Under the pieces are notes generated by a model. That model saw only the letters and a program-made list of their open reading frames with translations. It made no database searches and was not told the DNA's origin. A program made the position numbers and the translations under genes. From IMG/VR virus record IMGVR_UViG_3300042691_015921: a DNA stretch of 64,000 bases; one strand, given 5' to 3'. This DNA is from a virus. Of the stretch, positions 1-64,000 are shown in pieces (positions within the stretch are counted from its first letter, which is position 1; every line of letters begins with the position of its first letter).

Positions 1-196
1 CCACGTTACGGTATGATACACCATCCTCAGTCAATGTCAAGTGGGCAGCAACCCTTGAGAAACAGTAATTAATCCGGCCCAAAAGCTTGGGGAGTTCCCA
101 CTTCTCTTCCGGCTTAACGTCAAAAAGAATTGCGTCAATCATCGCATCAACTGACCGGTCCAATCCCGGCCGCTCATCTTCTGAAATATATGGCAT
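1..196 (-). CDS. conserved phage hypothetical protein (DUF6899-like), runs off the window
   Basis: Hand translation gives MPYISEDERPGLDRSVD...LGRINYCFSRV...VSYRNV, open to position 1. The MPYI...R..LD...G.INY..SR pattern recalls a common phage family. Not in the ORF track. Confidence 0.6.
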   Translation of the reverse strand, partial: MPYISEDERPGLDRSVDAMIDAILFDVKPEEKWELPKLLGRINYCFSRVAAHLTLTEDGVSYRNV

Positions 197-206
197 GATT
201 TATCCT

Positions 207-434
207 TTATCGTCCAAATCCAATCTTGGTACGTTCAACATTATCCGAATTTAGAAACTGAGTTTCATGAAACCATCCGGTTTCGTTTGATCGTCCACTC
301 CACCAACTACATTCATACGTTACATAATTATTCTGCTTGATGCATACGCTGGTAATTACAGCATCAATAGCTTCTTCAAGACTATGACCTAGAGATACTT
401 TAGTTCCAATTGGCATAACGACGATATTCTTCAT
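207..434 (-). CDS. hypothetical protein
   Basis: ORF with start moved to MKNIVV, which overlaps the upstream stop (ATGA) and has a GGA-containing RBS. Confidence 0.55.
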   Translation of the reverse strand: MKNIVVMPIGTKVSLGHSLEEAIDAVITSVCIKQNNYVTYECSWWSGRSNETGWFHETQFLNSDNVERTKIGFGR

Positions 435-649
435 TTGGTTTCCTCTTCTTCTATTAAAGTCTTCCATTCAAACTGTGCGGTATTTGGATTATATTGAGCG
501 ACATTATTTTTTATAGCTTGTGTTTGTACATCTATAGTTCCAATTTCCACTCCTATAAACAATCCTAGCATTAGAAATATATCGCATGACGCGGCCCAGA
601 CTATACAAAAAATACTTGCAGTTGATCCATCTTCTGAATTTTTATTCAT
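431..649 (-). CDS. small membrane protein
   Basis: Hydrophobic segment. Start moved to MNKNSE because the longer ORF runs into the tRNA. Confidence 0.55.
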   Translation of the reverse strand: MNKNSEDGSTASIFCIVWAASCDIFLMLGLFIGVEIGTIDVQTQAIKNNVAQYNPNTAQFEWKTLIEEEETK

Positions 650-678
650 TTTACCACCAGTGGTTAGTTTGAAATCAG

Positions 679-752
679 TAGCGACGGTGGGATTCGAACC
701 CACACTGTGGACATTTTAAGTGTCCTGACTCCTGCCGTTGGTCTACGTCGCC
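679..752 (-). tRNA. tRNA-Leu(TAA) with a short variable loop, CCA not encoded
   Basis: Acceptor GGCGACG/CGTCGCT, anticodon arm GGACA-CTTAAAA-TGTCC, T-arm GTGGG-TTCGAAT-CCCAC, discriminator A. Confidence 0.9.
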
Positions 753-762
753 TCATACCATT

Positions 763-790
763 ATTCTACCACACTTTCAGTGTGTGTCAA
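763..790 (-). promoter_or_regulatory. sigma70-type promoter for tRNA-Leu
   Basis: TTGACA-N16-TAGAAT, about 10 nt upstream of the tRNA 5' end. Confidence 0.75.
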
Positions 791-883
791 GGAGGGGCCG
801 GAGGAATCGAACCTCCGAAGGATGATCAACCCTACACCATGCCTTCCCACGGATTCGAACCGTGCCTCAACCACTGACCCCTC
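791..883 (-). ncRNA. tRNA-like RNA lacking a D-arm (8-bp acceptor, long extra arm, canonical T-arm)
   Basis: GAGGGGTC/GGCCCCTC stem, CACGG-TTCGAAT-CCGTG hairpin, GAAGG(C)ATGGT/ATCATCCTTC long arm, GGAGG-TTCGATT-CCTCC T-arm, with its own promoter at 892-919. Confidence 0.7.
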
Positions 884-891
884 TCTATCTG

Positions 892-919
892 ATTCTACCA
901 CAACCTTATCGACCGTCAA
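892..919 (-). promoter_or_regulatory. sigma70-type promoter for the tRNA-like RNA
   Basis: TTGACG-N16-TAGAAT. Confidence 0.7.
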
Positions 920-1374
920 CTCTCGTTGTCTTGAAAGAACTTGTCAAAATCTGGTTGTGTTCCCGGCCGCAACCGCCAATGAGTTACTCCCCAATTTCCA
1001 AAATCATCTTTACCTATATGATATGGACCACCTTCGTATTCGGTCATTATGGGCGTTGGATCATGGGATAGATGGTATTTTTCACACCATTCCTTGTTCT
1101 CTCTATGGATATGACCGTATCCATCATACCCGCTGACGCACAAAAAGTCAACATCCGCACCTTCCGGTGGAAGTTGTTCTGTAACTGGAATCCACCGCAA
1201 GGCGGATTCTAGTTCTTTTACTTTTTGTTCTGATTTAGCTAAAGCGTCACACCATTGTGAAATTTTGCTACGGTAATTTACGCAGCGTTCCATTACTAAT
1301 TTTACGTCCGCGTCTGAATAGTTACCTTCTTTGATGTTTTTAATTGCTAGATCTAGACCAAATGATTCACTCAT
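916..1374 (-). CDS. DUF551-like hypothetical protein
   Basis: RWIPVTEQLP...VTHWR motif after a coiled-coil. Confidence 0.6.
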   Translation of the reverse strand: MSESFGLDLAIKNIKEGNYSDADVKLVMERCVNYRSKISQWCDALAKSEQKVKELESALRWIPVTEQLPPEGADVDFLCVSGYDGYGHIHRENKEWCEKYHLSHDPTPIMTEYEGGPYHIGKDDFGNWGVTHWRLRPGTQPDFDKFFQDNES

Positions 1375-1627
1375 TTTCAGCCTCTTTTGCTTTACGTTCT
1401 TCTTCCAGCCTCTGCCTAACTTGTTCCTTCAACGCCTCAAATTCTTCCGGTGTCATAGGACAATTTGGGCATTTATCTATTGGCTCTGACGGACCATTGG
1501 ACTCCCATTCTGATCCACAACCGCTGCAAATTGTAATAGTGCGGCGTGGCACTTCTGGCTTTATAGTGCGTTGTTCACACCCAGACAATACCAATAGAAA
1601 GATAGCTATCAATTTTTTAATATTCAT
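1367..1627 (-). CDS. lipoprotein-like protein with two CxxC motifs
   Basis: Signal peptide ending LSGC, plus CSGC and CPNC. Confidence 0.55.
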   Translation of the reverse strand: MNIKKLIAIFLLVLSGCEQRTIKPEVPRRTITICSGCGSEWESNGPSEPIDKCPNCPMTPEEFEALKEQVRQRLEEERKAKEAENE

Positions 1628-1628
1628 C

Positions 1629-1874
1629 CTAACCCCTGTCTTTCAAAAGTTGGTTTAATCTTACGATTTCATCAGACTGATCACTATACATCTTCCCTAT
1701 TTTCTCAAGCAAATGTTGTATATCTTCATTAGACATCGCCCAGCAATTACATTCATCTCCTGCTGCATCATTGGCACATCCATCCTCTGATAATGGACAA
1801 GAATACCATGGATCTTCACAGGTATAATGACCTCTATATGCGAGCTTTTTAAGTTGATTTAGTAGTTCAATCAC
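1629..1874 (-). CDS. Cys-rich hypothetical protein
   Basis: ORF with a GTG start overlapping the upstream stop; HYTCEDPWYSCP...ECNC. Confidence 0.55.
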   Translation of the reverse strand: MIELLNQLKKLAYRGHYTCEDPWYSCPLSEDGCANDAAGDECNCWAMSNEDIQHLLEKIGKMYSDQSDEIVRLNQLLKDRG

Positions 1875-2076
1875 CTGTGTTCTCCCACAACTTGTATAGA
1901 CTCTCTGAAAACTGTGCGAGCCATTCCCAGTTTTCTTCTGAAATTGAACTATCATCGTATCTATCCATTTCCTCACGGATCTTTTCCCCTTCATCTGATT
2001 CGTCCTTACCATCTTTGATAAGTTGATGAAGTTGAACAGTTAGTTCGACCATACGCTTAAGATTGTTAGTATTCAT
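1867..2076 (-). CDS. hypothetical protein
   Basis: ORF coupled to both neighbours by overlaps. Confidence 0.55.
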   Translation of the reverse strand: MNTNNLKRMVELTVQLHQLIKDGKDESDEGEKIREEMDRYDDSSISEENWEWLAQFSESLYKLWENTGD

Positions 2077-2282
2077 TTGCGATATTCCTGTGCTAATTTT
2101 TGTATATCCACACATTTCCTGTGATTTTCTCTTTCCCATTCAAGCTGGTTGTTTAGCCATCCAATAGCAGCAAGTAACTCGTCCCGATTCAACTCCTCAG
2201 AGGGAACGCCGAATAATTCAAATTCTGTCTTATGGGACTTCACCCAGTCTAAAGAAATTTCCCTCACTTGTTCATTCATCAA
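2073..2282 (-). CDS. hypothetical protein, paralog of the N-terminus of 3147-3638
   Basis: EISLDWVKSHKTEFELFGVPSEEL..DELLA.IGWLNNQL.WERENH shared with 3147-3638. Confidence 0.7.
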   Translation of the reverse strand: MMNEQVREISLDWVKSHKTEFELFGVPSEELNRDELLAAIGWLNNQLEWERENHRKCVDIQKLAQEYRK

Positions 2283-2730
2283 AAAAAGCCCTCACTATCG
2301 TTACAGCATCATTCAAATTATTTACTTTGTATCCACACATAGCGAACATCATAGAGTGAGAATGAACATTATTTACTCCATCCTCTATAATAAGCACTAC
2401 TGGAATATGTTCGTGATAAGCCCACGCAACTTCGAACATAGTGCCAATACTAACCTTTGTAGCTCCTAAAAGGTTAACAATTATAATATCTGAATTAATA
2501 ACATCAGAATGATCTCTCGTCAAGATCGCGGGACCGCCACTCAATATACCCTCAACGTTTGTCGCAGATATATCTTTACAGTCTTGCAAGTAATGCTTAC
2601 CTCGCATTGGACTCAAGCACTTAACATTATTCGTTATTGACTTGACTTTTGCTATAAAATCATTTCGCCAATCCGTTGCTCCACCATAAGAACACGAAGT
2701 AATCGGTCCTGCTAAATAAACCCTATTCAT
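2272..2730 (-). CDS. nucleoside 2-deoxyribosyltransferase-like protein
   Basis: VYLAGP...DVINSDIIIVNL...SIGTMFEVAWA...IPVV motifs. Confidence 0.8.
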   Translation of the reverse strand: MNRVYLAGPITSCSYGGATDWRNDFIAKVKSITNNVKCLSPMRGKHYLQDCKDISATNVEGILSGGPAILTRDHSDVINSDIIIVNLLGATKVSIGTMFEVAWAYHEHIPVVLIIEDGVNNVHSHSMMFAMCGYKVNNLNDAVTIVRAFFDE

Positions 2731-2783
2731 AGTAGTCTCCTTTTATTTATAAGCTCTGCTAATCGTAATAATATCCCACCTAT

Positions 2784-2972
2784 TCATCTTTTTAGTTTAT
2801 CTTCCATATTGTTAAGTCTCACATGGATCGTAGTTATTTCTTGTCTAAAGCTTTTTAAACTATCTCCGTGATCAATGATAGTTATCATCCTCCACGCCGC
2901 TCCAATTAATGAAAGGACGATAGAAACCACTATAGCAATTATACCAATCTGTTCTAAAACTGAATGAGTCAT
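2784..2972 (-). CDS. small membrane-anchored coiled-coil protein
   Basis: N-terminal TM segment; resembles neighbour 2969-3154. Confidence 0.55.
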   Translation of the reverse strand: MTHSVLEQIGIIAIVVSIVLSLIGAAWRMITIIDHGDSLKSFRQEITTIHVRLNNMEDKLKR

Positions 2973-3154
2973 TTGAGTTTCCCCTCTATGTTGCTAATTC
3001 TTTCTGATAGCTCGTTAGTGCCTTTTATCAGGAGGTCACAATCATATCGAAGATCAGATATGAATTCATGTCGATATATCTCTGCCACGATTAAAGCCGC
3101 TAATCCAAGCACTATTGTTAGCATTCCGATAATTTGTAAAATTGATTCAATCAT
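2969..3154 (-). CDS. small membrane-anchored coiled-coil protein
   Basis: N-terminal TM segment; ends NIEGKLK versus NMEDKLKR in the neighbour. Confidence 0.55.
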   Translation of the reverse strand: MIESILQIIGMLTIVLGLAALIVAEIYRHEFISDLRYDCDLLIKGTNELSERISNIEGKLK

Positions 3155-3638
3155 TCGACGCCCCCTTCGCTTTAGGCGTCGAACGGGCGAGAATGCCGTC
3201 TACGAAATCGGCTTCCCTGGAAGTGTCTGTGGCCGTGGCTTCGTCACCGTTGCGGTATTGCTGATTCGCCAATTCACGGAGCTTACGGGCGGCAAAAGCC
3301 ATCGCCTCACGCTCCTCCTCCGTCAGCCACGGTGCGTCGTAGAGGGGGAGTGCATCTTTGTCTTTCCACTTGGCAAGCCGCTCGTCTGTCGTCACTTCAT
3401 ACTTGTCATGCCATCGACTGCCGTCAAACCAAGGTTCGCCTTTGTATAACCACGCCACCGACTCCGCGTTGCTTGCAGACTTATTATGATTTTCTCTTTC
3501 CCATTGAAGCTGATTATTCAGCCAACCAATAGTGGCGAGTAATTCATCCCTACTCAATTCCTCTGATGGAACACCAAATAGTTCAAATTGGGTCTTGTGT
3601 GAGTTTACCCACTCCAAGGAGATTTCACTATCAGTCAT
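3147..3638 (-). CDS. chimeric hypothetical protein
   Basis: N-terminus duplicates 2073-2282; the C-terminal part is encoded by visibly GC-richer DNA. Confidence 0.65.
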   Translation of the reverse strand: MTDSEISLEWVNSHKTQFELFGVPSEELSRDELLATIGWLNNQLQWERENHNKSASNAESVAWLYKGEPWFDGSRWHDKYEVTTDERLAKWKDKDALPLYDAPWLTEEEREAMAFAARKLRELANQQYRNGDEATATDTSREADFVDGILARSTPKAKGASND

Positions 3639-3781
3639 TTGTTTCTCCGTTTTTCAATTTGCATTCCGATTAATACTCCAACGCCAATTAGCGTTAATGC
3701 TGTTGGCAATAAATAGGATAATGGAAAATACATAAATAAAGCCAGAAAGAATAGTAGTATATTTTCAAAAAACTCATTCAT
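3635..3781 (-). CDS. small membrane protein
   Basis: Hydrophobic ORF with start MNEFF after an AGGA RBS. Confidence 0.5.
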   Translation of the reverse strand: MNEFFENILLFFLALFMYFPLSYLLPTALTLIGVGVLIGMQIEKRRNK

Positions 3782-3791
3782 TTGATTTCTC

Positions 3792-4016
3792 CTATGAGGT
3801 AATCTTTCTATACAAAAGCGGGGCCGGATGTTGACACCACTTGGTTTTAAACACTTCTTCACCAGCATCATTAATCACATGCTCAATCGGCGTGATTATA
3901 TGCACAGCTTCTCCTGTTTCAGTATCACACCACACGCAGAATTCTAGTCTGATTCCATTAGTGTCAAATACGTCATAACTACAATGTTCTGGAACCTTGA
4001 GAATCATGTCATTCAT
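3792..4016 (-). CDS. hypothetical protein
   Basis: ORF with start MNDMILK overlapping the upstream gene end. Confidence 0.5.
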   Translation of the reverse strand: MNDMILKVPEHCSYDVFDTNGIRLEFCVWCDTETGEAVHIITPIEHVINDAGEEVFKTKWCQHPAPLLYRKITS

Positions 4017-4305
4017 CCCCTTGGTATATCTTATCATCACCCTCCAATACCTCGCTTCCGCACCATTCACATTTATGCTTTTCCCAAGGGTATAGTGGAC
4101 GAACAGGTTTAGCATAATGTTTAACCAACCAGTCAATTTGGCCGGTCTGAATACGAATACTGGAATCTATATTCTGTATACTTTTATTAAGGCTAATCAG
4201 ATTAGCTGATAAATACTTAATCTGTACACCTATACCAAGTAACAATATGGTTGCCAAAATCCACAGAAATTTTGTTATTAAGGAATCAAATTCTGCGTTT
4301 GTCAT
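4009..4305 (-). CDS. membrane protein with C-terminal CxxC
   Basis: TM segment and CEWC; start MTNAEF. Confidence 0.5.
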   Translation of the reverse strand: MTNAEFDSLITKFLWILATILLLGIGVQIKYLSANLISLNKSIQNIDSSIRIQTGQIDWLVKHYAKPVRPLYPWEKHKCEWCGSEVLEGDDKIYQGDE

Positions 4306-4306
4306 A

Positions 4307-4966
4307 TTATTTATTCCTAGCGATAAAAGAGCGAAGTGAATTCGCAGACTCATAAAATTGAGCATAGTCAAGTCTATCGGCAATACGAGATAATTGGTCT
4401 ATATCTTCTTTTGTTATAGTATATTTAGGGCCAGAATAAAGAGGAAAATGTTCCCATCCCTCATGTTCTGGAAATATTCCTTTGGCAAGTTCTTCTGTAG
4501 AACAACATGACCATACTAGATCGACTTTATATTGAGTATCTTTTGTATTTCGTACACCCCAAGTAATTGGAGTGGAAGAGTTTTTAATCTCTTCCAACTC
4601 TTTCTTTACCTGTTCATACTTTCTCCTCAAGTCATAAACAGTACCACTAGCAATTCGTGCGGACTCACAAGCTGCTTTCCAGTCTTCCGCTTTTTCTCTC
4701 TTTAGTTCTTCGATAACTTTATTTTGTGCGGCAATTTCAATATTCGCTTGGTGAACATCGCGGCGTGCCCGGTCGAGATCGTCGTCGTATTTTTGGTTAG
4801 CCGCGTCATTCACAGAATGGAAAAGACGCTCAAACGAATCTCGCTCGGCAGTGAGACTAGCGATTTGAGCATCGCGTGCCTGTAAAGTATCCCGCAAGAT
4901 GCAAAACTGGGAGTCCCATTGTCTGTCCTCTAGTTTCCCATCAGTATTATATCGTGGTTCAATCAT
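4307..4966 (-). CDS. coiled-coil hypothetical protein
   Basis: 219-aa ORF, heptad-rich. Confidence 0.6.
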   Translation of the reverse strand: MIEPRYNTDGKLEDRQWDSQFCILRDTLQARDAQIASLTAERDSFERLFHSVNDAANQKYDDDLDRARRDVHQANIEIAAQNKVIEELKREKAEDWKAACESARIASGTVYDLRRKYEQVKKELEEIKNSSTPITWGVRNTKDTQYKVDLVWSCCSTEELAKGIFPEHEGWEHFPLYSGPKYTITKEDIDQLSRIADRLDYAQFYESANSLRSFIARNK

Positions 4967-5198
4967 TTTTAATTCTCTCCTCTAGATCGACAATCTTACG
5001 CCTATCCTTAGACCACTCCATTACAGCCTCTTCCATAACATATTTTATATCTCCAATTTCTGGATAACCATTCATCGTTGGAGCCTTGAGTCTCATAAGC
5101 ATATTACGTAAAGCTACATATGCTGATGTTGGTTCGATATTATCTTCTTGTCGATGCTCGGCATCGTACTGCATCTTTTGAAAATTTCTCTTAGTCAT
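4959..5198 (-). CDS. hypothetical protein
   Basis: ORF coupled to its neighbours. Confidence 0.55.
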   Translation of the reverse strand: MTKRNFQKMQYDAEHRQEDNIEPTSAYVALRNMLMRLKAPTMNGYPEIGDIKYVMEEAVMEWSKDRRKIVDLEERIKND

Positions 5199-5470
5199 CA
5201 GTTAACTCCCGCCGCCTGGAAATAAGACCTCATATGATCCCGGTAAGCTTCTGAATAGCGAAGCGGACAGGCCATGCCATCATCAACCCGATTCTTTGGT
5301 ACGATAAAATATCCGTCATCATCCTTGACTATAACAGACCCCTCTGGAACTGAGACAGACAAAATATCTTTATCGTTGACCACCATATCACTAGTAATTC
5401 CATATGGAGTCTTTGTGGTAATAATTCTACCCGACTCATGCTTCCTGGCCTTAAATCTATTCTTCGACAT
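5198..5470 (-). CDS. hypothetical protein
   Basis: ORF with a GAGGA RBS. Confidence 0.6.
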   Translation of the reverse strand: MSKNRFKARKHESGRIITTKTPYGITSDMVVNDKDILSVSVPEGSVIVKDDDGYFIVPKNRVDDGMACPLRYSEAYRDHMRSYFQAAGVN

Positions 5471-5479
5471 ATTGTTTCC

Positions 5480-5908
5480 TCAAACTGTAAAAATTTTGTT
5501 AAATGAAGACCCAAAAGTATTCCGGTCAATACTCCAATAAACCCGGTGCAAACCAACAGCGTCTAGAATCTTCTGACAATTATCACATGGTTTGCTCAAT
5601 AAAATCTTTCCCTGACGATTAATCCTGAGAACAACAATGGAAAGATCGTCGTCAATCTCATTATATCTGTCCAGAAGTTTAGAAACAAGATGACTTTCCG
5701 CGTGAATGTAAGGAAACTCTTTGTAGGTCTGGATATTAAACCGCTTTCCCATTTTATATGCCTTGGAGTTAATCTTGATAGGATTATTCTCGCAGACAAG
5801 AATGGGCTTTTTACCGCTAAAAGCAATAGCATAGTGATAACGTCGCTGAAACTCATTCGGCGTGAAAGTATCGTAACTCAACTTAATAGCTTTGTCAATA
5901 ATTTTCAT
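5480..5908 (-). CDS. cytidine/deoxycytidylate deaminase-family protein
   Basis: Zinc motif HAE...SKPCDNC. Confidence 0.85.
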   Translation of the reverse strand: MKIIDKAIKLSYDTFTPNEFQRRYHYAIAFSGKKPILVCENNPIKINSKAYKMGKRFNIQTYKEFPYIHAESHLVSKLLDRYNEIDDDLSIVVLRINRQGKILLSKPCDNCQKILDAVGLHRVYWSIDRNTFGSSFNKIFTV

Positions 5909-6051
5909 TTGGTTGCCAGAAGGTAAAGACCAACGTTGCTAAAGGCATACCCAGCGTATGCCATGCTCATCCCGATATTGCCCTTATATCCCTGCTCAAA
6001 AGATACATACAGATAGATCGCCCCGGTTAAAAGTATTAGATTACCGCTCAT
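5905..6051 (-). CDS. 48-aa membrane protein
   Basis: Hand translation MSGNLILLTGAIYLYVSFEQG...GYAFSNVGLYLLATK; GGAGG RBS and ATGA overlaps at both ends. Confidence 0.65.
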   Translation of the reverse strand: MSGNLILLTGAIYLYVSFEQGYKGNIGMSMAYAGYAFSNVGLYLLATK

Positions 6052-6229
6052 ACTGCCTCCTGTACAGTGAGAAGTGGATAAAGTTCCTGATATTTTTTGA
6101 TAGCTAAATCTTTTTGTTTGATCTCAAAATCTAGACCGTAAGTATCGATTGGCTGAGTGGCATAGTCTGGAAACTATAATCCTGATCTTTTAATTCCAGA
6201 GAGATACAGCAGAGGCCGGGCTTATTCAT
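6048..6229 (-). pseudogene. uvsE: UV damage endonuclease (UvsE/UVDE) remnant with a large internal deletion
   Basis: N-terminal MNKPGLCCISLELKDQDYSFQTM is joined out of frame to C-terminal DYATQPIDTYGLDFEIKQKDLAIKKY; both match UvsE end motifs. Confidence 0.7.
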
Positions 6230-6506
6230 CACCAAATTCCTTTTTGAGATCTTCGTAACACTTGCGTCGATATGTCTTATTCTGTTCTTCAAGTTTGATA
6301 CGAGTATTGTATTCTTCGTCTGTTTCAAGTCGTTCCTTGGAAACGTGAAATTCTCTATCGTCCGGTCCATAATAGTCACAAGTAATGTCTGTCCATCCCT
6401 CTTCTTTATATTTTTGAAGCATAGAAATTACACTATCGATACTTTTTTCAAAGTCTATACGGTGATAATTTCTTTCTGTTCTCATTTTCTTCATGTTATT
6501 ATCCAT
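6222..6506 (-). CDS. hypothetical protein (RLETDEEY family)
   Basis: Shares RLETDEEY..R...Y..LK..F with 8053-8382. Confidence 0.65.
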   Translation of the reverse strand: MDNNMKKMRTERNYHRIDFEKSIDSVISMLQKYKEEGWTDITCDYYGPDDREFHVSKERLETDEEYNTRIKLEEQNKTYRRKCYEDLKKEFGDE

Positions 6507-6741
6507 TCTGGTTTACGTTTTTCATATCTACAAGATATCTAACATACCAACGACTACCATCTTTGCATATTACAAAGCTGGCATTCAAATTGAGTTCGAC
6601 CTGTTCTTCAAAAGCAAGGAGTTGTAGCACCAGTCTTCTATTACTAGCCAAAAATATACGATCTGTTCCCTCAATGGGATCACCATTTTTATTGGTTTTC
6701 CATCCGGCGTATTGTCTCGTCATAATTACAGAACAGTCCAT
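6499..6741 (-). CDS. hypothetical protein
   Basis: ORF within the operon. Confidence 0.45.
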   Translation of the reverse strand: MDCSVIMTRQYAGWKTNKNGDPIEGTDRIFLASNRRLVLQLLAFEEQVELNLNASFVICKDGSRWYVRYLVDMKNVNQNG

Positions 6742-7082
6742 TCTGGTTTGGGTTTGCCTTTTAATTTGACGCTTTTCTTCGCTTTAGAGCATAGCTTGGC
6801 TACTGCCTCTACGCAAACTTTTGCTTCCTTGAGTGTATCACAGCATCCCTCGTTTGTCAACTCCTTTGCGGAATGGAGATACTCAGGAGAGTAATCTAAT
6901 TCAATATGGTCTTTTAAACAGCCGTCAGCTTTGTATGTTTGCTCACTCGTTCGCGGCACATTAAAACAACCAAAACAAACCCGGTCATAATTTCTGCCGT
7001 CAACGAATGGAGAGGTTTTGTGAGCTTTGGTATATATAAGAGTTTTTTGACCACAGATATCACACTCTATTGTTTTTGACAC
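6726..7082 (-). CDS. Cys-rich hypothetical protein
   Basis: CDIC and CFGC motifs. Confidence 0.6.
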   Translation of the reverse strand: MSKTIECDICGQKTLIYTKAHKTSPFVDGRNYDRVCFGCFNVPRTSEQTYKADGCLKDHIELDYSPEYLHSAKELTNEGCCDTLKEAKVCVEAVAKLCSKAKKSVKLKGKPKPEWTVL

Positions 7083-7390
7083 TAAAGAGGTTCTCCTATT
7101 TCAAAAAAATAATGACTATCCTCTGGATCAACAATGACCACACTAAAATGTATATGGTGAAATTTGTGCTTCTTCTTAATTGACTTGCATAATTCTATGA
7201 ATCTATTACTGTTGAAATAATTAAAAGCTCCCATATACACATGAGCCTCAAATGCCCATCCTCCGCAATGATCGTCTACTTTTAGTAGAGGGGAATGATC
7301 TCCTAGTCTTAACCAAGTATTTAGTCTATCTATAATGAACCTATGATCCAGAATATCGAGGGTCACTATGACGTTTGTTATGCGGCTCAT
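7082..7390 (-). CDS. hypothetical protein
   Basis: ORF coupled to its neighbours. Confidence 0.6.
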   Translation of the reverse strand: MSRITNVIVTLDILDHRFIIDRLNTWLRLGDHSPLLKVDDHCGGWAFEAHVYMGAFNYFNSNRFIELCKSIKKKHKFHHIHFSVVIVDPEDSHYFFEIGEPL

Positions 7391-7845
7391 GATTCTACTC
7401 TCCCGTCTGGATAAAACACTTTAACTGGGACGTTTCGTTTAATCGCATAATCATAATAAGTATACCAAGTTCCACCTTTTGACTTACGCTCATTATCCAT
7501 AGGCACTACTATTAGTAGATCACTACTGTCAACAATATCCCGATTACGAGCGAAGTGAGTTTTTGCTGTTAGAATTCTATCTGATTTATGGAATGCTCTC
7601 AATGATTCATCGACTGGTGGGTGACTAACAGTAAATTGATTGAGATCTTCTGCAATACTTGCAATCTCTACATCAACTCCTATGCAGTCTCCATGATGTA
7701 GTATAAAATTCACCGGTCCTAGCTCATGTAGAAATTTCTTAACATTATATGTCTGAGTCTCATTCATCCCATTGCGAGTTCCTGTGACCCCTATGTATGG
7801 GACTATTGTTTCTGCACGAAAATCTTCTAGATTTGACTCTCTCAT
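7387..7845 (-). CDS. SLOG-superfamily (DprA/YspA-like) protein
   Basis: IGVTGTR, HHGDCIGVD, ARNRDIVDSSD and GGTWYT motifs. Confidence 0.75.
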   Translation of the reverse strand: MRESNLEDFRAETIVPYIGVTGTRNGMNETQTYNVKKFLHELGPVNFILHHGDCIGVDVEIASIAEDLNQFTVSHPPVDESLRAFHKSDRILTAKTHFARNRDIVDSSDLLIVVPMDNERKSKGGTWYTYYDYAIKRNVPVKVFYPDGRVES

Positions 7846-8063
7846 TTTGGTTTCTCAATTAGTGAGAGAGTTACACCCTCGTGCAAAATAACAAAAGGGA
7901 TATCTATACCAGCCTGTTTTTTAAAGTCCGCAAATCTTTGACTCAGAGCCTTTATTTCTAATTTAGTCATATAATTAGGGACGGTTATTACAAAAAGCAG
8001 AGGATTATCTGATTCATATAAAGAGGTCTTGATATTTTCCCAACCATAGTTGTCATTTTCCAT
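7842..8063 (-). CDS. hypothetical protein
   Basis: ORF within the operon. Confidence 0.5.
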   Translation of the reverse strand: MENDNYGWENIKTSLYESDNPLLFVITVPNYMTKLEIKALSQRFADFKKQAGIDIPFVILHEGVTLSLIEKPK

Positions 8064-8382
8064 CGAATTTCTCCTTTAGCTTAAGGTATCTATTGTATTC
8101 AGCCTTTTCTTGTTCCTCTTTTTCCTTTTTCTTACTCGCTCTGACCTTTTTATTTAACTGCATTCTCTTTTCATATTCCTCGTCTGTTTCCAGTCGGGAG
8201 GTATAGACAACAAAGTATTGTGTATCACTATCCCCATAGACTAATTCAAGTTTAACCTTGTTTGTACCATCTGAAAGATTCACCCAGATATTTTTGAGAT
8301 ATTCTATCGCTGATTCTATTGATCCCTCTAGAGAACCCAGACTGATCTCGTCGTACTTTTCTGTTATAAATATTTTCTTCAT
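8053..8382 (-). CDS. hypothetical protein (RLETDEEY family)
   Basis: Start moved to MKKIFI (AAGGA RBS); paralog of 6222-6506. Confidence 0.65.
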   Translation of the reverse strand: MKKIFITEKYDEISLGSLEGSIESAIEYLKNIWVNLSDGTNKVKLELVYGDSDTQYFVVYTSRLETDEEYEKRMQLNKKVRASKKKEKEEQEKAEYNRYLKLKEKFDGK

Positions 8383-8395
8383 TTGTGCATCCTTT

Positions 8396-8430
8396 AAAAA
8401 CTCCTGGGGTGGCATTGCTGCCACCCCAGG
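8396..8430 (-). terminator. intrinsic terminator after rIIB
   Basis: 12-bp stem CCTGGGGTGGCA, GCAA loop, followed by AGTTTTT on the minus strand. Confidence 0.7.
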
Positions 8431-8440
8431 GTTATTGATC

Positions 8441-9337
8441 TCACACCCAAACCCTGTAGTTTTCGTTATCATCCTCCCAATCGGGGTCTTCCTCGTCCTG
8501 CTCGTCCTCGTCCTCATAGTCTGGGTCTTCCTCATCCTCGTCCTCGTCATACGAGAACTTCTCGCTATACAGGGGGCGATTCAAAGCACCCTGATACTCG
8601 GCAGCAACCTCGTAGTTGGTTACACGAACCTTTTGACAGTTCTCGTCAAGGGGGACGCTCACAACATCCTGCGGATTAACCTTAACGATAACAATCTTAT
8701 CACAACTGTTAGCGTGTCCCTCAACGTACTTTAGAGAACCAACATGAAGACCCCCGGAGCATCCAACGCTTCGATTATCGTCAACCCTAGAGCGACTCAT
8801 GCTAGGACAATCCCCGACATTATTACGGTATGATCTGAGGGTGTACTTATCCACGAAATCTCCATCATTTACCGTCTTGCCGTTCTTATCCACAAAGCTT
8901 TCTCCGTGATAAACGCTGACTGCCTTGTAAGCAAGAAAGTAACCGTCTTCCGTAATCGGGAGATTCTCATGCTCCAAAAAGTCATACAGTTCACGCTGAC
9001 TCTGCATACTTGGATTCTGCATAAGATTCTTAAGGAAATTAACAAGAGGCTGGAACGGAAGACCGTTCTTCATGAAATCAAGAAGACGTTTGGTGATTGT
9101 ACTATGGACCTCCTCTCCATCATAGAAAACCACACCATTCTTGACCTCAACAGAGCCGTCACTAAAGCTGGCAACGGCACTCTGAACATCGATCAGATTA
9201 AGCATGGTGTCTTCGTCTGCCGTATGGAGAGCCTCAACAATCGACTTGTAGTTGAAATGATCCTTAAGAACTTGGTAGCTCTTGTTCTTAAGAACAACCG
9301 TCAAATTACCATCAACAATCATGAACGGAACACTCAT
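8441..9337 (-). CDS. rIIB: rIIB-like protein
   Basis: LYDFL...LPITEDGYFLAYKAV...CSGGLHVG...VKVNPQDVVSVP; directly downstream of rIIA. Confidence 0.88.
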   Translation of the reverse strand: MSVPFMIVDGNLTVVLKNKSYQVLKDHFNYKSIVEALHTADEDTMLNLIDVQSAVASFSDGSVEVKNGVVFYDGEEVHSTITKRLLDFMKNGLPFQPLVNFLKNLMQNPSMQSQRELYDFLEHENLPITEDGYFLAYKAVSVYHGESFVDKNGKTVNDGDFVDKYTLRSYRNNVGDCPSMSRSRVDDNRSVGCSGGLHVGSLKYVEGHANSCDKIVIVKVNPQDVVSVPLDENCQKVRVTNYEVAAEYQGALNRPLYSEKFSYDEDEDEEDPDYEDEDEQDEEDPDWEDDNENYRVWV

Positions 9338-9376
9338 CGTAGTCTCCTTTTTAGTAGTAAAGCTGTCTGTGTGTGA

Positions 9377-11491
9377 TTATACCGGAAGAACGTTGTCTGT
9401 CAACACCTGATTTTCCACAAAATCAATATAGTCTGAAATTTTCTGCTTATTAGATCCATCAATCCAATTAAGTGAGACAAGACTAAGCATAGGATACTTG
9501 TCCATTTCATTCCGTAGCGGAATTTCAAACTCTGCCTTCTTATCAAATCCCTCACGATCTTCCATAAGGTTAGAAAGTCCGAGACAATCACAAGCATTCA
9601 TGATCTTCTTACAAATATCCATATTCTTCTTAAGACTCTCGGCCTTCTCCTGATAATCGGCAACGATCTGCTTTGCCCTGTTATCAGTAGAGGTATTCAA
9701 AATAGCACTGTGAAGGTGAGTAAAACCGATAGACGGGGCATGACGCATATCATAGATATCATCCTTGTAAGTGGTGAAAATATCCTTCACCATATCAATG
9801 AAATACTCCGGGCCTTCCCAATTATCTCGACTTTCAAGCTTTCGGCTTGCCACCGTAGACTCTGGCACGAAAATAAACTTCTTGTCAAAGAAACGATGCC
9901 GATAGCAAATGATAAGCATCTGCTTGATCACCGAAATACTAATCGTCCTATTGTTAATAATTACGTCCTGAGCGTAACTACCCCTCGTCTTCCTAATGGG
10001 AATATAAACAGCATCTTCTTCCTTAACGCTCAATCCGCAGGTCTTAAAGCTTTCGGAATACTGGTCAAAATACTCCACCAGACCATAGGTTCGATCAGCA
10101 ACCGTGTAGGACTGCTTCTCTGGCTTTGGCATGGAGGAAACAAGAATCACATCCTTGCGAGTTGCTCCACCAAGAATATCATAGAATGCACAATCGTCAA
10201 CAGTCTCATTCTCTGCGAGAGTATAGACGTAGACATGCCCGCGATTATTATCCTTGAGATACTGACGAACCCGGCCAACTCCTCCTCGCTTCAAGTCATC
10301 AATTGCGAACACTACATTCTCGCCAAAATGAACAGTCAGAAGATCGCGGTCAATATTGATCTTGCTACGAAAGTTAGACTTAGAAGCAGACATTACAATC
10401 TTCGTTCCGGTGGAAACGCTATTCATGCCCATAGAATCAAAAAGCTTCATTCCATTCCACATCATAGAATCTTTAAGTTGAGAAGTAACTTGCCTAACAG
10501 AACTACAACGGTCTTGAATCTCCACGTACTTTTTACGAGCAAGGAAAAGAGATGGCTGGCTAGAGATAGACGTTTCAATGCTATTCTTAATATCCTTCAT
10601 GATATGAATAAGCATTTCATGAAGCTTCGCCTTAGTCTGTGGATTGAAAGACAGACTCTCTCGGCTAGGAGTAAAGTCAACATCTCCAATATTCACATAC
10701 ATAATCAACCCACGAAGATTGTAGCAGAAAATACTAACAGAATCATCCTCAAACATGCGGCTGAGTTCACAGTTATCAACGTTATAAGGAACCTGTCCCA
10801 TCACAACATAGTTATCGGCCATGTCATGAAATGCCCACTTACCATCATTATCAGAAATGATAGGCTCAGGCATGTTCATATTAATGTTAGCATTGACAAT
10901 AGGCTTAACCTTCCAATACTTATAGAATTCACCAGCGATGGTATGAAACTTGCTAATGTCTCCAGACCGGACTGGCACAGAAACCTTAATACCATTCGGC
11001 TCATCGGTAGAAGAGGTTTCCATCTTCACGAACTGATAATCTCCCGTTGTATCCTTGAACCCGGAGTAAATCCGCTTTTCTCCGTTCAGATAGGCTTCCA
11101 CGGTGAAACTGTTCGAATAGGCAAGAGGACTCTTGCTTCCAAGACCAAGACAGCCGAGAAGATCATTGCTCTCAGTCTTTGTGCTTTTAAAGAAGGTGGT
11201 GTAGAGAATCATGCACATATCGTCAGTCATGCTGATTCCAAAATCACGCACATAGAAATACGGCTCAATTGCAGTAGGAAGGTGGACTTCAAACGGCTTG
11301 TCCGCACATCCCGCGTCAACATGGGCATCATACGCATTGGTAGAAAGTTCACGAATAACGGCAAATTCCTTGTGGGAATACATGTCATTAGACAGAACCA
11401 TAAAAGCTTTTGCCGATCCTTCAATGGAATAGCTTTTCGAAACAAGACCAGCAGACTTCTCAACGCTCGACCCGGCAGAATACATCTTCAT
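9377..11491 (-). CDS. rIIA: rIIA-like protein (N-terminal GHKL ATPase)
   Basis: LSNDMYS..AVIRELSTNAYDAH, VRDFGISM, STK..SND..G.LGLGSKSP, FTPSRESL. Confidence 0.9.
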   Translation of the reverse strand: MKMYSAGSSVEKSAGLVSKSYSIEGSAKAFMVLSNDMYSHKEFAVIRELSTNAYDAHVDAGCADKPFEVHLPTAIEPYFYVRDFGISMTDDMCMILYTTFFKSTKTESNDLLGCLGLGSKSPLAYSNSFTVEAYLNGEKRIYSGFKDTTGDYQFVKMETSSTDEPNGIKVSVPVRSGDISKFHTIAGEFYKYWKVKPIVNANINMNMPEPIISDNDGKWAFHDMADNYVVMGQVPYNVDNCELSRMFEDDSVSIFCYNLRGLIMYVNIGDVDFTPSRESLSFNPQTKAKLHEMLIHIMKDIKNSIETSISSQPSLFLARKKYVEIQDRCSSVRQVTSQLKDSMMWNGMKLFDSMGMNSVSTGTKIVMSASKSNFRSKINIDRDLLTVHFGENVVFAIDDLKRGGVGRVRQYLKDNNRGHVYVYTLAENETVDDCAFYDILGGATRKDVILVSSMPKPEKQSYTVADRTYGLVEYFDQYSESFKTCGLSVKEEDAVYIPIRKTRGSYAQDVIINNRTISISVIKQMLIICYRHRFFDKKFIFVPESTVASRKLESRDNWEGPEYFIDMVKDIFTTYKDDIYDMRHAPSIGFTHLHSAILNTSTDNRAKQIVADYQEKAESLKKNMDICKKIMNACDCLGLSNLMEDREGFDKKAEFEIPLRNEMDKYPMLSLVSLNWIDGSNKQKISDYIDFVENQVLTDNVLPV

Positions 11492-11538
11492 TTCCTAATC
11501 TCCTGACAAGTGTTTGTGTGTGCCTTAACGACTCGCCT

Positions 11539-11566
11539 ATCCTACCATCCTATCGTCTGCTGTCAA
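11539..11566 (-). promoter_or_regulatory. sigma70-type promoter for rIIA
   Basis: TTGACA-N16-TAGGAT. Confidence 0.65.
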
Positions 11567-11843
11567 GTTGGTCTTGAATTTTTTCCCAACCCCTATGCCT
11601 AGACTTGGAAGCCATAGGCCAGCCCCCACCACATTTGTCCAACATCCTCAATTGTTGATGGATTTTCCGATGAACTTCTCCATCTCTAACAATTTCACTC
11701 CAGAGAATATCCCTGGTTTCTACAGCAACGGTCGCAACCATAACCCCTCCACCACTTTGTGGACGAGTAACGATTGTATAGCCCGCACAAGCACGGTCAA
11801 TCTCTTTTTTCGTTATCGTAATTTTCTTTGACATAGCTTTCAT
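11550..11843 (-). CDS. hypothetical protein
   Basis: ORF with an ATGA overlap. Confidence 0.55.
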   Translation of the reverse strand: MKAMSKKITITKKEIDRACAGYTIVTRPQSGGGVMVATVAVETRDILWSEIVRDGEVHRKIHQQLRMLDKCGGGWPMASKSRHRGWEKIQDQLDSRR

Positions 11844-12382
11844 ACATCCTTAAAGAAATACCAACGGTTATAGGTGACGATCTCTTCCGCACCGTCAATA
11901 TACATCAGGTATTCTTGCAAGTCAAGCCACGAATCAAAAATCATTTGATGGGGAATTGTCCCGAATAACCAATCTGGAGCATTTTGCTTTCCTTGAGCAA
12001 CATTGATCAGTATCGGTTTCTTTTCACGGTTTGCAAGAAAGATTTCCTCATATGTTCCACAGGGATGAATATCTAAATCTAGATTGACAATCAAGAAATC
12101 GCTGATATCAACAAGTCTTAGGTCTACGTTTCTGATTGTCTTCATGACTTTAGATAGTTCGTCATACCGTTTCTCTTGCTTGAGTCTTTTCTTGAGCATG
12201 ACGGTATTTTCATCTTCTCTACCAATCTCTGACGGTTTAATTAATGGATTGAAAACAGTAAGTCCCATTTTTAAAAGAACGGGGGTAATATTTTCTCGCC
12301 ATGTTTTTCCGCCATCCGGTACTCTATCCATAGCACCAGCAAGATATACCCGCTGATTATTTAGTCGATTCATCATCCTCAT
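11840..12382 (-). CDS. nucleoside 2-deoxyribosyltransferase-like protein
   Basis: VYLAGAMD...WRE...DLRLVDISDFLIV...GTYEEI...KKPI. Confidence 0.8.
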   Translation of the reverse strand: MRMMNRLNNQRVYLAGAMDRVPDGGKTWRENITPVLLKMGLTVFNPLIKPSEIGREDENTVMLKKRLKQEKRYDELSKVMKTIRNVDLRLVDISDFLIVNLDLDIHPCGTYEEIFLANREKKPILINVAQGKQNAPDWLFGTIPHQMIFDSWLDLQEYLMYIDGAEEIVTYNRWYFFKDV

Positions 12383-12505
12383 CCTCTTCTACCAAGTCCC
12401 ACTCAAATTCTTCCACTTCTTTGTCATAAACCGGCAGTTCGGTTTCTTCCCACCAAGCAACTGATGTTTCAGGATAGTCACCATAATCTTGCATAATTAC
12501 CTCCG

Positions 12506-13597
12506 TTATTTCTTAAGTAAATTGTATTTATGAATAGCAGAAGCTATGACCTGATGCATGTCATAGTATCTATATTCGGCTAGTCTACCGCCAAAAATAA
12601 ACTTATTTGTATCTATCAGCGACTGATATCTACCAAATAATTCGTTGTTTAGTGTAGTATTGACAGGATAGAATCTCTCCAAACCGTCTTCATAGTCTTG
12701 TGGAAACTCTTTAGTTATTACGGTATGACGAGAATCTAATTTGTCGAAATGTTTATACTCCACAATTCTAGTATGTTTAACATCTACGTCTGTGTAGTTT
12801 ACTATAGAAGTCCCTTGAAAGTCGCAATTTTCGATGTATAATTGCTCAAATCGTAAACTTCTCCAGTCTAATTTCCCTAGACTTGAGTTAAAAAACTCAT
12901 CAATTGGGCCTGTATATACAACCTTCTTTGCTATCTTATCCCACTCATCCCTGCTTGTCAAGTAGTCTTCATCTAGTATTACCTTAATGCCGTCCAGCAT
13001 ATTCTCTACTAGTTTGGTATATCCAACTGTTGGTAGTCCTTCATAATTATCTGAGAAATATCTGTCGTCAAATGTTTTTCGGATTGGGATACGTTTTATT
13101 ATTGATGCTGGCAAATCGCGGGGATGTTTATCCCATTGTTTAGTTGTATATCCCTCGACAAATATCTCATATAATTCTCTGCCGCATTTATCTAGAATCC
13201 ATTCTTCTAGATTCTTGGGATTGGTATTAACTACCCTAACTGATTCAAGATATCTAATTGCTTCTTCTGGAGTTTTTACATTTGCTACTTGATAAAGGGT
13301 GAATAAATTAATCGGGAATGAATATAATCTATCCTTGTAATTAACTTTTACTCTGTGCGAATACCCATTAAAAGAGGAGAATCTATTTATAAATTGCCAG
13401 ATACGCTCATCATTTGTATGAAATATATGCGGACCATATTTGTGTACATTGATCCCAGCAATATTTTCTGTGTAACAGTTTCCGGCTATATGTTGTCGTT
13501 TATCTATTACAAGACAAGAATAGCCATCATCCTGAGCAATCCTGGCGAATGTCGATCCAAATAGACCGGCACCAACAATCAGAAAATCATATTGCAT
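12506..13597 (-). CDS. glf: UDP-galactopyranose mutase
   Basis: GAGLFG FAD motif, HIAGNCY, HKYGPHIFHT, GYTTKQW, GRLAEYRYYDMHQV. Confidence 0.96.
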   Translation of the reverse strand: MQYDFLIVGAGLFGSTFARIAQDDGYSCLVIDKRQHIAGNCYTENIAGINVHKYGPHIFHTNDERIWQFINRFSSFNGYSHRVKVNYKDRLYSFPINLFTLYQVANVKTPEEAIRYLESVRVVNTNPKNLEEWILDKCGRELYEIFVEGYTTKQWDKHPRDLPASIIKRIPIRKTFDDRYFSDNYEGLPTVGYTKLVENMLDGIKVILDEDYLTSRDEWDKIAKKVVYTGPIDEFFNSSLGKLDWRSLRFEQLYIENCDFQGTSIVNYTDVDVKHTRIVEYKHFDKLDSRHTVITKEFPQDYEDGLERFYPVNTTLNNELFGRYQSLIDTNKFIFGGRLAEYRYYDMHQVIASAIHKYNLLKK

Positions 13598-15250
13598 TTA
13601 ATACCAATCAAGTTTTCTTATATCTTGTGGCAACATGATAAAGTTTTTATTTGCCAGCCATAATACAGTTACAAATTCTGTTAAATATCCATTTTTCCTT
13701 ATTTCAAAGACCGGCTTATCTGATGAGATCTTATTACTATCTACGAAAAAACCTATCTTTTCTAAGATATTATTATTTTGATAGAAATCAAAAAGTTCTT
13801 CTACTATTTCTCTTTTTGCGATAATATTGTTCGAAAGTGCCGCAGTTTTTGATACTGGTTTTAGTTGTATCAAATCAAAAAATTGATTAATTTGTTCTTT
13901 ATTTATACGTAATATATTGTATAAAATATCTATAAATACAAGAGATGGCTCAACATTGGCACAAAGTATTTTATTGTCGCTTAAATAATTAAGTGCGGCC
14001 CAATTATGCATTTCGTCTATTGGATTTAATCCTACATATTTATGATTCCAAGACGCTGTGACTATTCCTACATATTTTTTATCTGGTGGGAATAGTTCAT
14101 CAAATGAAATATCATATATTCTTGATTCCGAGTATTCATTCCCAAATGAAGTCTTCAACTCATTTAGATTTATCTTTGATAGATAGTCCCTGTCTTTAAT
14201 AGAATCAAACTGTTCTGCTTTATGCCCTAGGCATAATACTTTTACTTCATCCATATTAAACTTTGGCTTTTTTTTATAACCTATGATATTATTATCATAA
14301 AGCCAAGTATATTGCACGTTATCTTTTATGTCGCCTCGTTTGTATCTATAGATATATTTCTGGTTGATTTTCTTACTAGTATTGTCATTTAATGAAATAC
14401 CAAAATTATATTCAGGCGACAAATTAAATATAGGATATCCATCCCTATGTATACAGACCTCCATCCATTTATTATCATCATCTTCTTCTTTAGAAAATGG
14501 AAAGCTTATTGGACAGAATATATTTGAATGTTTTTTATTACAGACGACAACCCCAAAATCATACCAAGTTTTCATTTGGTCTGATTCATATTCTAGAGGT
14601 TCTAATACTGTCTGTGTCAATGCTGGATATCTAGTGAAAGCTTCTGCTTTTAATATCCTCATTCTTGTCTTTTTATATCGAAAGAACATCCCGTTATTTT
14701 CAATCTCTTCTAGATTATCATATAATCCCACATGATCTTCTGGAACAATATCAAAAAGATTAGGACAGTTGTCCATTATTAACACACTGTAATCAAAATA
14801 GATTGTTCTGTCATAAGCCTCGATAAATCGTTTAACTCTAAACTTTTCTAATAATAAAGACCCCTGAGTTCTTCCCTGTAAAAGAACAAAGTCGGAATTA
14901 ACCTTTTTAGAATACTTACTAATACTGTTAACACACTCGTTGAAAATCTCACAATCCGGCGGGAGATATGTTATTACCAGTCTTTTAGATTTAGGCTTTG
15001 GCACAATATCATTAGTCTCTGCCCAAACCGGATAATTAGATTCAACAATATATGGGGTAATATCTTCCTTTACTAGACTTCTAATACTAGACAGTAAATT
15101 GTCTGCGTTAGAGTAATCCAATTTCGGGGAAATACTATTGTCGATAGCCTCTATGGCTTTTCTAATCCGGTCTGGTTGCCACTGTGCAAAGCTGTAGTTA
15201 TAGTTCTCAGCTACGGCTTTGATTATTTCAGGCAGTTTGGTTTGGGACAT
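13598..15250 (-). CDS. putative glycosyltransferase (GT8-like central domain)
   Basis: EKF...YDRTIYFDYSVLI..NCPNLFDIVP...GVVV resembles the GT-A fold, though the DxD is degenerate; adjacent to glf. Confidence 0.5.
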   Translation of the reverse strand: MSQTKLPEIIKAVAENYNYSFAQWQPDRIRKAIEAIDNSISPKLDYSNADNLLSSIRSLVKEDITPYIVESNYPVWAETNDIVPKPKSKRLVITYLPPDCEIFNECVNSISKYSKKVNSDFVLLQGRTQGSLLLEKFRVKRFIEAYDRTIYFDYSVLIMDNCPNLFDIVPEDHVGLYDNLEEIENNGMFFRYKKTRMRILKAEAFTRYPALTQTVLEPLEYESDQMKTWYDFGVVVCNKKHSNIFCPISFPFSKEEDDDNKWMEVCIHRDGYPIFNLSPEYNFGISLNDNTSKKINQKYIYRYKRGDIKDNVQYTWLYDNNIIGYKKKPKFNMDEVKVLCLGHKAEQFDSIKDRDYLSKINLNELKTSFGNEYSESRIYDISFDELFPPDKKYVGIVTASWNHKYVGLNPIDEMHNWAALNYLSDNKILCANVEPSLVFIDILYNILRINKEQINQFFDLIQLKPVSKTAALSNNIIAKREIVEELFDFYQNNNILEKIGFFVDSNKISSDKPVFEIRKNGYLTEFVTVLWLANKNFIMLPQDIRKLDWY

Positions 15251-15476
15251 TTCTCAATTCCGGGAAGTGTTTAACGAGAGTTTCTAGACGATCTTCCGCG
15301 TCTGTCAGTTGTTGTAAAGCCTCGTTCAAATTCCTGTGCAAATCACCCGTGGAGTGGTCCCCAATACCCGCAGGATGGTGTAGGAGTAGATTGAGACTAG
15401 CTAGAGCCTCTGCCCTGTCTGCCTGGGCCTTGAGAGCAAGAGCATATAGAGCGGACGTTTTGAAGTTAATTTCCAT
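15228..15476 (-). CDS. conserved phage hypothetical protein
   Basis: A...A.ASL.LLL.HPAGIGDH pattern common in aquatic phages. Confidence 0.65.
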   Translation of the reverse strand: MEINFKTSALYALALKAQADRAEALASLNLLLHHPAGIGDHSTGDLHRNLNEALQQLTDAEDRLETLVKHFPELRNVPNQTA

Positions 15477-15906
15477 AATTCACCTTAAGGTTTTTCTATT
15501 TTTTTCTAAGATTTTTCTATTTTTTTAACCAATTAATTATATCGCCTTGAATAGTAAATATTCAGGAGAAAAAATATAAGAATACAAACTAGGGGAAAAC
15601 TGAGAGAGGGTTTGAGAGAGGGAGAGAGTAGGAGAAATATCAAAAACCCCTATACCATAAATAAAAGAGAGTAAATAATAATAGAGGATGATGAACAGAC
15701 CAGTAATGCTTGACAGTTGGAATTGGAAGTTTGAACCAGCCACCCGCGTAATAAGTGGGAAATATGCCATTTTAGCCCTATTTCTGCACTATTTCTGTGG
15801 GTTTCAAGCCCATTTCCTCTCTACTGTTTTTCCTATATGGGGGTTTTTGTATTGTTCTCTCTCTCTTTTTGGATGGTTTGTGTTTCTCTCTGGGGTATTT
15901 TCTCAC

Positions 15907-16137
15907 TTACAGGGACAAATCTGCGTCATTTTCTATCGCTTCTAGTGTTTCAGAGAGGATTTCTGCAAAATCTTTTAGTTCCTGGGGGGTGATTTCGTGT
16001 CCTAGCTCTGCCATTATCTGTCTGGTGAGTAGTAATTCTCTCTCTCCAGAAGTAACACATGTTGCCGCCTGCTTGAGTCTATTATAGTTCTCTCTTACAT
16101 ATTTATACCATTCGCGTAGTACATCATCCTTGTCCAT
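15907..16137 (-). CDS. hypothetical protein
   Basis: ORF overlapping the upstream gene end. Confidence 0.55.
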   Translation of the reverse strand: MDKDDVLREWYKYVRENYNRLKQAATCVTSGERELLLTRQIMAELGHEITPQELKDFAEILSETLEAIENDADLSL

Positions 16138-16600
16138 TGTCAGCTTTCTTCAAGAGGATAACTTTGTGTGGTGCCCGAGTAATACTATCCATGACCGGAC
16201 TTTTTACTTCCGGCCCCATATACAGAAACTCCCTTGAGCCGTATGGGCTGGATACCATAATTCCATCCGGGAGGATTTCACTAACGGTATACTTTCCTTT
16301 ATTGCCAAGGTAGTTGATATTACCATCTTGATCAGTATGGAAAGGACCGCTCCCCTGGACGACTTTAATTAAATCGCCTTTAAAAAGGGTGGTATGATCA
16401 GATACCGGAATCTTGCGGGTTTTATTAATTTTAAATCGCTTAACCTTCTTAGAGGTAATGACAGCGACTTCTTCCGTTGGGGCTTTCTTCCCGGACTTCA
16501 TTACAAACGGGTGATTACAATTCTTACAGTTAAAAGAACGAACACCATTAATAGTGCTACAGTTCTTACACATCTTTTGCCCGCGTTTCAGCTTTTCCAT
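16124..16600 (-). CDS. zinc-ribbon protein
   Basis: CKNC...CKNC; start moved to MEKLKRG (AAGGTG RBS). Confidence 0.65.
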   Translation of the reverse strand: MEKLKRGQKMCKNCSTINGVRSFNCKNCNHPFVMKSGKKAPTEEVAVITSKKVKRFKINKTRKIPVSDHTTLFKGDLIKVVQGSGPFHTDQDGNINYLGNKGKYTVSEILPDGIMVSSPYGSREFLYMGPEVKSPVMDSITRAPHKVILLKKADNGQG

Positions 16601-16619
16601 ACTTTCACCTTTATAGTCT

Positions 16620-16738
16620 AAAGAACTTGAGTCCAAACACTTAACCCTGGCCCTTGCGGGATTCGGCTTGTTTAGCCAACACACTCCCAAAGAACTTGCG
16701 TCCAAACTACAAATACCTTGGCCCTTGCGGGGAGCCGG
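16620..16738 (-). repeat. imperfect tandem direct repeat (about 70-nt period) with tetraloop hairpins
   Basis: CCCGCAAGGGCCA-N13/15-TTTGGAC(G/T)CAAGTTCTTT occurs twice. Confidence 0.7.
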
Positions 16739-16773
16739 GCAGTGGGGGTGGCACAAGTGCCACCCCCACCTCG

Positions 16774-16992
16774 TCATTCCTTGCCATTCTCGTATCGCCC
16801 AAGTTCCAGGGTAAATGGCGGATTAATTTCATTACCTTCGTCATCCCATGTTCCATATCCATGGAATGTCACTCCGACTGCGAAACATTCCATTCCACGA
16901 TGACTTTCTTCGATTTCCATAGTGACATCAAATTCAAGCATGAGATCAAAAAGTCTACGCTTGAAAGCTTCTCTACGATCCCAGCTACTCAT
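16774..16992 (-). CDS. hypothetical protein
   Basis: ORF with an ATGA overlap. Confidence 0.5.
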   Translation of the reverse strand: MSSWDRREAFKRRLFDLMLEFDVTMEIEESHRGMECFAVGVTFHGYGTWDDEGNEINPPFTLELGRYENGKE

Positions 16993-17174
16993 GACCAGTC
17001 CTCCTCGTCCCGCCGCCGTCGCTTGGAGCGGGAATTAATTGCGTCCAGTTCTACCTCCAGACTCTCCACATCATCCTCCAGATCCTGAATATACTGGTAG
17101 ATAACTGCGAAAGTTTCGGGGGAACAATTGTCCTGAACTTCCAAAAGAGCCTCGTTGATCTCACCGCTTGTCAT
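16989..17174 (-). CDS. hypothetical protein
   Basis: ORF with a GGAG RBS. Confidence 0.5.
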   Translation of the reverse strand: MTSGEINEALLEVQDNCSPETFAVIYQYIQDLEDDVESLEVELDAINSRSKRRRRDEEDWS

Positions 17175-17305
17175 AGTTGACCACTCCCTGAATCAGACCG
17201 ATAGTGCCGACAAAGAAAAGGAATAGGATCAGTTTGAGCATAGATTCTCCAAAGTTAGTGTAAGGGGGCAGGGAGGGGCGGCCCGATGCCGCCCCTCCCA
17301 TTATA

Positions 17306-18208
17306 TCAGGCAGTCAACGCCATGACAAGGTTCTCTGCCTTGAGAACGCTGGCATCACTACCCGCCTTCAAGATGCGAGCAAAGTCGCTCTTGAATCCGG
17401 CCTTGGTCCGTGCATCGTGCTGCACGTAACCCTGGACGGCATTGAAAGCCTCCCACGCACTAACCTTGAAATCACTCCCCATGTCGGGGCGACCAGTCAG
17501 AACCCGCTCGCGGTAGAGACGCTGGAAAATCGCCTCAGTCCGATTCTTGTGGATCGTCACCGCAGTCTGGGACGCATCCGGGGCGGGCTGACCGTACACC
17601 TGATCCAGAAAACTCACCATCGACACTTCCCGATTCTGGAGGGTCAGAATCAGATCCCCCAGCGTACCCCACGACTGCTTGAGAAGCTGGAACGTCTGAA
17701 TCAGATCGTCCATCTTGCTCCGCAGACCGGAAGTGTGCCGGATGGAAACCGTCGTGCCGCTCACCTTTCGCATGATGTAGAGATTGGAGCAAAGGTCACG
17801 CCAGTACCCCATGCTGGCATGGAAAGCCTGACCATCGTATCCCGCCCGCACCATAATGCGGGGGAAGACGTTATCCGCAGTCCCGTAGACACTCAGACGC
17901 TGCTCCTTGGTGGGGGCAATCGCCACATAGTGACCGTTGCGGAAGTAGGTCTTGCAATCCACCTCCCCGTCGAAAGCCTCTGCGGCAGCATCGACCAGGG
18001 CACACACATCATCCGTCTGGTGGGGAACGTAACGACTGGTCACGCTGCCCGTCCCGACAACCTCAGAAGTGTCAGATCGGAACAGACCGTACCAGGGGGT
18101 GGTCATGCCATCCGGCCCGGCGAGGGGGAACTTGTCCACGCTGAAATCGAAAGCCGCACGAACGCTAGAGGAAACGTCGCTGGCCTGCTGCTTAGTCATC
18201 TTATTCAT
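17306..18208 (-). CDS. DUF932-family protein
   Basis: FRSDT..VVG..VTSRY.PHQ, YDG...R..CSN, SIRHT and SAWEAFNAVQGY motifs. Confidence 0.8.
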   Translation of the reverse strand: MNKMTKQQASDVSSSVRAAFDFSVDKFPLAGPDGMTTPWYGLFRSDTSEVVGTGSVTSRYVPHQTDDVCALVDAAAEAFDGEVDCKTYFRNGHYVAIAPTKEQRLSVYGTADNVFPRIMVRAGYDGQAFHASMGYWRDLCSNLYIMRKVSGTTVSIRHTSGLRSKMDDLIQTFQLLKQSWGTLGDLILTLQNREVSMVSFLDQVYGQPAPDASQTAVTIHKNRTEAIFQRLYRERVLTGRPDMGSDFKVSAWEAFNAVQGYVQHDARTKAGFKSDFARILKAGSDASVLKAENLVMALTA

Positions 18209-18246
18209 CCTTTGTTGGAGTTACTGTCACCGTCACTTGTCCCCGG

Positions 18247-18352
18247 ATTCTACCAGGGTTATCGTCGTTTGCAAGAGGCGGGATTAACTTTTTTTCTCGT
18301 CCCGCGTTCCGCTCGACTCCCCCGATTCTACCAGATGGTATCGACATTGCAA
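18247..18352 (-). promoter_or_regulatory. tandem sigma70-type promoters, 78 bp apart
   Basis: TTGCAA-N16-TAGAAT at 18247-18274 and 18325-18352. Confidence 0.7.
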
Positions 18353-18384
18353 CTAGGGGAGAAGAGTTTTTTTTCGTGATTCTT

Positions 18385-18482
18385 TGGTATGCCGTTTGCT
18401 ATATGCAAATCCCGTGCCGGAAATTAATTCTCGTTTGGCACGATTTTTGCGAGCGGCCCAAAGCGGCCGCTCCGCTGCGGCC
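18385..18482 (+). repeat. sigma54-site/hairpin module, copy 1
   Basis: -24/-12 sites at 18385(+), 18405(-) and 18436(+); hairpin GAGCGGCC-CAAAGC-GGCCGCTC at 18451-18472. Confidence 0.85.
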
Positions 18483-18556
18483 ACTTAATGGGGTTGTATT
18501 AGAGTGCTACCCATTTTGCAACTGTCGGCGGGCTGGGTAGCCCCACCATAATTATG

Positions 18557-18823
18557 TCAGTATGTAGGGAGTTCAGCAATAATCTGCTTGGCAAAAAGAT
18601 GGTTTGGCTGTCCCAAAACGTCTGCTTCTTCAAGATCATCACCCTTGTAACATCCAATATTCATACTGTACGGAAGAATAACATCAAGCGATCCATTGTA
18701 GTCTAAGGCAGCATTGCTAGGACGCAACTGAATCACCAGTTGTTTACCGCCAGGAAAATTGATGATGAAATCGCAATCATGATCTGGTGCTTCTTGATGA
18801 ATCTCAGTGAACTTATAGTTCAT
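18557..18823 (-). CDS. hypothetical protein
   Basis: ORF with an AAGGA RBS. Confidence 0.55.
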   Translation of the reverse strand: MNYKFTEIHQEAPDHDCDFIINFPGGKQLVIQLRPSNAALDYNGSLDVILPYSMNIGCYKGDDLEEADVLGQPNHLFAKQIIAELPTY

Positions 18824-18857
18824 TTCTATTTCCTTAGATTAGAGGTAAAGCTGCCAA

Positions 18858-18930
18858 TGCCCCCACTAGGACTTGAACCTAGAACCTATCGGTTAAAAGC
18901 CGAATGCTCTGCCAATTGAGCTATAAGGGC
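18858..18930 (-). tRNA. tRNA-Lys(TTT)
   Basis: Cloverleaf GCCCTTA...; anticodon loop CTTTTAA; T-loop TTCAAGT. Confidence 0.93.
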
Positions 18931-18938
18931 AACTATTG

Positions 18939-19322
18939 TTAGTTTCTTTCCTCAAGAATGTAGACTTGCCGGTCTTGAGTTACCAGGGTGGCATATTCAT
19001 ATCCGTCCCAGATGAACTCCCCGTCATCACTATCCCGCCTCCAGTGAGGATCGACAATAGGATTATAGAACAAACGCTCCAGATTGTCAACCGGAATATT
19101 TTCAGTCACGATCAATTCCGCACACTCAATCCATCCCGCCACATCCTTAACGCCTTCGGCGTGGACCTTCTTAGCCTTGTTCACCTTGTTAACCAGCTTG
19201 CACTCAAGCATTTCTAGGGAATACTGCTTGGGGTCAAGATACCTAACAGCACTATCCGGCCCACGAACTTGCCACTTCTTGAAGTTCTCACCGCTTTGAA
19301 GATGGAAGCGAACCTTATACAT
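18939..19322 (-). CDS. conserved phage hypothetical protein
   Basis: MYKVRFHLQSGENFKKWQV; GGAGA RBS; promoter TTGACA-N16-TAGAAT at 19342-19369. Confidence 0.7.
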   Translation of the reverse strand: MYKVRFHLQSGENFKKWQVRGPDSAVRYLDPKQYSLEMLECKLVNKVNKAKKVHAEGVKDVAGWIECAELIVTENIPVDNLERLFYNPIVDPHWRRDSDDGEFIWDGYEYATLVTQDRQVYILEERN

Positions 19323-19370
19323 TTCTATCTCCTTTTCCACCATTCTACCATACTTTTAGTGTATGTCAAG

Positions 19371-19442
19371 TGACCCCACGGGGAATCGAACCCCGGTTAA
19401 CGGATTGAAAGTCCGCTTTCCTAGCCGCTAGAAGATGGGGCC
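19371..19442 (-). tRNA. tRNA-Glu(TTC)
   Basis: Acceptor GGCCCCA/TGGGGTC; anticodon loop CTTTCAA; T-loop TTCGATT. Confidence 0.93.
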
Positions 19443-19447
19443 AACTA

Positions 19448-19648
19448 TCACTGTGGCTCCGCAAGAATTGGTGCTTCGCTGTCGTAATCCATATAGTAAA
19501 TAATCGCGTCTTCGATGAGAGGAATCAGACGCTCTCGCATCTTTTTCAATTCATCATTAGAAAGACTAGGGTAGTCCAGAGCCTCTACCCATGACTGAAA
19601 GAACGCATAGTCAATCAGGATCGAAGAAGTTTGTGCAAAATTACTCAT
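19448..19648 (-). CDS. hypothetical protein
   Basis: ORF with start MSNFAQ. Confidence 0.5.
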   Translation of the reverse strand: MSNFAQTSSILIDYAFFQSWVEALDYPSLSNDELKKMRERLIPLIEDAIIYYMDYDSEAPILAEPQ

Positions 19649-19808
19649 CGTTGATTGCCTTTCGATTAGCGGAACCACGGGTTCGTTGACGCTTGGGACG
19701 GCTGTCGTGCAATCCACTCCCCGACCTGTGGGGGCTGTGACCCTTGCCCAATTCCCACACCGGGCGGATATTGAGTTGGATTGGTTCGTATTTGCGGGAC
19801 TTGCTCAT
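19641..19808 (-). CDS. small basic protein
   Basis: MSKSRKY...GSGLHDSRPKRQRTR; overlaps the upstream gene by 143 nt. Confidence 0.5.
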   Translation of the reverse strand: MSKSRKYEPIQLNIRPVWELGKGHSPHRSGSGLHDSRPKRQRTRGSANRKAINDE

Positions 19809-20016
19809 GCCATTTTCCATCGGGGTGAAGGTGATACAGTTTACCACTGTTTGGATTAAATGCAACTTGCCAAGTCATAATCGGCTGTGGCTGTGCATAC
19901 GATTCCTGAACGATTACCTGGGGAGGAAGCATCGGCATCTGCTGATACTGCCTCCAACCATTATACGCCATTCCTACGATTGTCAAGCCAATTCCAATCC
20001 ATTGGATCATAGTCAA
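19666..20016 (-). CDS. membrane-anchored Pro/Gln-rich protein
   Basis: N-terminal TM segment; AGGAG RBS. Confidence 0.55.
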   Translation of the reverse strand: MTMIQWIGIGLTIVGMAYNGWRQYQQMPMLPPQVIVQESYAQPQPIMTWQVAFNPNSGKLYHLHPDGKWHEQVPQIRTNPTQYPPGVGIGQGSQPPQVGEWIARQPSQASTNPWFR

Positions 20017-20210
20017 CTCCTATTAAAACTAGCCCTCGCTCCAAGAACCATGCACAACCACATCGTCGCAAAGAAAGTCTTGATAGTGACCGGGATGCTA
20101 AGACCAAACAGGAGATTCAGACTCCAGATGGTCAAAATCGGACCAAGGACAAGCATCACGATAAAGAAAAGAACCATCAGAAGAATAAGAAAGCCAGTTC
20201 CGTCAGTCAT
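20013..20210 (-). CDS. small membrane protein
   Basis: Two hydrophobic segments; GAGGA RBS. Confidence 0.6.
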   Translation of the reverse strand: MTDGTGFLILLMVLFFIVMLVLGPILTIWSLNLLFGLSIPVTIKTFFATMWLCMVLGARASFNRS

Positions 20211-20437
20211 TTGTTCCTCAAAGTCGGGAGATAGTAAAGATCGTACACTTCTTGCCAAGTCGGCATCTTGTGCCAGGGATCACCCTCATTCACACAGATA
20301 CCATCATTGTCATACACATCATAAAAGTCAACTGTTCTTGAATCAAATCCGTCAGAGTCATCATAGCAGGCGACCACATGAAAGATTCCAAGCGGCCAAT
20401 TGCGGTCGTACAAATACGTCGCCACTTTCTCATTCAT
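20207..20437 (-). CDS. hypothetical protein
   Basis: ORF with an RBS and ATGA overlap. Confidence 0.6.
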   Translation of the reverse strand: MNEKVATYLYDRNWPLGIFHVVACYDDSDGFDSRTVDFYDVYDNDGICVNEGDPWHKMPTWQEVYDLYYLPTLRNK

Positions 20438-20649
20438 CTTCTACTTCCTCGTAGTCCACATCGTGACAGTCACATTCCGTACAGATGTTATTGTCAAACG
20501 TGGTGTAGGTAGTCCCGTCAAGGTGTGCCCAGGCGTCGAAAACAACTTCGCCGCCACATTCCTTACATCTAGCCCACATGGTGTTTCTCCTTTACCCGCA
20601 TGGTGGGGGCATGGCATTGTGCCACACCCCCACCACACAGTCAAGTCCC

Positions 20650-20868
20650 TCACGAACAGGACGGATCGACCATCCGGTCACACCGCAGGGTACGGACCTT
20701 GTTGTCCGCACTACGGATGCGGGCATAGGGACCGTTGGGGCCGAACCCGACGATCTCCACCACGCCGGCGTGGAACTTGAGGACGTTCCGACGACCGTGC
20801 TTGGGGTACTTGCACACAAGACGCTGACCGGCCGAAATCGACAGGCCCGTGAAAACGTTCATTTTCAT
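20650..20868 (-). CDS. small beta-rich (SH3/WYL-like) protein
   Basis: Paralog of 24665-24865 (YP.HG..NVL...GV....GPNG...R.L); promoter at 20902-20929. Confidence 0.65.
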   Translation of the reverse strand: MKMNVFTGLSISAGQRLVCKYPKHGRRNVLKFHAGVVEIVGFGPNGPYARIRSADNKVRTLRCDRMVDPSCS

Positions 20869-20925
20869 TTTCCTTTGTGAAGTGGTACTAACTCTATCGA
20901 CATTCTACACAGAAAACTTTAGAAG

Positions 20926-21210
20926 TCAAGCCTCAACGGGCTGGCTTGCTTCCTCGACAGTCTCGACAGCCTCGACCTTGACCTTCTTCTTCTTCGGAGG
21001 CTTGGGATTGGCAAGGCTCACGCCCATACGCCGCTTCGCCCAAACCTTAAGACCCTGCGTACCAAGATCAGTGATATCGTCAATGTTCACGGCGTCGTAG
21101 GTGCGGCCATGCACACCACGGACAGCCTTAGAAAGACGCTGACGAACATCAATCACATCGACCTCATGACCATCCGACACAATCTCGACCGTAAACGTAA
21201 ACTTCTGCAT
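20926..21210 (-). CDS. hypothetical protein
   Basis: ORF with a Lys-rich tail. Confidence 0.6.
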   Translation of the reverse strand: MQKFTFTVEIVSDGHEVDVIDVRQRLSKAVRGVHGRTYDAVNIDDITDLGTQGLKVWAKRRMGVSLANPKPPKKKKVKVEAVETVEEASQPVEA

Positions 21211-21228
21211 TATTAAAACCTTTCAAGT

Positions 21229-21723
21229 TTAGAACCAATAGGGCCGACACCGACCCTTTTCCCATTTAGCGAACCTAACCTTGTCCCGCCTGTAGTAAGT
21301 CCTATAGGCTTCCACCGCATCAGGATTCCGGTATTCATCCGGCATGGCCTGTGCGAAATCCGTCATTGGGACGTTGGGGATATTATCCCACAAGGTTCCC
21401 ATTCTGTCAATACCTTTCTCGCAAAAATGTTCCTTGCAAAACCTCAAGGAATATTCCTTGCAAAGTTCCTTCCCGTGGATATACGCCCAGGCAAAGTTAA
21501 GCTTGGAATCGCCAACCCAACGGGTACAGGGGTGATTGTGATATCCGCCCGCGAGAGGCTTTCCAGCCTTTGTCAAGGGCATATCCTGATCCTGAACTCC
21601 ATGACGACGGAGAGCAGACCCCATTTGCTGGTAGAGTTCAACCACCATCTTGGGGACATGCTTATCACAGTAGAACTGTGCCGCAATCTTGGGATCGTTA
21701 TCTAGGACGAAGATATTCATCAT
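21229..21723 (-). CDS. pyrimidine-dimer DNA glycosylase / endonuclease V-like protein
   Basis: MNIFVLD.DP..AAQ..CDKHV.KM..E...HNHPCT.W...QAMP..Y...D.V.AYR.YY; promoter at 21741-21768. Confidence 0.8.
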   Translation of the reverse strand: MMNIFVLDNDPKIAAQFYCDKHVPKMVVELYQQMGSALRRHGVQDQDMPLTKAGKPLAGGYHNHPCTRWVGDSKLNFAWAYIHGKELCKEYSLRFCKEHFCEKGIDRMGTLWDNIPNVPMTDFAQAMPDEYRNPDAVEAYRTYYRRDKVRFAKWEKGRCRPYWF

Positions 21724-21800
21724 TTGCTCCTGTGTGACTTATTCTACACTACTTATCGGCCGAGTCAAGCATCTGGGATAAAAAAAAGAAGAATTTTCTT

Positions 21801-21847
21801 TGGCACGGTAATTGCGAGCGGCCCAAAGCGGCCGCTCCGCTGCGTCC
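21801..21847 (+). repeat. sigma54-site/hairpin module, copy 2
   Basis: TGGCACG-GTAA-TTGC at 21801-21815, hairpin at 21816-21837. Confidence 0.85.
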
Positions 21848-21882
21848 CTTACTATAAGGAAAGCAACGGTTTGGCCCTTTGG

Positions 21883-22125
21883 TCACTTGTAAGTGGTTAC
21901 AGCCAGGGTGCAATCCACGATATGATCAATGGTTTCTTCACTCTTCCAATATCCAAACCTATTTTGGCTAAAACACCAAACATTATTAGGTACAATTTCG
22001 GACATAAGTTTGATGTAGACCAGATCATTCCATGTGAAAGTTTCACCAATATTAACAGCCCCAAAAGTAGTCTTAGAAGGACTTCTGACGTTATGCTTAA
22101 CCGTGATCATTCTTATCTTCTCCAA
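21883..22125 (-). CDS. hypothetical protein
   Basis: ORF within a cassette. Confidence 0.45.
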   Translation of the reverse strand: MEKIRMITVKHNVRSPSKTTFGAVNIGETFTWNDLVYIKLMSEIVPNNVWCFSQNRFGYWKSEETIDHIVDCTLAVTTYK

Positions 22126-22369
22126 AAGTGCAACAATCGTAATCCAACAATTCGCTATTTACTTCAAGGATTTCCTTCGTCAATTCACTATCTGGCATTT
22201 GAGAAATAGCCTCAGTCAGATAGTAGTGAAGCATATCCTCCATTTTTCGCATATCAAGACCATCAATGATATTTTCTACATACCTATTGATGATACATGC
22301 ACGGTTGGAACTATTGATTTCAATCGCCATTATCTTCTCCGAAGATGTTATCCCAATGTTCCGGGTCAA
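22097..22369 (-). CDS. hypothetical protein
   Basis: ORF; the true start is probably MAIEIN. Confidence 0.5.
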   Translation of the reverse strand: MTRNIGITSSEKIMAIEINSSNRACIINRYVENIIDGLDMRKMEDMLHYYLTEAISQMPDSELTKEILEVNSELLDYDCCTFGEDKNDHG

Positions 22370-22571
22370 TCCCGCTCATGCACAGTTCACGATCATCGGC
22401 AGATAAATAGGGAAAGCAATCCTGGGTAAGACCGCCATTCAACCACCTATTCATATCCGCCAAGTTGACGGTAACAGTAAACGGCTTTCCGTTAATACTC
22501 TCACCTTCCATCATCAGAATCTTCCCGTTCACGCTGACGGTTTTCTTACAATTCTCAAGGGCGTATCGCAT
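22320..22571 (-). CDS. conserved phage hypothetical protein
   Basis: W..G.L.Q..FPYLSADDRE...SG...E.W...FG pattern. Confidence 0.7.
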   Translation of the reverse strand: MRYALENCKKTVSVNGKILMMEGESINGKPFTVTVNLADMNRWLNGGLTQDCFPYLSADDRELCMSGIDPEHWDNIFGEDNGD

Positions 22572-22574
22572 AGT

Positions 22575-22805
22575 TCACTCCTTATTCCAGCCGGATTGTT
22601 CCATGATATCGTCAACTGAAAAGACTGCGGTCAGTTCATCGGCGGTTTTCTTAGTGCGGAATCCCCTCTCGTCAACAGTCATGAACCTGTCCAGTTCGTC
22701 ATTATCATTCGTCTCCCAGATAGCGGCACAAGCCGCCTCCATAGGAGTTTTGTTAGTAGAGTAGATTAGTTCCAGCGTCCCGCAGTTAATGTAATACTTA
22801 GGCAT
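22575..22805 (-). CDS. hypothetical protein
   Basis: Start moved to MPKYYI (GGAG RBS). Confidence 0.6.
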   Translation of the reverse strand: MPKYYINCGTLELIYSTNKTPMEAACAAIWETNDNDELDRFMTVDERGFRTKKTADELTAVFSVDDIMEQSGWNKE

Positions 22806-23004
22806 TGTTAAACTCCGTGTGGTAGTATTCCATGTCTGTGTCGCAAACCACTTCCGCCTCCCCGTCAGCAAATCTTGCACCACAAACTGGTGTTCCATGC
22901 TTCTCATAATAGCAAGGACTGACGTATTCCTCCGTTCCACAGGATGGGCAACACCATAGGTGTCGGATTTGCCGGTCATTAATTATAACCCAATTCTCAT
23001 TCAT
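22798..23004 (-). CDS. small Cys-rich protein
   Basis: CCPSC...PVC...CDTDM.Y. Confidence 0.55.
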   Translation of the reverse strand: MNENWVIINDRQIRHLWCCPSCGTEEYVSPCYYEKHGTPVCGARFADGEAEVVCDTDMEYYHTEFNNA

Positions 23005-23323
23005 GGCACGATCCTCAGATGATTAATGAGATAAATGATAATTTCAAGCAATTTCCATACACCTAGAGGAAAAACAACAAATACACTAAAAAAAGCCAGC
23101 AAAATCTGTAGATGAAAACTTGTTTCTGACATCATTTTGCCTTTACAGTAATGGTCTGTTCTTCAGTGTCAATCTCTAGGGTCACAATTTCATCATACCT
23201 AAAAAACTTATCAGTCACTTGTTTAGCCTGCATTTCAATATCAGGCGGCAAATCCTGAAAAGCGTAGTATAAAGCGTCAGGGGTTTTCATCATCACTTCA
23301 ATTTTCATAATATTTTATGCCTT

Positions 23324-24028
23324 TCAATGGGAGGGGAATAAGACGTTGGCCAAACCCTTGACGCACATCCGGCAGGCGATATCGTTTTTCGCCCCCGTGC
23401 AAGTAACTTCCGACCGTCCCCGGCGAATCTCCGGGCAAGTGACAAACTTTTCCCCATTCAGGATAACCAGTTTGGGGAGAGACTTCCGCCATGCATCAGC
23501 CTTTGCCTTGCCACGAGGCCGCTTGGGGGCAATCTTCTGGTCCGAATCGCACCATGCGAATCGCTTGAACCCTGCCGCCATAGCCAAACCCATATCTTCA
23601 TGGTTATGGATACTGGCATAGACCGCCATATACTTATCCAGACCGGCGAGAACGTCGTCGTAGATATGAGTATAGAACCACATGTCGGGGAGGTCAAGCC
23701 CATCGGCCAGAATACTTTCGCAAGCCTCAATGACGTTGGCAATGTAGTTGTGGTCGAGTTGACCGTTCAGGAACCAGTCACCCCGTTCATGCCACCGGAT
23801 CGACTTGCCCCGCTTGCGGGCGTCCAGAATCATCGCCCGGATACGATTCTTCTCCGTAATGATATTCTGGAATCCGGCGGGACGGACGGCGGGATACTGC
23901 TTTTCCGATTGTTCAGCATAACAGCCGTTGTTGAGATATGCACACGACGAGGGGCAAGTATCCCCCACGGGGCGAGACACCACAACGCAACCCTTGCCAA
24001 GTTTATCGTTCCCGTCAGCGATTTTCAT
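23324..24028 (-). CDS. GP88-like Cys-rich protein
   Basis: GN.KLG, TCP.SC......CYA, IRWHE.GD, WFYTH and C-terminal CP...C....C..C; GGAGG RBS. Confidence 0.7.
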   Translation of the reverse strand: MKIADGNDKLGKGCVVVSRPVGDTCPSSCAYLNNGCYAEQSEKQYPAVRPAGFQNIITEKNRIRAMILDARKRGKSIRWHERGDWFLNGQLDHNYIANVIEACESILADGLDLPDMWFYTHIYDDVLAGLDKYMAVYASIHNHEDMGLAMAAGFKRFAWCDSDQKIAPKRPRGKAKADAWRKSLPKLVILNGEKFVTCPEIRRGRSEVTCTGAKNDIACRMCVKGLANVLFPSH

Positions 24029-24051
24029 CGTATCCTCCGTTTGATACTTGG

Positions 24052-24158
24052 ATTCTACACTACTTATCGACAATTGCAAGAGCGAATCTTAAACTTTTTT
24101 CTTTTACCCGTCGTTCGCTTGTGTGCCCCGATTCTAGCATAGATATCGACACTTGCAA
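24052..24158 (-). promoter_or_regulatory. tandem sigma70-type promoters, 79 bp apart
   Basis: TTGCAA-N16-TAGAAT at 24052-24079 and 24131-24158. Confidence 0.7.
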
Positions 24159-24190
24159 GCAGAATCTTTCCGGGGAATCTTATTTTCTTT

Positions 24191-24252
24191 TGGCACGATA
24201 ATTGCGAGCGGCCCAAAGAGGCCGCTCCGTCGCGGCCCCTGCCATTTTGGCA
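24191..24252 (+). repeat. sigma54-site/hairpin module, copy 3
   Basis: TGGCACG-ATAA-TTGC, hairpin at 24206-24227 (loop CAAAGA), TGCCATTTTGGCA at 24240-24252. Confidence 0.85.
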
Positions 24253-24664
24253 GGCAATCACTCCTCGTTCAGTACAATAGTGTCGATCCAGCAAGAGAAA
24301 GAATAGCCTTTCCGAGACATTTTCTCTTTCTCCATGCGGGCAATGGCTGTTTTGAGATTTTCATACGCCGCAATATTGAAGTAATAGCCTTCACCATGCT
24401 TAATGATGGCATAGATATTCTTCATTTCACAACACCTTTCTTATGAGGCAAGCTAATCATGGCATAGATATCAACAATGATCGTTCCGGAGGGGAAGTAA
24501 TTGTCGATATCATGGGTCAAGATGCACGTTGCCATTGGGATACTATCATTGGTTTCTTTATAAACCACATAGTAACAGTTCATGATTTCACCTAGAAGAA
24601 AAAGGGTGAGCGGCCCCGCCCATTTGTCAAAGAACGGGTCTTATGGGCCGCTCACGCGGGGGGA

Positions 24665-24865
24665 TCAAAGGGACGCGATGCACTTCCGCAGGGAGAGGGA
24701 GCGAATCTCCCCGTTCTTCTGCTGGACCGTGATGCCCCGACCGTTGGGGCCGGTGAAGCTCCGGACCTTCACACCAACAACCCGACGAAGCACGTTCTTC
24801 GTGCCGTGGACGGGGTAAAGAACAGAAACCGTCCGACCATTGTTCCGCTTGTACAGGTTAGCCAT
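24665..24865 (-). CDS. small beta-rich (SH3/WYL-like) protein
   Basis: Paralog of 20650-20868; AAGGA RBS. Confidence 0.65.
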   Translation of the reverse strand: MANLYKRNNGRTVSVLYPVHGTKNVLRRVVGVKVRSFTGPNGRGITVQQKNGEIRSLSLRKCIASL

Positions 24866-25009
24866 TGTCAATCATCCTTTCGATCTGGGTAAAAGAGAAA
24901 TACTGGATACCACTCTCTCCGACCACTCCAACACGATCCTTGCGAATCGAAACCACCGTACCACTTGGGAGAACAGTCCCAAGTCCAACAATCGGCTTTT
25001 GCTCACTCA

Positions 25010-25330
25010 TCAGCTAACCCTTTCGGTAAAAACTTCCCTCACGGTCCCATCGGCGTAGAAAATCCTAATGTCTGGGCTAGTCCAGCCAAAGCCATTGGCA
25101 AGGTATTGGGCGTGTTCCTCAACGGAGTTGAAAACAATATTGCCATATTCCATCGGGTAGGACTCACCATCATTCCATGGATTATACCAGCGGTCGCCAC
25201 CAAGGCTTTCGGCCTTTTGGACTGCCTCTTCCACGCTATCCGCCTCAATGAACATCAGATGGAAAACATTGTCGTCAGTGATGAAACTACCACCAACGTT
25301 AATCTGGTCGAACTGGAAAAACTTGCTCAT
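25010..25330 (-). CDS. conserved phage hypothetical protein
   Basis: F..F.Q.N.GG.F......IEA.S..EA...AE..G; AGGAG RBS; promoter at 25351-25378. Confidence 0.7.
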   Translation of the reverse strand: MSKFFQFDQINVGGSFITDDNVFHLMFIEADSVEEAVQKAESLGGDRWYNPWNDGESYPMEYGNIVFNSVEEHAQYLANGFGWTSPDIRIFYADGTVREVFTERVS

Positions 25331-25476
25331 TGTTTGCTCCTTATTCCATCATCCTACCACACTACGCGTGAATGTCAAGAGAAAAAAATAAGTTAGTGCC
25401 GTGCTACGCTAAGTCACTTCTGCAAGCAGAAGGCTTCTCTTGCTTTACGATCACGGTCACTAACTATTTTTTAGCG

Positions 25477-25647
25477 TCAGTAGTTATCCTCGTCGTCGTC
25501 CCACGGATCATCCGGGGCAAAATCCTCGTCGTCGTCGCCGGTCATGATATCATCATCATCCAAGAAATCCTCGTCAAAGCCGTCATACGTCGCGGCCTCA
25601 ATCATATCATCATCGTCTTCGTCGTACAGGGGGTCCGGGTGACTCAT
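25477..25647 (-). CDS. extremely acidic small protein
   Basis: 56 aa with 28 Asp/Glu and no Lys/Arg; AGGAG RBS. Confidence 0.65.
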   Translation of the reverse strand: MSHPDPLYDEDDDDMIEAATYDGFDEDFLDDDDIMTGDDDEDFAPDDPWDDDEDNY

Positions 25648-25663
25648 GACATTTCTCCTTTTA

Positions 25664-25867
25664 CTAGATTTGCCAATATCCGTCAACAAACAGGGCGAAC
25701 CTCGGGGAAATCCACACCATACCAGCGTCCCCTACGTGCCCAAGATTGTATTTGACACTGGTAACGTCGGGGAAATACTTTCGGGCCATGTTCATCGCGT
25801 CGAGTCGGTCTTTACCGCAAACAGCACCGGCAAGAAACCCATCCACGAAGACTTCAAGTTTCATCAT
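25664..25867 (-). CDS. hypothetical protein
   Basis: ORF downstream of tandem promoters at 25887-25914 and 25965-25991. Confidence 0.55.
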   Translation of the reverse strand: MMKLEVFVDGFLAGAVCGKDRLDAMNMARKYFPDVTSVKYNLGHVGDAGMVWISPRFALFVDGYWQI

Positions 25868-26022
25868 TTCCGTCTCCCATTTCCTTATTCTACCTTATCG
25901 GCAATCGAAGTCAAGGGGATTCAATCTTTTTTTTCTTTTCCCTACCCCGTTGGGTTGTGCGTTCATTCTACCATAGATATCGGCTTGTCAACTAGGAAAA
26001 TCCACGAAAAAAAGATTTTCTT

Positions 26023-26133
26023 TGGCACGGGGTTTGCTAATGCAAGTCTTGTGCCGAACTTTCTTTTTCGTTTGGCATGGCTTTTGCGAGCCGCCCAAAG
26101 CGGCGGCTCCGTCGCGGCTCTGCCATTTTGGCA
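26023..26133 (+). repeat. sigma54-site/hairpin module, copy 4
   Basis: Sites at 26023(+), 26042(-) and 26073(+); covarying hairpin GAGCCGCC-CAAAGC-GGCGGCTC at 26088-26109; palindrome at 26121-26133. Confidence 0.85.
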
Positions 26134-26408
26134 GGTACTATGGTAATAACACGGCGGGGGAGTGTTACTGTCCTCCCCTGCCATGCTACTATTTACTTTT
26201 TCCCATCTCTTTCTTTTAGGAAGCAGTGTGAATGAGTAGTAAAAAGGCGGGTATAATCACTAGGTTTGCCTCCATACTTTTTAGCCCTCTCCTGTGCAGA
26301 AGGAGTTAGTACAATCTCTTGCTGGCAGATTCTACATTTCATATTGTTATTCCTTGTTCTTGGTTTATTTGTCGTTCACCTTACATCACCTCAGCGTACC
26401 ACAATCGT

Positions 26409-26747
26409 TCACGCTGTCAAGCAATCGCGGTGGATCGCCACCCAATCCTTTGTCACCACCGCTCCGTCCACGAACGGAACGTGATTTTCGAAAAACCATT
26501 CGAAGTTCTTCTGGTAAATGCGGAAAGGACTGTACTTGTTGATCCTGTCCTTTGTGGTATGGGTTCTCCATCCACCGCTCCTGATGGTAGCGGAATCGTC
26601 TGGATGGATCGTCACCACGGGGGTAGCATGGAGGATAATCGCCACACTTCCACAGGGGAGGATTTCCGCACGGGTATTGTTGCCGATTTTGCGGCGACTG
26701 GCGGAAGTCTTACCCTTGACCATCTTCACTGCGTCAATGTAATTCAT
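26409..26747 (-). CDS. conserved phage hypothetical protein
   Basis: I.LH.T.V......GGW.T.TTK.RIN.......QK.F.W pattern. Confidence 0.7.
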   Translation of the reverse strand: MNYIDAVKMVKGKTSASRRKIGNNTRAEILPCGSVAIILHATPVVTIHPDDSATIRSGGWRTHTTKDRINKYSPFRIYQKNFEWFFENHVPFVDGAVVTKDWVAIHRDCLTA

Positions 26748-33710: not shown

Positions 33711-34771
33711 GTTGCGGACAGAATTGTAATTGCAATTGCAAGAAAGCTATTATTACTGGAATAACCGGACAGGACGGATCACATCTCGCTGACTTTCTTT
33801 TATCAAGAGGATATAAGGTTGTTGGCATAACCCGACGTTCTTCTACTGATAATACCGGTAGGATTAAACACCTTCTTGACCATCCTAATTTTAAATTAGT
33901 GGATGGAGATATTACTGATTATTCTAGTATTGTAAATGTATTACTAAAATATGCCCCAAGACAAAAAGTATGTGAATTCTATAATCTTGCGGCACAATCA
34001 CACGTTGCCGTTTCTTTTAAACAGCCCGGATTAACATGGGATGTTACCGCCAAAGGATGTTTAAATATTCTACAGGCTATTGTTGATTTGCAGTTAACCA
34101 ACAATGTCAAATTCTATCAAGCCAGTAGTAGTGAAATGTTTGGTAAAAATTACGATGTTGTTGATGGTAAGAAAGTTCAAAGTGAAACTACAAGATTTTT
34201 GCCACAAAGCCCATACGCAATAGCAAAATGTGCCGCTCATGAGGCTGTAAGACTCTATCGTGAAGCGTATGGAATACATGCTAGTGCCGGAATATTATTT
34301 AACCACGAAGGGCCAAGGCGTGGAGAAACTTTCGTTACACGCAAGATTACAAAGTGGATTGGGGATTTTTGTAAACATATAGTGTCCAACGGAGTCGAAG
34401 TACCATTTCCGAAGCTACGTCTAGGGAATCTTGAAGCATTTAGAGATTGGGGGTACGCAGGAGATTACGTGGAAGCCATGTGGATGATGTTACAACAGGA
34501 TATTCCTGATGATTATGTCATTTGTACTGGTGAAACTCATTCTATTCGGGAGTTCTTAGACGTAGCCTTTAATAGAATTGGCATTAGGGACTGGTCAGAA
34601 TATGTAGTACAAGACCCAGAATTTTATAGACCGGCAGAAGTAGACTATCTACTAGGTGATAACACAAAGGCCACAAATAAATTAGGATGGAGGCCAAAGA
34701 CTTCCTTTGAGGAACTTGTATCAATGATGCTACAACATGATTTAAATAATGAATTACAAAGTAGTTGTTAA
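33707..34771 (+). CDS. gmd: GDP-mannose 4,6-dehydratase
   Basis: ITGITGQDGS, NLAAQSHV, YQASSSEMFG, SPYAIAK, LFNHE.PRRGETFVTRKIT, RPAEVD.LLGD. Confidence 0.96.
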   Translation: MSCGQNCNCNCKKAIITGITGQDGSHLADFLLSRGYKVVGITRRSSTDNTGRIKHLLDHPNFKLVDGDITDYSSIVNVLLKYAPRQKVCEFYNLAAQSHVAVSFKQPGLTWDVTAKGCLNILQAIVDLQLTNNVKFYQASSSEMFGKNYDVVDGKKVQSETTRFLPQSPYAIAKCAAHEAVRLYREAYGIHASAGILFNHEGPRRGETFVTRKITKWIGDFCKHIVSNGVEVPFPKLRLGNLEAFRDWGYAGDYVEAMWMMLQQDIPDDYVICTGETHSIREFLDVAFNRIGIRDWSEYVVQDPEFYRPAEVDYLLGDNTKATNKLGWRPKTSFEELVSMMLQHDLNNELQSSC

Positions 34772-35000
34772 TATGCTGAGAATACTGCCCAAGATAAAAA
34801 AGCTTGGGTTTAAGCTTGGAGTTTTCAATAAAGATTCTCTAACGCTAGATATACAGGCAGACAATCCCGACGATGCTTGTTATTTTGCATATAAACTATT
34901 TTGTGATTGTATAACGGAACAATCTTCTTCTCATGAAACTAAGAATCTATTAAAAGAGTTAAAAGATGATTTTCATGTTGTGAGTTTAACAAGACAATGA
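34749..35000 (+). CDS. hypothetical protein
   Basis: ORF with overlaps at both ends. Confidence 0.55.
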   Translation: MNYKVVVNMLRILPKIKKLGFKLGVFNKDSLTLDIQADNPDDACYFAYKLFCDCITEQSSSHETKNLLKELKDDFHVVSLTRQ

Positions 35001-35272
35001 GAAATTATGAAGATCCAATATATGCAGAGGTTCGAAAGCGTTCATTAAAGCGGGATAAATATAAATGCCAGATGCCCGGATGTAAGTGCAAGAAAAGGTT
35101 AGAATCTCATCATATTATTCCTTGGAGTAAAGCGGCATATTTGAGATATGATGTAAATAATTTGATTACTTTATGTTATGCCTGTCATAAATCAATAAAA
35201 GATCAAGAACACTTATATCAATCTTTATTCATGGAAATAGTTAAGAACAATGAAAATAATAAGAGACACTAG
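34997..35272 (+). CDS. small HNH endonuclease
   Basis: RDKYKCQ...HHI.PWS...NLITLC..CH. Confidence 0.85.
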   Translation: MRNYEDPIYAEVRKRSLKRDKYKCQMPGCKCKKRLESHHIIPWSKAAYLRYDVNNLITLCYACHKSIKDQEHLYQSLFMEIVKNNENNKRH

Positions 35273-35714
35273 AGAACGTAATGGATGGGATTTTCCTTTT
35301 ACTGATGTGGAGATTTCCCAAAGGAAATTAGACTCTGGTGATTATACAACAGAGATACTTGAAGACTTTGTTGTAATAGAGAGAAAAGCCACCGCAACTG
35401 AATTAGCTAATAATTTAGGAAAGCGTACAGCTAAAGCTAGATTCTACCGCGAATTTGACCGGATGGTTAATTTACGGAAAGCTTATATTGTTTGTGAGTT
35501 TCCAGAATCTAATATTTACGAATTTCCAAAGAACTCGGGAATGTCATTAGCACAAATGGCTAAAGTCAAACTTAATGGCAAATATCTAGCGAAGCTAGTA
35601 TCGCAGATAAGCTTAGATTATCCTAACATAGAAGTGGTATTCTGTCAAGACCGGGATAGTGCGGAAAACTTTACATACGATACTCTCAAGTCATGGGAAG
35701 AAGAAATCAGATGA
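35250..35714 (+). CDS. ERCC4-domain nuclease
   Basis: IIRDTRE...LDSGDY...VIERK. Confidence 0.8.
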   Translation: MKIIRDTRERNGWDFPFTDVEISQRKLDSGDYTTEILEDFVVIERKATATELANNLGKRTAKARFYREFDRMVNLRKAYIVCEFPESNIYEFPKNSGMSLAQMAKVKLNGKYLAKLVSQISLDYPNIEVVFCQDRDSAENFTYDTLKSWEEEIR

Positions 35715-36343
35715 AAAATGATAAAGACTTACTACACGATTTACACAATTATAGTGCCAATATCAATACAAGAGAGATATTCCTACATAATTCTTTAATG
35801 TCGGACGATAACCAAAATCCCGGCGTGGAATATAAAATGGCTACCGCATTTATTAAAAATATAAGGGTACTGGAAGGCCGGTCATCTGATCCAATTAAAA
35901 TTCATATGCAAAGTATTGGCGGGGAATGGGCTGATGGGATGGCAATATATGACGCTATCACGATGTGTAAATCTCATGTTACTATTATCGCCTATGGTCA
36001 AGCGGAGTCAATGAGTAGTATTATCTTACAAGCGGCAGATGAGCGGCTAATTACCCCGAATACATACTTTATGTGTCACTTTGGTAGTTCTTATGGGGGT
36101 GGTGATTTCCAAAACGTTCATAATTGGATGGAACAAGACCGGAAGTTTTTACATGTAATGATGGATATATACACCCGAAAATGTGTGGATGGGGAGTTCT
36201 TCAAAGACAAGTTTAATAAAAAGCCGACAGAAAATCAAGTAAAACAATATCTAATGAGAAAGCTTAAGTCTGGAGACTGGTATCTAAGTGCAAAAGAAGC
36301 GGTCTATTATGGCTTTGCAGATAGGGTAGTGACCTCATGGTAA
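35711..36343 (+). CDS. clpP: ClpP-family serine protease
   Basis: SIGG, GQAESMSSIILQA (Ser), FMCH (His), DWYLSAKEAV.YG.AD (Asp). Confidence 0.85.
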   Translation: MKNDKDLLHDLHNYSANINTREIFLHNSLMSDDNQNPGVEYKMATAFIKNIRVLEGRSSDPIKIHMQSIGGEWADGMAIYDAITMCKSHVTIIAYGQAESMSSIILQAADERLITPNTYFMCHFGSSYGGGDFQNVHNWMEQDRKFLHVMMDIYTRKCVDGEFFKDKFNKKPTENQVKQYLMRKLKSGDWYLSAKEAVYYGFADRVVTSW

Positions 36344-39300
36344 ATGTAGAGATTAAAGACAGAACTGTTATAACAGAACTTAATAATGCATGGTTAAATC
36401 TAAATGTAGATGACCGGTTTATAATTAATCCTCTAGATAGACTAAAGACAGATGACCCGGAGGAATTTTATAAGCGACTAACTTGCTTATTTATGAACCC
36501 GGAATACTTTTCATTTATATGCAAGCATTTACTAAATATCGACCTATTACCAATGCAGGCGTTGATATTACAAGAGATGTGGAATAGAAAATTTCCAATG
36601 CTTGTGGGGACAAGAGGGCTGGGGAAAGCGATTAGGCCAGATGAAAAAATTAGGGTTAAAAATGGATGGAAGTCGATGCGTGATATCGAAGTTGGTGATC
36701 ATGTATATAGCTCTGATGGAACCTTATGCAATGTTATTTACAAGACAGAGTTGCAAAAAAATCTAGTAATGTATCGCATCTCATTAAGAGATGGCAGGAC
36801 CATAGACTGCTGTGAAGATCATATGTGGAAAGTATGGGATAAGAATAAAAACCAAGATCCAAAAAATCCCACTATATGGTCAGAGTTAAAAACAAAGGAC
36901 TTAGCAGATAATTATTTCTACGTGAGAAAAGATAGTAAATCTAAGACTCCAAAAGTCTGCAAAGAATACAGATATGCTTTACCAGTTAATAAGGCATTAA
37001 TGAATGAGGAAGAGTCTATTTTGCCATTGCATCCGTATGTTGTTGGCGTTTTATTAGGAGATGGAACATTAACGCAAAATGCAATTGTCATATCATCTAG
37101 GGATTCGGAATTACTAGATAGATTTCAATCGCTATTGCCTTATGGTTATGTATTGAAGGCACGAAACGATATAGACTATGCAATTATAAGATCTGATAAG
37201 AAGGTTTTACCATTTCATCATTTATGTAGAGAAGTTAAAATCTGGGGACATAATTCACATACAAAATTCATTCCAGACCTATATAAGTTTGCATCTTATA
37301 ATCAGAAGCTTGAGTTAATAAAAGGACTAATGGATACAGACGGATGGTCCGATTGTAGAACAATAGAGTATTATACAGTTTCAGAAAAGCTTTGTAATGA
37401 CTTCATGGATGTAATTAGGTCATTAGGTATTTCTTGCAGCAAAAAAATCAAACCGTCATATATAGGAAAAAGAAGATACGCAGACTGTTATAAAATAAGG
37501 ATCTATACTGATCAAGGAATATTTTCTTTAACAAGAAAGCTATCGTATCTGAATCATAAAAAATCAAAAGCTGGTGAGTCTAAATATGAAAAGATTTTTA
37601 TCACAAATATTGAGCGAATTGAAAACGCAGAGGGATACTGCATAAAAGTGGATAGTCTAGATAGTACATATATCACCAAAGATTATATAGTAACTCACAA
37701 TACGTTTCTTCTATCGCTATATTGTATACTACGTGCATCACTGATACCAAACAGAAAAATTGTAGTAGTAGGTTCAGCATTCAGACAGTCAAAGTATCTT
37801 CATGATTATATGGAGAACATATGGAAGAATGCACCAATATTAAGAGACATGTGTGACAGTAATAGTGGCCCAAGAAGAGACGTTGATATGTGCAAAATGA
37901 CGATTAATGGAAGCACCATATCGGCGTTACCTATCGGGGACGGTCAAAAAATTCGCGGACAGCGAGCCAATGATATTGTCGCGGATGAGTTTGCGAGCAT
38001 GTCCCGAGAAGTTTTTGAAAATGTTATCGCCGGCTTCGCGGCCGTTTCTGCCTCTCCAGTAGAAAACGTTAAAAGAATGGCTATGGAAGCAAAAGCCCTA
38101 GAAATGGGTATTGATCCATCTTCACTTTATGGAGAGAAAAAAATACTTGAAGCTGCTAAAAGCAATCAAATTATCATATCTGGAACAGCATATTACGAAT
38201 TTAATCATTTTGCCGAATACTGGAAAAGATGGAAGACTATCATAGAAACTCGCGGCGATAGAAAAGCGATAATGAACAATGTATTTAATGGCGAGGAAAT
38301 ACCTCCTTCTTTTAAATGGGATGATTATTCTATTATCAGAATACCGGTCGATTTAGTACCAAGAGGATTCATGGATGAAGGACAAATCGCACGTTCTAAA
38401 GCAACTATTCATAATGGCCTCTATCTTATGGAGTTTGGTGCTGTATTTACAAAAGATAGTAAAGGATTTTTCAAGAGAAGTTTAATTGAGTCTTGTGTTG
38501 GAACAGATTCAAAGCCCGTAAAGATTGCAAGCGGGGATATATACTTTGATCCTCTTTTACGTGGAAATAAAAATGAAAAGTATGTCATGGCTATTGACCC
38601 GGCGTCAGAAGTAGATAATTTTAGTATTATTATTCTAGAACTCCATCAAGACCATAGGCGGGTTGTACATTGTTGGACCACTACAAGAAAAGATCATACA
38701 GAGCGTGTAAAGAAAGGTCTGACTAAAGAGAATAACTTCTATAGCTATTGTGCAAGAAAAATTAGAGATTTAATGAACTTATTCCAAATTGTGCATATTG
38801 CTATGGACGCACAGGGCGGCGGTTATTCAGTTGCGGAAGCATTACATGATAATAGTCAATTACAGCCCGGAGAGATTGCTATTTGGCCGATCATTGATGA
38901 AGAAAAACCACAGCCGTCAGATGATCAGCCAGGATTACATATTTTAGAGATGTGTCAATTTGCCAAGTATGATTGGTATTCTGACGCTAACCATGGACTA
39001 CGTAAAGACTTAGAAGATAAAACATTACTATTCCCAAGATTTGATCCAGTTACTATAGGTTTATCAATTGAAGAAGATAAAGCAAATAATAGACTTTATG
39101 ATACATTAGAAGATTGTGTCATGGAAATTGAAGAACTTAAGAATGAACTATCATTAATTGAAGTTAGTGAGAGTATAAATGGACGTATGCGATGGGACAC
39201 CCCAGAAGTTAAAGTAGGGGTTGGCAAAAAACAAAGAATGCGTAAGGATAGATATTCCGCATTAATTATGGCAAATATGGCGGGAAGAAATATTGACCTT

Positions 39301-39426
39301 GGCGAAAAGCAGGCGACATATTCTGCCTACGGTGGATTTGCCGTAAAGAGCAACGCACAGAGATTTGAAGGTGCTACATTTTCTGGTCCCAACTGGTTTA
39401 CTTCACAAATGAATAACATTTACTAA
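36337..39426 (+). CDS. terL: terminase large subunit with an intein
   Basis: Walker A GTRGLGK|T split by the intein; Walker B IVADE; nuclease-domain MAIDPAS. Confidence 0.9.
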   Translation: MVNVEIKDRTVITELNNAWLNLNVDDRFIINPLDRLKTDDPEEFYKRLTCLFMNPEYFSFICKHLLNIDLLPMQALILQEMWNRKFPMLVGTRGLGKAIRPDEKIRVKNGWKSMRDIEVGDHVYSSDGTLCNVIYKTELQKNLVMYRISLRDGRTIDCCEDHMWKVWDKNKNQDPKNPTIWSELKTKDLADNYFYVRKDSKSKTPKVCKEYRYALPVNKALMNEEESILPLHPYVVGVLLGDGTLTQNAIVISSRDSELLDRFQSLLPYGYVLKARNDIDYAIIRSDKKVLPFHHLCREVKIWGHNSHTKFIPDLYKFASYNQKLELIKGLMDTDGWSDCRTIEYYTVSEKLCNDFMDVIRSLGISCSKKIKPSYIGKRRYADCYKIRIYTDQGIFSLTRKLSYLNHKKSKAGESKYEKIFITNIERIENAEGYCIKVDSLDSTYITKDYIVTHNTFLLSLYCILRASLIPNRKIVVVGSAFRQSKYLHDYMENIWKNAPILRDMCDSNSGPRRDVDMCKMTINGSTISALPIGDGQKIRGQRANDIVADEFASMSREVFENVIAGFAAVSASPVENVKRMAMEAKALEMGIDPSSLYGEKKILEAAKSNQIIISGTAYYEFNHFAEYWKRWKTIIETRGDRKAIMNNVFNGEEIPPSFKWDDYSIIRIPVDLVPRGFMDEGQIARSKATIHNGLYLMEFGAVFTKDSKGFFKRSLIESCVGTDSKPVKIASGDIYFDPLLRGNKNEKYVMAIDPASEVDNFSIIILELHQDHRRVVHCWTTTRKDHTERVKKGLTKENNFYSYCARKIRDLMNLFQIVHIAMDAQGGGYSVAEALHDNSQLQPGEIAIWPIIDEEKPQPSDDQPGLHILEMCQFAKYDWYSDANHGLRKDLEDKTLLFPRFDPVTIGLSIEEDKANNRLYDTLEDCVMEIEELKNELSLIEVSESINGRMRWDTPEVKVGVGKKQRMRKDRYSALIMANMAGRNIDLGEKQATYSAYGGFAVKSNAQRFEGATFSGPNWFTSQMNNIY
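36628..37701 (+). mobile_element. 358-aa class 3 intein with LAGLIDADG endonuclease
   Basis: Starts with Ala (AIRPD) and ends VTHN before Thr; VGVLLGDG and KGLMDTDG motifs; W/C/T triplet. Confidence 0.9.
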
Positions 39427-39491
39427 TTTATATGGAGTATAATAAACAGTTAGATCGCATTTCGAATCCATACAGATTGATATAGAAGAGG

Positions 39492-41591
39492 ATGAAAATG
39501 GCAGAAGATAATAAAACACCAGACAAAACACCATATATATTTTGGACTTCGGCAGAAGATCAACAGACCGCTTTTGATAAGACTGTTGGCAATGTCGATA
39601 GTTATGACGGAATTATGACATCTAATGCCGCTAGTCGTCGCTCACATATTGATATTGAGCCAAATATATCAGTCAGAACTGACTTTCTTAAGGACGATTA
39701 TTATCGCTTTCGTCCATTTGAAGAACCGGCTAGTAACTTTAAACAAGCCATGTCCATGTGCATGAAAGCATATGAGAGGGTTGGAATAGTTAAGAACGTG
39801 ATTGATCTCATGGGAGATTTTGGATCACAGGGAATTACATTAAATCATCCTAATAAAAAGATAGAAAGATTTTATCGTAGATGGTTTAAGAAGGTAAAAG
39901 GAGAAGAACGCTCTGAGAGATTTTTAAATATGTTATATCGTTGCGGAAACGTAGTGATACAAAAACGTTATGGAAAAATCTCCAAGAAACAGGAGCGTAA
40001 TTTATCTAAAGCTGGAGACTCAATAGAATTAAAAGATCTTGGAGTTTTAAAACGTGAAATACCTCTTAAATATGATTTTCTCAACCCTTTAATGATTGAT
40101 GTTGAGGGTGGATATGCCGGTGCTTTTAGCGGCGATAAAAAGTTTAAGATGAAGATTAGTAATTCTGTACGTAAATCATTTGAAAAGAATGGTAAATATA
40201 TAGAGAATCTCCCTTCTCAAATAAAAAAGGCATTAGAAAAACAAGAGAGTTACATTAAACTAGATAGTGATACTATTGAAGTATTTTACTATAAGAAGGA
40301 TGATTGGGAGTTGTGGGCAAACCCAATGATCAACGCTATTATTGATGATATTATAATGCTAGAAAAAATGAAGCTAGCTGATATGTCCGCTCTAGATGGT
40401 GCTATTTCAAATATCAGACTTTGGAGATTAGGTAATCTAGAACATAAGATTTTACCAAACAAAGGTGCTATTGATAAACTACGTAATATTTTAGCGAGCA
40501 ACGTTGGCGGCGGAACAATGGATTTAGTTTGGGGTCCAGAAATTGACTTTAAAGAAAGTAATACTCAGATATATAAATTTCTTGGTTCTGAAAAATACCA
40601 GCCAGTTCTTAATAGTATTTATGCCGGTCTTGGTATTCCTCCAACTCTAACTGGATTGGCCGGTCAGTCGGGTGGATTTACTAACAATTTTATTTCTTTA
40701 AAAACGCTCATTGAAAGGCTAGAATATGGCCGCGATCTACTTTATGAATTCTGGGAAAAAGAAATAGAATATGTACAAAAGGCTATGGGTTTTAGTACCC
40801 CTGCCACATTACACTTTGAGCATATGATTTTATCAGATGAAACGGCCGAAAAGAATCTATTAATGCAGTTAGTTGATAGAGATATTATCTCCGTTGAAAC
40901 TCTTAGAGAAAGACTTGGCGAACTTAACGACGTTGAAAACTCTAGAATTAAAACAGAAGCAAGAAAGAGATATCAAAGACAAATGCCTCCAAAAGCAGAT
41001 CCATTCCATAATGGCAATGCGGATTCTGAATACAGAAAGATTGCCTTACAAAGAGGCGAAATTGGAATTGATGATGTAACAACTCTAAAGCCAAAAGAAC
41101 AAAGTCCAATAAGTACTCCTCCCGGATTACAAAATAATAAAAAGTCTCCAAATAATAATGGCAGACCAAAGTTTGCTCAAGATACAAAACCAAGAAAACA
41201 AAAGAGAGTATTACCAAAGAGTAAACCAGCACTTGCATCTCTTTTAGTTTGGAGTGCAGAAGCACAAAAGGTAATTTCTAATATAATTAATCCGGCAATG
41301 TTAAATCATTATAATAAGAAAAATCTTAGAGAATTAACAAAGGCCGAATTAACAGATTTGGAAGAAATAAAATTTAGAGTATTATGTAGCTTAACTCCAT
41401 ACGATTTAATAAATGAAGAAAAAATAGCTTTAATTCTAGAAAATAATCCGAAGGTAAGTCCATCTCAAAACGAGATGAAGACTCAATTAAAAGCGGAATT
41501 TATAGAAAATCAAGGCAGAACGCCATCTATAGATGAATTACGACAGATATATAATTTAACTTATTCATTCGATTTTTTTACAGAAAAATAA
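39492..41591 (+). CDS. portal protein
   Basis: Follows terL; AYERVGIVKNVIDLM, IYAGLGIP and LIERLE..R portal-like motifs. Confidence 0.8.
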   Translation: MKMAEDNKTPDKTPYIFWTSAEDQQTAFDKTVGNVDSYDGIMTSNAASRRSHIDIEPNISVRTDFLKDDYYRFRPFEEPASNFKQAMSMCMKAYERVGIVKNVIDLMGDFGSQGITLNHPNKKIERFYRRWFKKVKGEERSERFLNMLYRCGNVVIQKRYGKISKKQERNLSKAGDSIELKDLGVLKREIPLKYDFLNPLMIDVEGGYAGAFSGDKKFKMKISNSVRKSFEKNGKYIENLPSQIKKALEKQESYIKLDSDTIEVFYYKKDDWELWANPMINAIIDDIIMLEKMKLADMSALDGAISNIRLWRLGNLEHKILPNKGAIDKLRNILASNVGGGTMDLVWGPEIDFKESNTQIYKFLGSEKYQPVLNSIYAGLGIPPTLTGLAGQSGGFTNNFISLKTLIERLEYGRDLLYEFWEKEIEYVQKAMGFSTPATLHFEHMILSDETAEKNLLMQLVDRDIISVETLRERLGELNDVENSRIKTEARKRYQRQMPPKADPFHNGNADSEYRKIALQRGEIGIDDVTTLKPKEQSPISTPPGLQNNKKSPNNNGRPKFAQDTKPRKQKRVLPKSKPALASLLVWSAEAQKVISNIINPAMLNHYNKKNLRELTKAELTDLEEIKFRVLCSLTPYDLINEEKIALILENNPKVSPSQNEMKTQLKAEFIENQGRTPSIDELRQIYNLTYSFDFFTEK

Positions 41592-41636
41592 CTTAAATTA
41601 TGTTTTTTGGAGTATTACAAATAGAAAGGCAACAAT

Positions 41637-43142
41637 ATGAAAATATATGAACACGAAAAATCAGACGGCATTGCAGAAGCTATAGAACAAAATAATTCTA
41701 TTGCTTTTGAATGTGATATTCTCAGCAAGGAGATAGTATCTCCTGGCAATATCTTTTCGTCTTTCGCAAGTTTGTATAAGGATGCCGAAAAACAAAACGA
41801 TTTATACTATTTGAATTCCATACTTGTTTCAGCCGGTTGGAACAAAAATGACGATGTATTTGGCGTTAATGAGTTATGGGTTGCTCGCAATACTCCCGTA
41901 AACAAACAATTTAACTATATGCATGATGATACTGATATCATCGGACATATAACCGGATCTATGGTTGTAGATCACGACGGTAATGAAGTTAAACATAATA
42001 CAGACCCCTCTTCTTTACCAGAAAAACTTGATATTATAACAAGTGCTGTTATTTATAAAACATGGTCTGATCCAGTAATGAGACAAAGGATTGAAGAATT
42101 AACACAAGAAATAGACAATGGCTTATGGTCCGTTTCTATGGAATGTGTATTCAACAACTTTGATTATGCTATCATCGCACCAAATAATGAACAAAAAGTT
42201 TTGTCCAGAACGGAAGCTTCTTCCTTTCTAACAAAGCATCTAAGGGCTTATGGTGGAACTGGACAATATAACGGATACAAGATAGGAAGACTTTTAAGAG
42301 GTTTTTATTTCTCTGGAAAAGGTTTAGTCGAAAAGCCAGCTAATCCAAGAAGTATCATTCTTAACAAGGAAGTCAATCCTTTTAATAGTAAGGCTGATGT
42401 AACCTTTTACAATTTTTTAACTGCGATGGAGAATCATAATATGAGTGATATTACCATGCCGGTTGAAGACTTAAAGGATCAACTCTCTAGCAAAGCTAGT
42501 GTTGAACCCGAATCTACAACCGAACATACAATTGAGCCATCAGTAGATGTTACATCTGCCGATGAATCAGTTTTAGCCGAGAAAGACCAGCTTATTACAT
42601 CTCTTCAAGCCAAGGTAAAAGAATTAGAAGATTCTGTTGCCGGTATGAATGGCGATAAAGACAAGATGATGAAAGAAGCCGAGGCTGTAAAGAAAGAAAT
42701 GATGAAGAAAGAAGAAGAACTCAAAGGGATGAAAGATAAATATACTGCCATGCTCAAAGAAATGAAGGGCATGAAGCGTATGGCATCCCTTATTGAAGCC
42801 GGTGCCAATGAAGAAAAAGCCGCAAAGATTGTTGAAGATTTTTCTGATGCGTCAGATGAAATGTTCACATCAGTCGTTGCTCTTTTAGCTGATAAGAAAC
42901 CGGTTGTACAATCAGAACCGGAAAAAAAGTCAGAGCCTGCTCCTGTTGATTTTGGATCAGAGGATGCGGCAAGTGATGAAGACGAAGAAGCTGATGCTTC
43001 CGAGTTGGATAGTGTCGAGGGCGTTACTGAGGCTTCCTTAGCAAACCCTGAATCAGATCAAGAAAATCAGAACACTGCTATTGCTTCTGCCGCTTCTTGG
43101 TTGCGTAAATCGGTTTTACAATCCACTAAAAATCTTAAGTGA
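41637..43142 (+). CDS. prohead protease with scaffold-like C-terminus
   Basis: WNKNDD.F, NYMH...IIGH, VSMEC, G.GLV.KPA; acidic coiled-coil tail. Confidence 0.75.
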   Translation: MKIYEHEKSDGIAEAIEQNNSIAFECDILSKEIVSPGNIFSSFASLYKDAEKQNDLYYLNSILVSAGWNKNDDVFGVNELWVARNTPVNKQFNYMHDDTDIIGHITGSMVVDHDGNEVKHNTDPSSLPEKLDIITSAVIYKTWSDPVMRQRIEELTQEIDNGLWSVSMECVFNNFDYAIIAPNNEQKVLSRTEASSFLTKHLRAYGGTGQYNGYKIGRLLRGFYFSGKGLVEKPANPRSIILNKEVNPFNSKADVTFYNFLTAMENHNMSDITMPVEDLKDQLSSKASVEPESTTEHTIEPSVDVTSADESVLAEKDQLITSLQAKVKELEDSVAGMNGDKDKMMKEAEAVKKEMMKKEEELKGMKDKYTAMLKEMKGMKRMASLIEAGANEEKAAKIVEDFSDASDEMFTSVVALLADKKPVVQSEPEKKSEPAPVDFGSEDAASDEDEEADASELDSVEGVTEASLANPESDQENQNTAIASAASWLRKSVLQSTKNLK

Positions 43143-43155
43143 TAGGGAGATTAAT

Positions 43156-43608
43156 ATGGCTCTTAAAGGTGATCGTTACGAATTAGATACAGACATTTCA
43201 TTTTTTATGAACGAAACCGCCGCCCGTGGCGTCGTTGTTTCAGTTAGTACACAGGGTTCTGGTTCTGCTATGGATAGTGCTGCTGCATTAGTTACAGTTG
43301 CTGCTAATCCATCAGGTGCCAATCCACTTGGTATTCTCCTAAACGATGTAGTTAATATCGACCTAACCCGTCAGCACCTAAACCAGCATAAGGATGAAGT
43401 ACAACAGGGAGGTAAGGTTACTATTCTTACCAAGGGTAATGTTGTTACTGATAGAATCAGTGGTACACCAACCGCTGGAGGCGTAGCTTATCTTGCTGCA
43501 AGTGGTTTAATTTCTACCTCTCAGGCAACCGGGGCACCAGCTATCGGACGTTTCCTTTCAACAAAGGACGCCGATGGTTATGCTAAAGTTGCTGTCAACC
43601 TTCCATGA
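43156..43608 (+). CDS. capsid decoration/minor head protein
   Basis: Small Gly/Ala-rich protein between protease and capsid genes; GGGAGA RBS. Confidence 0.7.
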   Translation: MALKGDRYELDTDISFFMNETAARGVVVSVSTQGSGSAMDSAAALVTVAANPSGANPLGILLNDVVNIDLTRQHLNQHKDEVQQGGKVTILTKGNVVTDRISGTPTAGGVAYLAASGLISTSQATGAPAIGRFLSTKDADGYAKVAVNLP

Positions 43609-43636
43609 ACTTAATAAGAAATAGGAGAATATAAAT

Positions 43637-44647
43637 ATGTCATTTCTAACTAAACCCGATGCTGAATTTATTCAGTTACTAAAGCGTACCGCCAGTGCAG
43701 ATCGCAACGAAGCAGGAATAGCTATGGCTGAACTTGCTAAGGCTATCGAACTGCCATTACGTGACGGTATCATGGTTGGCGATATTGCCAGCAACATCTA
43801 TGAAAGAATTCCAATGGCTCCGGGAAGTTCAACAGAATTCCCCCTTGATCTTCTTTCCCCTGGTGAAGAAGCTGATTTCGCCGCTTATGTTGCCCCAGCA
43901 CACGGTCGTATTCCTGAAAGAACAGTTGAAGGCGATTACGTCATGGTGCCCACATACACCGTAACAAACGCTATTGACTGGCTACTTCGTTATGCCCGTG
44001 AAGCCCGTTGGGACATTGTTGCCCGTGCAACACAGGTTCTTGAAGCTGGCTTCGTCAAGAAGATGAATGACGATGCTTGGCATACACTTCTTGCCGCTGG
44101 CGTTGATCGTAACATCCTAGTTTATGATGCCGATGCTGCTGCCGGTCAGTTTACAAAGCGTCTTGTCAGTCTTCTAAAGGTTGTCATGCGTCGTAATGCC
44201 GGTGGTAATAGTGCATCAATTAAGCGTGGTAGACTAACCGATCTCTATCTTTCACCAGAAGGTGTTGAAGATATGAGAAATTGGGGAATCGACCAGCTTG
44301 ACGACACTAGTCGTAGAGAAGTTTATGTTGCTAATGATGATGCCGGTTCAGTTTCTCGCGTCTTTAATGTTAATCTCCACGCGATTGACGAACTTGGCGA
44401 AGGTCAAGAATATCAGGTTTACTACTCAAGTAACCTAAGTGGTACTCTTGGTCCAAGCAGTGACGTTGAACTAGTTGTTGGTCTAGATCTTGCTGCTAAC
44501 GATAGCTTCGTTATGCCAGTCAAGCAAGAAGTAACAATCTTCGAAGACCCAACTCTCCATCGTCAGCAACGTGCTGGCCTTTATGGCTTTGCCGAAATTG
44601 GCTTTGGCGTTCTAGATAATCGTAGAGTAATCCTCGGAAGTTTCTGA
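43637..44647 (+). CDS. major capsid protein
   Basis: Size, position, strong AGGAG RBS, biased codon usage and a downstream terminator. Confidence 0.85.
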   Translation: MSFLTKPDAEFIQLLKRTASADRNEAGIAMAELAKAIELPLRDGIMVGDIASNIYERIPMAPGSSTEFPLDLLSPGEEADFAAYVAPAHGRIPERTVEGDYVMVPTYTVTNAIDWLLRYAREARWDIVARATQVLEAGFVKKMNDDAWHTLLAAGVDRNILVYDADAAAGQFTKRLVSLLKVVMRRNAGGNSASIKRGRLTDLYLSPEGVEDMRNWGIDQLDDTSRREVYVANDDAGSVSRVFNVNLHAIDELGEGQEYQVYYSSNLSGTLGPSSDVELVVGLDLAANDSFVMPVKQEVTIFEDPTLHRQQRAGLYGFAEIGFGVLDNRRVILGSF

Positions 44648-44670
44648 GGATTGTTCTTGATGGTCACTCT

Positions 44671-44707
44671 GGGGGAGTGGGGAGATATCCTCCCCCTCCC
44701 CTTTTTT
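44671..44707 (+). terminator. intrinsic terminator after the capsid gene
   Basis: G-rich/C-rich stem followed by TTTTTT. Confidence 0.75.
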
Positions 44708-44725
44708 ATTATTTAAGGATTAATT

Positions 44726-46855
44726 ATGCCGCTACATCTAGCCAACAGAATTAAAGAAACTAGTATATCTTCTGGAAGTGGCATCATAGTACTTGGTGGT
44801 GCCCCCGCTACATATCAGCCATTCTCTTCCGTTTTATCTGATGGCGATATAACATACTATACAGTTGTTGATAATAGTAATTGGGAAGTAGGAATTGGAA
44901 CATATTCATCAAATACTCTTACAAGAGATATCATTCTCTCTAGTTCTAATTCTAACAATAAGATTAACCTAGATGGATCTAGTAATGTTTTTATAGCTTA
45001 TCCTTCTGAAAAAAGCGTCTATAAGGATGAAGCCGATAGGGTAGTTGCTGGATCTTCTGGTATATTAATTAATGGCGGGATTCCGGGTAATGTATCCGGG
45101 GTTCTATATAATGCCAACAGTATACTGTACTTTAATGGATATCCCCTGAGTGTTAGCGGGCATCTTCATTCTGCAAGTGACATAACAAATTTCGCTAGCG
45201 GAGTTAGTGGGCTGTTGCCAGTAGTTTCTATCACTGGAGGATATGGAGTTGGTGTTACCAACACTAGCGGTAATCATACTATTTATTCAACTTTAACTAC
45301 TGTTAGTGAATCTTACTCATTAGTCACAACAGTTTTTAATAGGAACGGATCTGTCCTACCAAAGTTCTCTGTCGTTTACATTAGCGGTGGACAGGGAGAT
45401 CTACCAACAGTCACCCTTGCTTTAGCGAACGGGGAGCCAAAATCTAGTAAGACATTTGGAATTACAAAAGAAGAAATTCCCGCAATGAGCAGCGGTCATG
45501 TTGTTGTGTATGGAAATATCTATGGAATAGATACGGACCAATTCAACATAAATGCTCCTCATGGGGATGTTAATGGGCGTATTCTATATCTAAGCCCAAC
45601 AGTGTCTGGCGGATTAACTATTGATAAGCCATATGTTCCGAATCATCTTGTATCTGTTGGCACCGTTATTAGAACTCACCAAAATGAAGGTGTATTTAAT
45701 GTTCGCATACAAAATGGTTTTGAGTTAGAAGAACTACATAATGTTGCTACCACTGGTGCGGTTAGTGGACAGTTTTTAAAATATAACGGTGGGCTATGGA
45801 GAAATACAGGAATACTAAGTTCTGATATTAGCGACTTCTCATCTGCTGTTAGCGGTATTTCTCCGAATATTACAATTACGGGAGTTAGCGGCGTAGGAGT
45901 CAATAAGAGCGGAAATTCTTATACTATCTATACGACTGGAACGTTTGGATTAAGTCAAAGTCAAGTATTAAATTTACTTAATAGTGGCATTAATATTTAT
46001 GTTATTGACGGAACCGGTAATTTTTCTTCCTTGTCTGTAAATGGAACTGGAGTGAGCCTTAGTGGACATACCCATACTAGTTCTCAGATTACTGACTTTA
46101 ATACATCGGTCAATAGCCTAATTTCTGTTAAAAATGTAAGCGGTAGTGGTTATGTAAATGTAACTGCTACAACTGGGAATTATATAGTTTCTGTTAGCGG
46201 TTTACAACCTAGCGGAAACTATAGTTTGGTAGGTCATAATCATACCGCAAGCAATATAACAGATTTTAATACAGCGACGAGCGGACTTTTAACGCCATAT
46301 GCTCTATTAAATAGTGGAAACTTTAATAGTCTATTTGTCACAGGAGTTCCGGTTAGTCTCAGCGGTCATACACACTCTAGTTCACAAATAACTGATTTTA
46401 ATTCAGCAGTTAGTGGACTTCTTCCATTTACTGGAGTTGTTGGAAGCGGAAATGTCATTATAAGTTCTTCAAATAGAGTCCTGAATATTAGCACAAGCGG
46501 TCTTCAACCCAGTGGCAACTATAGCGTAAGCGGACATTCTCATACCGTTTCTGATATCTCTAATTTTGATAGCGGAGTAAGCGGATTATTACCAGTAAAG
46601 GATATCCTGCCCGGTACGAACGTAACCATAACTAGCAATAACGGAATTTATACGATTAATTCTTCCGGCGGCGGTAGTGGAGGAGGCAGCGTTTCTGTAT
46701 CTGATCCAGGCTCTGGGAGATTACTAACGTCTGATGGAACAAGCTCTGGTATAATTGGTCAAAGTGATTTAACTTTTATCGATAATAGATTAACCGTGAA
46801 TGGTGTTATAATAAATAACGGAAACAACTTATATATGTGGTCAAACTTTAGATAA
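44726..46855 (+). CDS. virion fibre protein with HxH tail repeats
   Basis: Five SGH.H..S.I..F...VSGL-type repeats; Ser/Gly-rich. Confidence 0.7.
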   Translation: MPLHLANRIKETSISSGSGIIVLGGAPATYQPFSSVLSDGDITYYTVVDNSNWEVGIGTYSSNTLTRDIILSSSNSNNKINLDGSSNVFIAYPSEKSVYKDEADRVVAGSSGILINGGIPGNVSGVLYNANSILYFNGYPLSVSGHLHSASDITNFASGVSGLLPVVSITGGYGVGVTNTSGNHTIYSTLTTVSESYSLVTTVFNRNGSVLPKFSVVYISGGQGDLPTVTLALANGEPKSSKTFGITKEEIPAMSSGHVVVYGNIYGIDTDQFNINAPHGDVNGRILYLSPTVSGGLTIDKPYVPNHLVSVGTVIRTHQNEGVFNVRIQNGFELEELHNVATTGAVSGQFLKYNGGLWRNTGILSSDISDFSSAVSGISPNITITGVSGVGVNKSGNSYTIYTTGTFGLSQSQVLNLLNSGINIYVIDGTGNFSSLSVNGTGVSLSGHTHTSSQITDFNTSVNSLISVKNVSGSGYVNVTATTGNYIVSVSGLQPSGNYSLVGHNHTASNITDFNTATSGLLTPYALLNSGNFNSLFVTGVPVSLSGHTHSSSQITDFNSAVSGLLPFTGVVGSGNVIISSSNRVLNISTSGLQPSGNYSVSGHSHTVSDISNFDSGVSGLLPVKDILPGTNVTITSNNGIYTINSSGGGSGGGSVSVSDPGSGRLLTSDGTSSGIIGQSDLTFIDNRLTVNGVIINNGNNLYMWSNFR

Positions 46856-46866
46856 AGGAAAATAAT

Positions 46867-47265
46867 ATGGCAGATAATCCAGCATTCGCTGTTTTTCCAG
46901 AAATTGGAAATGGTTTAGTAACGATTCTGAATAACAATAGGGACGGAATTTCAGGTTCTGGATATGTTCCGTTTGTTAGTGGTTCTATAGCTGGCACAAG
47001 AGTTGCAGAGATTGTTGTTCATGCAACAGGAACGACTGTTGCGGGATTGGCTAGAATCTATATTTCTGGGGTTGGAATAGTTGGTAATCCATTATTTGAC
47101 GAAATAACTATTGCGGCAGCAACTCCTTCCGCGAGCGTTAAGGCCACAAGAATTAGTACTACTTATAATAATCTTGTGTTAATGAGTGGGCAAGTTTTAA
47201 GTGCCGCTAACAGTATAGGACCAACTCAGGGTTTTAACATCATAGCGTTCGGAGCGGACCTGTGA
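46867..47265 (+). CDS. fibre-associated structural protein
   Basis: Position; MA.NP.F...GADL pattern. Confidence 0.55.
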   Translation: MADNPAFAVFPEIGNGLVTILNNNRDGISGSGYVPFVSGSIAGTRVAEIVVHATGTTVAGLARIYISGVGIVGNPLFDEITIAAATPSASVKATRISTTYNNLVLMSGQVLSAANSIGPTQGFNIIAFGADL

Positions 47266-48959
47266 ACAACGGAATAGTTTCTCAAAACTTAAGCTTGAAT
47301 GATCCCTTTGGTAATCTTCCCAAAGGATTATTGGGCGTTCCAACCGTTATAAATACTCCCTATCATTTTCCCCCAAATACGGACTGGAGCGTTAATACAA
47401 ATAATTTAGTCTTGGTTTTTGATACTAGATTAACGTTTTCTCGTTCTTTATATGGCACAATACAAGTTCCGTCAACAACTATTTATCTACAGATACGTAC
47501 TCTCGCAACACAAAGAGCTATCATAGATTGGGGAGATGGATCAACCACAATTTTACAAGAGGCGGGTTTTTCTACCCAATCACACACTTATGCGTGTCAC
47601 GGAGTTTATACTGTTCAAATTTCTAGTGTAACATCATTTGATTTTGGAACAAGTGCGAATCTTTTAGATACTAGAGCATTAATTAAGTGTAATTCATTTG
47701 GCAAGATTCCATTTGGGGCGATTTCCTTGACATTCACCTTTGCAGAAAATGTAAATTTGATAGATTGTCCAGAAACTATTCCAACTGGAATAACGAGTAT
47801 GAACAATTTTTTTCGCAGATGCTCTAACTTTAATAATTCAAAAGTTAGTTACTGGAATACTAGTAATATAGTCGATATAAATAACGCATTTCTTGCGGCA
47901 ACTAATTTTAATCAGCCATTATATTGGAATACTAGCAAAGTTACTAGTATGCAGAATACATTTAACTCTTGTGTTGTTTTTCAAGGACAAGGATTAGAAA
48001 ACTGGGATGTGAGTGGTGTTACTAATATGGGTGATATGTTCATTAATTGTTCAAATTTTAATGCAAATTTAAGTTCATGGGATGTAAGAAGCCTAAGAAC
48101 GTGTCCGACAATATTTTCTTCTTGTCCTTCTTTCATCGGGAGTGGACTGAGCAATTGGCAATTGAGGCCGGTAGGTACTATACAGAATATGTTCTCTAGT
48201 TGCACAAGATTAGGTAGCGGATTACCACTAACTCTGAGTAACTGGAATGTTACTGGAGTTACCAGCATGAATAGTTTGTTTAGTTTTTGTACGAATCTAA
48301 CAAATTTAACCATAAGCGGATGGCGGGGGGCGAATGGATGTATTCATGATAATATGTTTGCCAATGCAAATATAAGTGGAAGTTATCTCCCTAATTGGGT
48401 ATTTTCTAGTGGAAATAGTTGCAACAATTTATTTGGTGGTTGTAATATGGCAAATGTATCCGGTTTAAGTAGCTGGAATACTAGCGGTATAACTAATCCT
48501 AGATCTATGTTTGCGGGAGCGACGAACTTAAATTCTATAGACAGTATTTCAAATTGGGATACTAGAAATTTTACTGATACGAGAAGTATGTTTCAGACTA
48601 ATTTTAATCAGAATCTTAGTGGGTGGAATGTTTCTAAGGTTACTACTATGGAGGCGATGTTTGCGTCTAATCCCGTGTTTGCCGGCAGCGGGCTAGAAAA
48701 TTGGAATTTAGCAGGACTTAATGTTTCATCAGCTTTGAACTTATTCCTAGTCAATGGAGGAATACCATCTGGGCAATATGATTTAATACTCAATAGCTGG
48801 GCATCTAAAACAGGATTGTCTCAAAACGGAGTAGCAAATTGGTTTTCGCCAATGACTCCGAATTTTGGGAATAGTAAATTCACCGCGGCCGGCAGCGGGG
48901 CGAGAGAGGCTTTACGAGCATACGGTTGGGTTTTTTCAGACGGAGGCTTACAAACATGA
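47262..48959 (+). CDS. DUF285/BspA-like repeat protein with PKD-like N-terminus
   Basis: IDWGDG..HTY; many W(N/D)(T/V)S.VT.M..MF repeats. Confidence 0.8.
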   Translation: MNNGIVSQNLSLNDPFGNLPKGLLGVPTVINTPYHFPPNTDWSVNTNNLVLVFDTRLTFSRSLYGTIQVPSTTIYLQIRTLATQRAIIDWGDGSTTILQEAGFSTQSHTYACHGVYTVQISSVTSFDFGTSANLLDTRALIKCNSFGKIPFGAISLTFTFAENVNLIDCPETIPTGITSMNNFFRRCSNFNNSKVSYWNTSNIVDINNAFLAATNFNQPLYWNTSKVTSMQNTFNSCVVFQGQGLENWDVSGVTNMGDMFINCSNFNANLSSWDVRSLRTCPTIFSSCPSFIGSGLSNWQLRPVGTIQNMFSSCTRLGSGLPLTLSNWNVTGVTSMNSLFSFCTNLTNLTISGWRGANGCIHDNMFANANISGSYLPNWVFSSGNSCNNLFGGCNMANVSGLSSWNTSGITNPRSMFAGATNLNSIDSISNWDTRNFTDTRSMFQTNFNQNLSGWNVSKVTTMEAMFASNPVFAGSGLENWNLAGLNVSSALNLFLVNGGIPSGQYDLILNSWASKTGLSQNGVANWFSPMTPNFGNSKFTAAGSGAREALRAYGWVFSDGGLQT

Positions 48960-49558
48960 GCAGTGAAATTAGAGCCGGCAATCAGAGAATATACTGGATA
49001 ATTAGTAACGGTAATGGATATATCGATGGAGTTACCGATCCAAACTTAGTGACCACTGTTGGTTATGGAATGCATATTTATTGGCTTGGTATTGACTTTC
49101 AAGAATATCAGAATGCCTGTGTGATGGCGGGAATAGTCCCTAGTACTAGTCCAGATATTCCTACAACTAGCGATAACCCGATAATCCTTCAACCATTAAT
49201 GTTAATAAATAATCTATCTCAAAAATTAGACGAATCCGCTGAACAAAAAGAAAAAATGGAAATTGTAATAACAGATATCGAAACTAAATTAGATAGAGTA
49301 AATAGCGTTATTCCCGGTCAGAGAATTAGTGCCAGACAGGCAAGATTATGGTTAATCCAAAATGGAGTATCTCTCGATGATATATATTCCGTGATAGATT
49401 CTATAGAAGATCAACTGATAAGAGAGTCTATAAAAGCGGAATGGGAATATGCTCCGTATATTGAGAGAAATCACGCATGGATAAGTCAATTAACTGTTGT
49501 TCTTGGTTTATCAGAAGAAGATCTTGATAGAGCATTCCAAGAAGCCTCGCTGTTATAA
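48956..49558 (+). CDS. fibre-associated hypothetical protein
   Basis: ISARQARLWL...EWEYA..I.R.H...LGL....LD..F..A chaperone-like tail. Confidence 0.6.
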   Translation: MSSEIRAGNQRIYWIISNGNGYIDGVTDPNLVTTVGYGMHIYWLGIDFQEYQNACVMAGIVPSTSPDIPTTSDNPIILQPLMLINNLSQKLDESAEQKEKMEIVITDIETKLDRVNSVIPGQRISARQARLWLIQNGVSLDDIYSVIDSIEDQLIRESIKAEWEYAPYIERNHAWISQLTVVLGLSEEDLDRAFQEASLL

Positions 49559-49598
49559 AAATGGATATATATGGAGTATACTAATATGGAAGAGACTT

Positions 49599-49787
49599 AT
49601 GTTTTGTGAAGCACCAATTTGTGATTTGCCATTTTCTTCTTTTGTTTTTATAACTACCGTTACGGTTGAAGTTTTTAATTTCGACCTAGATATACAGCAA
49701 TTAAGTAGTTTTGTTTTTGATATAAGTCAATATAATAATTTTACACTAGATATTAACAATTCAAATAATTTTATCGTATTTAAATAG
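49599..49787 (+). CDS. hypothetical protein
   Basis: Start MFCEAP after a late-type motif. Confidence 0.5.
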   Translation: MFCEAPICDLPFSSFVFITTVTVEVFNFDLDIQQLSSFVFDISQYNNFTLDINNSNNFIVFK

Positions 49788-49795
49788 GCTAAAAT

Positions 49796-50101
49796 ATGGC
49801 TAGCGAAATACATGTTGGTGATATTGGAACTCAGTTGATCATGACCGTTAAAGATAATGGTGAAATTGTAGACATTTCCAATGCATCATTATTACAGGTT
49901 ATTATTAGAAAACCAGATGGACAATCATATACTAAAACAGGAACTTTATATACTAACGGTGTAGATGGTAAAATGTATTATTCATCTATTTCGGGCGATT
50001 TTAATGTGGCGGGAAATTATAAACTTCAAGGGAAGGTGACTTTGCCGGGTGGGATTTATTATACTAGTATTTCTGACTTTAAAGTGTATTGCAACCTATA
50101 A
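49796..50101 (+). CDS. BppU-N-like structural protein
   Basis: GDIGT....VD.S.A......KPDG.....DG...Y....DF..AG.YK.Q. Confidence 0.65.
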   Translation: MASEIHVGDIGTQLIMTVKDNGEIVDISNASLLQVIIRKPDGQSYTKTGTLYTNGVDGKMYYSSISGDFNVAGNYKLQGKVTLPGGIYYTSISDFKVYCNL

Positions 50102-50110
50102 GGGGGTATT

Positions 50111-50641
50111 ATGTCTTGGCAAGGCGAAATGACAACTATAGTGCGAACACTTATAAGTGACGTAGATCCGACAAACTATACATATTCTAATTCCCGACTA
50201 GAAACTTCAATTCTAGTTGCAGCACAGATTGTTCTAACAGAAGTTGATTTTGAGAATATCTATACTGTGGATGTTGAACAGTGTTATTTGCGTCCAGATC
50301 CAACTGATCCAACAACGGGATTATCAACGGTGAATAAGGACGATGCTTTCATTAATTTAGTTTCACTTAAAACAGCAGTAATAATTATGGGAAGCGAGAT
50401 GAAAACATCCGCTCTTAGTGCATTAAAAGTTGTAGATGGTCCAAGTTCGATAGATTACACGGCTGTTGCAACAAATATAAAATACCTATATGAATACGCC
50501 CACAAGACTTACGAACAATTTAAATTTAATTATATTGCAGGAAATAACGCTGTTGGTAAAGCAATTCTTAGTCCATATTCTCCAGGCAGCAATGTCGTGG
50601 CTAGATATGGTAGTAGTACATTTAGACAATATCTCAGATAA
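50111..50641 (+). CDS. putative head-tail adaptor
   Basis: VRTLI.D......YS..RL; position. Confidence 0.6.
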   Translation: MSWQGEMTTIVRTLISDVDPTNYTYSNSRLETSILVAAQIVLTEVDFENIYTVDVEQCYLRPDPTDPTTGLSTVNKDDAFINLVSLKTAVIIMGSEMKTSALSALKVVDGPSSIDYTAVATNIKYLYEYAHKTYEQFKFNYIAGNNAVGKAILSPYSPGSNVVARYGSSTFRQYLR

Positions 50642-50652
50642 GGATAATAAAC

Positions 50653-50856
50653 ATGCCTGACGTTATACAAAAAGTGATAAGTGCCAATGATTATAAAAAT
50701 GGTTCAGTAGTAGTTTCTGTAGATAAACTTGGAGTAGTAACAAATCATACTATAAATCCAAAAATTAATCAGACTTCACAGATTCCAACACAAAGTGGCA
50801 TTTTAGATAATAGATTTGATGACGTTAGATATTACAGTGGAGATACATCAGCATAA
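50653..50856 (+). CDS. hypothetical protein
   Basis: ORF with an AAGGA RBS. Confidence 0.55.
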   Translation: MPDVIQKVISANDYKNGSVVVSVDKLGVVTNHTINPKINQTSQIPTQSGILDNRFDDVRYYSGDTSA

Positions 50857-51335
50857 TGCTTAAAATTCCAGACATTATAGGTATAAAATATGCAGAAGTA
50901 ATGGATTCTTTTTTAGAATCCGATTTATACACTGTTCCTTGTCAGCTTGTTTATAATGAACAAATAGAAGTTATAGACAATCAGATGCCTCCAGTGAGGC
51001 AAAATAAAACGATGAATTTACAAGATATGCATCCAAGCAATGGTTTTAAAAGAGGTGATAAGTCTTTTAGAACAATCGAAACAACAGAAAATATTTCACT
51101 TCGAATGTATTGGGACAAAAAAGATTTTCAAAAATTTGGTCATATACAAGTTCAGGACGGAGTTGTAATGACAATCACAAAGTATGAAAATCTTGATAAA
51201 TTTAATAAGGCAATAGCATTACTTGTATGTACAGATAAAACATCTCATCAAGAATGGCGTTTTATAAAATCAGCAGAACCAATTGTGCATGGATTAAATA
51301 ATAATTATCTCATGGCATTTTGGAGGCGTGCATAG
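50856..51335 (+). CDS. putative head-closure protein
   Basis: Size and position only. Confidence 0.5.
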   Translation: MLKIPDIIGIKYAEVMDSFLESDLYTVPCQLVYNEQIEVIDNQMPPVRQNKTMNLQDMHPSNGFKRGDKSFRTIETTENISLRMYWDKKDFQKFGHIQVQDGVVMTITKYENLDKFNKAIALLVCTDKTSHQEWRFIKSAEPIVHGLNNNYLMAFWRRA

Positions 51336-51979
51336 TGTTAATTGGTAATTTAACTATAACCGATACTAGTGTATTTGAAAAGGCCGCATTAGACTTTGCG
51401 ACTAAGAATATCAAATTTACTGGAACTATATCAGACGATGTTAAATTTCAAATTGGTGTACTTATATTAAAAGCGTTAATGGATTCTCCAACCACACAAG
51501 AATTATTATCTGGTAAACTAAGGGATGACCTGGGTTTATTTGGAAATCTTGTTAATTCAACCATTGAGGCCATTGCTAAACACATTACAGATGGTATGGA
51601 AATAGAAGCACCAAAAAAGGGAAAAAAACTACCAACCATCAAACTTAAGTTTATGGCACAGGATGTCAATAAGATTATTAAAGTTCCGGGAGCGAGCTTT
51701 CAAAGCAAAGGTGGATCAGTTGATTGGCTAGAATGGCTATTAACCCGTGGAACTCAAATAATTATTTCAGATTATTGGATTTTCTCAGAGGCAGAGGGCA
51801 AAACTAGATCTGGCGGTAAAAAGGTAATGCAAAAAATATCTAAAACCCCAAGAGATCCGTTTCGTATTGACCCAAAACATGCTGGGACTGTTAAAGATAA
51901 TTTTGTTACCAGGGCATTAGACTCAATAAAAGACGATATTTCTACACTTGTTATGTCATCAATGATGGGAACTAACTAA
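51335..51979 (+). CDS. putative neck protein
   Basis: Position; WLEWLL..G and GT..DNFVTRA. Confidence 0.5.
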   Translation: MLIGNLTITDTSVFEKAALDFATKNIKFTGTISDDVKFQIGVLILKALMDSPTTQELLSGKLRDDLGLFGNLVNSTIEAIAKHITDGMEIEAPKKGKKLPTIKLKFMAQDVNKIIKVPGASFQSKGGSVDWLEWLLTRGTQIIISDYWIFSEAEGKTRSGGKKVMQKISKTPRDPFRIDPKHAGTVKDNFVTRALDSIKDDISTLVMSSMMGTN

Positions 51980-52932
51980 TGGCAACATTAAAGGGTTTTA
52001 ATACTTTTGGTGATGCTACTGTCACTACTCATTTACGAGAAAATCTGATTTCATTATTTGATTATGGACTAATTGAAAAATCGGCCTTTATTAATGTGGA
52101 TATACCATCAACCGGATATTATGGCGGATTAGAACATAAACTTGCTTTAGTTGATGATCATAGATATCAGAGCGGTCAGGTTTGGGAGGGATTTCGATCT
52201 AATTGGGTTTGGGAAAGCGGAATGGGGGCTTTTACTAGCACAAACAATGCTTATCCTGGCGTTTCTGGCGTTTATGTAAACAATGTTTTTTATCCAACCT
52301 CTACAACAGGTACATATTCACATCATATAAACCATCAGCTTGGAAGAGTCATATTTAATAGCCCGATAGCTACAAACTCCTCTGTTACATGTAGATATAG
52401 TTATAAATATGTCAATGTAACAAAAGCTGATGGACTAGAATGGTTCAAACAAATTCAGCAAAATTCAGAAAGATCTGAAAATCCTAATTTTATTAATAAT
52501 GAGGGAGAATGGGGGATGTTAGCAGATAATAGACTCCAACTTCCAGCTATTGGTATAGAGATAATCAATTATAGAAAAATGACTCCCTATGCCCTTGGTG
52601 GTGGACAGCATATTTTTACTGATTTTCTTTTTCATTGCGTGGCAGAGGATGTATATACAAGAGATCATTTAGTAGATATTATAACGCTGCAAAATCAAAA
52701 AGTTATGAAAACTTATGATTTAGATAAAATTGCGGCAGATAATGCTTTTCCACTTGATTATAGAGGCGTTCCAATATCTGGTGCCCTGTTGTATCCTGAT
52801 CTTTTATCAAAATATGAGGGTAATTATATCCGCCTTATTGATTCAAGTATTGATGCAATATATCCACTTGGGACAAATGTTCATATAGGATCTGTTAAGG
52901 TAACAACAGAAACCGTACTTTTTGGTGTATAA
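51979..52932 (+). CDS. putative tail completion/terminator protein
   Basis: Position before the tail tube; QLPAIGIE. Confidence 0.5.
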   Translation: MATLKGFNTFGDATVTTHLRENLISLFDYGLIEKSAFINVDIPSTGYYGGLEHKLALVDDHRYQSGQVWEGFRSNWVWESGMGAFTSTNNAYPGVSGVYVNNVFYPTSTTGTYSHHINHQLGRVIFNSPIATNSSVTCRYSYKYVNVTKADGLEWFKQIQQNSERSENPNFINNEGEWGMLADNRLQLPAIGIEIINYRKMTPYALGGGQHIFTDFLFHCVAEDVYTRDHLVDIITLQNQKVMKTYDLDKIAADNAFPLDYRGVPISGALLYPDLLSKYEGNYIRLIDSSIDAIYPLGTNVHIGSVKVTTETVLFGV

Positions 52933-52968
52933 ACTATAAATCACCCCCTTTTTTTTTGGAGTAAACAA

Positions 52969-54171
52969 ATGCCCAGAGCTACAAATAATAATAAAAGAGT
53001 ATTTTATGCAACACAGGCTGTTGCTATTGGAGATATGGGTGCGACAACAGTTAAAGATAGCTGGCAGGCATCTACTGGAGGCACAGACTTTATTGGCACC
53101 GGAAATCTCATGATTGCACACGGACTCCAATCAATTGGTGTCACAACTAACTTTAATCTAGAACAAATTTTCGAACTTGGTCAGCTTTCTCTTTATGAGA
53201 ACTATGAAGAAGTTCCCGATATTGAAGTTACTTTTGAAAAAGTTCTTGACGGTTATACATTAATGTATCATGCCGGAACTCCAAGTGCCGTAAGTCCAAC
53301 ACTTACTGGTCGTGCCAACGCAAGAACAGACGTTAGAATGGCTGTTGGTGTTGATACAAACGAATATATGGCAAGCGGTGTCAACTCTGGTGTTGCTGAA
53401 CTATACTGCTCAGGTATGTATATTAGTTCAGTATCATATACTCTTGGAACTGATGGGAACTTTACTGAATCAACAACTTTTGTTGGCAACAATAAAGACT
53501 GGATTACAACAACAGGTACTGGCGGCGTATTAACAAGCGATGCCAACGGTGCGTTAGTTGCGGCATTAAGTACCGGTGTTTTTGGAAGCAATGCCCCAGG
53601 AAGTCCAAACAATAGCGTTCTAAGACGCAACAATCTTGTTATTGGATCTGGTTTCGTGGCATTAGGTTCTGGAACATTTAGAACAGAAGTTCCAAACCTA
53701 CTTGACGGTGGAGCGGCGGGCACTCTTACAAACTCTAAGTATATTGGCTCAACATCTGGTCCATATATTCAATCTATTAGTATAAGTTGCGATCTTGGTC
53801 GTGAAAATATTCAACAGCTTGGTAAGAAGGGGCCATACTATCGTTATGTAAGTTTTCCCGTAGATGTTACATGCGATATTGAAGTAACTGCTACTGGTGG
53901 GGACAATGTTGATGCTCTAGAAGAAGGCGATCCTTCAACCGGCAAGAATCTATCAAATCATTCGATTCAGCTTGTACTATCAGACAGCACTGTTTTCCAG
54001 CTTGGAAAGAAAAATAAGCTTACAAGCGTATCTTATGGTGGTGGTGATGCCGGCGGTGGTAATGCAACAATTACATATAGTTTTACAAATTCTAATGACT
54101 TTGTTGTACTACATTCTGGCGACCCAATGGTTATGGCAACTAGTGCTTATTGGAAAGACTGGTTTGCATGA
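52969..54171 (+). CDS. major tail tube protein
   Basis: GLQSIG.TTNF.LEQIFELGQ and a repeated IQSISIS...RE.I.QLG; Gly/Thr-rich; hairpin follows. Confidence 0.75.
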   Translation: MPRATNNNKRVFYATQAVAIGDMGATTVKDSWQASTGGTDFIGTGNLMIAHGLQSIGVTTNFNLEQIFELGQLSLYENYEEVPDIEVTFEKVLDGYTLMYHAGTPSAVSPTLTGRANARTDVRMAVGVDTNEYMASGVNSGVAELYCSGMYISSVSYTLGTDGNFTESTTFVGNNKDWITTTGTGGVLTSDANGALVAALSTGVFGSNAPGSPNNSVLRRNNLVIGSGFVALGSGTFRTEVPNLLDGGAAGTLTNSKYIGSTSGPYIQSISISCDLGRENIQQLGKKGPYYRYVSFPVDVTCDIEVTATGGDNVDALEEGDPSTGKNLSNHSIQLVLSDSTVFQLGKKNKLTSVSYGGGDAGGGNATITYSFTNSNDFVVLHSGDPMVMATSAYWKDWFA

Positions 54172-54209
54172 TAGTGTTGGTATGAGGGGGGAAATATTTC
54201 CCCCCTCAA

Positions 54210-55241
54210 TTGGACTTTCAGGACGGAAAATTGGAACATATAAACAGTTTAATATCGGGCATCTCTGTATTTAGACTAAGGAAGGAATATATCTACATTC
54301 GTCCATTTTCCGCAGAAGATAAAACTTTTGCGGATTTTTTTTCGCAAGAACAGTATGACGATGCATTAATAGATGGAGTATGGACCCAAAAAGATGCAGA
54401 AGATCATTTAATATCAATAGGATATCTATCTAAAACAAATGGGGAAGATATTAAAGAGATTGAAAAGAATATTGAAAATATGAAAGCGGATTACTTTAAT
54501 CACTTTTATAATTCAACAACAAGACAATATATCAAAACAAATATCGAAAAACAATATCAGAGACATACTGAACTTTACAATAAACAATATATATTTTATG
54601 ATAAAACTTGTGAGTATCTCAAACGTTATTCGTTTTTATCATACCTAATACAAAAAAATTCATTCTTTCAAAATGGAGATCTAGCATCTAATATAATACC
54701 AACTCAAATACTATATAATAAGTACATAGAGTGTATTAATGTCTTAAGCAGTTTAGCAAGAGATGTTGCCAAAAGTGATGAATGGAAAAACAAATGGTTT
54801 TCTTTAAAAGAAGGAGTATTTGAGAATAAACTATCTTCATTAACGGATGCCCAATTATCAGTTGTATCATGGTCTAACTATTATGACAGCGTTTATCAAT
54901 CTATGGATAAACCATCGGATGAAATAATAGAAGATAATATAGCACTAGATGGATGGTCAATCGTTCAAAGAAGAAAGAGGGCGGAAGAAGATAAGAAGAG
55001 AAATGCCGAAAAGATGTTGCCCGAAAAAATGCAAAATGCGGGGGAAATATTCTTGCCGGCACGTAGCAAGAAAGAAGCGGAAGATGTTATGAGTCTAAAT
55101 AACGGGGAAGGATTAGCGAGAATTAAATCATTGAAAAAGGATTTGAGGGAACGCGGCTCCGTTGAAGAGTCTCAACTAAGTAGTACCAGACGGGATTTGC
55201 AAATGCAGGCTTTACAAATGGCCTCAGAACATAGGAGATAA
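54210..55241 (+). CDS. hypothetical protein, possible tail assembly factor
   Basis: 343-aa ORF between tube and tape measure; the TTG start is uncertain. Confidence 0.6.
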   Translation: MDFQDGKLEHINSLISGISVFRLRKEYIYIRPFSAEDKTFADFFSQEQYDDALIDGVWTQKDAEDHLISIGYLSKTNGEDIKEIEKNIENMKADYFNHFYNSTTRQYIKTNIEKQYQRHTELYNKQYIFYDKTCEYLKRYSFLSYLIQKNSFFQNGDLASNIIPTQILYNKYIECINVLSSLARDVAKSDEWKNKWFSLKEGVFENKLSSLTDAQLSVVSWSNYYDSVYQSMDKPSDEIIEDNIALDGWSIVQRRKRAEEDKKRNAEKMLPEKMQNAGEIFLPARSKKEAEDVMSLNNGEGLARIKSLKKDLRERGSVEESQLSSTRRDLQMQALQMASEHRR

Positions 55242-55244
55242 AAA

Positions 55245-55556
55245 ATGGACAGGAAACAAGATATTATAAGCGAACGGTCTAAAACTAGACTAAAGAAAGA
55301 AATGAAAAAAAGAGTCCAAACTACGATGATAGGCTCTCTTTATAGTATTGAAAAATACTTCGGGTTTCTTTGGGGTGAAGGATCAGATAGAGAGCCTACC
55401 AAAGATCAACTTAGGATGAGGGATATTTTTGAAGAGATGAGGACAGAGATTCTAGATAAAGGTAATACCCAAATTAGGAATACCGATCTAGAAATTGAGA
55501 ACTATGACGTTACATGGAATAAGTATCACATTAATTTACCAATAAGAAGAATCTGA
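55245..55556 (+). CDS. hypothetical protein
   Basis: AGGAG RBS. Confidence 0.65.
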   Translation: MDRKQDIISERSKTRLKKEMKKRVQTTMIGSLYSIEKYFGFLWGEGSDREPTKDQLRMRDIFEEMRTEILDKGNTQIRNTDLEIENYDVTWNKYHINLPIRRI

Positions 55557-55565
55557 GGAGGGAAC

Positions 55566-56420
55566 ATGTCTAAGAAAGAAGAAAAGCGTTTTACATTTGA
55601 GGATAAGGAATATGTTATCAGACCGGCTAATGCAACCGCTTCTGTAGAAGCACAAAAGGTCTATAACAAAACATTTAAGAAGGCTATCGAAGAGGGGGCT
55701 ATTCTTAAGAAAAGTCTTGAAGACCATATGCGTCGTCAGGGTCTTTGGGATGATAGTAAACAGGAAGAGTATGAATCTCTTCTAAAGAAAAGTGCGGATA
55801 TTGAATATAAGATTAAGAGCGGTTTCTATAAGAAAGCCTCTCAGCTAAGAGAAAAGGGGATTGAACTCAAGAGATTGCGTAATGACCTTTCTTCTTTACT
55901 GATGGTTCGTAATTCAATGGATTCAAATACCGCAGATGGTCAGGCGGATAATGAAAGATTTTTCTACTTAGTTACCGCTTGCGTGTTTGACTATGAAACA
56001 CAAAAACCGGTGTATACATCGCTGGATGATTATCATGAGAAATCAGACACAGAATTAGCGATCAAGTGTGCTTCCGAGTTTGCTAACTACGCCTACGGTC
56101 TAGAAGAAAACTTTGAAGATACACTTATAGAAAATAAGCTTTTAAAGAAACTTGGTCTTCTTAATGATAAAGGTCAGCTTACGAACAAAGCCGGTCAGCG
56201 AGTAGATTTAGAGGGTAATCTTCTTAATGAAGACGGTGCAAGAATCGACAAGGACGGTAATCGTATTGACATTAATAATAATCCAATCATAGAAGATGAT
56301 GTTATTGATACTCTAGATTTTGAGGACGATTTATCAGAAGATGTTGATGAAACAAAGGCGTCTAAGAAAAAGTCCCGTGCATCTTCAACTAAAAAAGATG
56401 TTGAAGAAGCCACAGAATAA
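55566..56420 (+). CDS. putative tail assembly chaperone
   Basis: Immediately upstream of the tape measure gene; GAGGAGG RBS. Confidence 0.55.
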   Translation: MSKKEEKRFTFEDKEYVIRPANATASVEAQKVYNKTFKKAIEEGAILKKSLEDHMRRQGLWDDSKQEEYESLLKKSADIEYKIKSGFYKKASQLREKGIELKRLRNDLSSLLMVRNSMDSNTADGQADNERFFYLVTACVFDYETQKPVYTSLDDYHEKSDTELAIKCASEFANYAYGLEENFEDTLIENKLLKKLGLLNDKGQLTNKAGQRVDLEGNLLNEDGARIDKDGNRIDINNNPIIEDDVIDTLDFEDDLSEDVDETKASKKKSRASSTKKDVEEATE

Positions 56421-56431
56421 TGGGTAAATAA

Positions 56432-59400
56432 ATGGCTTATAATCTTCCAATGCAGTTGAATTTGCAAGCACCAACTTCAACTAATATATCTAAAGTCAAG
56501 ACCTCAATTGAAAATGGTCTTAAATATATCACAATTGGAAGTCCAACTAAGAAGAATCTTGCTGATATTAAAAAAGCTGTACAAGCAGCTAATATTGGTA
56601 ATATTCAATTAAATATATCGCAACCAAACAAGTCCAGTATTAAAATAGCTAAACAAGCCCTAACTAGTGCTGGACTTGGCGATATAAAATTAAATATACA
56701 AGTACCCTCTAAGAAGAATATATCAGATACTAAAAAAGGTATTCAAAACAGTATAGGTGCCATTAAACTTATTTTAGATCCACCATCAAAAGCTAATTTA
56801 GCTGCAATACGTAGAGTTATTAGAGATGGTATTGGAACTTATAAAGTCATATTAGATCCCCCCTCTAATTCAAATCTTAATAAAGTTAAAAAAGCAATAA
56901 ACTCTGCTGGTATTGGAAATATAAATGTCAAAGTTAGCACTACGGGTGCAAATAAAGCAACTTCTCAAGTTAATACTCTCACAAGCACTATCAATAAAGG
57001 AAGTGTTTCTGCGAATACATTTTTTGATACACTAGAAGGAAAAGCAAGAAGTTTTGCCGCCTATGCCGTTGTTAGTACTGCTATCTTAAAATTAAGCGGT
57101 GCCGTTTCAACAGCAACTAGAGATGCTATTGATTTTGAAAAAGAACTTATTAATATTTCTCAAACAACTGGCGATTCTATAAAACTAACGAAAGATTATT
57201 CTTCTTCTTTAGTTGATATATCAAAAGCTTATAATGTTACTCTACCTAAAACAGCACAGTTAGCACGAACTTTAGCACAAGCCGGTTATAACTTTAAAGA
57301 TGCCGCCGAGGGTGCTGAAATTCTTGCTAAAACAAGTTTGCTGGCGGGTTTTGATAGCCTTACTGATACAACAGAAGGTTTTATTGCTGTTATGGCAACA
57401 TTCGATATGAGTGTCACTAGAGCGGGACAAGTTCTTCAATCCATTAATAAACTATCTAAGGATTATGCGGTTGAATCAGGCGACTTAGTTGAAGCAATTA
57501 AACGCACTGGTGGTGCATTTTCTTCCGCTGGAGGTTCGGTAGAAGAATTACTATCATTAATTACAGCCGTTAGATCAACAACGCGAGAAAGTGCTGAAAC
57601 TATTTCTACCGGTTTCAGAACAATTTTTGCTAGACTACAAAGACCAAAAACAATTGAATTTTTCGAACAGTTGGGAATTCAATTAGAAACTGCCGAAGGT
57701 CAATTTATTGGTCCATATCAGTCTATTCTTGCTATTAATCAGGGACTTCAAAGATTAAATATCACCGTTGGTAGTACAGATTTTGCTAGAGTAGTTGAAG
57801 AAATTGGTGGTATTCGCCAAATTTCAAAAGTTATTCCTTTATTAACACAGGCTGAAAAAGCTCAAGAGGCATTAGATAAAGCAAATAATGCTGGTGCTGA
57901 TAGTATTAAAGATTTAGAAAAAGCACAACAGGGGCTTGGGTTTAGACTTGGTGCATTACAAAAAGAATTTGCTGCTTTAATTTCGGAGGTAGTAAATTCT
58001 AGTAGTTTTAAGTTTTTAGCAGATGTATTTATAAACCTTTCTAAAGCTATTCTTGGAGTCATAAGCAATCTTAAGTCTATACCAATTCTTCTTCCAGCCC
58101 TTAGTGTGGCTGGAACGTTTGCGGCAGGAAGGGCGGCGGGTCAGTTTTTACAAAGTCCAATTAGTGCCAATCAAAAACAAAGAAATACAGCTAGAACTAG
58201 TTTAAATCCAGTCTATCGCAATCAAAGGCGAGCCGCTAGACAAGCAGCTATCAGTGCTGCTAGTGGCGGCGGCGTAACGCCATCAGTTTCTCCATCTTTT
58301 TCTGGAGGTCCAAGAAGAAGTGAAAGTAAGTCAGATGACCTTTTTAGAGAAACTGGAAGAATAATAAATTCTATGGAGGATTTAGATTTTGAGTTTACTA
58401 ATTTAGCCCGCCATCTTGGACCAATGGGCAAAGAAATTAAAAAACAATATGAAGTCGGAGAATATACTGGACCTCATGGGTATCTTGGAGTTGCTCGTAC
58501 TGATGATAAGGGTAAAAAGTATGTAGAAATAAATTTTGGAAAAGGAGGGGCTGTAACTCTTGGACATGAGGTTGGACACGCTGTAGATCAAATACTAGCC
58601 AAAGGCAGTGGAAAACGACATGCTAGTGAAGTTGAAGGAACCCTTCAAGAAGTAATAGTAAAAGCATTGAAAACAAAAGTTGCAAAACATCTAAAAGAAC
58701 AAGAGGGAGTTACTCCGGGATCTCATAGTGTAAATATAGAGGGTAAAAAAGTAGATTATTTTGAATATCGTATGAGAAACCAAGAAATTTTTGCAGATGC
58801 TTTTGCAAAATTAGATCCATTGATTCAAGGAATTGTTTCAAATACAACTGATGCAAAACAGGGTATGCAACAAATAGCAGAACTATTTATTAAATATCCA
58901 GATCGTTTTAAAAGCCTATATGCAAATATTGATGAAGATTTACATATCGTCCAGGCGGCAAAACAGCAGATTGCAAATAGAACATTAAAAGAAGCTAAAG
59001 AAGACTCTGCTAGACAAACTGGTGCATTAGGTGGAGATAGAGAAGAAATAAAAACAAAAGTAGGTTTATTAAGAGAGTCTGGACTTACAGTAAATAGTAG
59101 GTCTGCTAAACGTGCATTACAGACAGAAGGACAAAAACAATTAGGATCACAAATTAAAGAGGTTGCTAATAAACTAAAGGAATTAAAAGCCGCAGAAAAG
59201 AACTATGACGACTTAATAGATAAGCTTAAACAAGATTATAAAGAGGTTGCTGAAAAAAAACCAGCAACTAAATCAGAGGCTAAAGTTCAGACTAAACAGA
59301 AAAAAGATTTACAGAATCAATATCGTCAAGCAATACTTAATGCTAGAAAAACACGCGAATCTATTACTGAAAAACAACAGGAAAAGGAAAGTCTATCACA

Positions 59401-62400
59401 GCAATTTAAGACAAATAAACAAAATATAGAAAAAACAGCACAAGAGTCTTTTAAGACCGGTAAGTCTGGAGTTAAGAAAGCGATTGGTAATTTTACTAAT
59501 AATGGTGGTGGATTTGGATATTTACAATTTGTTCAGACGGCTAAACAAGTACAGGATAGTTTAGATAAATTCAAAAATAAACTAAATGAAACAACAAAAA
59601 GCATTGTTTCTAGTATTGGTAAACTAAATATTACTTTTATAGCAGCCGCTACTTATGCACAATCGGTTGCGTCTGCAATGAAAGAATTTTTTGGAATAAA
59701 TATTAATCAGGGTGCATTAACTACCGCAACTGTTAAAGGCGGTATGTATTCCGGTGCAGAAGATGCTGTTAGAATGGCATCGACACGTAAGAATATTTTC
59801 CTTGTCGGAAAAGCATTAGAAAAACTTCCTCGCTCGGCAGGTAAATTTGGTTCTACTCTAGTTCAAAATGCTGGTAAAATAGCAACTGCCGGAAAATCAT
59901 TAGCTAATGTTCTTAAGGGAGCGTGGGTAGCGGAACTTACTGGTGGATTGCTTGATGCTATTTTTAGTACAGACTATGCTAAACAAACAGAAAAATTTAT
60001 TGAACTTGGTGATGCCGCAAGTGCAGCAGCGGCAGCGGCTAAATCATATGAGCAAGAATTTTATAGAGGAATTCCAATAATTGGAAGTTTTCTGTCTGCT
60101 TTAGGTGTCGGTAGTAGTATATTAGAAGAAAATCTTGATTCTAATGGAAGGCTAGTAGTATCAAATGCTAGACTTGCCGCACAGATAAATAAGACAGATA
60201 AAGAAATTATTAAACAGCAAAAAATATATTCTGATGCTAATTTAGAATCTGATCAAGGCAAAAGAATTAGTATACAGCAAGGTGCAACAAATGCACAACT
60301 TGATATTATTGATGAATTGAAAAAAGAAGCGGCAAATAATGTTGCAGCAATAGAGAGTGCAAAAGGTCCAAGCTTACAACAATCTGCTGGAAAAGGATTA
60401 TTAGTTGCTGGAATGGGACTCGCTGGAGGAACTCCAATTTCCGCCGCCGCTGGAGTTATAGGGGGTGTAGCAATAGCGGCGGTTGACTATTACAATCAAG
60501 TAAGAACGTCTTCTGCACAAACAGTAAAAGCATATGAACTACAATCAGCTACTGTTAAGAAGGTTGCAGAAATTCAATCTGGACTAATTGAAGGATTTGG
60601 AAGTAGACTGAAAGCAGCATCTATTGCTAGTTTAAAAGCGGGGGGTGGATATTCACAAGGATTTTCTTCAATTGAACAACAATATGGTGGTGCCGCTAAT
60701 TTAAGAAGAACAATTGGATTTAATTTTACTGGAAATCTTGAAGAAGACAGAAAAAAATTAGATGAACAAGCTAAGTCTCAAGAATTTTTAGTAGATACTC
60801 TAAAGAAAGGAAAGGTTCAAATTGATGAATCTGAAAAAGCACAATTAGCAGAACAGCAGGCAAAAATTGATGCCGCAGAAGCTTCTCTTCAATTAACAAA
60901 AGATCTTAAGGGGCAGGTAGATGCAACATACTTCGCACTTGAGGCGGAAAAATTATTAATGGAAAGAAGAAAAATTGCCGCAGCAGCAATGGATTATCAG
61001 CTTCAAATTATGAAGCAAATGGAAAGTGCTTATGATGGATTTAATGCCTCATTAAGAGATTCTAAAAATATTATGGAAGAAATTGCTAATGTGGGCACAG
61101 GAAAATTAACCACTAGAGAAGCCGGTGCAAAATATGGAGTAGGAAAAGATTTATTTGAAATTGATGCCAAAGAGATGATGAGAACAGCACGCGGGCCAAA
61201 TTCAATTGCTGCCCAAATGGCTGGTTTCGCCACAAGAGCAGGTGCCCCAGGACAAGAGATAGAAAAATCATTAGGAAGACTTGATGTTATAGATAAGATT
61301 GGAGAACTTGCAAAGTCTAAAGAATTAGGAGATCTATTAAAAACAGAAGGAGAAGCTGCCGCTGATCCAAAAGAAATAGCTAAGACAATATATAGTAAAT
61401 TAGATAATTTAGGAATGGGAGTTAAAGAAGGAATGGACCCCGTATTAGATGAAGCAATAAGAAAGTACGCAGAAAAAATAGCAGAAGGATATGAATATGC
61501 GGGCGAGGCAGAAGAAGCCGCTAGACAAGAAGCTACTAAACAGGCAGAAGAAATAATTGCAAAACAACAAGAGAAATTCAGAGAATTATTTGATGCGGAA
61601 AAACAATTACGTGAATTTGAGATTGAGTTAACAAATAAGAAAATAGAATTTGCTAAGAAAGTATATGAAACTGAAAAGACATACTTTGATGAAAGATTTG
61701 CTCTAAATAAGAAGGTTAGAGACGCACTAGAGACAGAACCTACTGGACCCGCAAGAGCCGGATTTATCGCCAGTCGTGCCGGTGCTGATAGAGCAACTCA
61801 AATGTCTGGATTAGCAGGAAGGCGGGCACAATCGTTTGCCGCATTTAATCTTGGAGGATTAGATAGAAAAACGGCAGGAGAACGTGTAGCTAAAGAGATG
61901 GGTATATTGAGTGCTATTGCCCAAGCGGGTGGTGACGTTGGGACTCATTTTGAAGCACTTAATGGTGCTACTGAAATGTTAATATCTACTATTAGAGATG
62001 AAATAGATATAGAACAGCAATATCTAGATGGACTAATTGACTCCGCTAAAGCACAACAAGAATATACTCAGGCTTTATATGATGCACAGGGAGCAATAGT
62101 ACGTGATCTAGTAACTGGAACAAACGAAGACGTTGGCAAACAGCTAATGGGATTAAATGCCGCAGCTATGGCTGGAAGACAGGGTAGTCTTGCCGGTGTT
62201 CCAGAAGATATGAGAAAAGAAGTATTTTCTATATTTGATCAATTCAGAGATGTTATAATTCCCGGACTTGGTAAGACAGGAAAAGAAGCACAAAAGGAAA
62301 TAACAAAGAATGAAATGATGAGAAGGTTTGGAGTTGATGCTGGAACCGCTGAACAACTCGCTAGCAAGGCAGTTGAAGATAGAGTTCCTATTGATCAAAG

Positions 62401-62890
62401 AATGGCCGATCAAATAGAAAATCAAAGAAAAATAGTTGAAGGGTTATTAGCAGAAGAAAAAGTAATGAGACAGTCTCAACTAACTCAGGAACAGGCTAAT
62501 ATTGATAGATTTGGAGCATTTGTTAGAGGATTTGCGGAATCAGTAGACTCTATGAGAGCGGCCTTAAATCTTCCAAAAGTTGGAAATCAGCCGCCGCCAC
62601 AACTACAAGCACAGCAAATGCCATTTATTCCAAACAATACTGTACAAAATCCAAACAGTAAACCTATTGAAGTTGCTGCAAATGGACAACAGCAAATTAC
62701 CATTAGTTTACCAGATATTGCGGCACTTGTAAATAAGGATATTACATCTATGGTATTAGAAGCGGTTGCTGGGACATTCAGAAATATGGCAGAAGGTGCT
62801 AGAACAGCACAAAACTTTGAAGATTTGTCAACCGCCATAGCAAACGCTAGCGAACAGACCACAACTCAGAAAATGGGAGGAACGGCATAA
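56432..62890 (+). CDS. tail tape measure protein
   Basis: 2152 aa, Ala-rich and helical; TP901-like core (FEKELINI...LAQAG...TRESAETISTG.RTIFAR). Confidence 0.9.
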   Translation: MAYNLPMQLNLQAPTSTNISKVKTSIENGLKYITIGSPTKKNLADIKKAVQAANIGNIQLNISQPNKSSIKIAKQALTSAGLGDIKLNIQVPSKKNISDTKKGIQNSIGAIKLILDPPSKANLAAIRRVIRDGIGTYKVILDPPSNSNLNKVKKAINSAGIGNINVKVSTTGANKATSQVNTLTSTINKGSVSANTFFDTLEGKARSFAAYAVVSTAILKLSGAVSTATRDAIDFEKELINISQTTGDSIKLTKDYSSSLVDISKAYNVTLPKTAQLARTLAQAGYNFKDAAEGAEILAKTSLLAGFDSLTDTTEGFIAVMATFDMSVTRAGQVLQSINKLSKDYAVESGDLVEAIKRTGGAFSSAGGSVEELLSLITAVRSTTRESAETISTGFRTIFARLQRPKTIEFFEQLGIQLETAEGQFIGPYQSILAINQGLQRLNITVGSTDFARVVEEIGGIRQISKVIPLLTQAEKAQEALDKANNAGADSIKDLEKAQQGLGFRLGALQKEFAALISEVVNSSSFKFLADVFINLSKAILGVISNLKSIPILLPALSVAGTFAAGRAAGQFLQSPISANQKQRNTARTSLNPVYRNQRRAARQAAISAASGGGVTPSVSPSFSGGPRRSESKSDDLFRETGRIINSMEDLDFEFTNLARHLGPMGKEIKKQYEVGEYTGPHGYLGVARTDDKGKKYVEINFGKGGAVTLGHEVGHAVDQILAKGSGKRHASEVEGTLQEVIVKALKTKVAKHLKEQEGVTPGSHSVNIEGKKVDYFEYRMRNQEIFADAFAKLDPLIQGIVSNTTDAKQGMQQIAELFIKYPDRFKSLYANIDEDLHIVQAAKQQIANRTLKEAKEDSARQTGALGGDREEIKTKVGLLRESGLTVNSRSAKRALQTEGQKQLGSQIKEVANKLKELKAAEKNYDDLIDKLKQDYKEVAEKKPATKSEAKVQTKQKKDLQNQYRQAILNARKTRESITEKQQEKESLSQQFKTNKQNIEKTAQESFKTGKSGVKKAIGNFTNNGGGFGYLQFVQTAKQVQDSLDKFKNKLNETTKSIVSSIGKLNITFIAAATYAQSVASAMKEFFGININQGALTTATVKGGMYSGAEDAVRMASTRKNIFLVGKALEKLPRSAGKFGSTLVQNAGKIATAGKSLANVLKGAWVAELTGGLLDAIFSTDYAKQTEKFIELGDAASAAAAAAKSYEQEFYRGIPIIGSFLSALGVGSSILEENLDSNGRLVVSNARLAAQINKTDKEIIKQQKIYSDANLESDQGKRISIQQGATNAQLDIIDELKKEAANNVAAIESAKGPSLQQSAGKGLLVAGMGLAGGTPISAAAGVIGGVAIAAVDYYNQVRTSSAQTVKAYELQSATVKKVAEIQSGLIEGFGSRLKAASIASLKAGGGYSQGFSSIEQQYGGAANLRRTIGFNFTGNLEEDRKKLDEQAKSQEFLVDTLKKGKVQIDESEKAQLAEQQAKIDAAEASLQLTKDLKGQVDATYFALEAEKLLMERRKIAAAAMDYQLQIMKQMESAYDGFNASLRDSKNIMEEIANVGTGKLTTREAGAKYGVGKDLFEIDAKEMMRTARGPNSIAAQMAGFATRAGAPGQEIEKSLGRLDVIDKIGELAKSKELGDLLKTEGEAAADPKEIAKTIYSKLDNLGMGVKEGMDPVLDEAIRKYAEKIAEGYEYAGEAEEAARQEATKQAEEIIAKQQEKFRELFDAEKQLREFEIELTNKKIEFAKKVYETEKTYFDERFALNKKVRDALETEPTGPARAGFIASRAGADRATQMSGLAGRRAQSFAAFNLGGLDRKTAGERVAKEMGILSAIAQAGGDVGTHFEALNGATEMLISTIRDEIDIEQQYLDGLIDSAKAQQEYTQALYDAQGAIVRDLVTGTNEDVGKQLMGLNAAAMAGRQGSLAGVPEDMRKEVFSIFDQFRDVIIPGLGKTGKEAQKEITKNEMMRRFGVDAGTAEQLASKAVEDRVPIDQRMADQIENQRKIVEGLLAEEKVMRQSQLTQEQANIDRFGAFVRGFAESVDSMRAALNLPKVGNQPPPQLQAQQMPFIPNNTVQNPNSKPIEVAANGQQQITISLPDIAALVNKDITSMVLEAVAGTFRNMAEGARTAQNFEDLSTAIANASEQTTTQKMGGTA

Positions 62891-64000
62891 TGCCAGTTAT
62901 TATTACAAAAAATAATGTAGACTACTACTTGGTTCCAGCACCATTGGTGTCATTTAATAAACAAGTTTATAATAACATTGGCCGCCCAGGTTTTGGTACA
63001 GATTTTTCTGTATCACTACAAGGAACTTTAGTTCAAACACATGGCAATCCGTATTTCGCCGCCGGTAGCGGTGGAGTTTATAATAGTAGTACAGCCTGGA
63101 CAACAACACCGGATGTTGAAGCTGCCGAAATTACAGATGTAAGCGGAGTTGATAGATTAAATGCTACTATAAAGAAGCAAGAATTAATACGTAATTTATT
63201 TAGTAATCCCGTTATAAGTGGCGTAGCGAAACCAGTAAAGATAACGATCAAAGGTTGGGATGCAGGCATTAATGCCGGATCGGGCATTGTGTTTTATGGT
63301 TTCGTAGACGATGTAGCATTTGACTCAGAGGGAAGATGGGCGAATCCCGGTGGATATACTATCAATCTGAGAAATACTACTTTTCTTTCAAGTGCCAACG
63401 GATTATTTTCTAATGGTAATGAAAATCTTAGCACTTCATCTGGATATTTTATTTCTAATGTAACAGAAACATTTGATATACAAGAAGATGGAAGAACAAC
63501 TTTAGTATTCGCCAGTTCTGGTAGTGGAAGAAAAATACAGCAAATAAATAAGACCTATACAATCAACCGGTCCATTACCGCAGTTGGCTCTCCAGTTTAT
63601 GATACTAATGGTTCATATTTAAATAATCTTGCCCCATGGCAACAAGCGAGCGGATTTATTTATTCATACCTTGGAGTTGGCTCTGGTGTTACTTCTGGAT
63701 TCAATACTATCAAGAATAGTGGACTAATCGCATTACAACAAAATCAATCTTATAAGCCGGCAAACTTTGTATATCAGGAAAGTATAGACCGCGAGGCCGG
63801 AACTTATAGTTTAACGGAAACATATACTCTATATAGTGGTGGATTTCCAGTTATTGAGAATATAAATATTAGTCAAGACGTTGCGGATAATGGTGTTAAT
63901 ACAGTAAATATACAGGGCACGATTCAGGGACTAAATACAGTCGATGGATTTTCGTATGTGAATAATGCATATCTAAATGCTGATTCTTACTTTACTGGAG
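62890..64000 (+). CDS. tail-tip/baseplate protein, partial
   Basis: TAATG overlap with the tape measure stop; MPVIITKNNVDYYLVPAPLVSFNK...; appears open to the window end. Confidence 0.65.
   Translation, partial: MPVIITKNNVDYYLVPAPLVSFNKQVYNNIGRPGFGTDFSVSLQGTLVQTHGNPYFAAGSGGVYNSSTAWTTTPDVEAAEITDVSGVDRLNATIKKQELIRNLFSNPVISGVAKPVKITIKGWDAGINAGSGIVFYGFVDDVAFDSEGRWANPGGYTINLRNTTFLSSANGLFSNGNENLSTSSGYFISNVTETFDIQEDGRTTLVFASSGSGRKIQQINKTYTINRSITAVGSPVYDTNGSYLNNLAPWQQASGFIYSYLGVGSGVTSGFNTIKNSGLIALQQNQSYKPANFVYQESIDREAGTYSLTETYTLYSGGFPVIENINISQDVADNGVNTVNIQGTIQGLNTVDGFSYVNNAYLNADSYFTG

What the first reader, a model, noticed from the sequence alone, without database searches (positions are those of the whole stretch)
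791..919. Separately promoted tRNA-like RNA with no D-arm and two T-loop-like hairpins
Seen (minus strand): an 8-bp acceptor-like stem, an 11-nt unpaired linker in place of a D-arm, CACGG-TTCGAAT-CCGTG, a 10-bp extra arm, then a canonical T-arm. A promoter places the start at about its 5' end, next to tRNA-Leu. The first hairpin reads either as an anticodon arm (CGA, Ser, which fits a long variable arm) or as a second T-arm. The acceptor plus T helix totals 13 bp, like tRNA-Sec. Inference: a non-canonical tRNA or tRNA mimic, for example a decoy for anticodon nucleases or synthetases.
Basis: partly seen in the sequence, partly recalled or inferred. Interest (0 to 1): 0.7.

Follow-up and report, generated by a model that had tools for sequence, protein, structure and literature searches.

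The report
Orphan phage tRNA-shaped RNA, two T-arms
An uncultured freshwater T4-like phage carries, next to its leucine tRNA, a 92-base tRNA-shaped gene with its own promoter that has no D-arm and a second T-arm where the anticodon arm should be, so it is probably a non-decoding tRNA look-alike, but no relative could be found to show that it is conserved.

Summary
On the minus strand, 883-792 folds into an 8-bp acceptor stem, an 11-nt unpaired linker, a 5-bp/7-nt hairpin, a 10-bp arm with one bulge, and a canonical T-arm. A strong sigma-70-type promoter lies 2-3 nt upstream.

It is not an ordinary tRNA:
- ARAGORN does not call it.
- Rfam gives only a sub-threshold tRNA-Sec match (32 bits, cut-off 47).

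New results:
- The first hairpin is a T-arm by sequence, not an anticodon arm: +13.9 bits, reached by 1 of 1208 real anticodon arms. UCG, the codon a CGA anticodon would read, is the phage's rarest serine codon.
- The linker is a class II D-loop without its stem.
- The acceptor end (extra G:C pair, C at position 73) is histidine-tRNA-like.

My best reading (0.4) is an expressed, processed, non-decoding tRNA mimic. A rearranged tRNA relic (0.3) and a working D-armless tRNA (about 0.12) remain open.

No homologue was found in any collection I could search, so conservation and covariation are untested.

The scan noted this same stretch twice before. On other DNA it reported D-armless and non-decoding phage tRNA-like genes. 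The "rewired D-stem" fold of those reports is not supported here.

The parts
892..919 (-). Promoter P1: -35 TTGACG (919-914), 16-nt spacer, extended -10 TGgTAGAAT (900-892). The -35 box contains the TGA stop (918-916) of the upstream gene.
   Evidence: 10/12 consensus matches, TG present; sequence. The same promoter type occurs at 790-763 and after tRNA-Glu.
876..883 (-). Acceptor 5' strand GAGGGGUC. G883 pairs with C792 and may be read as a G-1:C73 pair.
   Evidence: pair probability 0.97 or more; for His-type statistics.
865..875 (-). Unpaired 11-nt linker AGUGGUUGAGG. It is a class II D-loop consensus (AGUGGUUGA) plus GG(C), with no 5' D-stem strand.
   Evidence: identical 9-mers in D-loops of phage tRNA-Ser, Tyr and Cys; 14/15 match to a tRNA-Cys D-arm region.
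848..864 (-). Hairpin 1, CACGG-UUCGAAU-CCGUG. It sits at the anticodon-arm position but is a consensus T-arm by sequence. Formally, its loop reads anticodon CGA.
   Evidence: +13.9 bits T-arm versus anticodon arm; BLAST matches only T-arms of other tRNAs.
817..846 (-). Extra arm: GAAGG/CCUUC plus AUGGU/AUCAU, with a bulged C841 and the loop GUAGGGUUG (contains a D-loop-like AGGGUUGA).
800..816 (-). Canonical T-arm GGAGG-UUCGAUU-CCUCC.
   Evidence: +25.6 bits as a T-arm.
791..799 (-). Acceptor 3' strand GGCCCCUC (799-792) and C791. No encoded CCA. It abuts the -35 of the next promoter.
763..790 (-). Promoter P2 (TTGACA-16-TAGAAT) for tRNA-Leu. There is no terminator between the element and it, so read-through from P1 gives a two-gene precursor.
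   Evidence: 11/12 consensus matches.
678..752 (-). tRNA-Leu(UAA), 75 nt, short variable loop: the neighbouring canonical gene.
   Evidence: 54.7 bits.
916..1374 (-). Upstream 152-aa gene (weak DUF551 match), used as the synteny anchor.

Best explanation
The element is a tRNA-derived gene for a small tRNA-shaped RNA that does not decode.

Inferred pathway: it is transcribed early from its own sigma-70-type promoter, and by read-through together with tRNA-Leu. The genuine acceptor/T-arm minihelix lets host RNase P, 3' trimming and the CCA-adding enzyme mature it like a tRNA.

Shown from sequence: the mature RNA has four helices. These are the acceptor, a second consensus T-arm in the anticodon position, a long hairpin, and the true T-arm. 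They are joined by a D-loop-like single strand. The end is histidine-tRNA-like (G-1:C73 type).

Guessed: because it shows two T-arms and a tRNA end but no usable anticodon context, it most likely acts as a mimic. It would occupy a host factor that recognises the T-arm, elbow or acceptor end of tRNAs, such as a tRNA-cutting defence nuclease, a T-arm enzyme like TruB or TrmA, or HisRS.
For: - The fold is real and dominant.
- It is tRNA-like, with 32.3 bits to tRNA-Sec end to end, but is not called as a tRNA. The only forced cloverleaf is poor.
- Hairpin 1 scores +13.9 bits as a T-arm. Only 1 of 1208 real anticodon arms reaches that score.
- Its loop, TTCGAAT, is found in 373 of 1208 T-loops and 0 of 1208 anticodon loops. 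Real Ser(CGA) arms score -3 to -26.
- UCG is the rarest Ser codon (6%; 4% in late genes), whereas the phage's canonical tRNAs read its commonest codons UUA, AAA and GAA.
- Several departures from tRNA-Ser coexist with 28 flawless base pairs, including C rather than G73, seen in 1 of 78 Ser tRNAs. That fits selection for shape better than recent decay.
- It has its own promoter of the phage's standard early type, placed 2-3 nt from the 5' end. tRNA-Leu has the same layout.
- There is precedent. T4 rnaC is a stable RNA in the T4 tRNA cluster with a T-arm, a closing helix and no anticodon. Anticodon-less tRNA-shaped genes occur in other viral contigs.
Against: - No homologue was found anywhere, so there is no conservation or covariation.
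- The closest relative of the neighbouring gene (L122, 65% identity) has a small ORF in this slot, not the element.
- There is no expression data.
- The decoy target is a guess with no linked gene.
- The linker, long arm and CGA loop together look like a class II tRNA-Ser that lost five or six bases, which a neutral relic would explain more simply.
Confidence: 0.4

Rival explanations
1. It is a relic. A class II tRNA (serine type) lost the 5' strand of its D-stem through a small deletion or rearrangement. It is now a non-functional leftover that may still be transcribed because its promoter survives.
For: - The linker is exactly a class II D-loop plus the 3' D-stem strand GGC.
- The long arm and the CGA loop are mutually consistent with tRNA-Ser.
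- 21 of the 40 nearest tRNAs by global alignment are tRNA-Ser.
- No homologue was found, and the slot holds a different cassette in L122.
- The region is a mosaic of swapped promoter-gene cassettes.
Against: - All 28 base pairs are intact.
- The gene differs from tRNA-Ser in several independent ways: a T-arm-like anticodon arm, a C discriminator, and an extra acceptor pair. A recent single deletion does not explain these.
- The alignment score is only modestly above shuffled controls (53.5 versus a maximum of 48.5).
Confidence: 0.3
2. It is a working D-armless tRNA. It would be charged by SerRS through the long arm and read UCG with anticodon CGA.
For: - The loop has U33 and A37 in a 7-nt loop on a 5-bp stem.
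- It has a long variable arm.
- An engineered tRNA-His lacking the D-arm is charged and used by E. coli EF-Tu and ribosomes (PMC11551756).
- Phages are known to carry odd (8/4) tRNA-Ser (PMC5389517).
Against: - UCG is the phage's rarest Ser codon.
- The arm is far outside the range of real anticodon arms.
- It has a C, not G73, and A2:U71, not G2:C71. These SerRS identity rules are from memory; the phage tRNA statistics are.
- The 13-bp acceptor/T branch is unlike EF-Tu substrates.
- It misses the Rfam tRNA cut-offs.
Confidence: 0.12
3. It is a cis-acting processing signal. The tRNA-like fold would recruit RNase P to cut the early polycistronic transcript after the upstream gene, in the manner of tRNA punctuation or mascRNA.
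For: - It lies 32 nt after the stop codon of the upstream gene, with no terminator.
- There is a weak mascRNA-type match (19.5 bits).
Against: tRNA-Leu, 40 nt downstream, would already provide such a cut. The element has its own promoter, which a pure processing site does not need.
Confidence: 0.08
4. It is a histidine-accepting RNA. The G-1:C73-type end would make it a HisRS substrate. It would then either soak up HisRS or histidine, or insert His at UCG.
For: - G-1:C73 occurs in 17 of 1186 phage tRNAs, and 14 of those are tRNA-His. C73 occurs in 44, of which 27 are His.
- HisRS charges D-armless tRNA-His (PMC11551756).
- The phage avoids UCG.
Against: - There is no GUG anticodon.
- The pair can equally be an ordinary eighth acceptor pair.
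- There is no supporting gene and no homologue.
Confidence: 0.05

Closest known systems
Phage T4 species 1 RNA (rnaC), the small stable RNA of the T4 tRNA cluster
   Same: Both are encoded among the tRNA genes of a T4-type phage. Both have a consensus T-arm closed by an acceptor-like helix, interior hairpins, no anticodon and no known function.
   Different: rnaC is 139 nt, has one T-arm, and a different interior. There is no sequence similarity beyond the T-loop. The element here has two T-arms and a clean 8-bp acceptor stem.
Bacterial tRNA-Sec (Rfam RF01852)
   Same: Both have an 8+5 = 13-bp acceptor/T branch and a long extra arm. It is the best Rfam match, aligned end to end.
   Different: The score is 32.3 bits against a cut-off of 47. 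There is no 6-bp D-stem or tetraloop, and no UCA anticodon.
(8/4) allo-tRNAs and phage (8/4) tRNA-Ser (Mukai et al., PMC5389517)
   Same: Both have an 8-bp acceptor stem and a long variable arm, occur in phages, and are serine-type.
   Different: Those keep a 12-bp branch (8/4 or 9/3) and a long-stemmed D-arm. This element is 8/5 with no D-arm.
D-armless tRNAs: mitochondrial tRNA-Ser(AGY) and the engineered mini HisT of E. coli (PMC11551756)
   Same: In all of these, the acceptor and anticodon-position hairpin are joined by a single strand with no D hairpin. Mini HisT shows that such RNAs can be charged and used in bacteria.
   Different: Those have 4-5-nt linkers, short variable regions and true anticodon arms. 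Here the linker is 11 nt, there is a 10-bp extra arm, and the hairpin is a T-arm by sequence. ARAGORN's mitochondrial mode does not call it at default thresholds.
tRNA-His acceptor end (G-1:C73)
   Same: Both have an extra terminal G:C pair with C at the discriminator position.
   Different: There is no GUG anticodon and no D-arm, and there is a long extra arm.

Membership tests
tRNA (Rfam RF00005 / ARAGORN cloverleaf) | Score at or above the Rfam gathering cut-off, or an ARAGORN call at default settings | tested here: not met
   There was no RF00005 match at gathering or at E up to 10 (in one search lower-scoring matches of the same clan are hidden). ARAGORN's default mode made no call. At the relaxed threshold it makes only a poor tRNA-Pro(GGG) cloverleaf with mismatched D and anticodon stems.
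tRNA (Rfam RF00005 / ARAGORN cloverleaf) | D-arm hairpin between the acceptor and anticodon arms | tested here: not met
   The 11-nt linker is unpaired. The alternative GUG:CAC pairing has probability below 0.01.
tRNA (Rfam RF00005 / ARAGORN cloverleaf) | Anticodon arm with anticodon-arm sequence statistics | tested here: not met
   U33 and A37 are present, but the arm scores +13.9 bits towards a T-arm. Only 1 of 1208 real anticodon arms reaches that.
tRNA (Rfam RF00005 / ARAGORN cloverleaf) | Acceptor stem directly continuous with a consensus T-arm | tested here: met
tRNA-Sec (RF01852) | Gathering score of 47 bits | tested here: not met
   32.3 bits.
tRNA-Sec (RF01852) | 13-bp acceptor/T branch and long extra arm | tested here: met
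   8+5 bp and a 10-bp arm.
tRNA-Sec (RF01852) | UCA anticodon and a 6-bp D-stem with a 4-nt loop | tested here: not met
   The loop reads CGA and there is no D-stem.
allo-tRNA (8/4, 9/3) | 12-bp branch split 8/4 or 9/3, with a tRNA-Sec-like D-arm | tested here: not met
   The branch is 8/5 = 13 bp and there is no D-arm. The definition is taken from PMC5389517.
tRNA-Ser (class II) | Long variable arm and a class II D-loop | tested here: met
   There is a 10-bp arm. The linker AGUGGUUGA matches D-loops of phage tRNA-Ser, Tyr and Cys.
tRNA-Ser (class II) | G73 discriminator and a 3-bp D-stem | tested here: not met
   The discriminator is C. Among 78 phage tRNA-Ser, 57 have G and 1 has C. There is no D-stem.
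tRNA-His | G-1:C73 extra acceptor pair | tested here: met
   G883:C792. The feature occurs in 17 of 1186 phage tRNAs, 14 of them His. Whether RNase P leaves G883 on the RNA cannot be tested here.
tRNA-His | GUG anticodon | tested here: not met
   No GUG occurs in any loop.
tmRNA tRNA-like domain | Tag reading frame and pseudoknots, or an ARAGORN/Rfam tmRNA call | tested here: not met
   ARAGORN found no tmRNA. Rfam gave only a 17-nt T-arm match to permuted tmRNA at 9.8 bits.
'Rewired D-stem' phage tRNAs reported earlier in this scan | A D-stem rebuilt by pairing the linker with a strand beyond the anticodon arm | tested here: not met
   The only candidate pairing is GAGG 868-865 with CUUC 820-817. 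It costs +9 kcal/mol relative to the four-helix fold and has pair probability 0. No homologues exist to test covariation.
T4 rnaC-type stable RNAs | Sequence homology to rnaC | tested here: not met
   Only T-loop-length matches. The likeness is architectural.
Any expressed small RNA | A stable transcript with defined ends | not testable with these tools

The most novel reading that the evidence does not exclude
The RNA is a natural, working D-armless adaptor in bacterial translation. It would be charged through its His-type end or its long arm and would read UCG, a codon the phage itself avoids. That would make it the first natural arm-less tRNA outside mitochondria, and possibly a deliberate mistranslator of host messages.
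Probability: 0.08. Interest if true: 0.9.

Novelty: new variant of a known kind. Interest (0 to 1): 0.45.

Why it matters
Phage tRNA clusters have long been known to hold stable tRNA-like RNAs of unknown function, such as T4 species 1 and 2. Phage tRNAs are now tied to escape from host tRNA-cutting defences.

A clean four-helix RNA with two T-arms, a D-loop without a stem and a His-type end would be a compact natural test object. It could show which parts of a tRNA host enzymes and defence nucleases recognise.

If it were charged, it would contradict the published view that natural arm-less tRNAs exist only in mitochondria (PMC11551756).

As it stands it is a single orphan sequence. Its value depends on showing expression or conservation.

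Tried and rejected
**Homologue search (all negative)**
- Exact and degenerate motifs in IMG/VR.
- A two-T-loop pattern in IMG/VR gave more than 119 loci. None was homologous by covariance model R1 or by an architecture script.
- BLAST against 50,697 phage records found only T-arm-length matches.
- A motif search of 185,579 prokaryote genomes.
- Neighbouring-gene searches in IMG/VR, metagenomes and genomes.
- Whole cyanophage records that share the tRNA-Leu type.
- A look-up of a spurious ORF across the element in the protein database.

**Synteny:** L122 and L123 carry the neighbouring gene but not the element.

**Readings rejected**
- ARAGORN's relaxed tRNA-Pro(GGG) cloverleaf, which has mismatched stems.
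- An intron-containing tRNA (ARAGORN -i).
- A permuted or split tRNA, checked by eye.
- The rewired D-stem.
- The extra arm as an anticodon arm: its 9-nt loop has no U33 context.
- A plus-strand gene: the ORFs at 707-877 and 738-1136 lie antisense to a gene validated by homologues, and to the RNA genes.

**Left unresolved:** a 15-nt identity of the 5' end to the variable-loop/T-stem region of an unrelated phage tRNA-Pro. I treat it as built from consensus motifs.

Full report
**Context.** The window is part of an uncultured phage with T4-type features.
- It carries an rIIA homologue at 9377-11491 and an intein-bearing large terminase at 36337-39426. Early genes run leftward and late genes rightward.
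- No whole genome is held for it.
- Two late-region proteins (window 39492-41591 and 52969-54171) found no match in cultured phages.
- ARAGORN and Rfam call three tRNAs in the window: Leu(UAA) at 752-678, Lys(UUU) and Glu(UUC).

**The observation.** On the minus strand, 883-792 contains:
- an 8-bp acceptor stem;
- an 11-nt unpaired linker;
- a 5-bp/7-nt hairpin (CACGG-UUCGAAU-CCGUG);
- one spacer base;
- a 10-bp arm with one bulged C and a 9-nt loop;
- a canonical T-arm directly continuous with the acceptor 3' strand;
- then C791.

The four-helix fold is the minimum-energy structure, and every helix has pair probability of at least 0.97. A sigma-70-type promoter with an extended -10 lies at 919-892 and predicts a start 1-3 nt before the stem. 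An almost identical promoter at 790-763 serves tRNA-Leu with a similar short leader. The same promoter type recurs elsewhere in the early region. The stop codon of the upstream gene lies inside the -35 box, so the gap between genes is fully used. The description is confirmed.

**Is it a tRNA?**
- It is not called at default settings.
- The only Rfam family to align end to end is tRNA-Sec, at 32.3 bits against a cut-off of 47. That alignment deletes the D-arm.
- ARAGORN at a relaxed threshold forces a tRNA-Pro(GGG) cloverleaf with mismatched D and anticodon stems. That fold would break the strong hairpin, so I reject it.
- Intron and mitochondrial modes give nothing credible.

- Hairpin 1 scores +13.9 bits towards a T-arm. 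This places it at the 21st percentile of real T-arms, and only one of 1208 real anticodon arms reaches it.
- Its loop, TTCGAAT, is the commonest T-loop (373 of 1208) and never occurs as an anticodon loop.
- The six real tRNA-Ser(CGA) arms score -3 to -26.
- BLAST of the element against these tRNAs aligns hairpin 1 only to T-arms.
- UCG is the phage's rarest serine codon (6% overall, 4% in late genes). The canonical phage tRNAs match its commonest codons.

The second-T-arm reading is therefore favoured. A CGA anticodon necessarily resembles a T-loop, so this is strong evidence but not proof.

**Other parts.**
- *Linker.* It carries the class II D-loop consensus AGUGGUUGA followed by GGC, as in phage tRNA-Ser, Tyr and Cys, but lacks the 5' D-stem strand.
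- *Nearest tRNAs.* By global alignment the nearest tRNAs are enriched for tRNA-Ser (21 of the top 40). The score is only modestly above shuffled controls.
- *Acceptor end.* It is unlike tRNA-Ser: C is the discriminator in 1 of 78 Ser tRNAs. It is like tRNA-His: C73 occurs in 44 of 1186 tRNAs, 27 of them His, and G-1:C73 in 17, 14 of them His. So the tRNA-Sec-like count of 13 bp can equally be read as 12 bp plus a His-type terminal pair.
- *Rewired D-stem.* Earlier scan notes describe this fold on other phage tRNAs. Here it would pair GAGG with CUUC, costs 9 kcal/mol and has no weight in the ensemble.

**Relatives.** Every route I could use was negative.
- Motif and architecture scans of IMG/VR.
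- A covariance model built from the element, run over 1.2 Mb of tRNA-rich viral loci.
- BLAST against cultured phages.
- A motif scan of prokaryote genomes.
- Searches anchored on neighbouring genes.
- Whole cyanophage genomes that share the tRNA-Leu type.
- A look-up of a spurious ORF across the element.

The upstream protein does have relatives in metagenomes. Only two of their contigs could be read. L122 (65% identity) has a small ORF followed by a class II tRNA-Leu(UAA) and tRNA-Arg(UCU) in this slot. L123 has a polymerase gene there. Conservation, covariation and expression are therefore untested, and the region is clearly a mosaic of exchangeable promoter-gene cassettes.

**Interpretation.** The element is tRNA-derived, with a genuine acceptor/T minihelix. 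By established knowledge that minihelix is sufficient for RNase P and the CCA-adding enzyme, though I did not test this here.

My preferred reading (0.4) is an expressed, processed, non-decoding tRNA look-alike. Four things together support it:
- a consensus T-arm in the anticodon position;
- avoidance of the cognate codon;
- several independent departures from tRNA-Ser;
- 28 intact base pairs.

Its closest analogue is T4 rnaC, a stable RNA with a T-arm and closing helix in the T4 tRNA cluster. Anticodon-less tRNA-shaped genes also turned up in unrelated viral contigs. The decoy role is a guess.

A neutral relic of a class II tRNA (0.3) explains the D-loop remnant and the lack of relatives. 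It explains the other peculiarities less well.

A working D-armless tRNA (about 0.12, plus 0.05 for a His-charged form) cannot be excluded. An engineered D-armless tRNA-His is charged and used in E. coli, and the same paper states that natural arm-less tRNAs are known only from mitochondria (PMC11551756).

**Verdict.** This is a real and unusual tRNA-shaped gene. It remains a single orphan sequence without evidence of conservation or expression. I rate interest as moderate (0.45) and class it as a new variant of a known kind, the phage tRNA-like small RNAs.

Noticed in passing
window 678-752 (-): The tRNA-Leu(UAA) is only 75 nt long, with a 5-nt variable loop and a G1-U72 pair, whereas bacterial tRNA-Leu are class II. 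The same short type (87-90% identical) is annotated as tRNA-Leu in cyanophages P-SSM7, P-RSM6 and S-CREM1. The relative L122 instead carries an 85-nt class II tRNA-Leu(UAA).
   Followed up: partly
L139 678-767 (+): An unrelated GC-rich viral contig has a tRNA-Sec-like RNA (35.1 bits) with a D-arm, extra arm and T-arm. In place of an anticodon arm it has a 7-bp stem capped by a GAAA tetraloop. A truncated tRNA 5' half follows it.
   Followed up: partly
L138 11115-11172 (-): A 58-nt tRNA-like gene with acceptor, D-arm and T-arm but no anticodon arm (RF00005, 44.5 bits). ARAGORN does not call it.
   Followed up: no
L027 300-950 (-): A viral contig with a run of at least five T-arm-bearing elements, few of which ARAGORN calls as tRNAs. 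One (437-327) has the same layout as the window's element: an 8-bp acceptor with one mismatch, a short linker, a T-arm-like hairpin, a long insert and a T-arm.
   Followed up: partly
L003-L121 (IMG/VR): More than 119 viral contigs have two consensus T-loops 22-52 nt apart. In most, a normal tRNA is followed closely by a lone T-arm hairpin or partial tRNA. Some are tmRNA 3' ends.
   Followed up: partly
window 892-919, 763-790 and 19349-19378 (-): The early promoters share the form TTGAC(A/G)-16 nt-TGgTAGAAT. The P1 spacer contains GTCGATAA, and the upstream gene's TGA stop lies inside the -35 box.
   Followed up: no
window 36337-39426 (+): The large terminase subunit is interrupted by an intein with Hint and LAGLIDADG homing-endonuclease domains.
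   Followed up: no
window 12506-13597 (-) and 33707-34771 (+): The phage encodes a UDP-galactopyranose mutase and a nucleotide-sugar epimerase, which suggests sugar modification of DNA or of the surface.
   Followed up: no
L142 2431-2515 (+), phage P-SSM7: An annotated tRNA-Asn of 85 nt, which implies a long variable arm on an asparagine tRNA. It sits next to a gene annotated as tRNA ligase.
   Followed up: no
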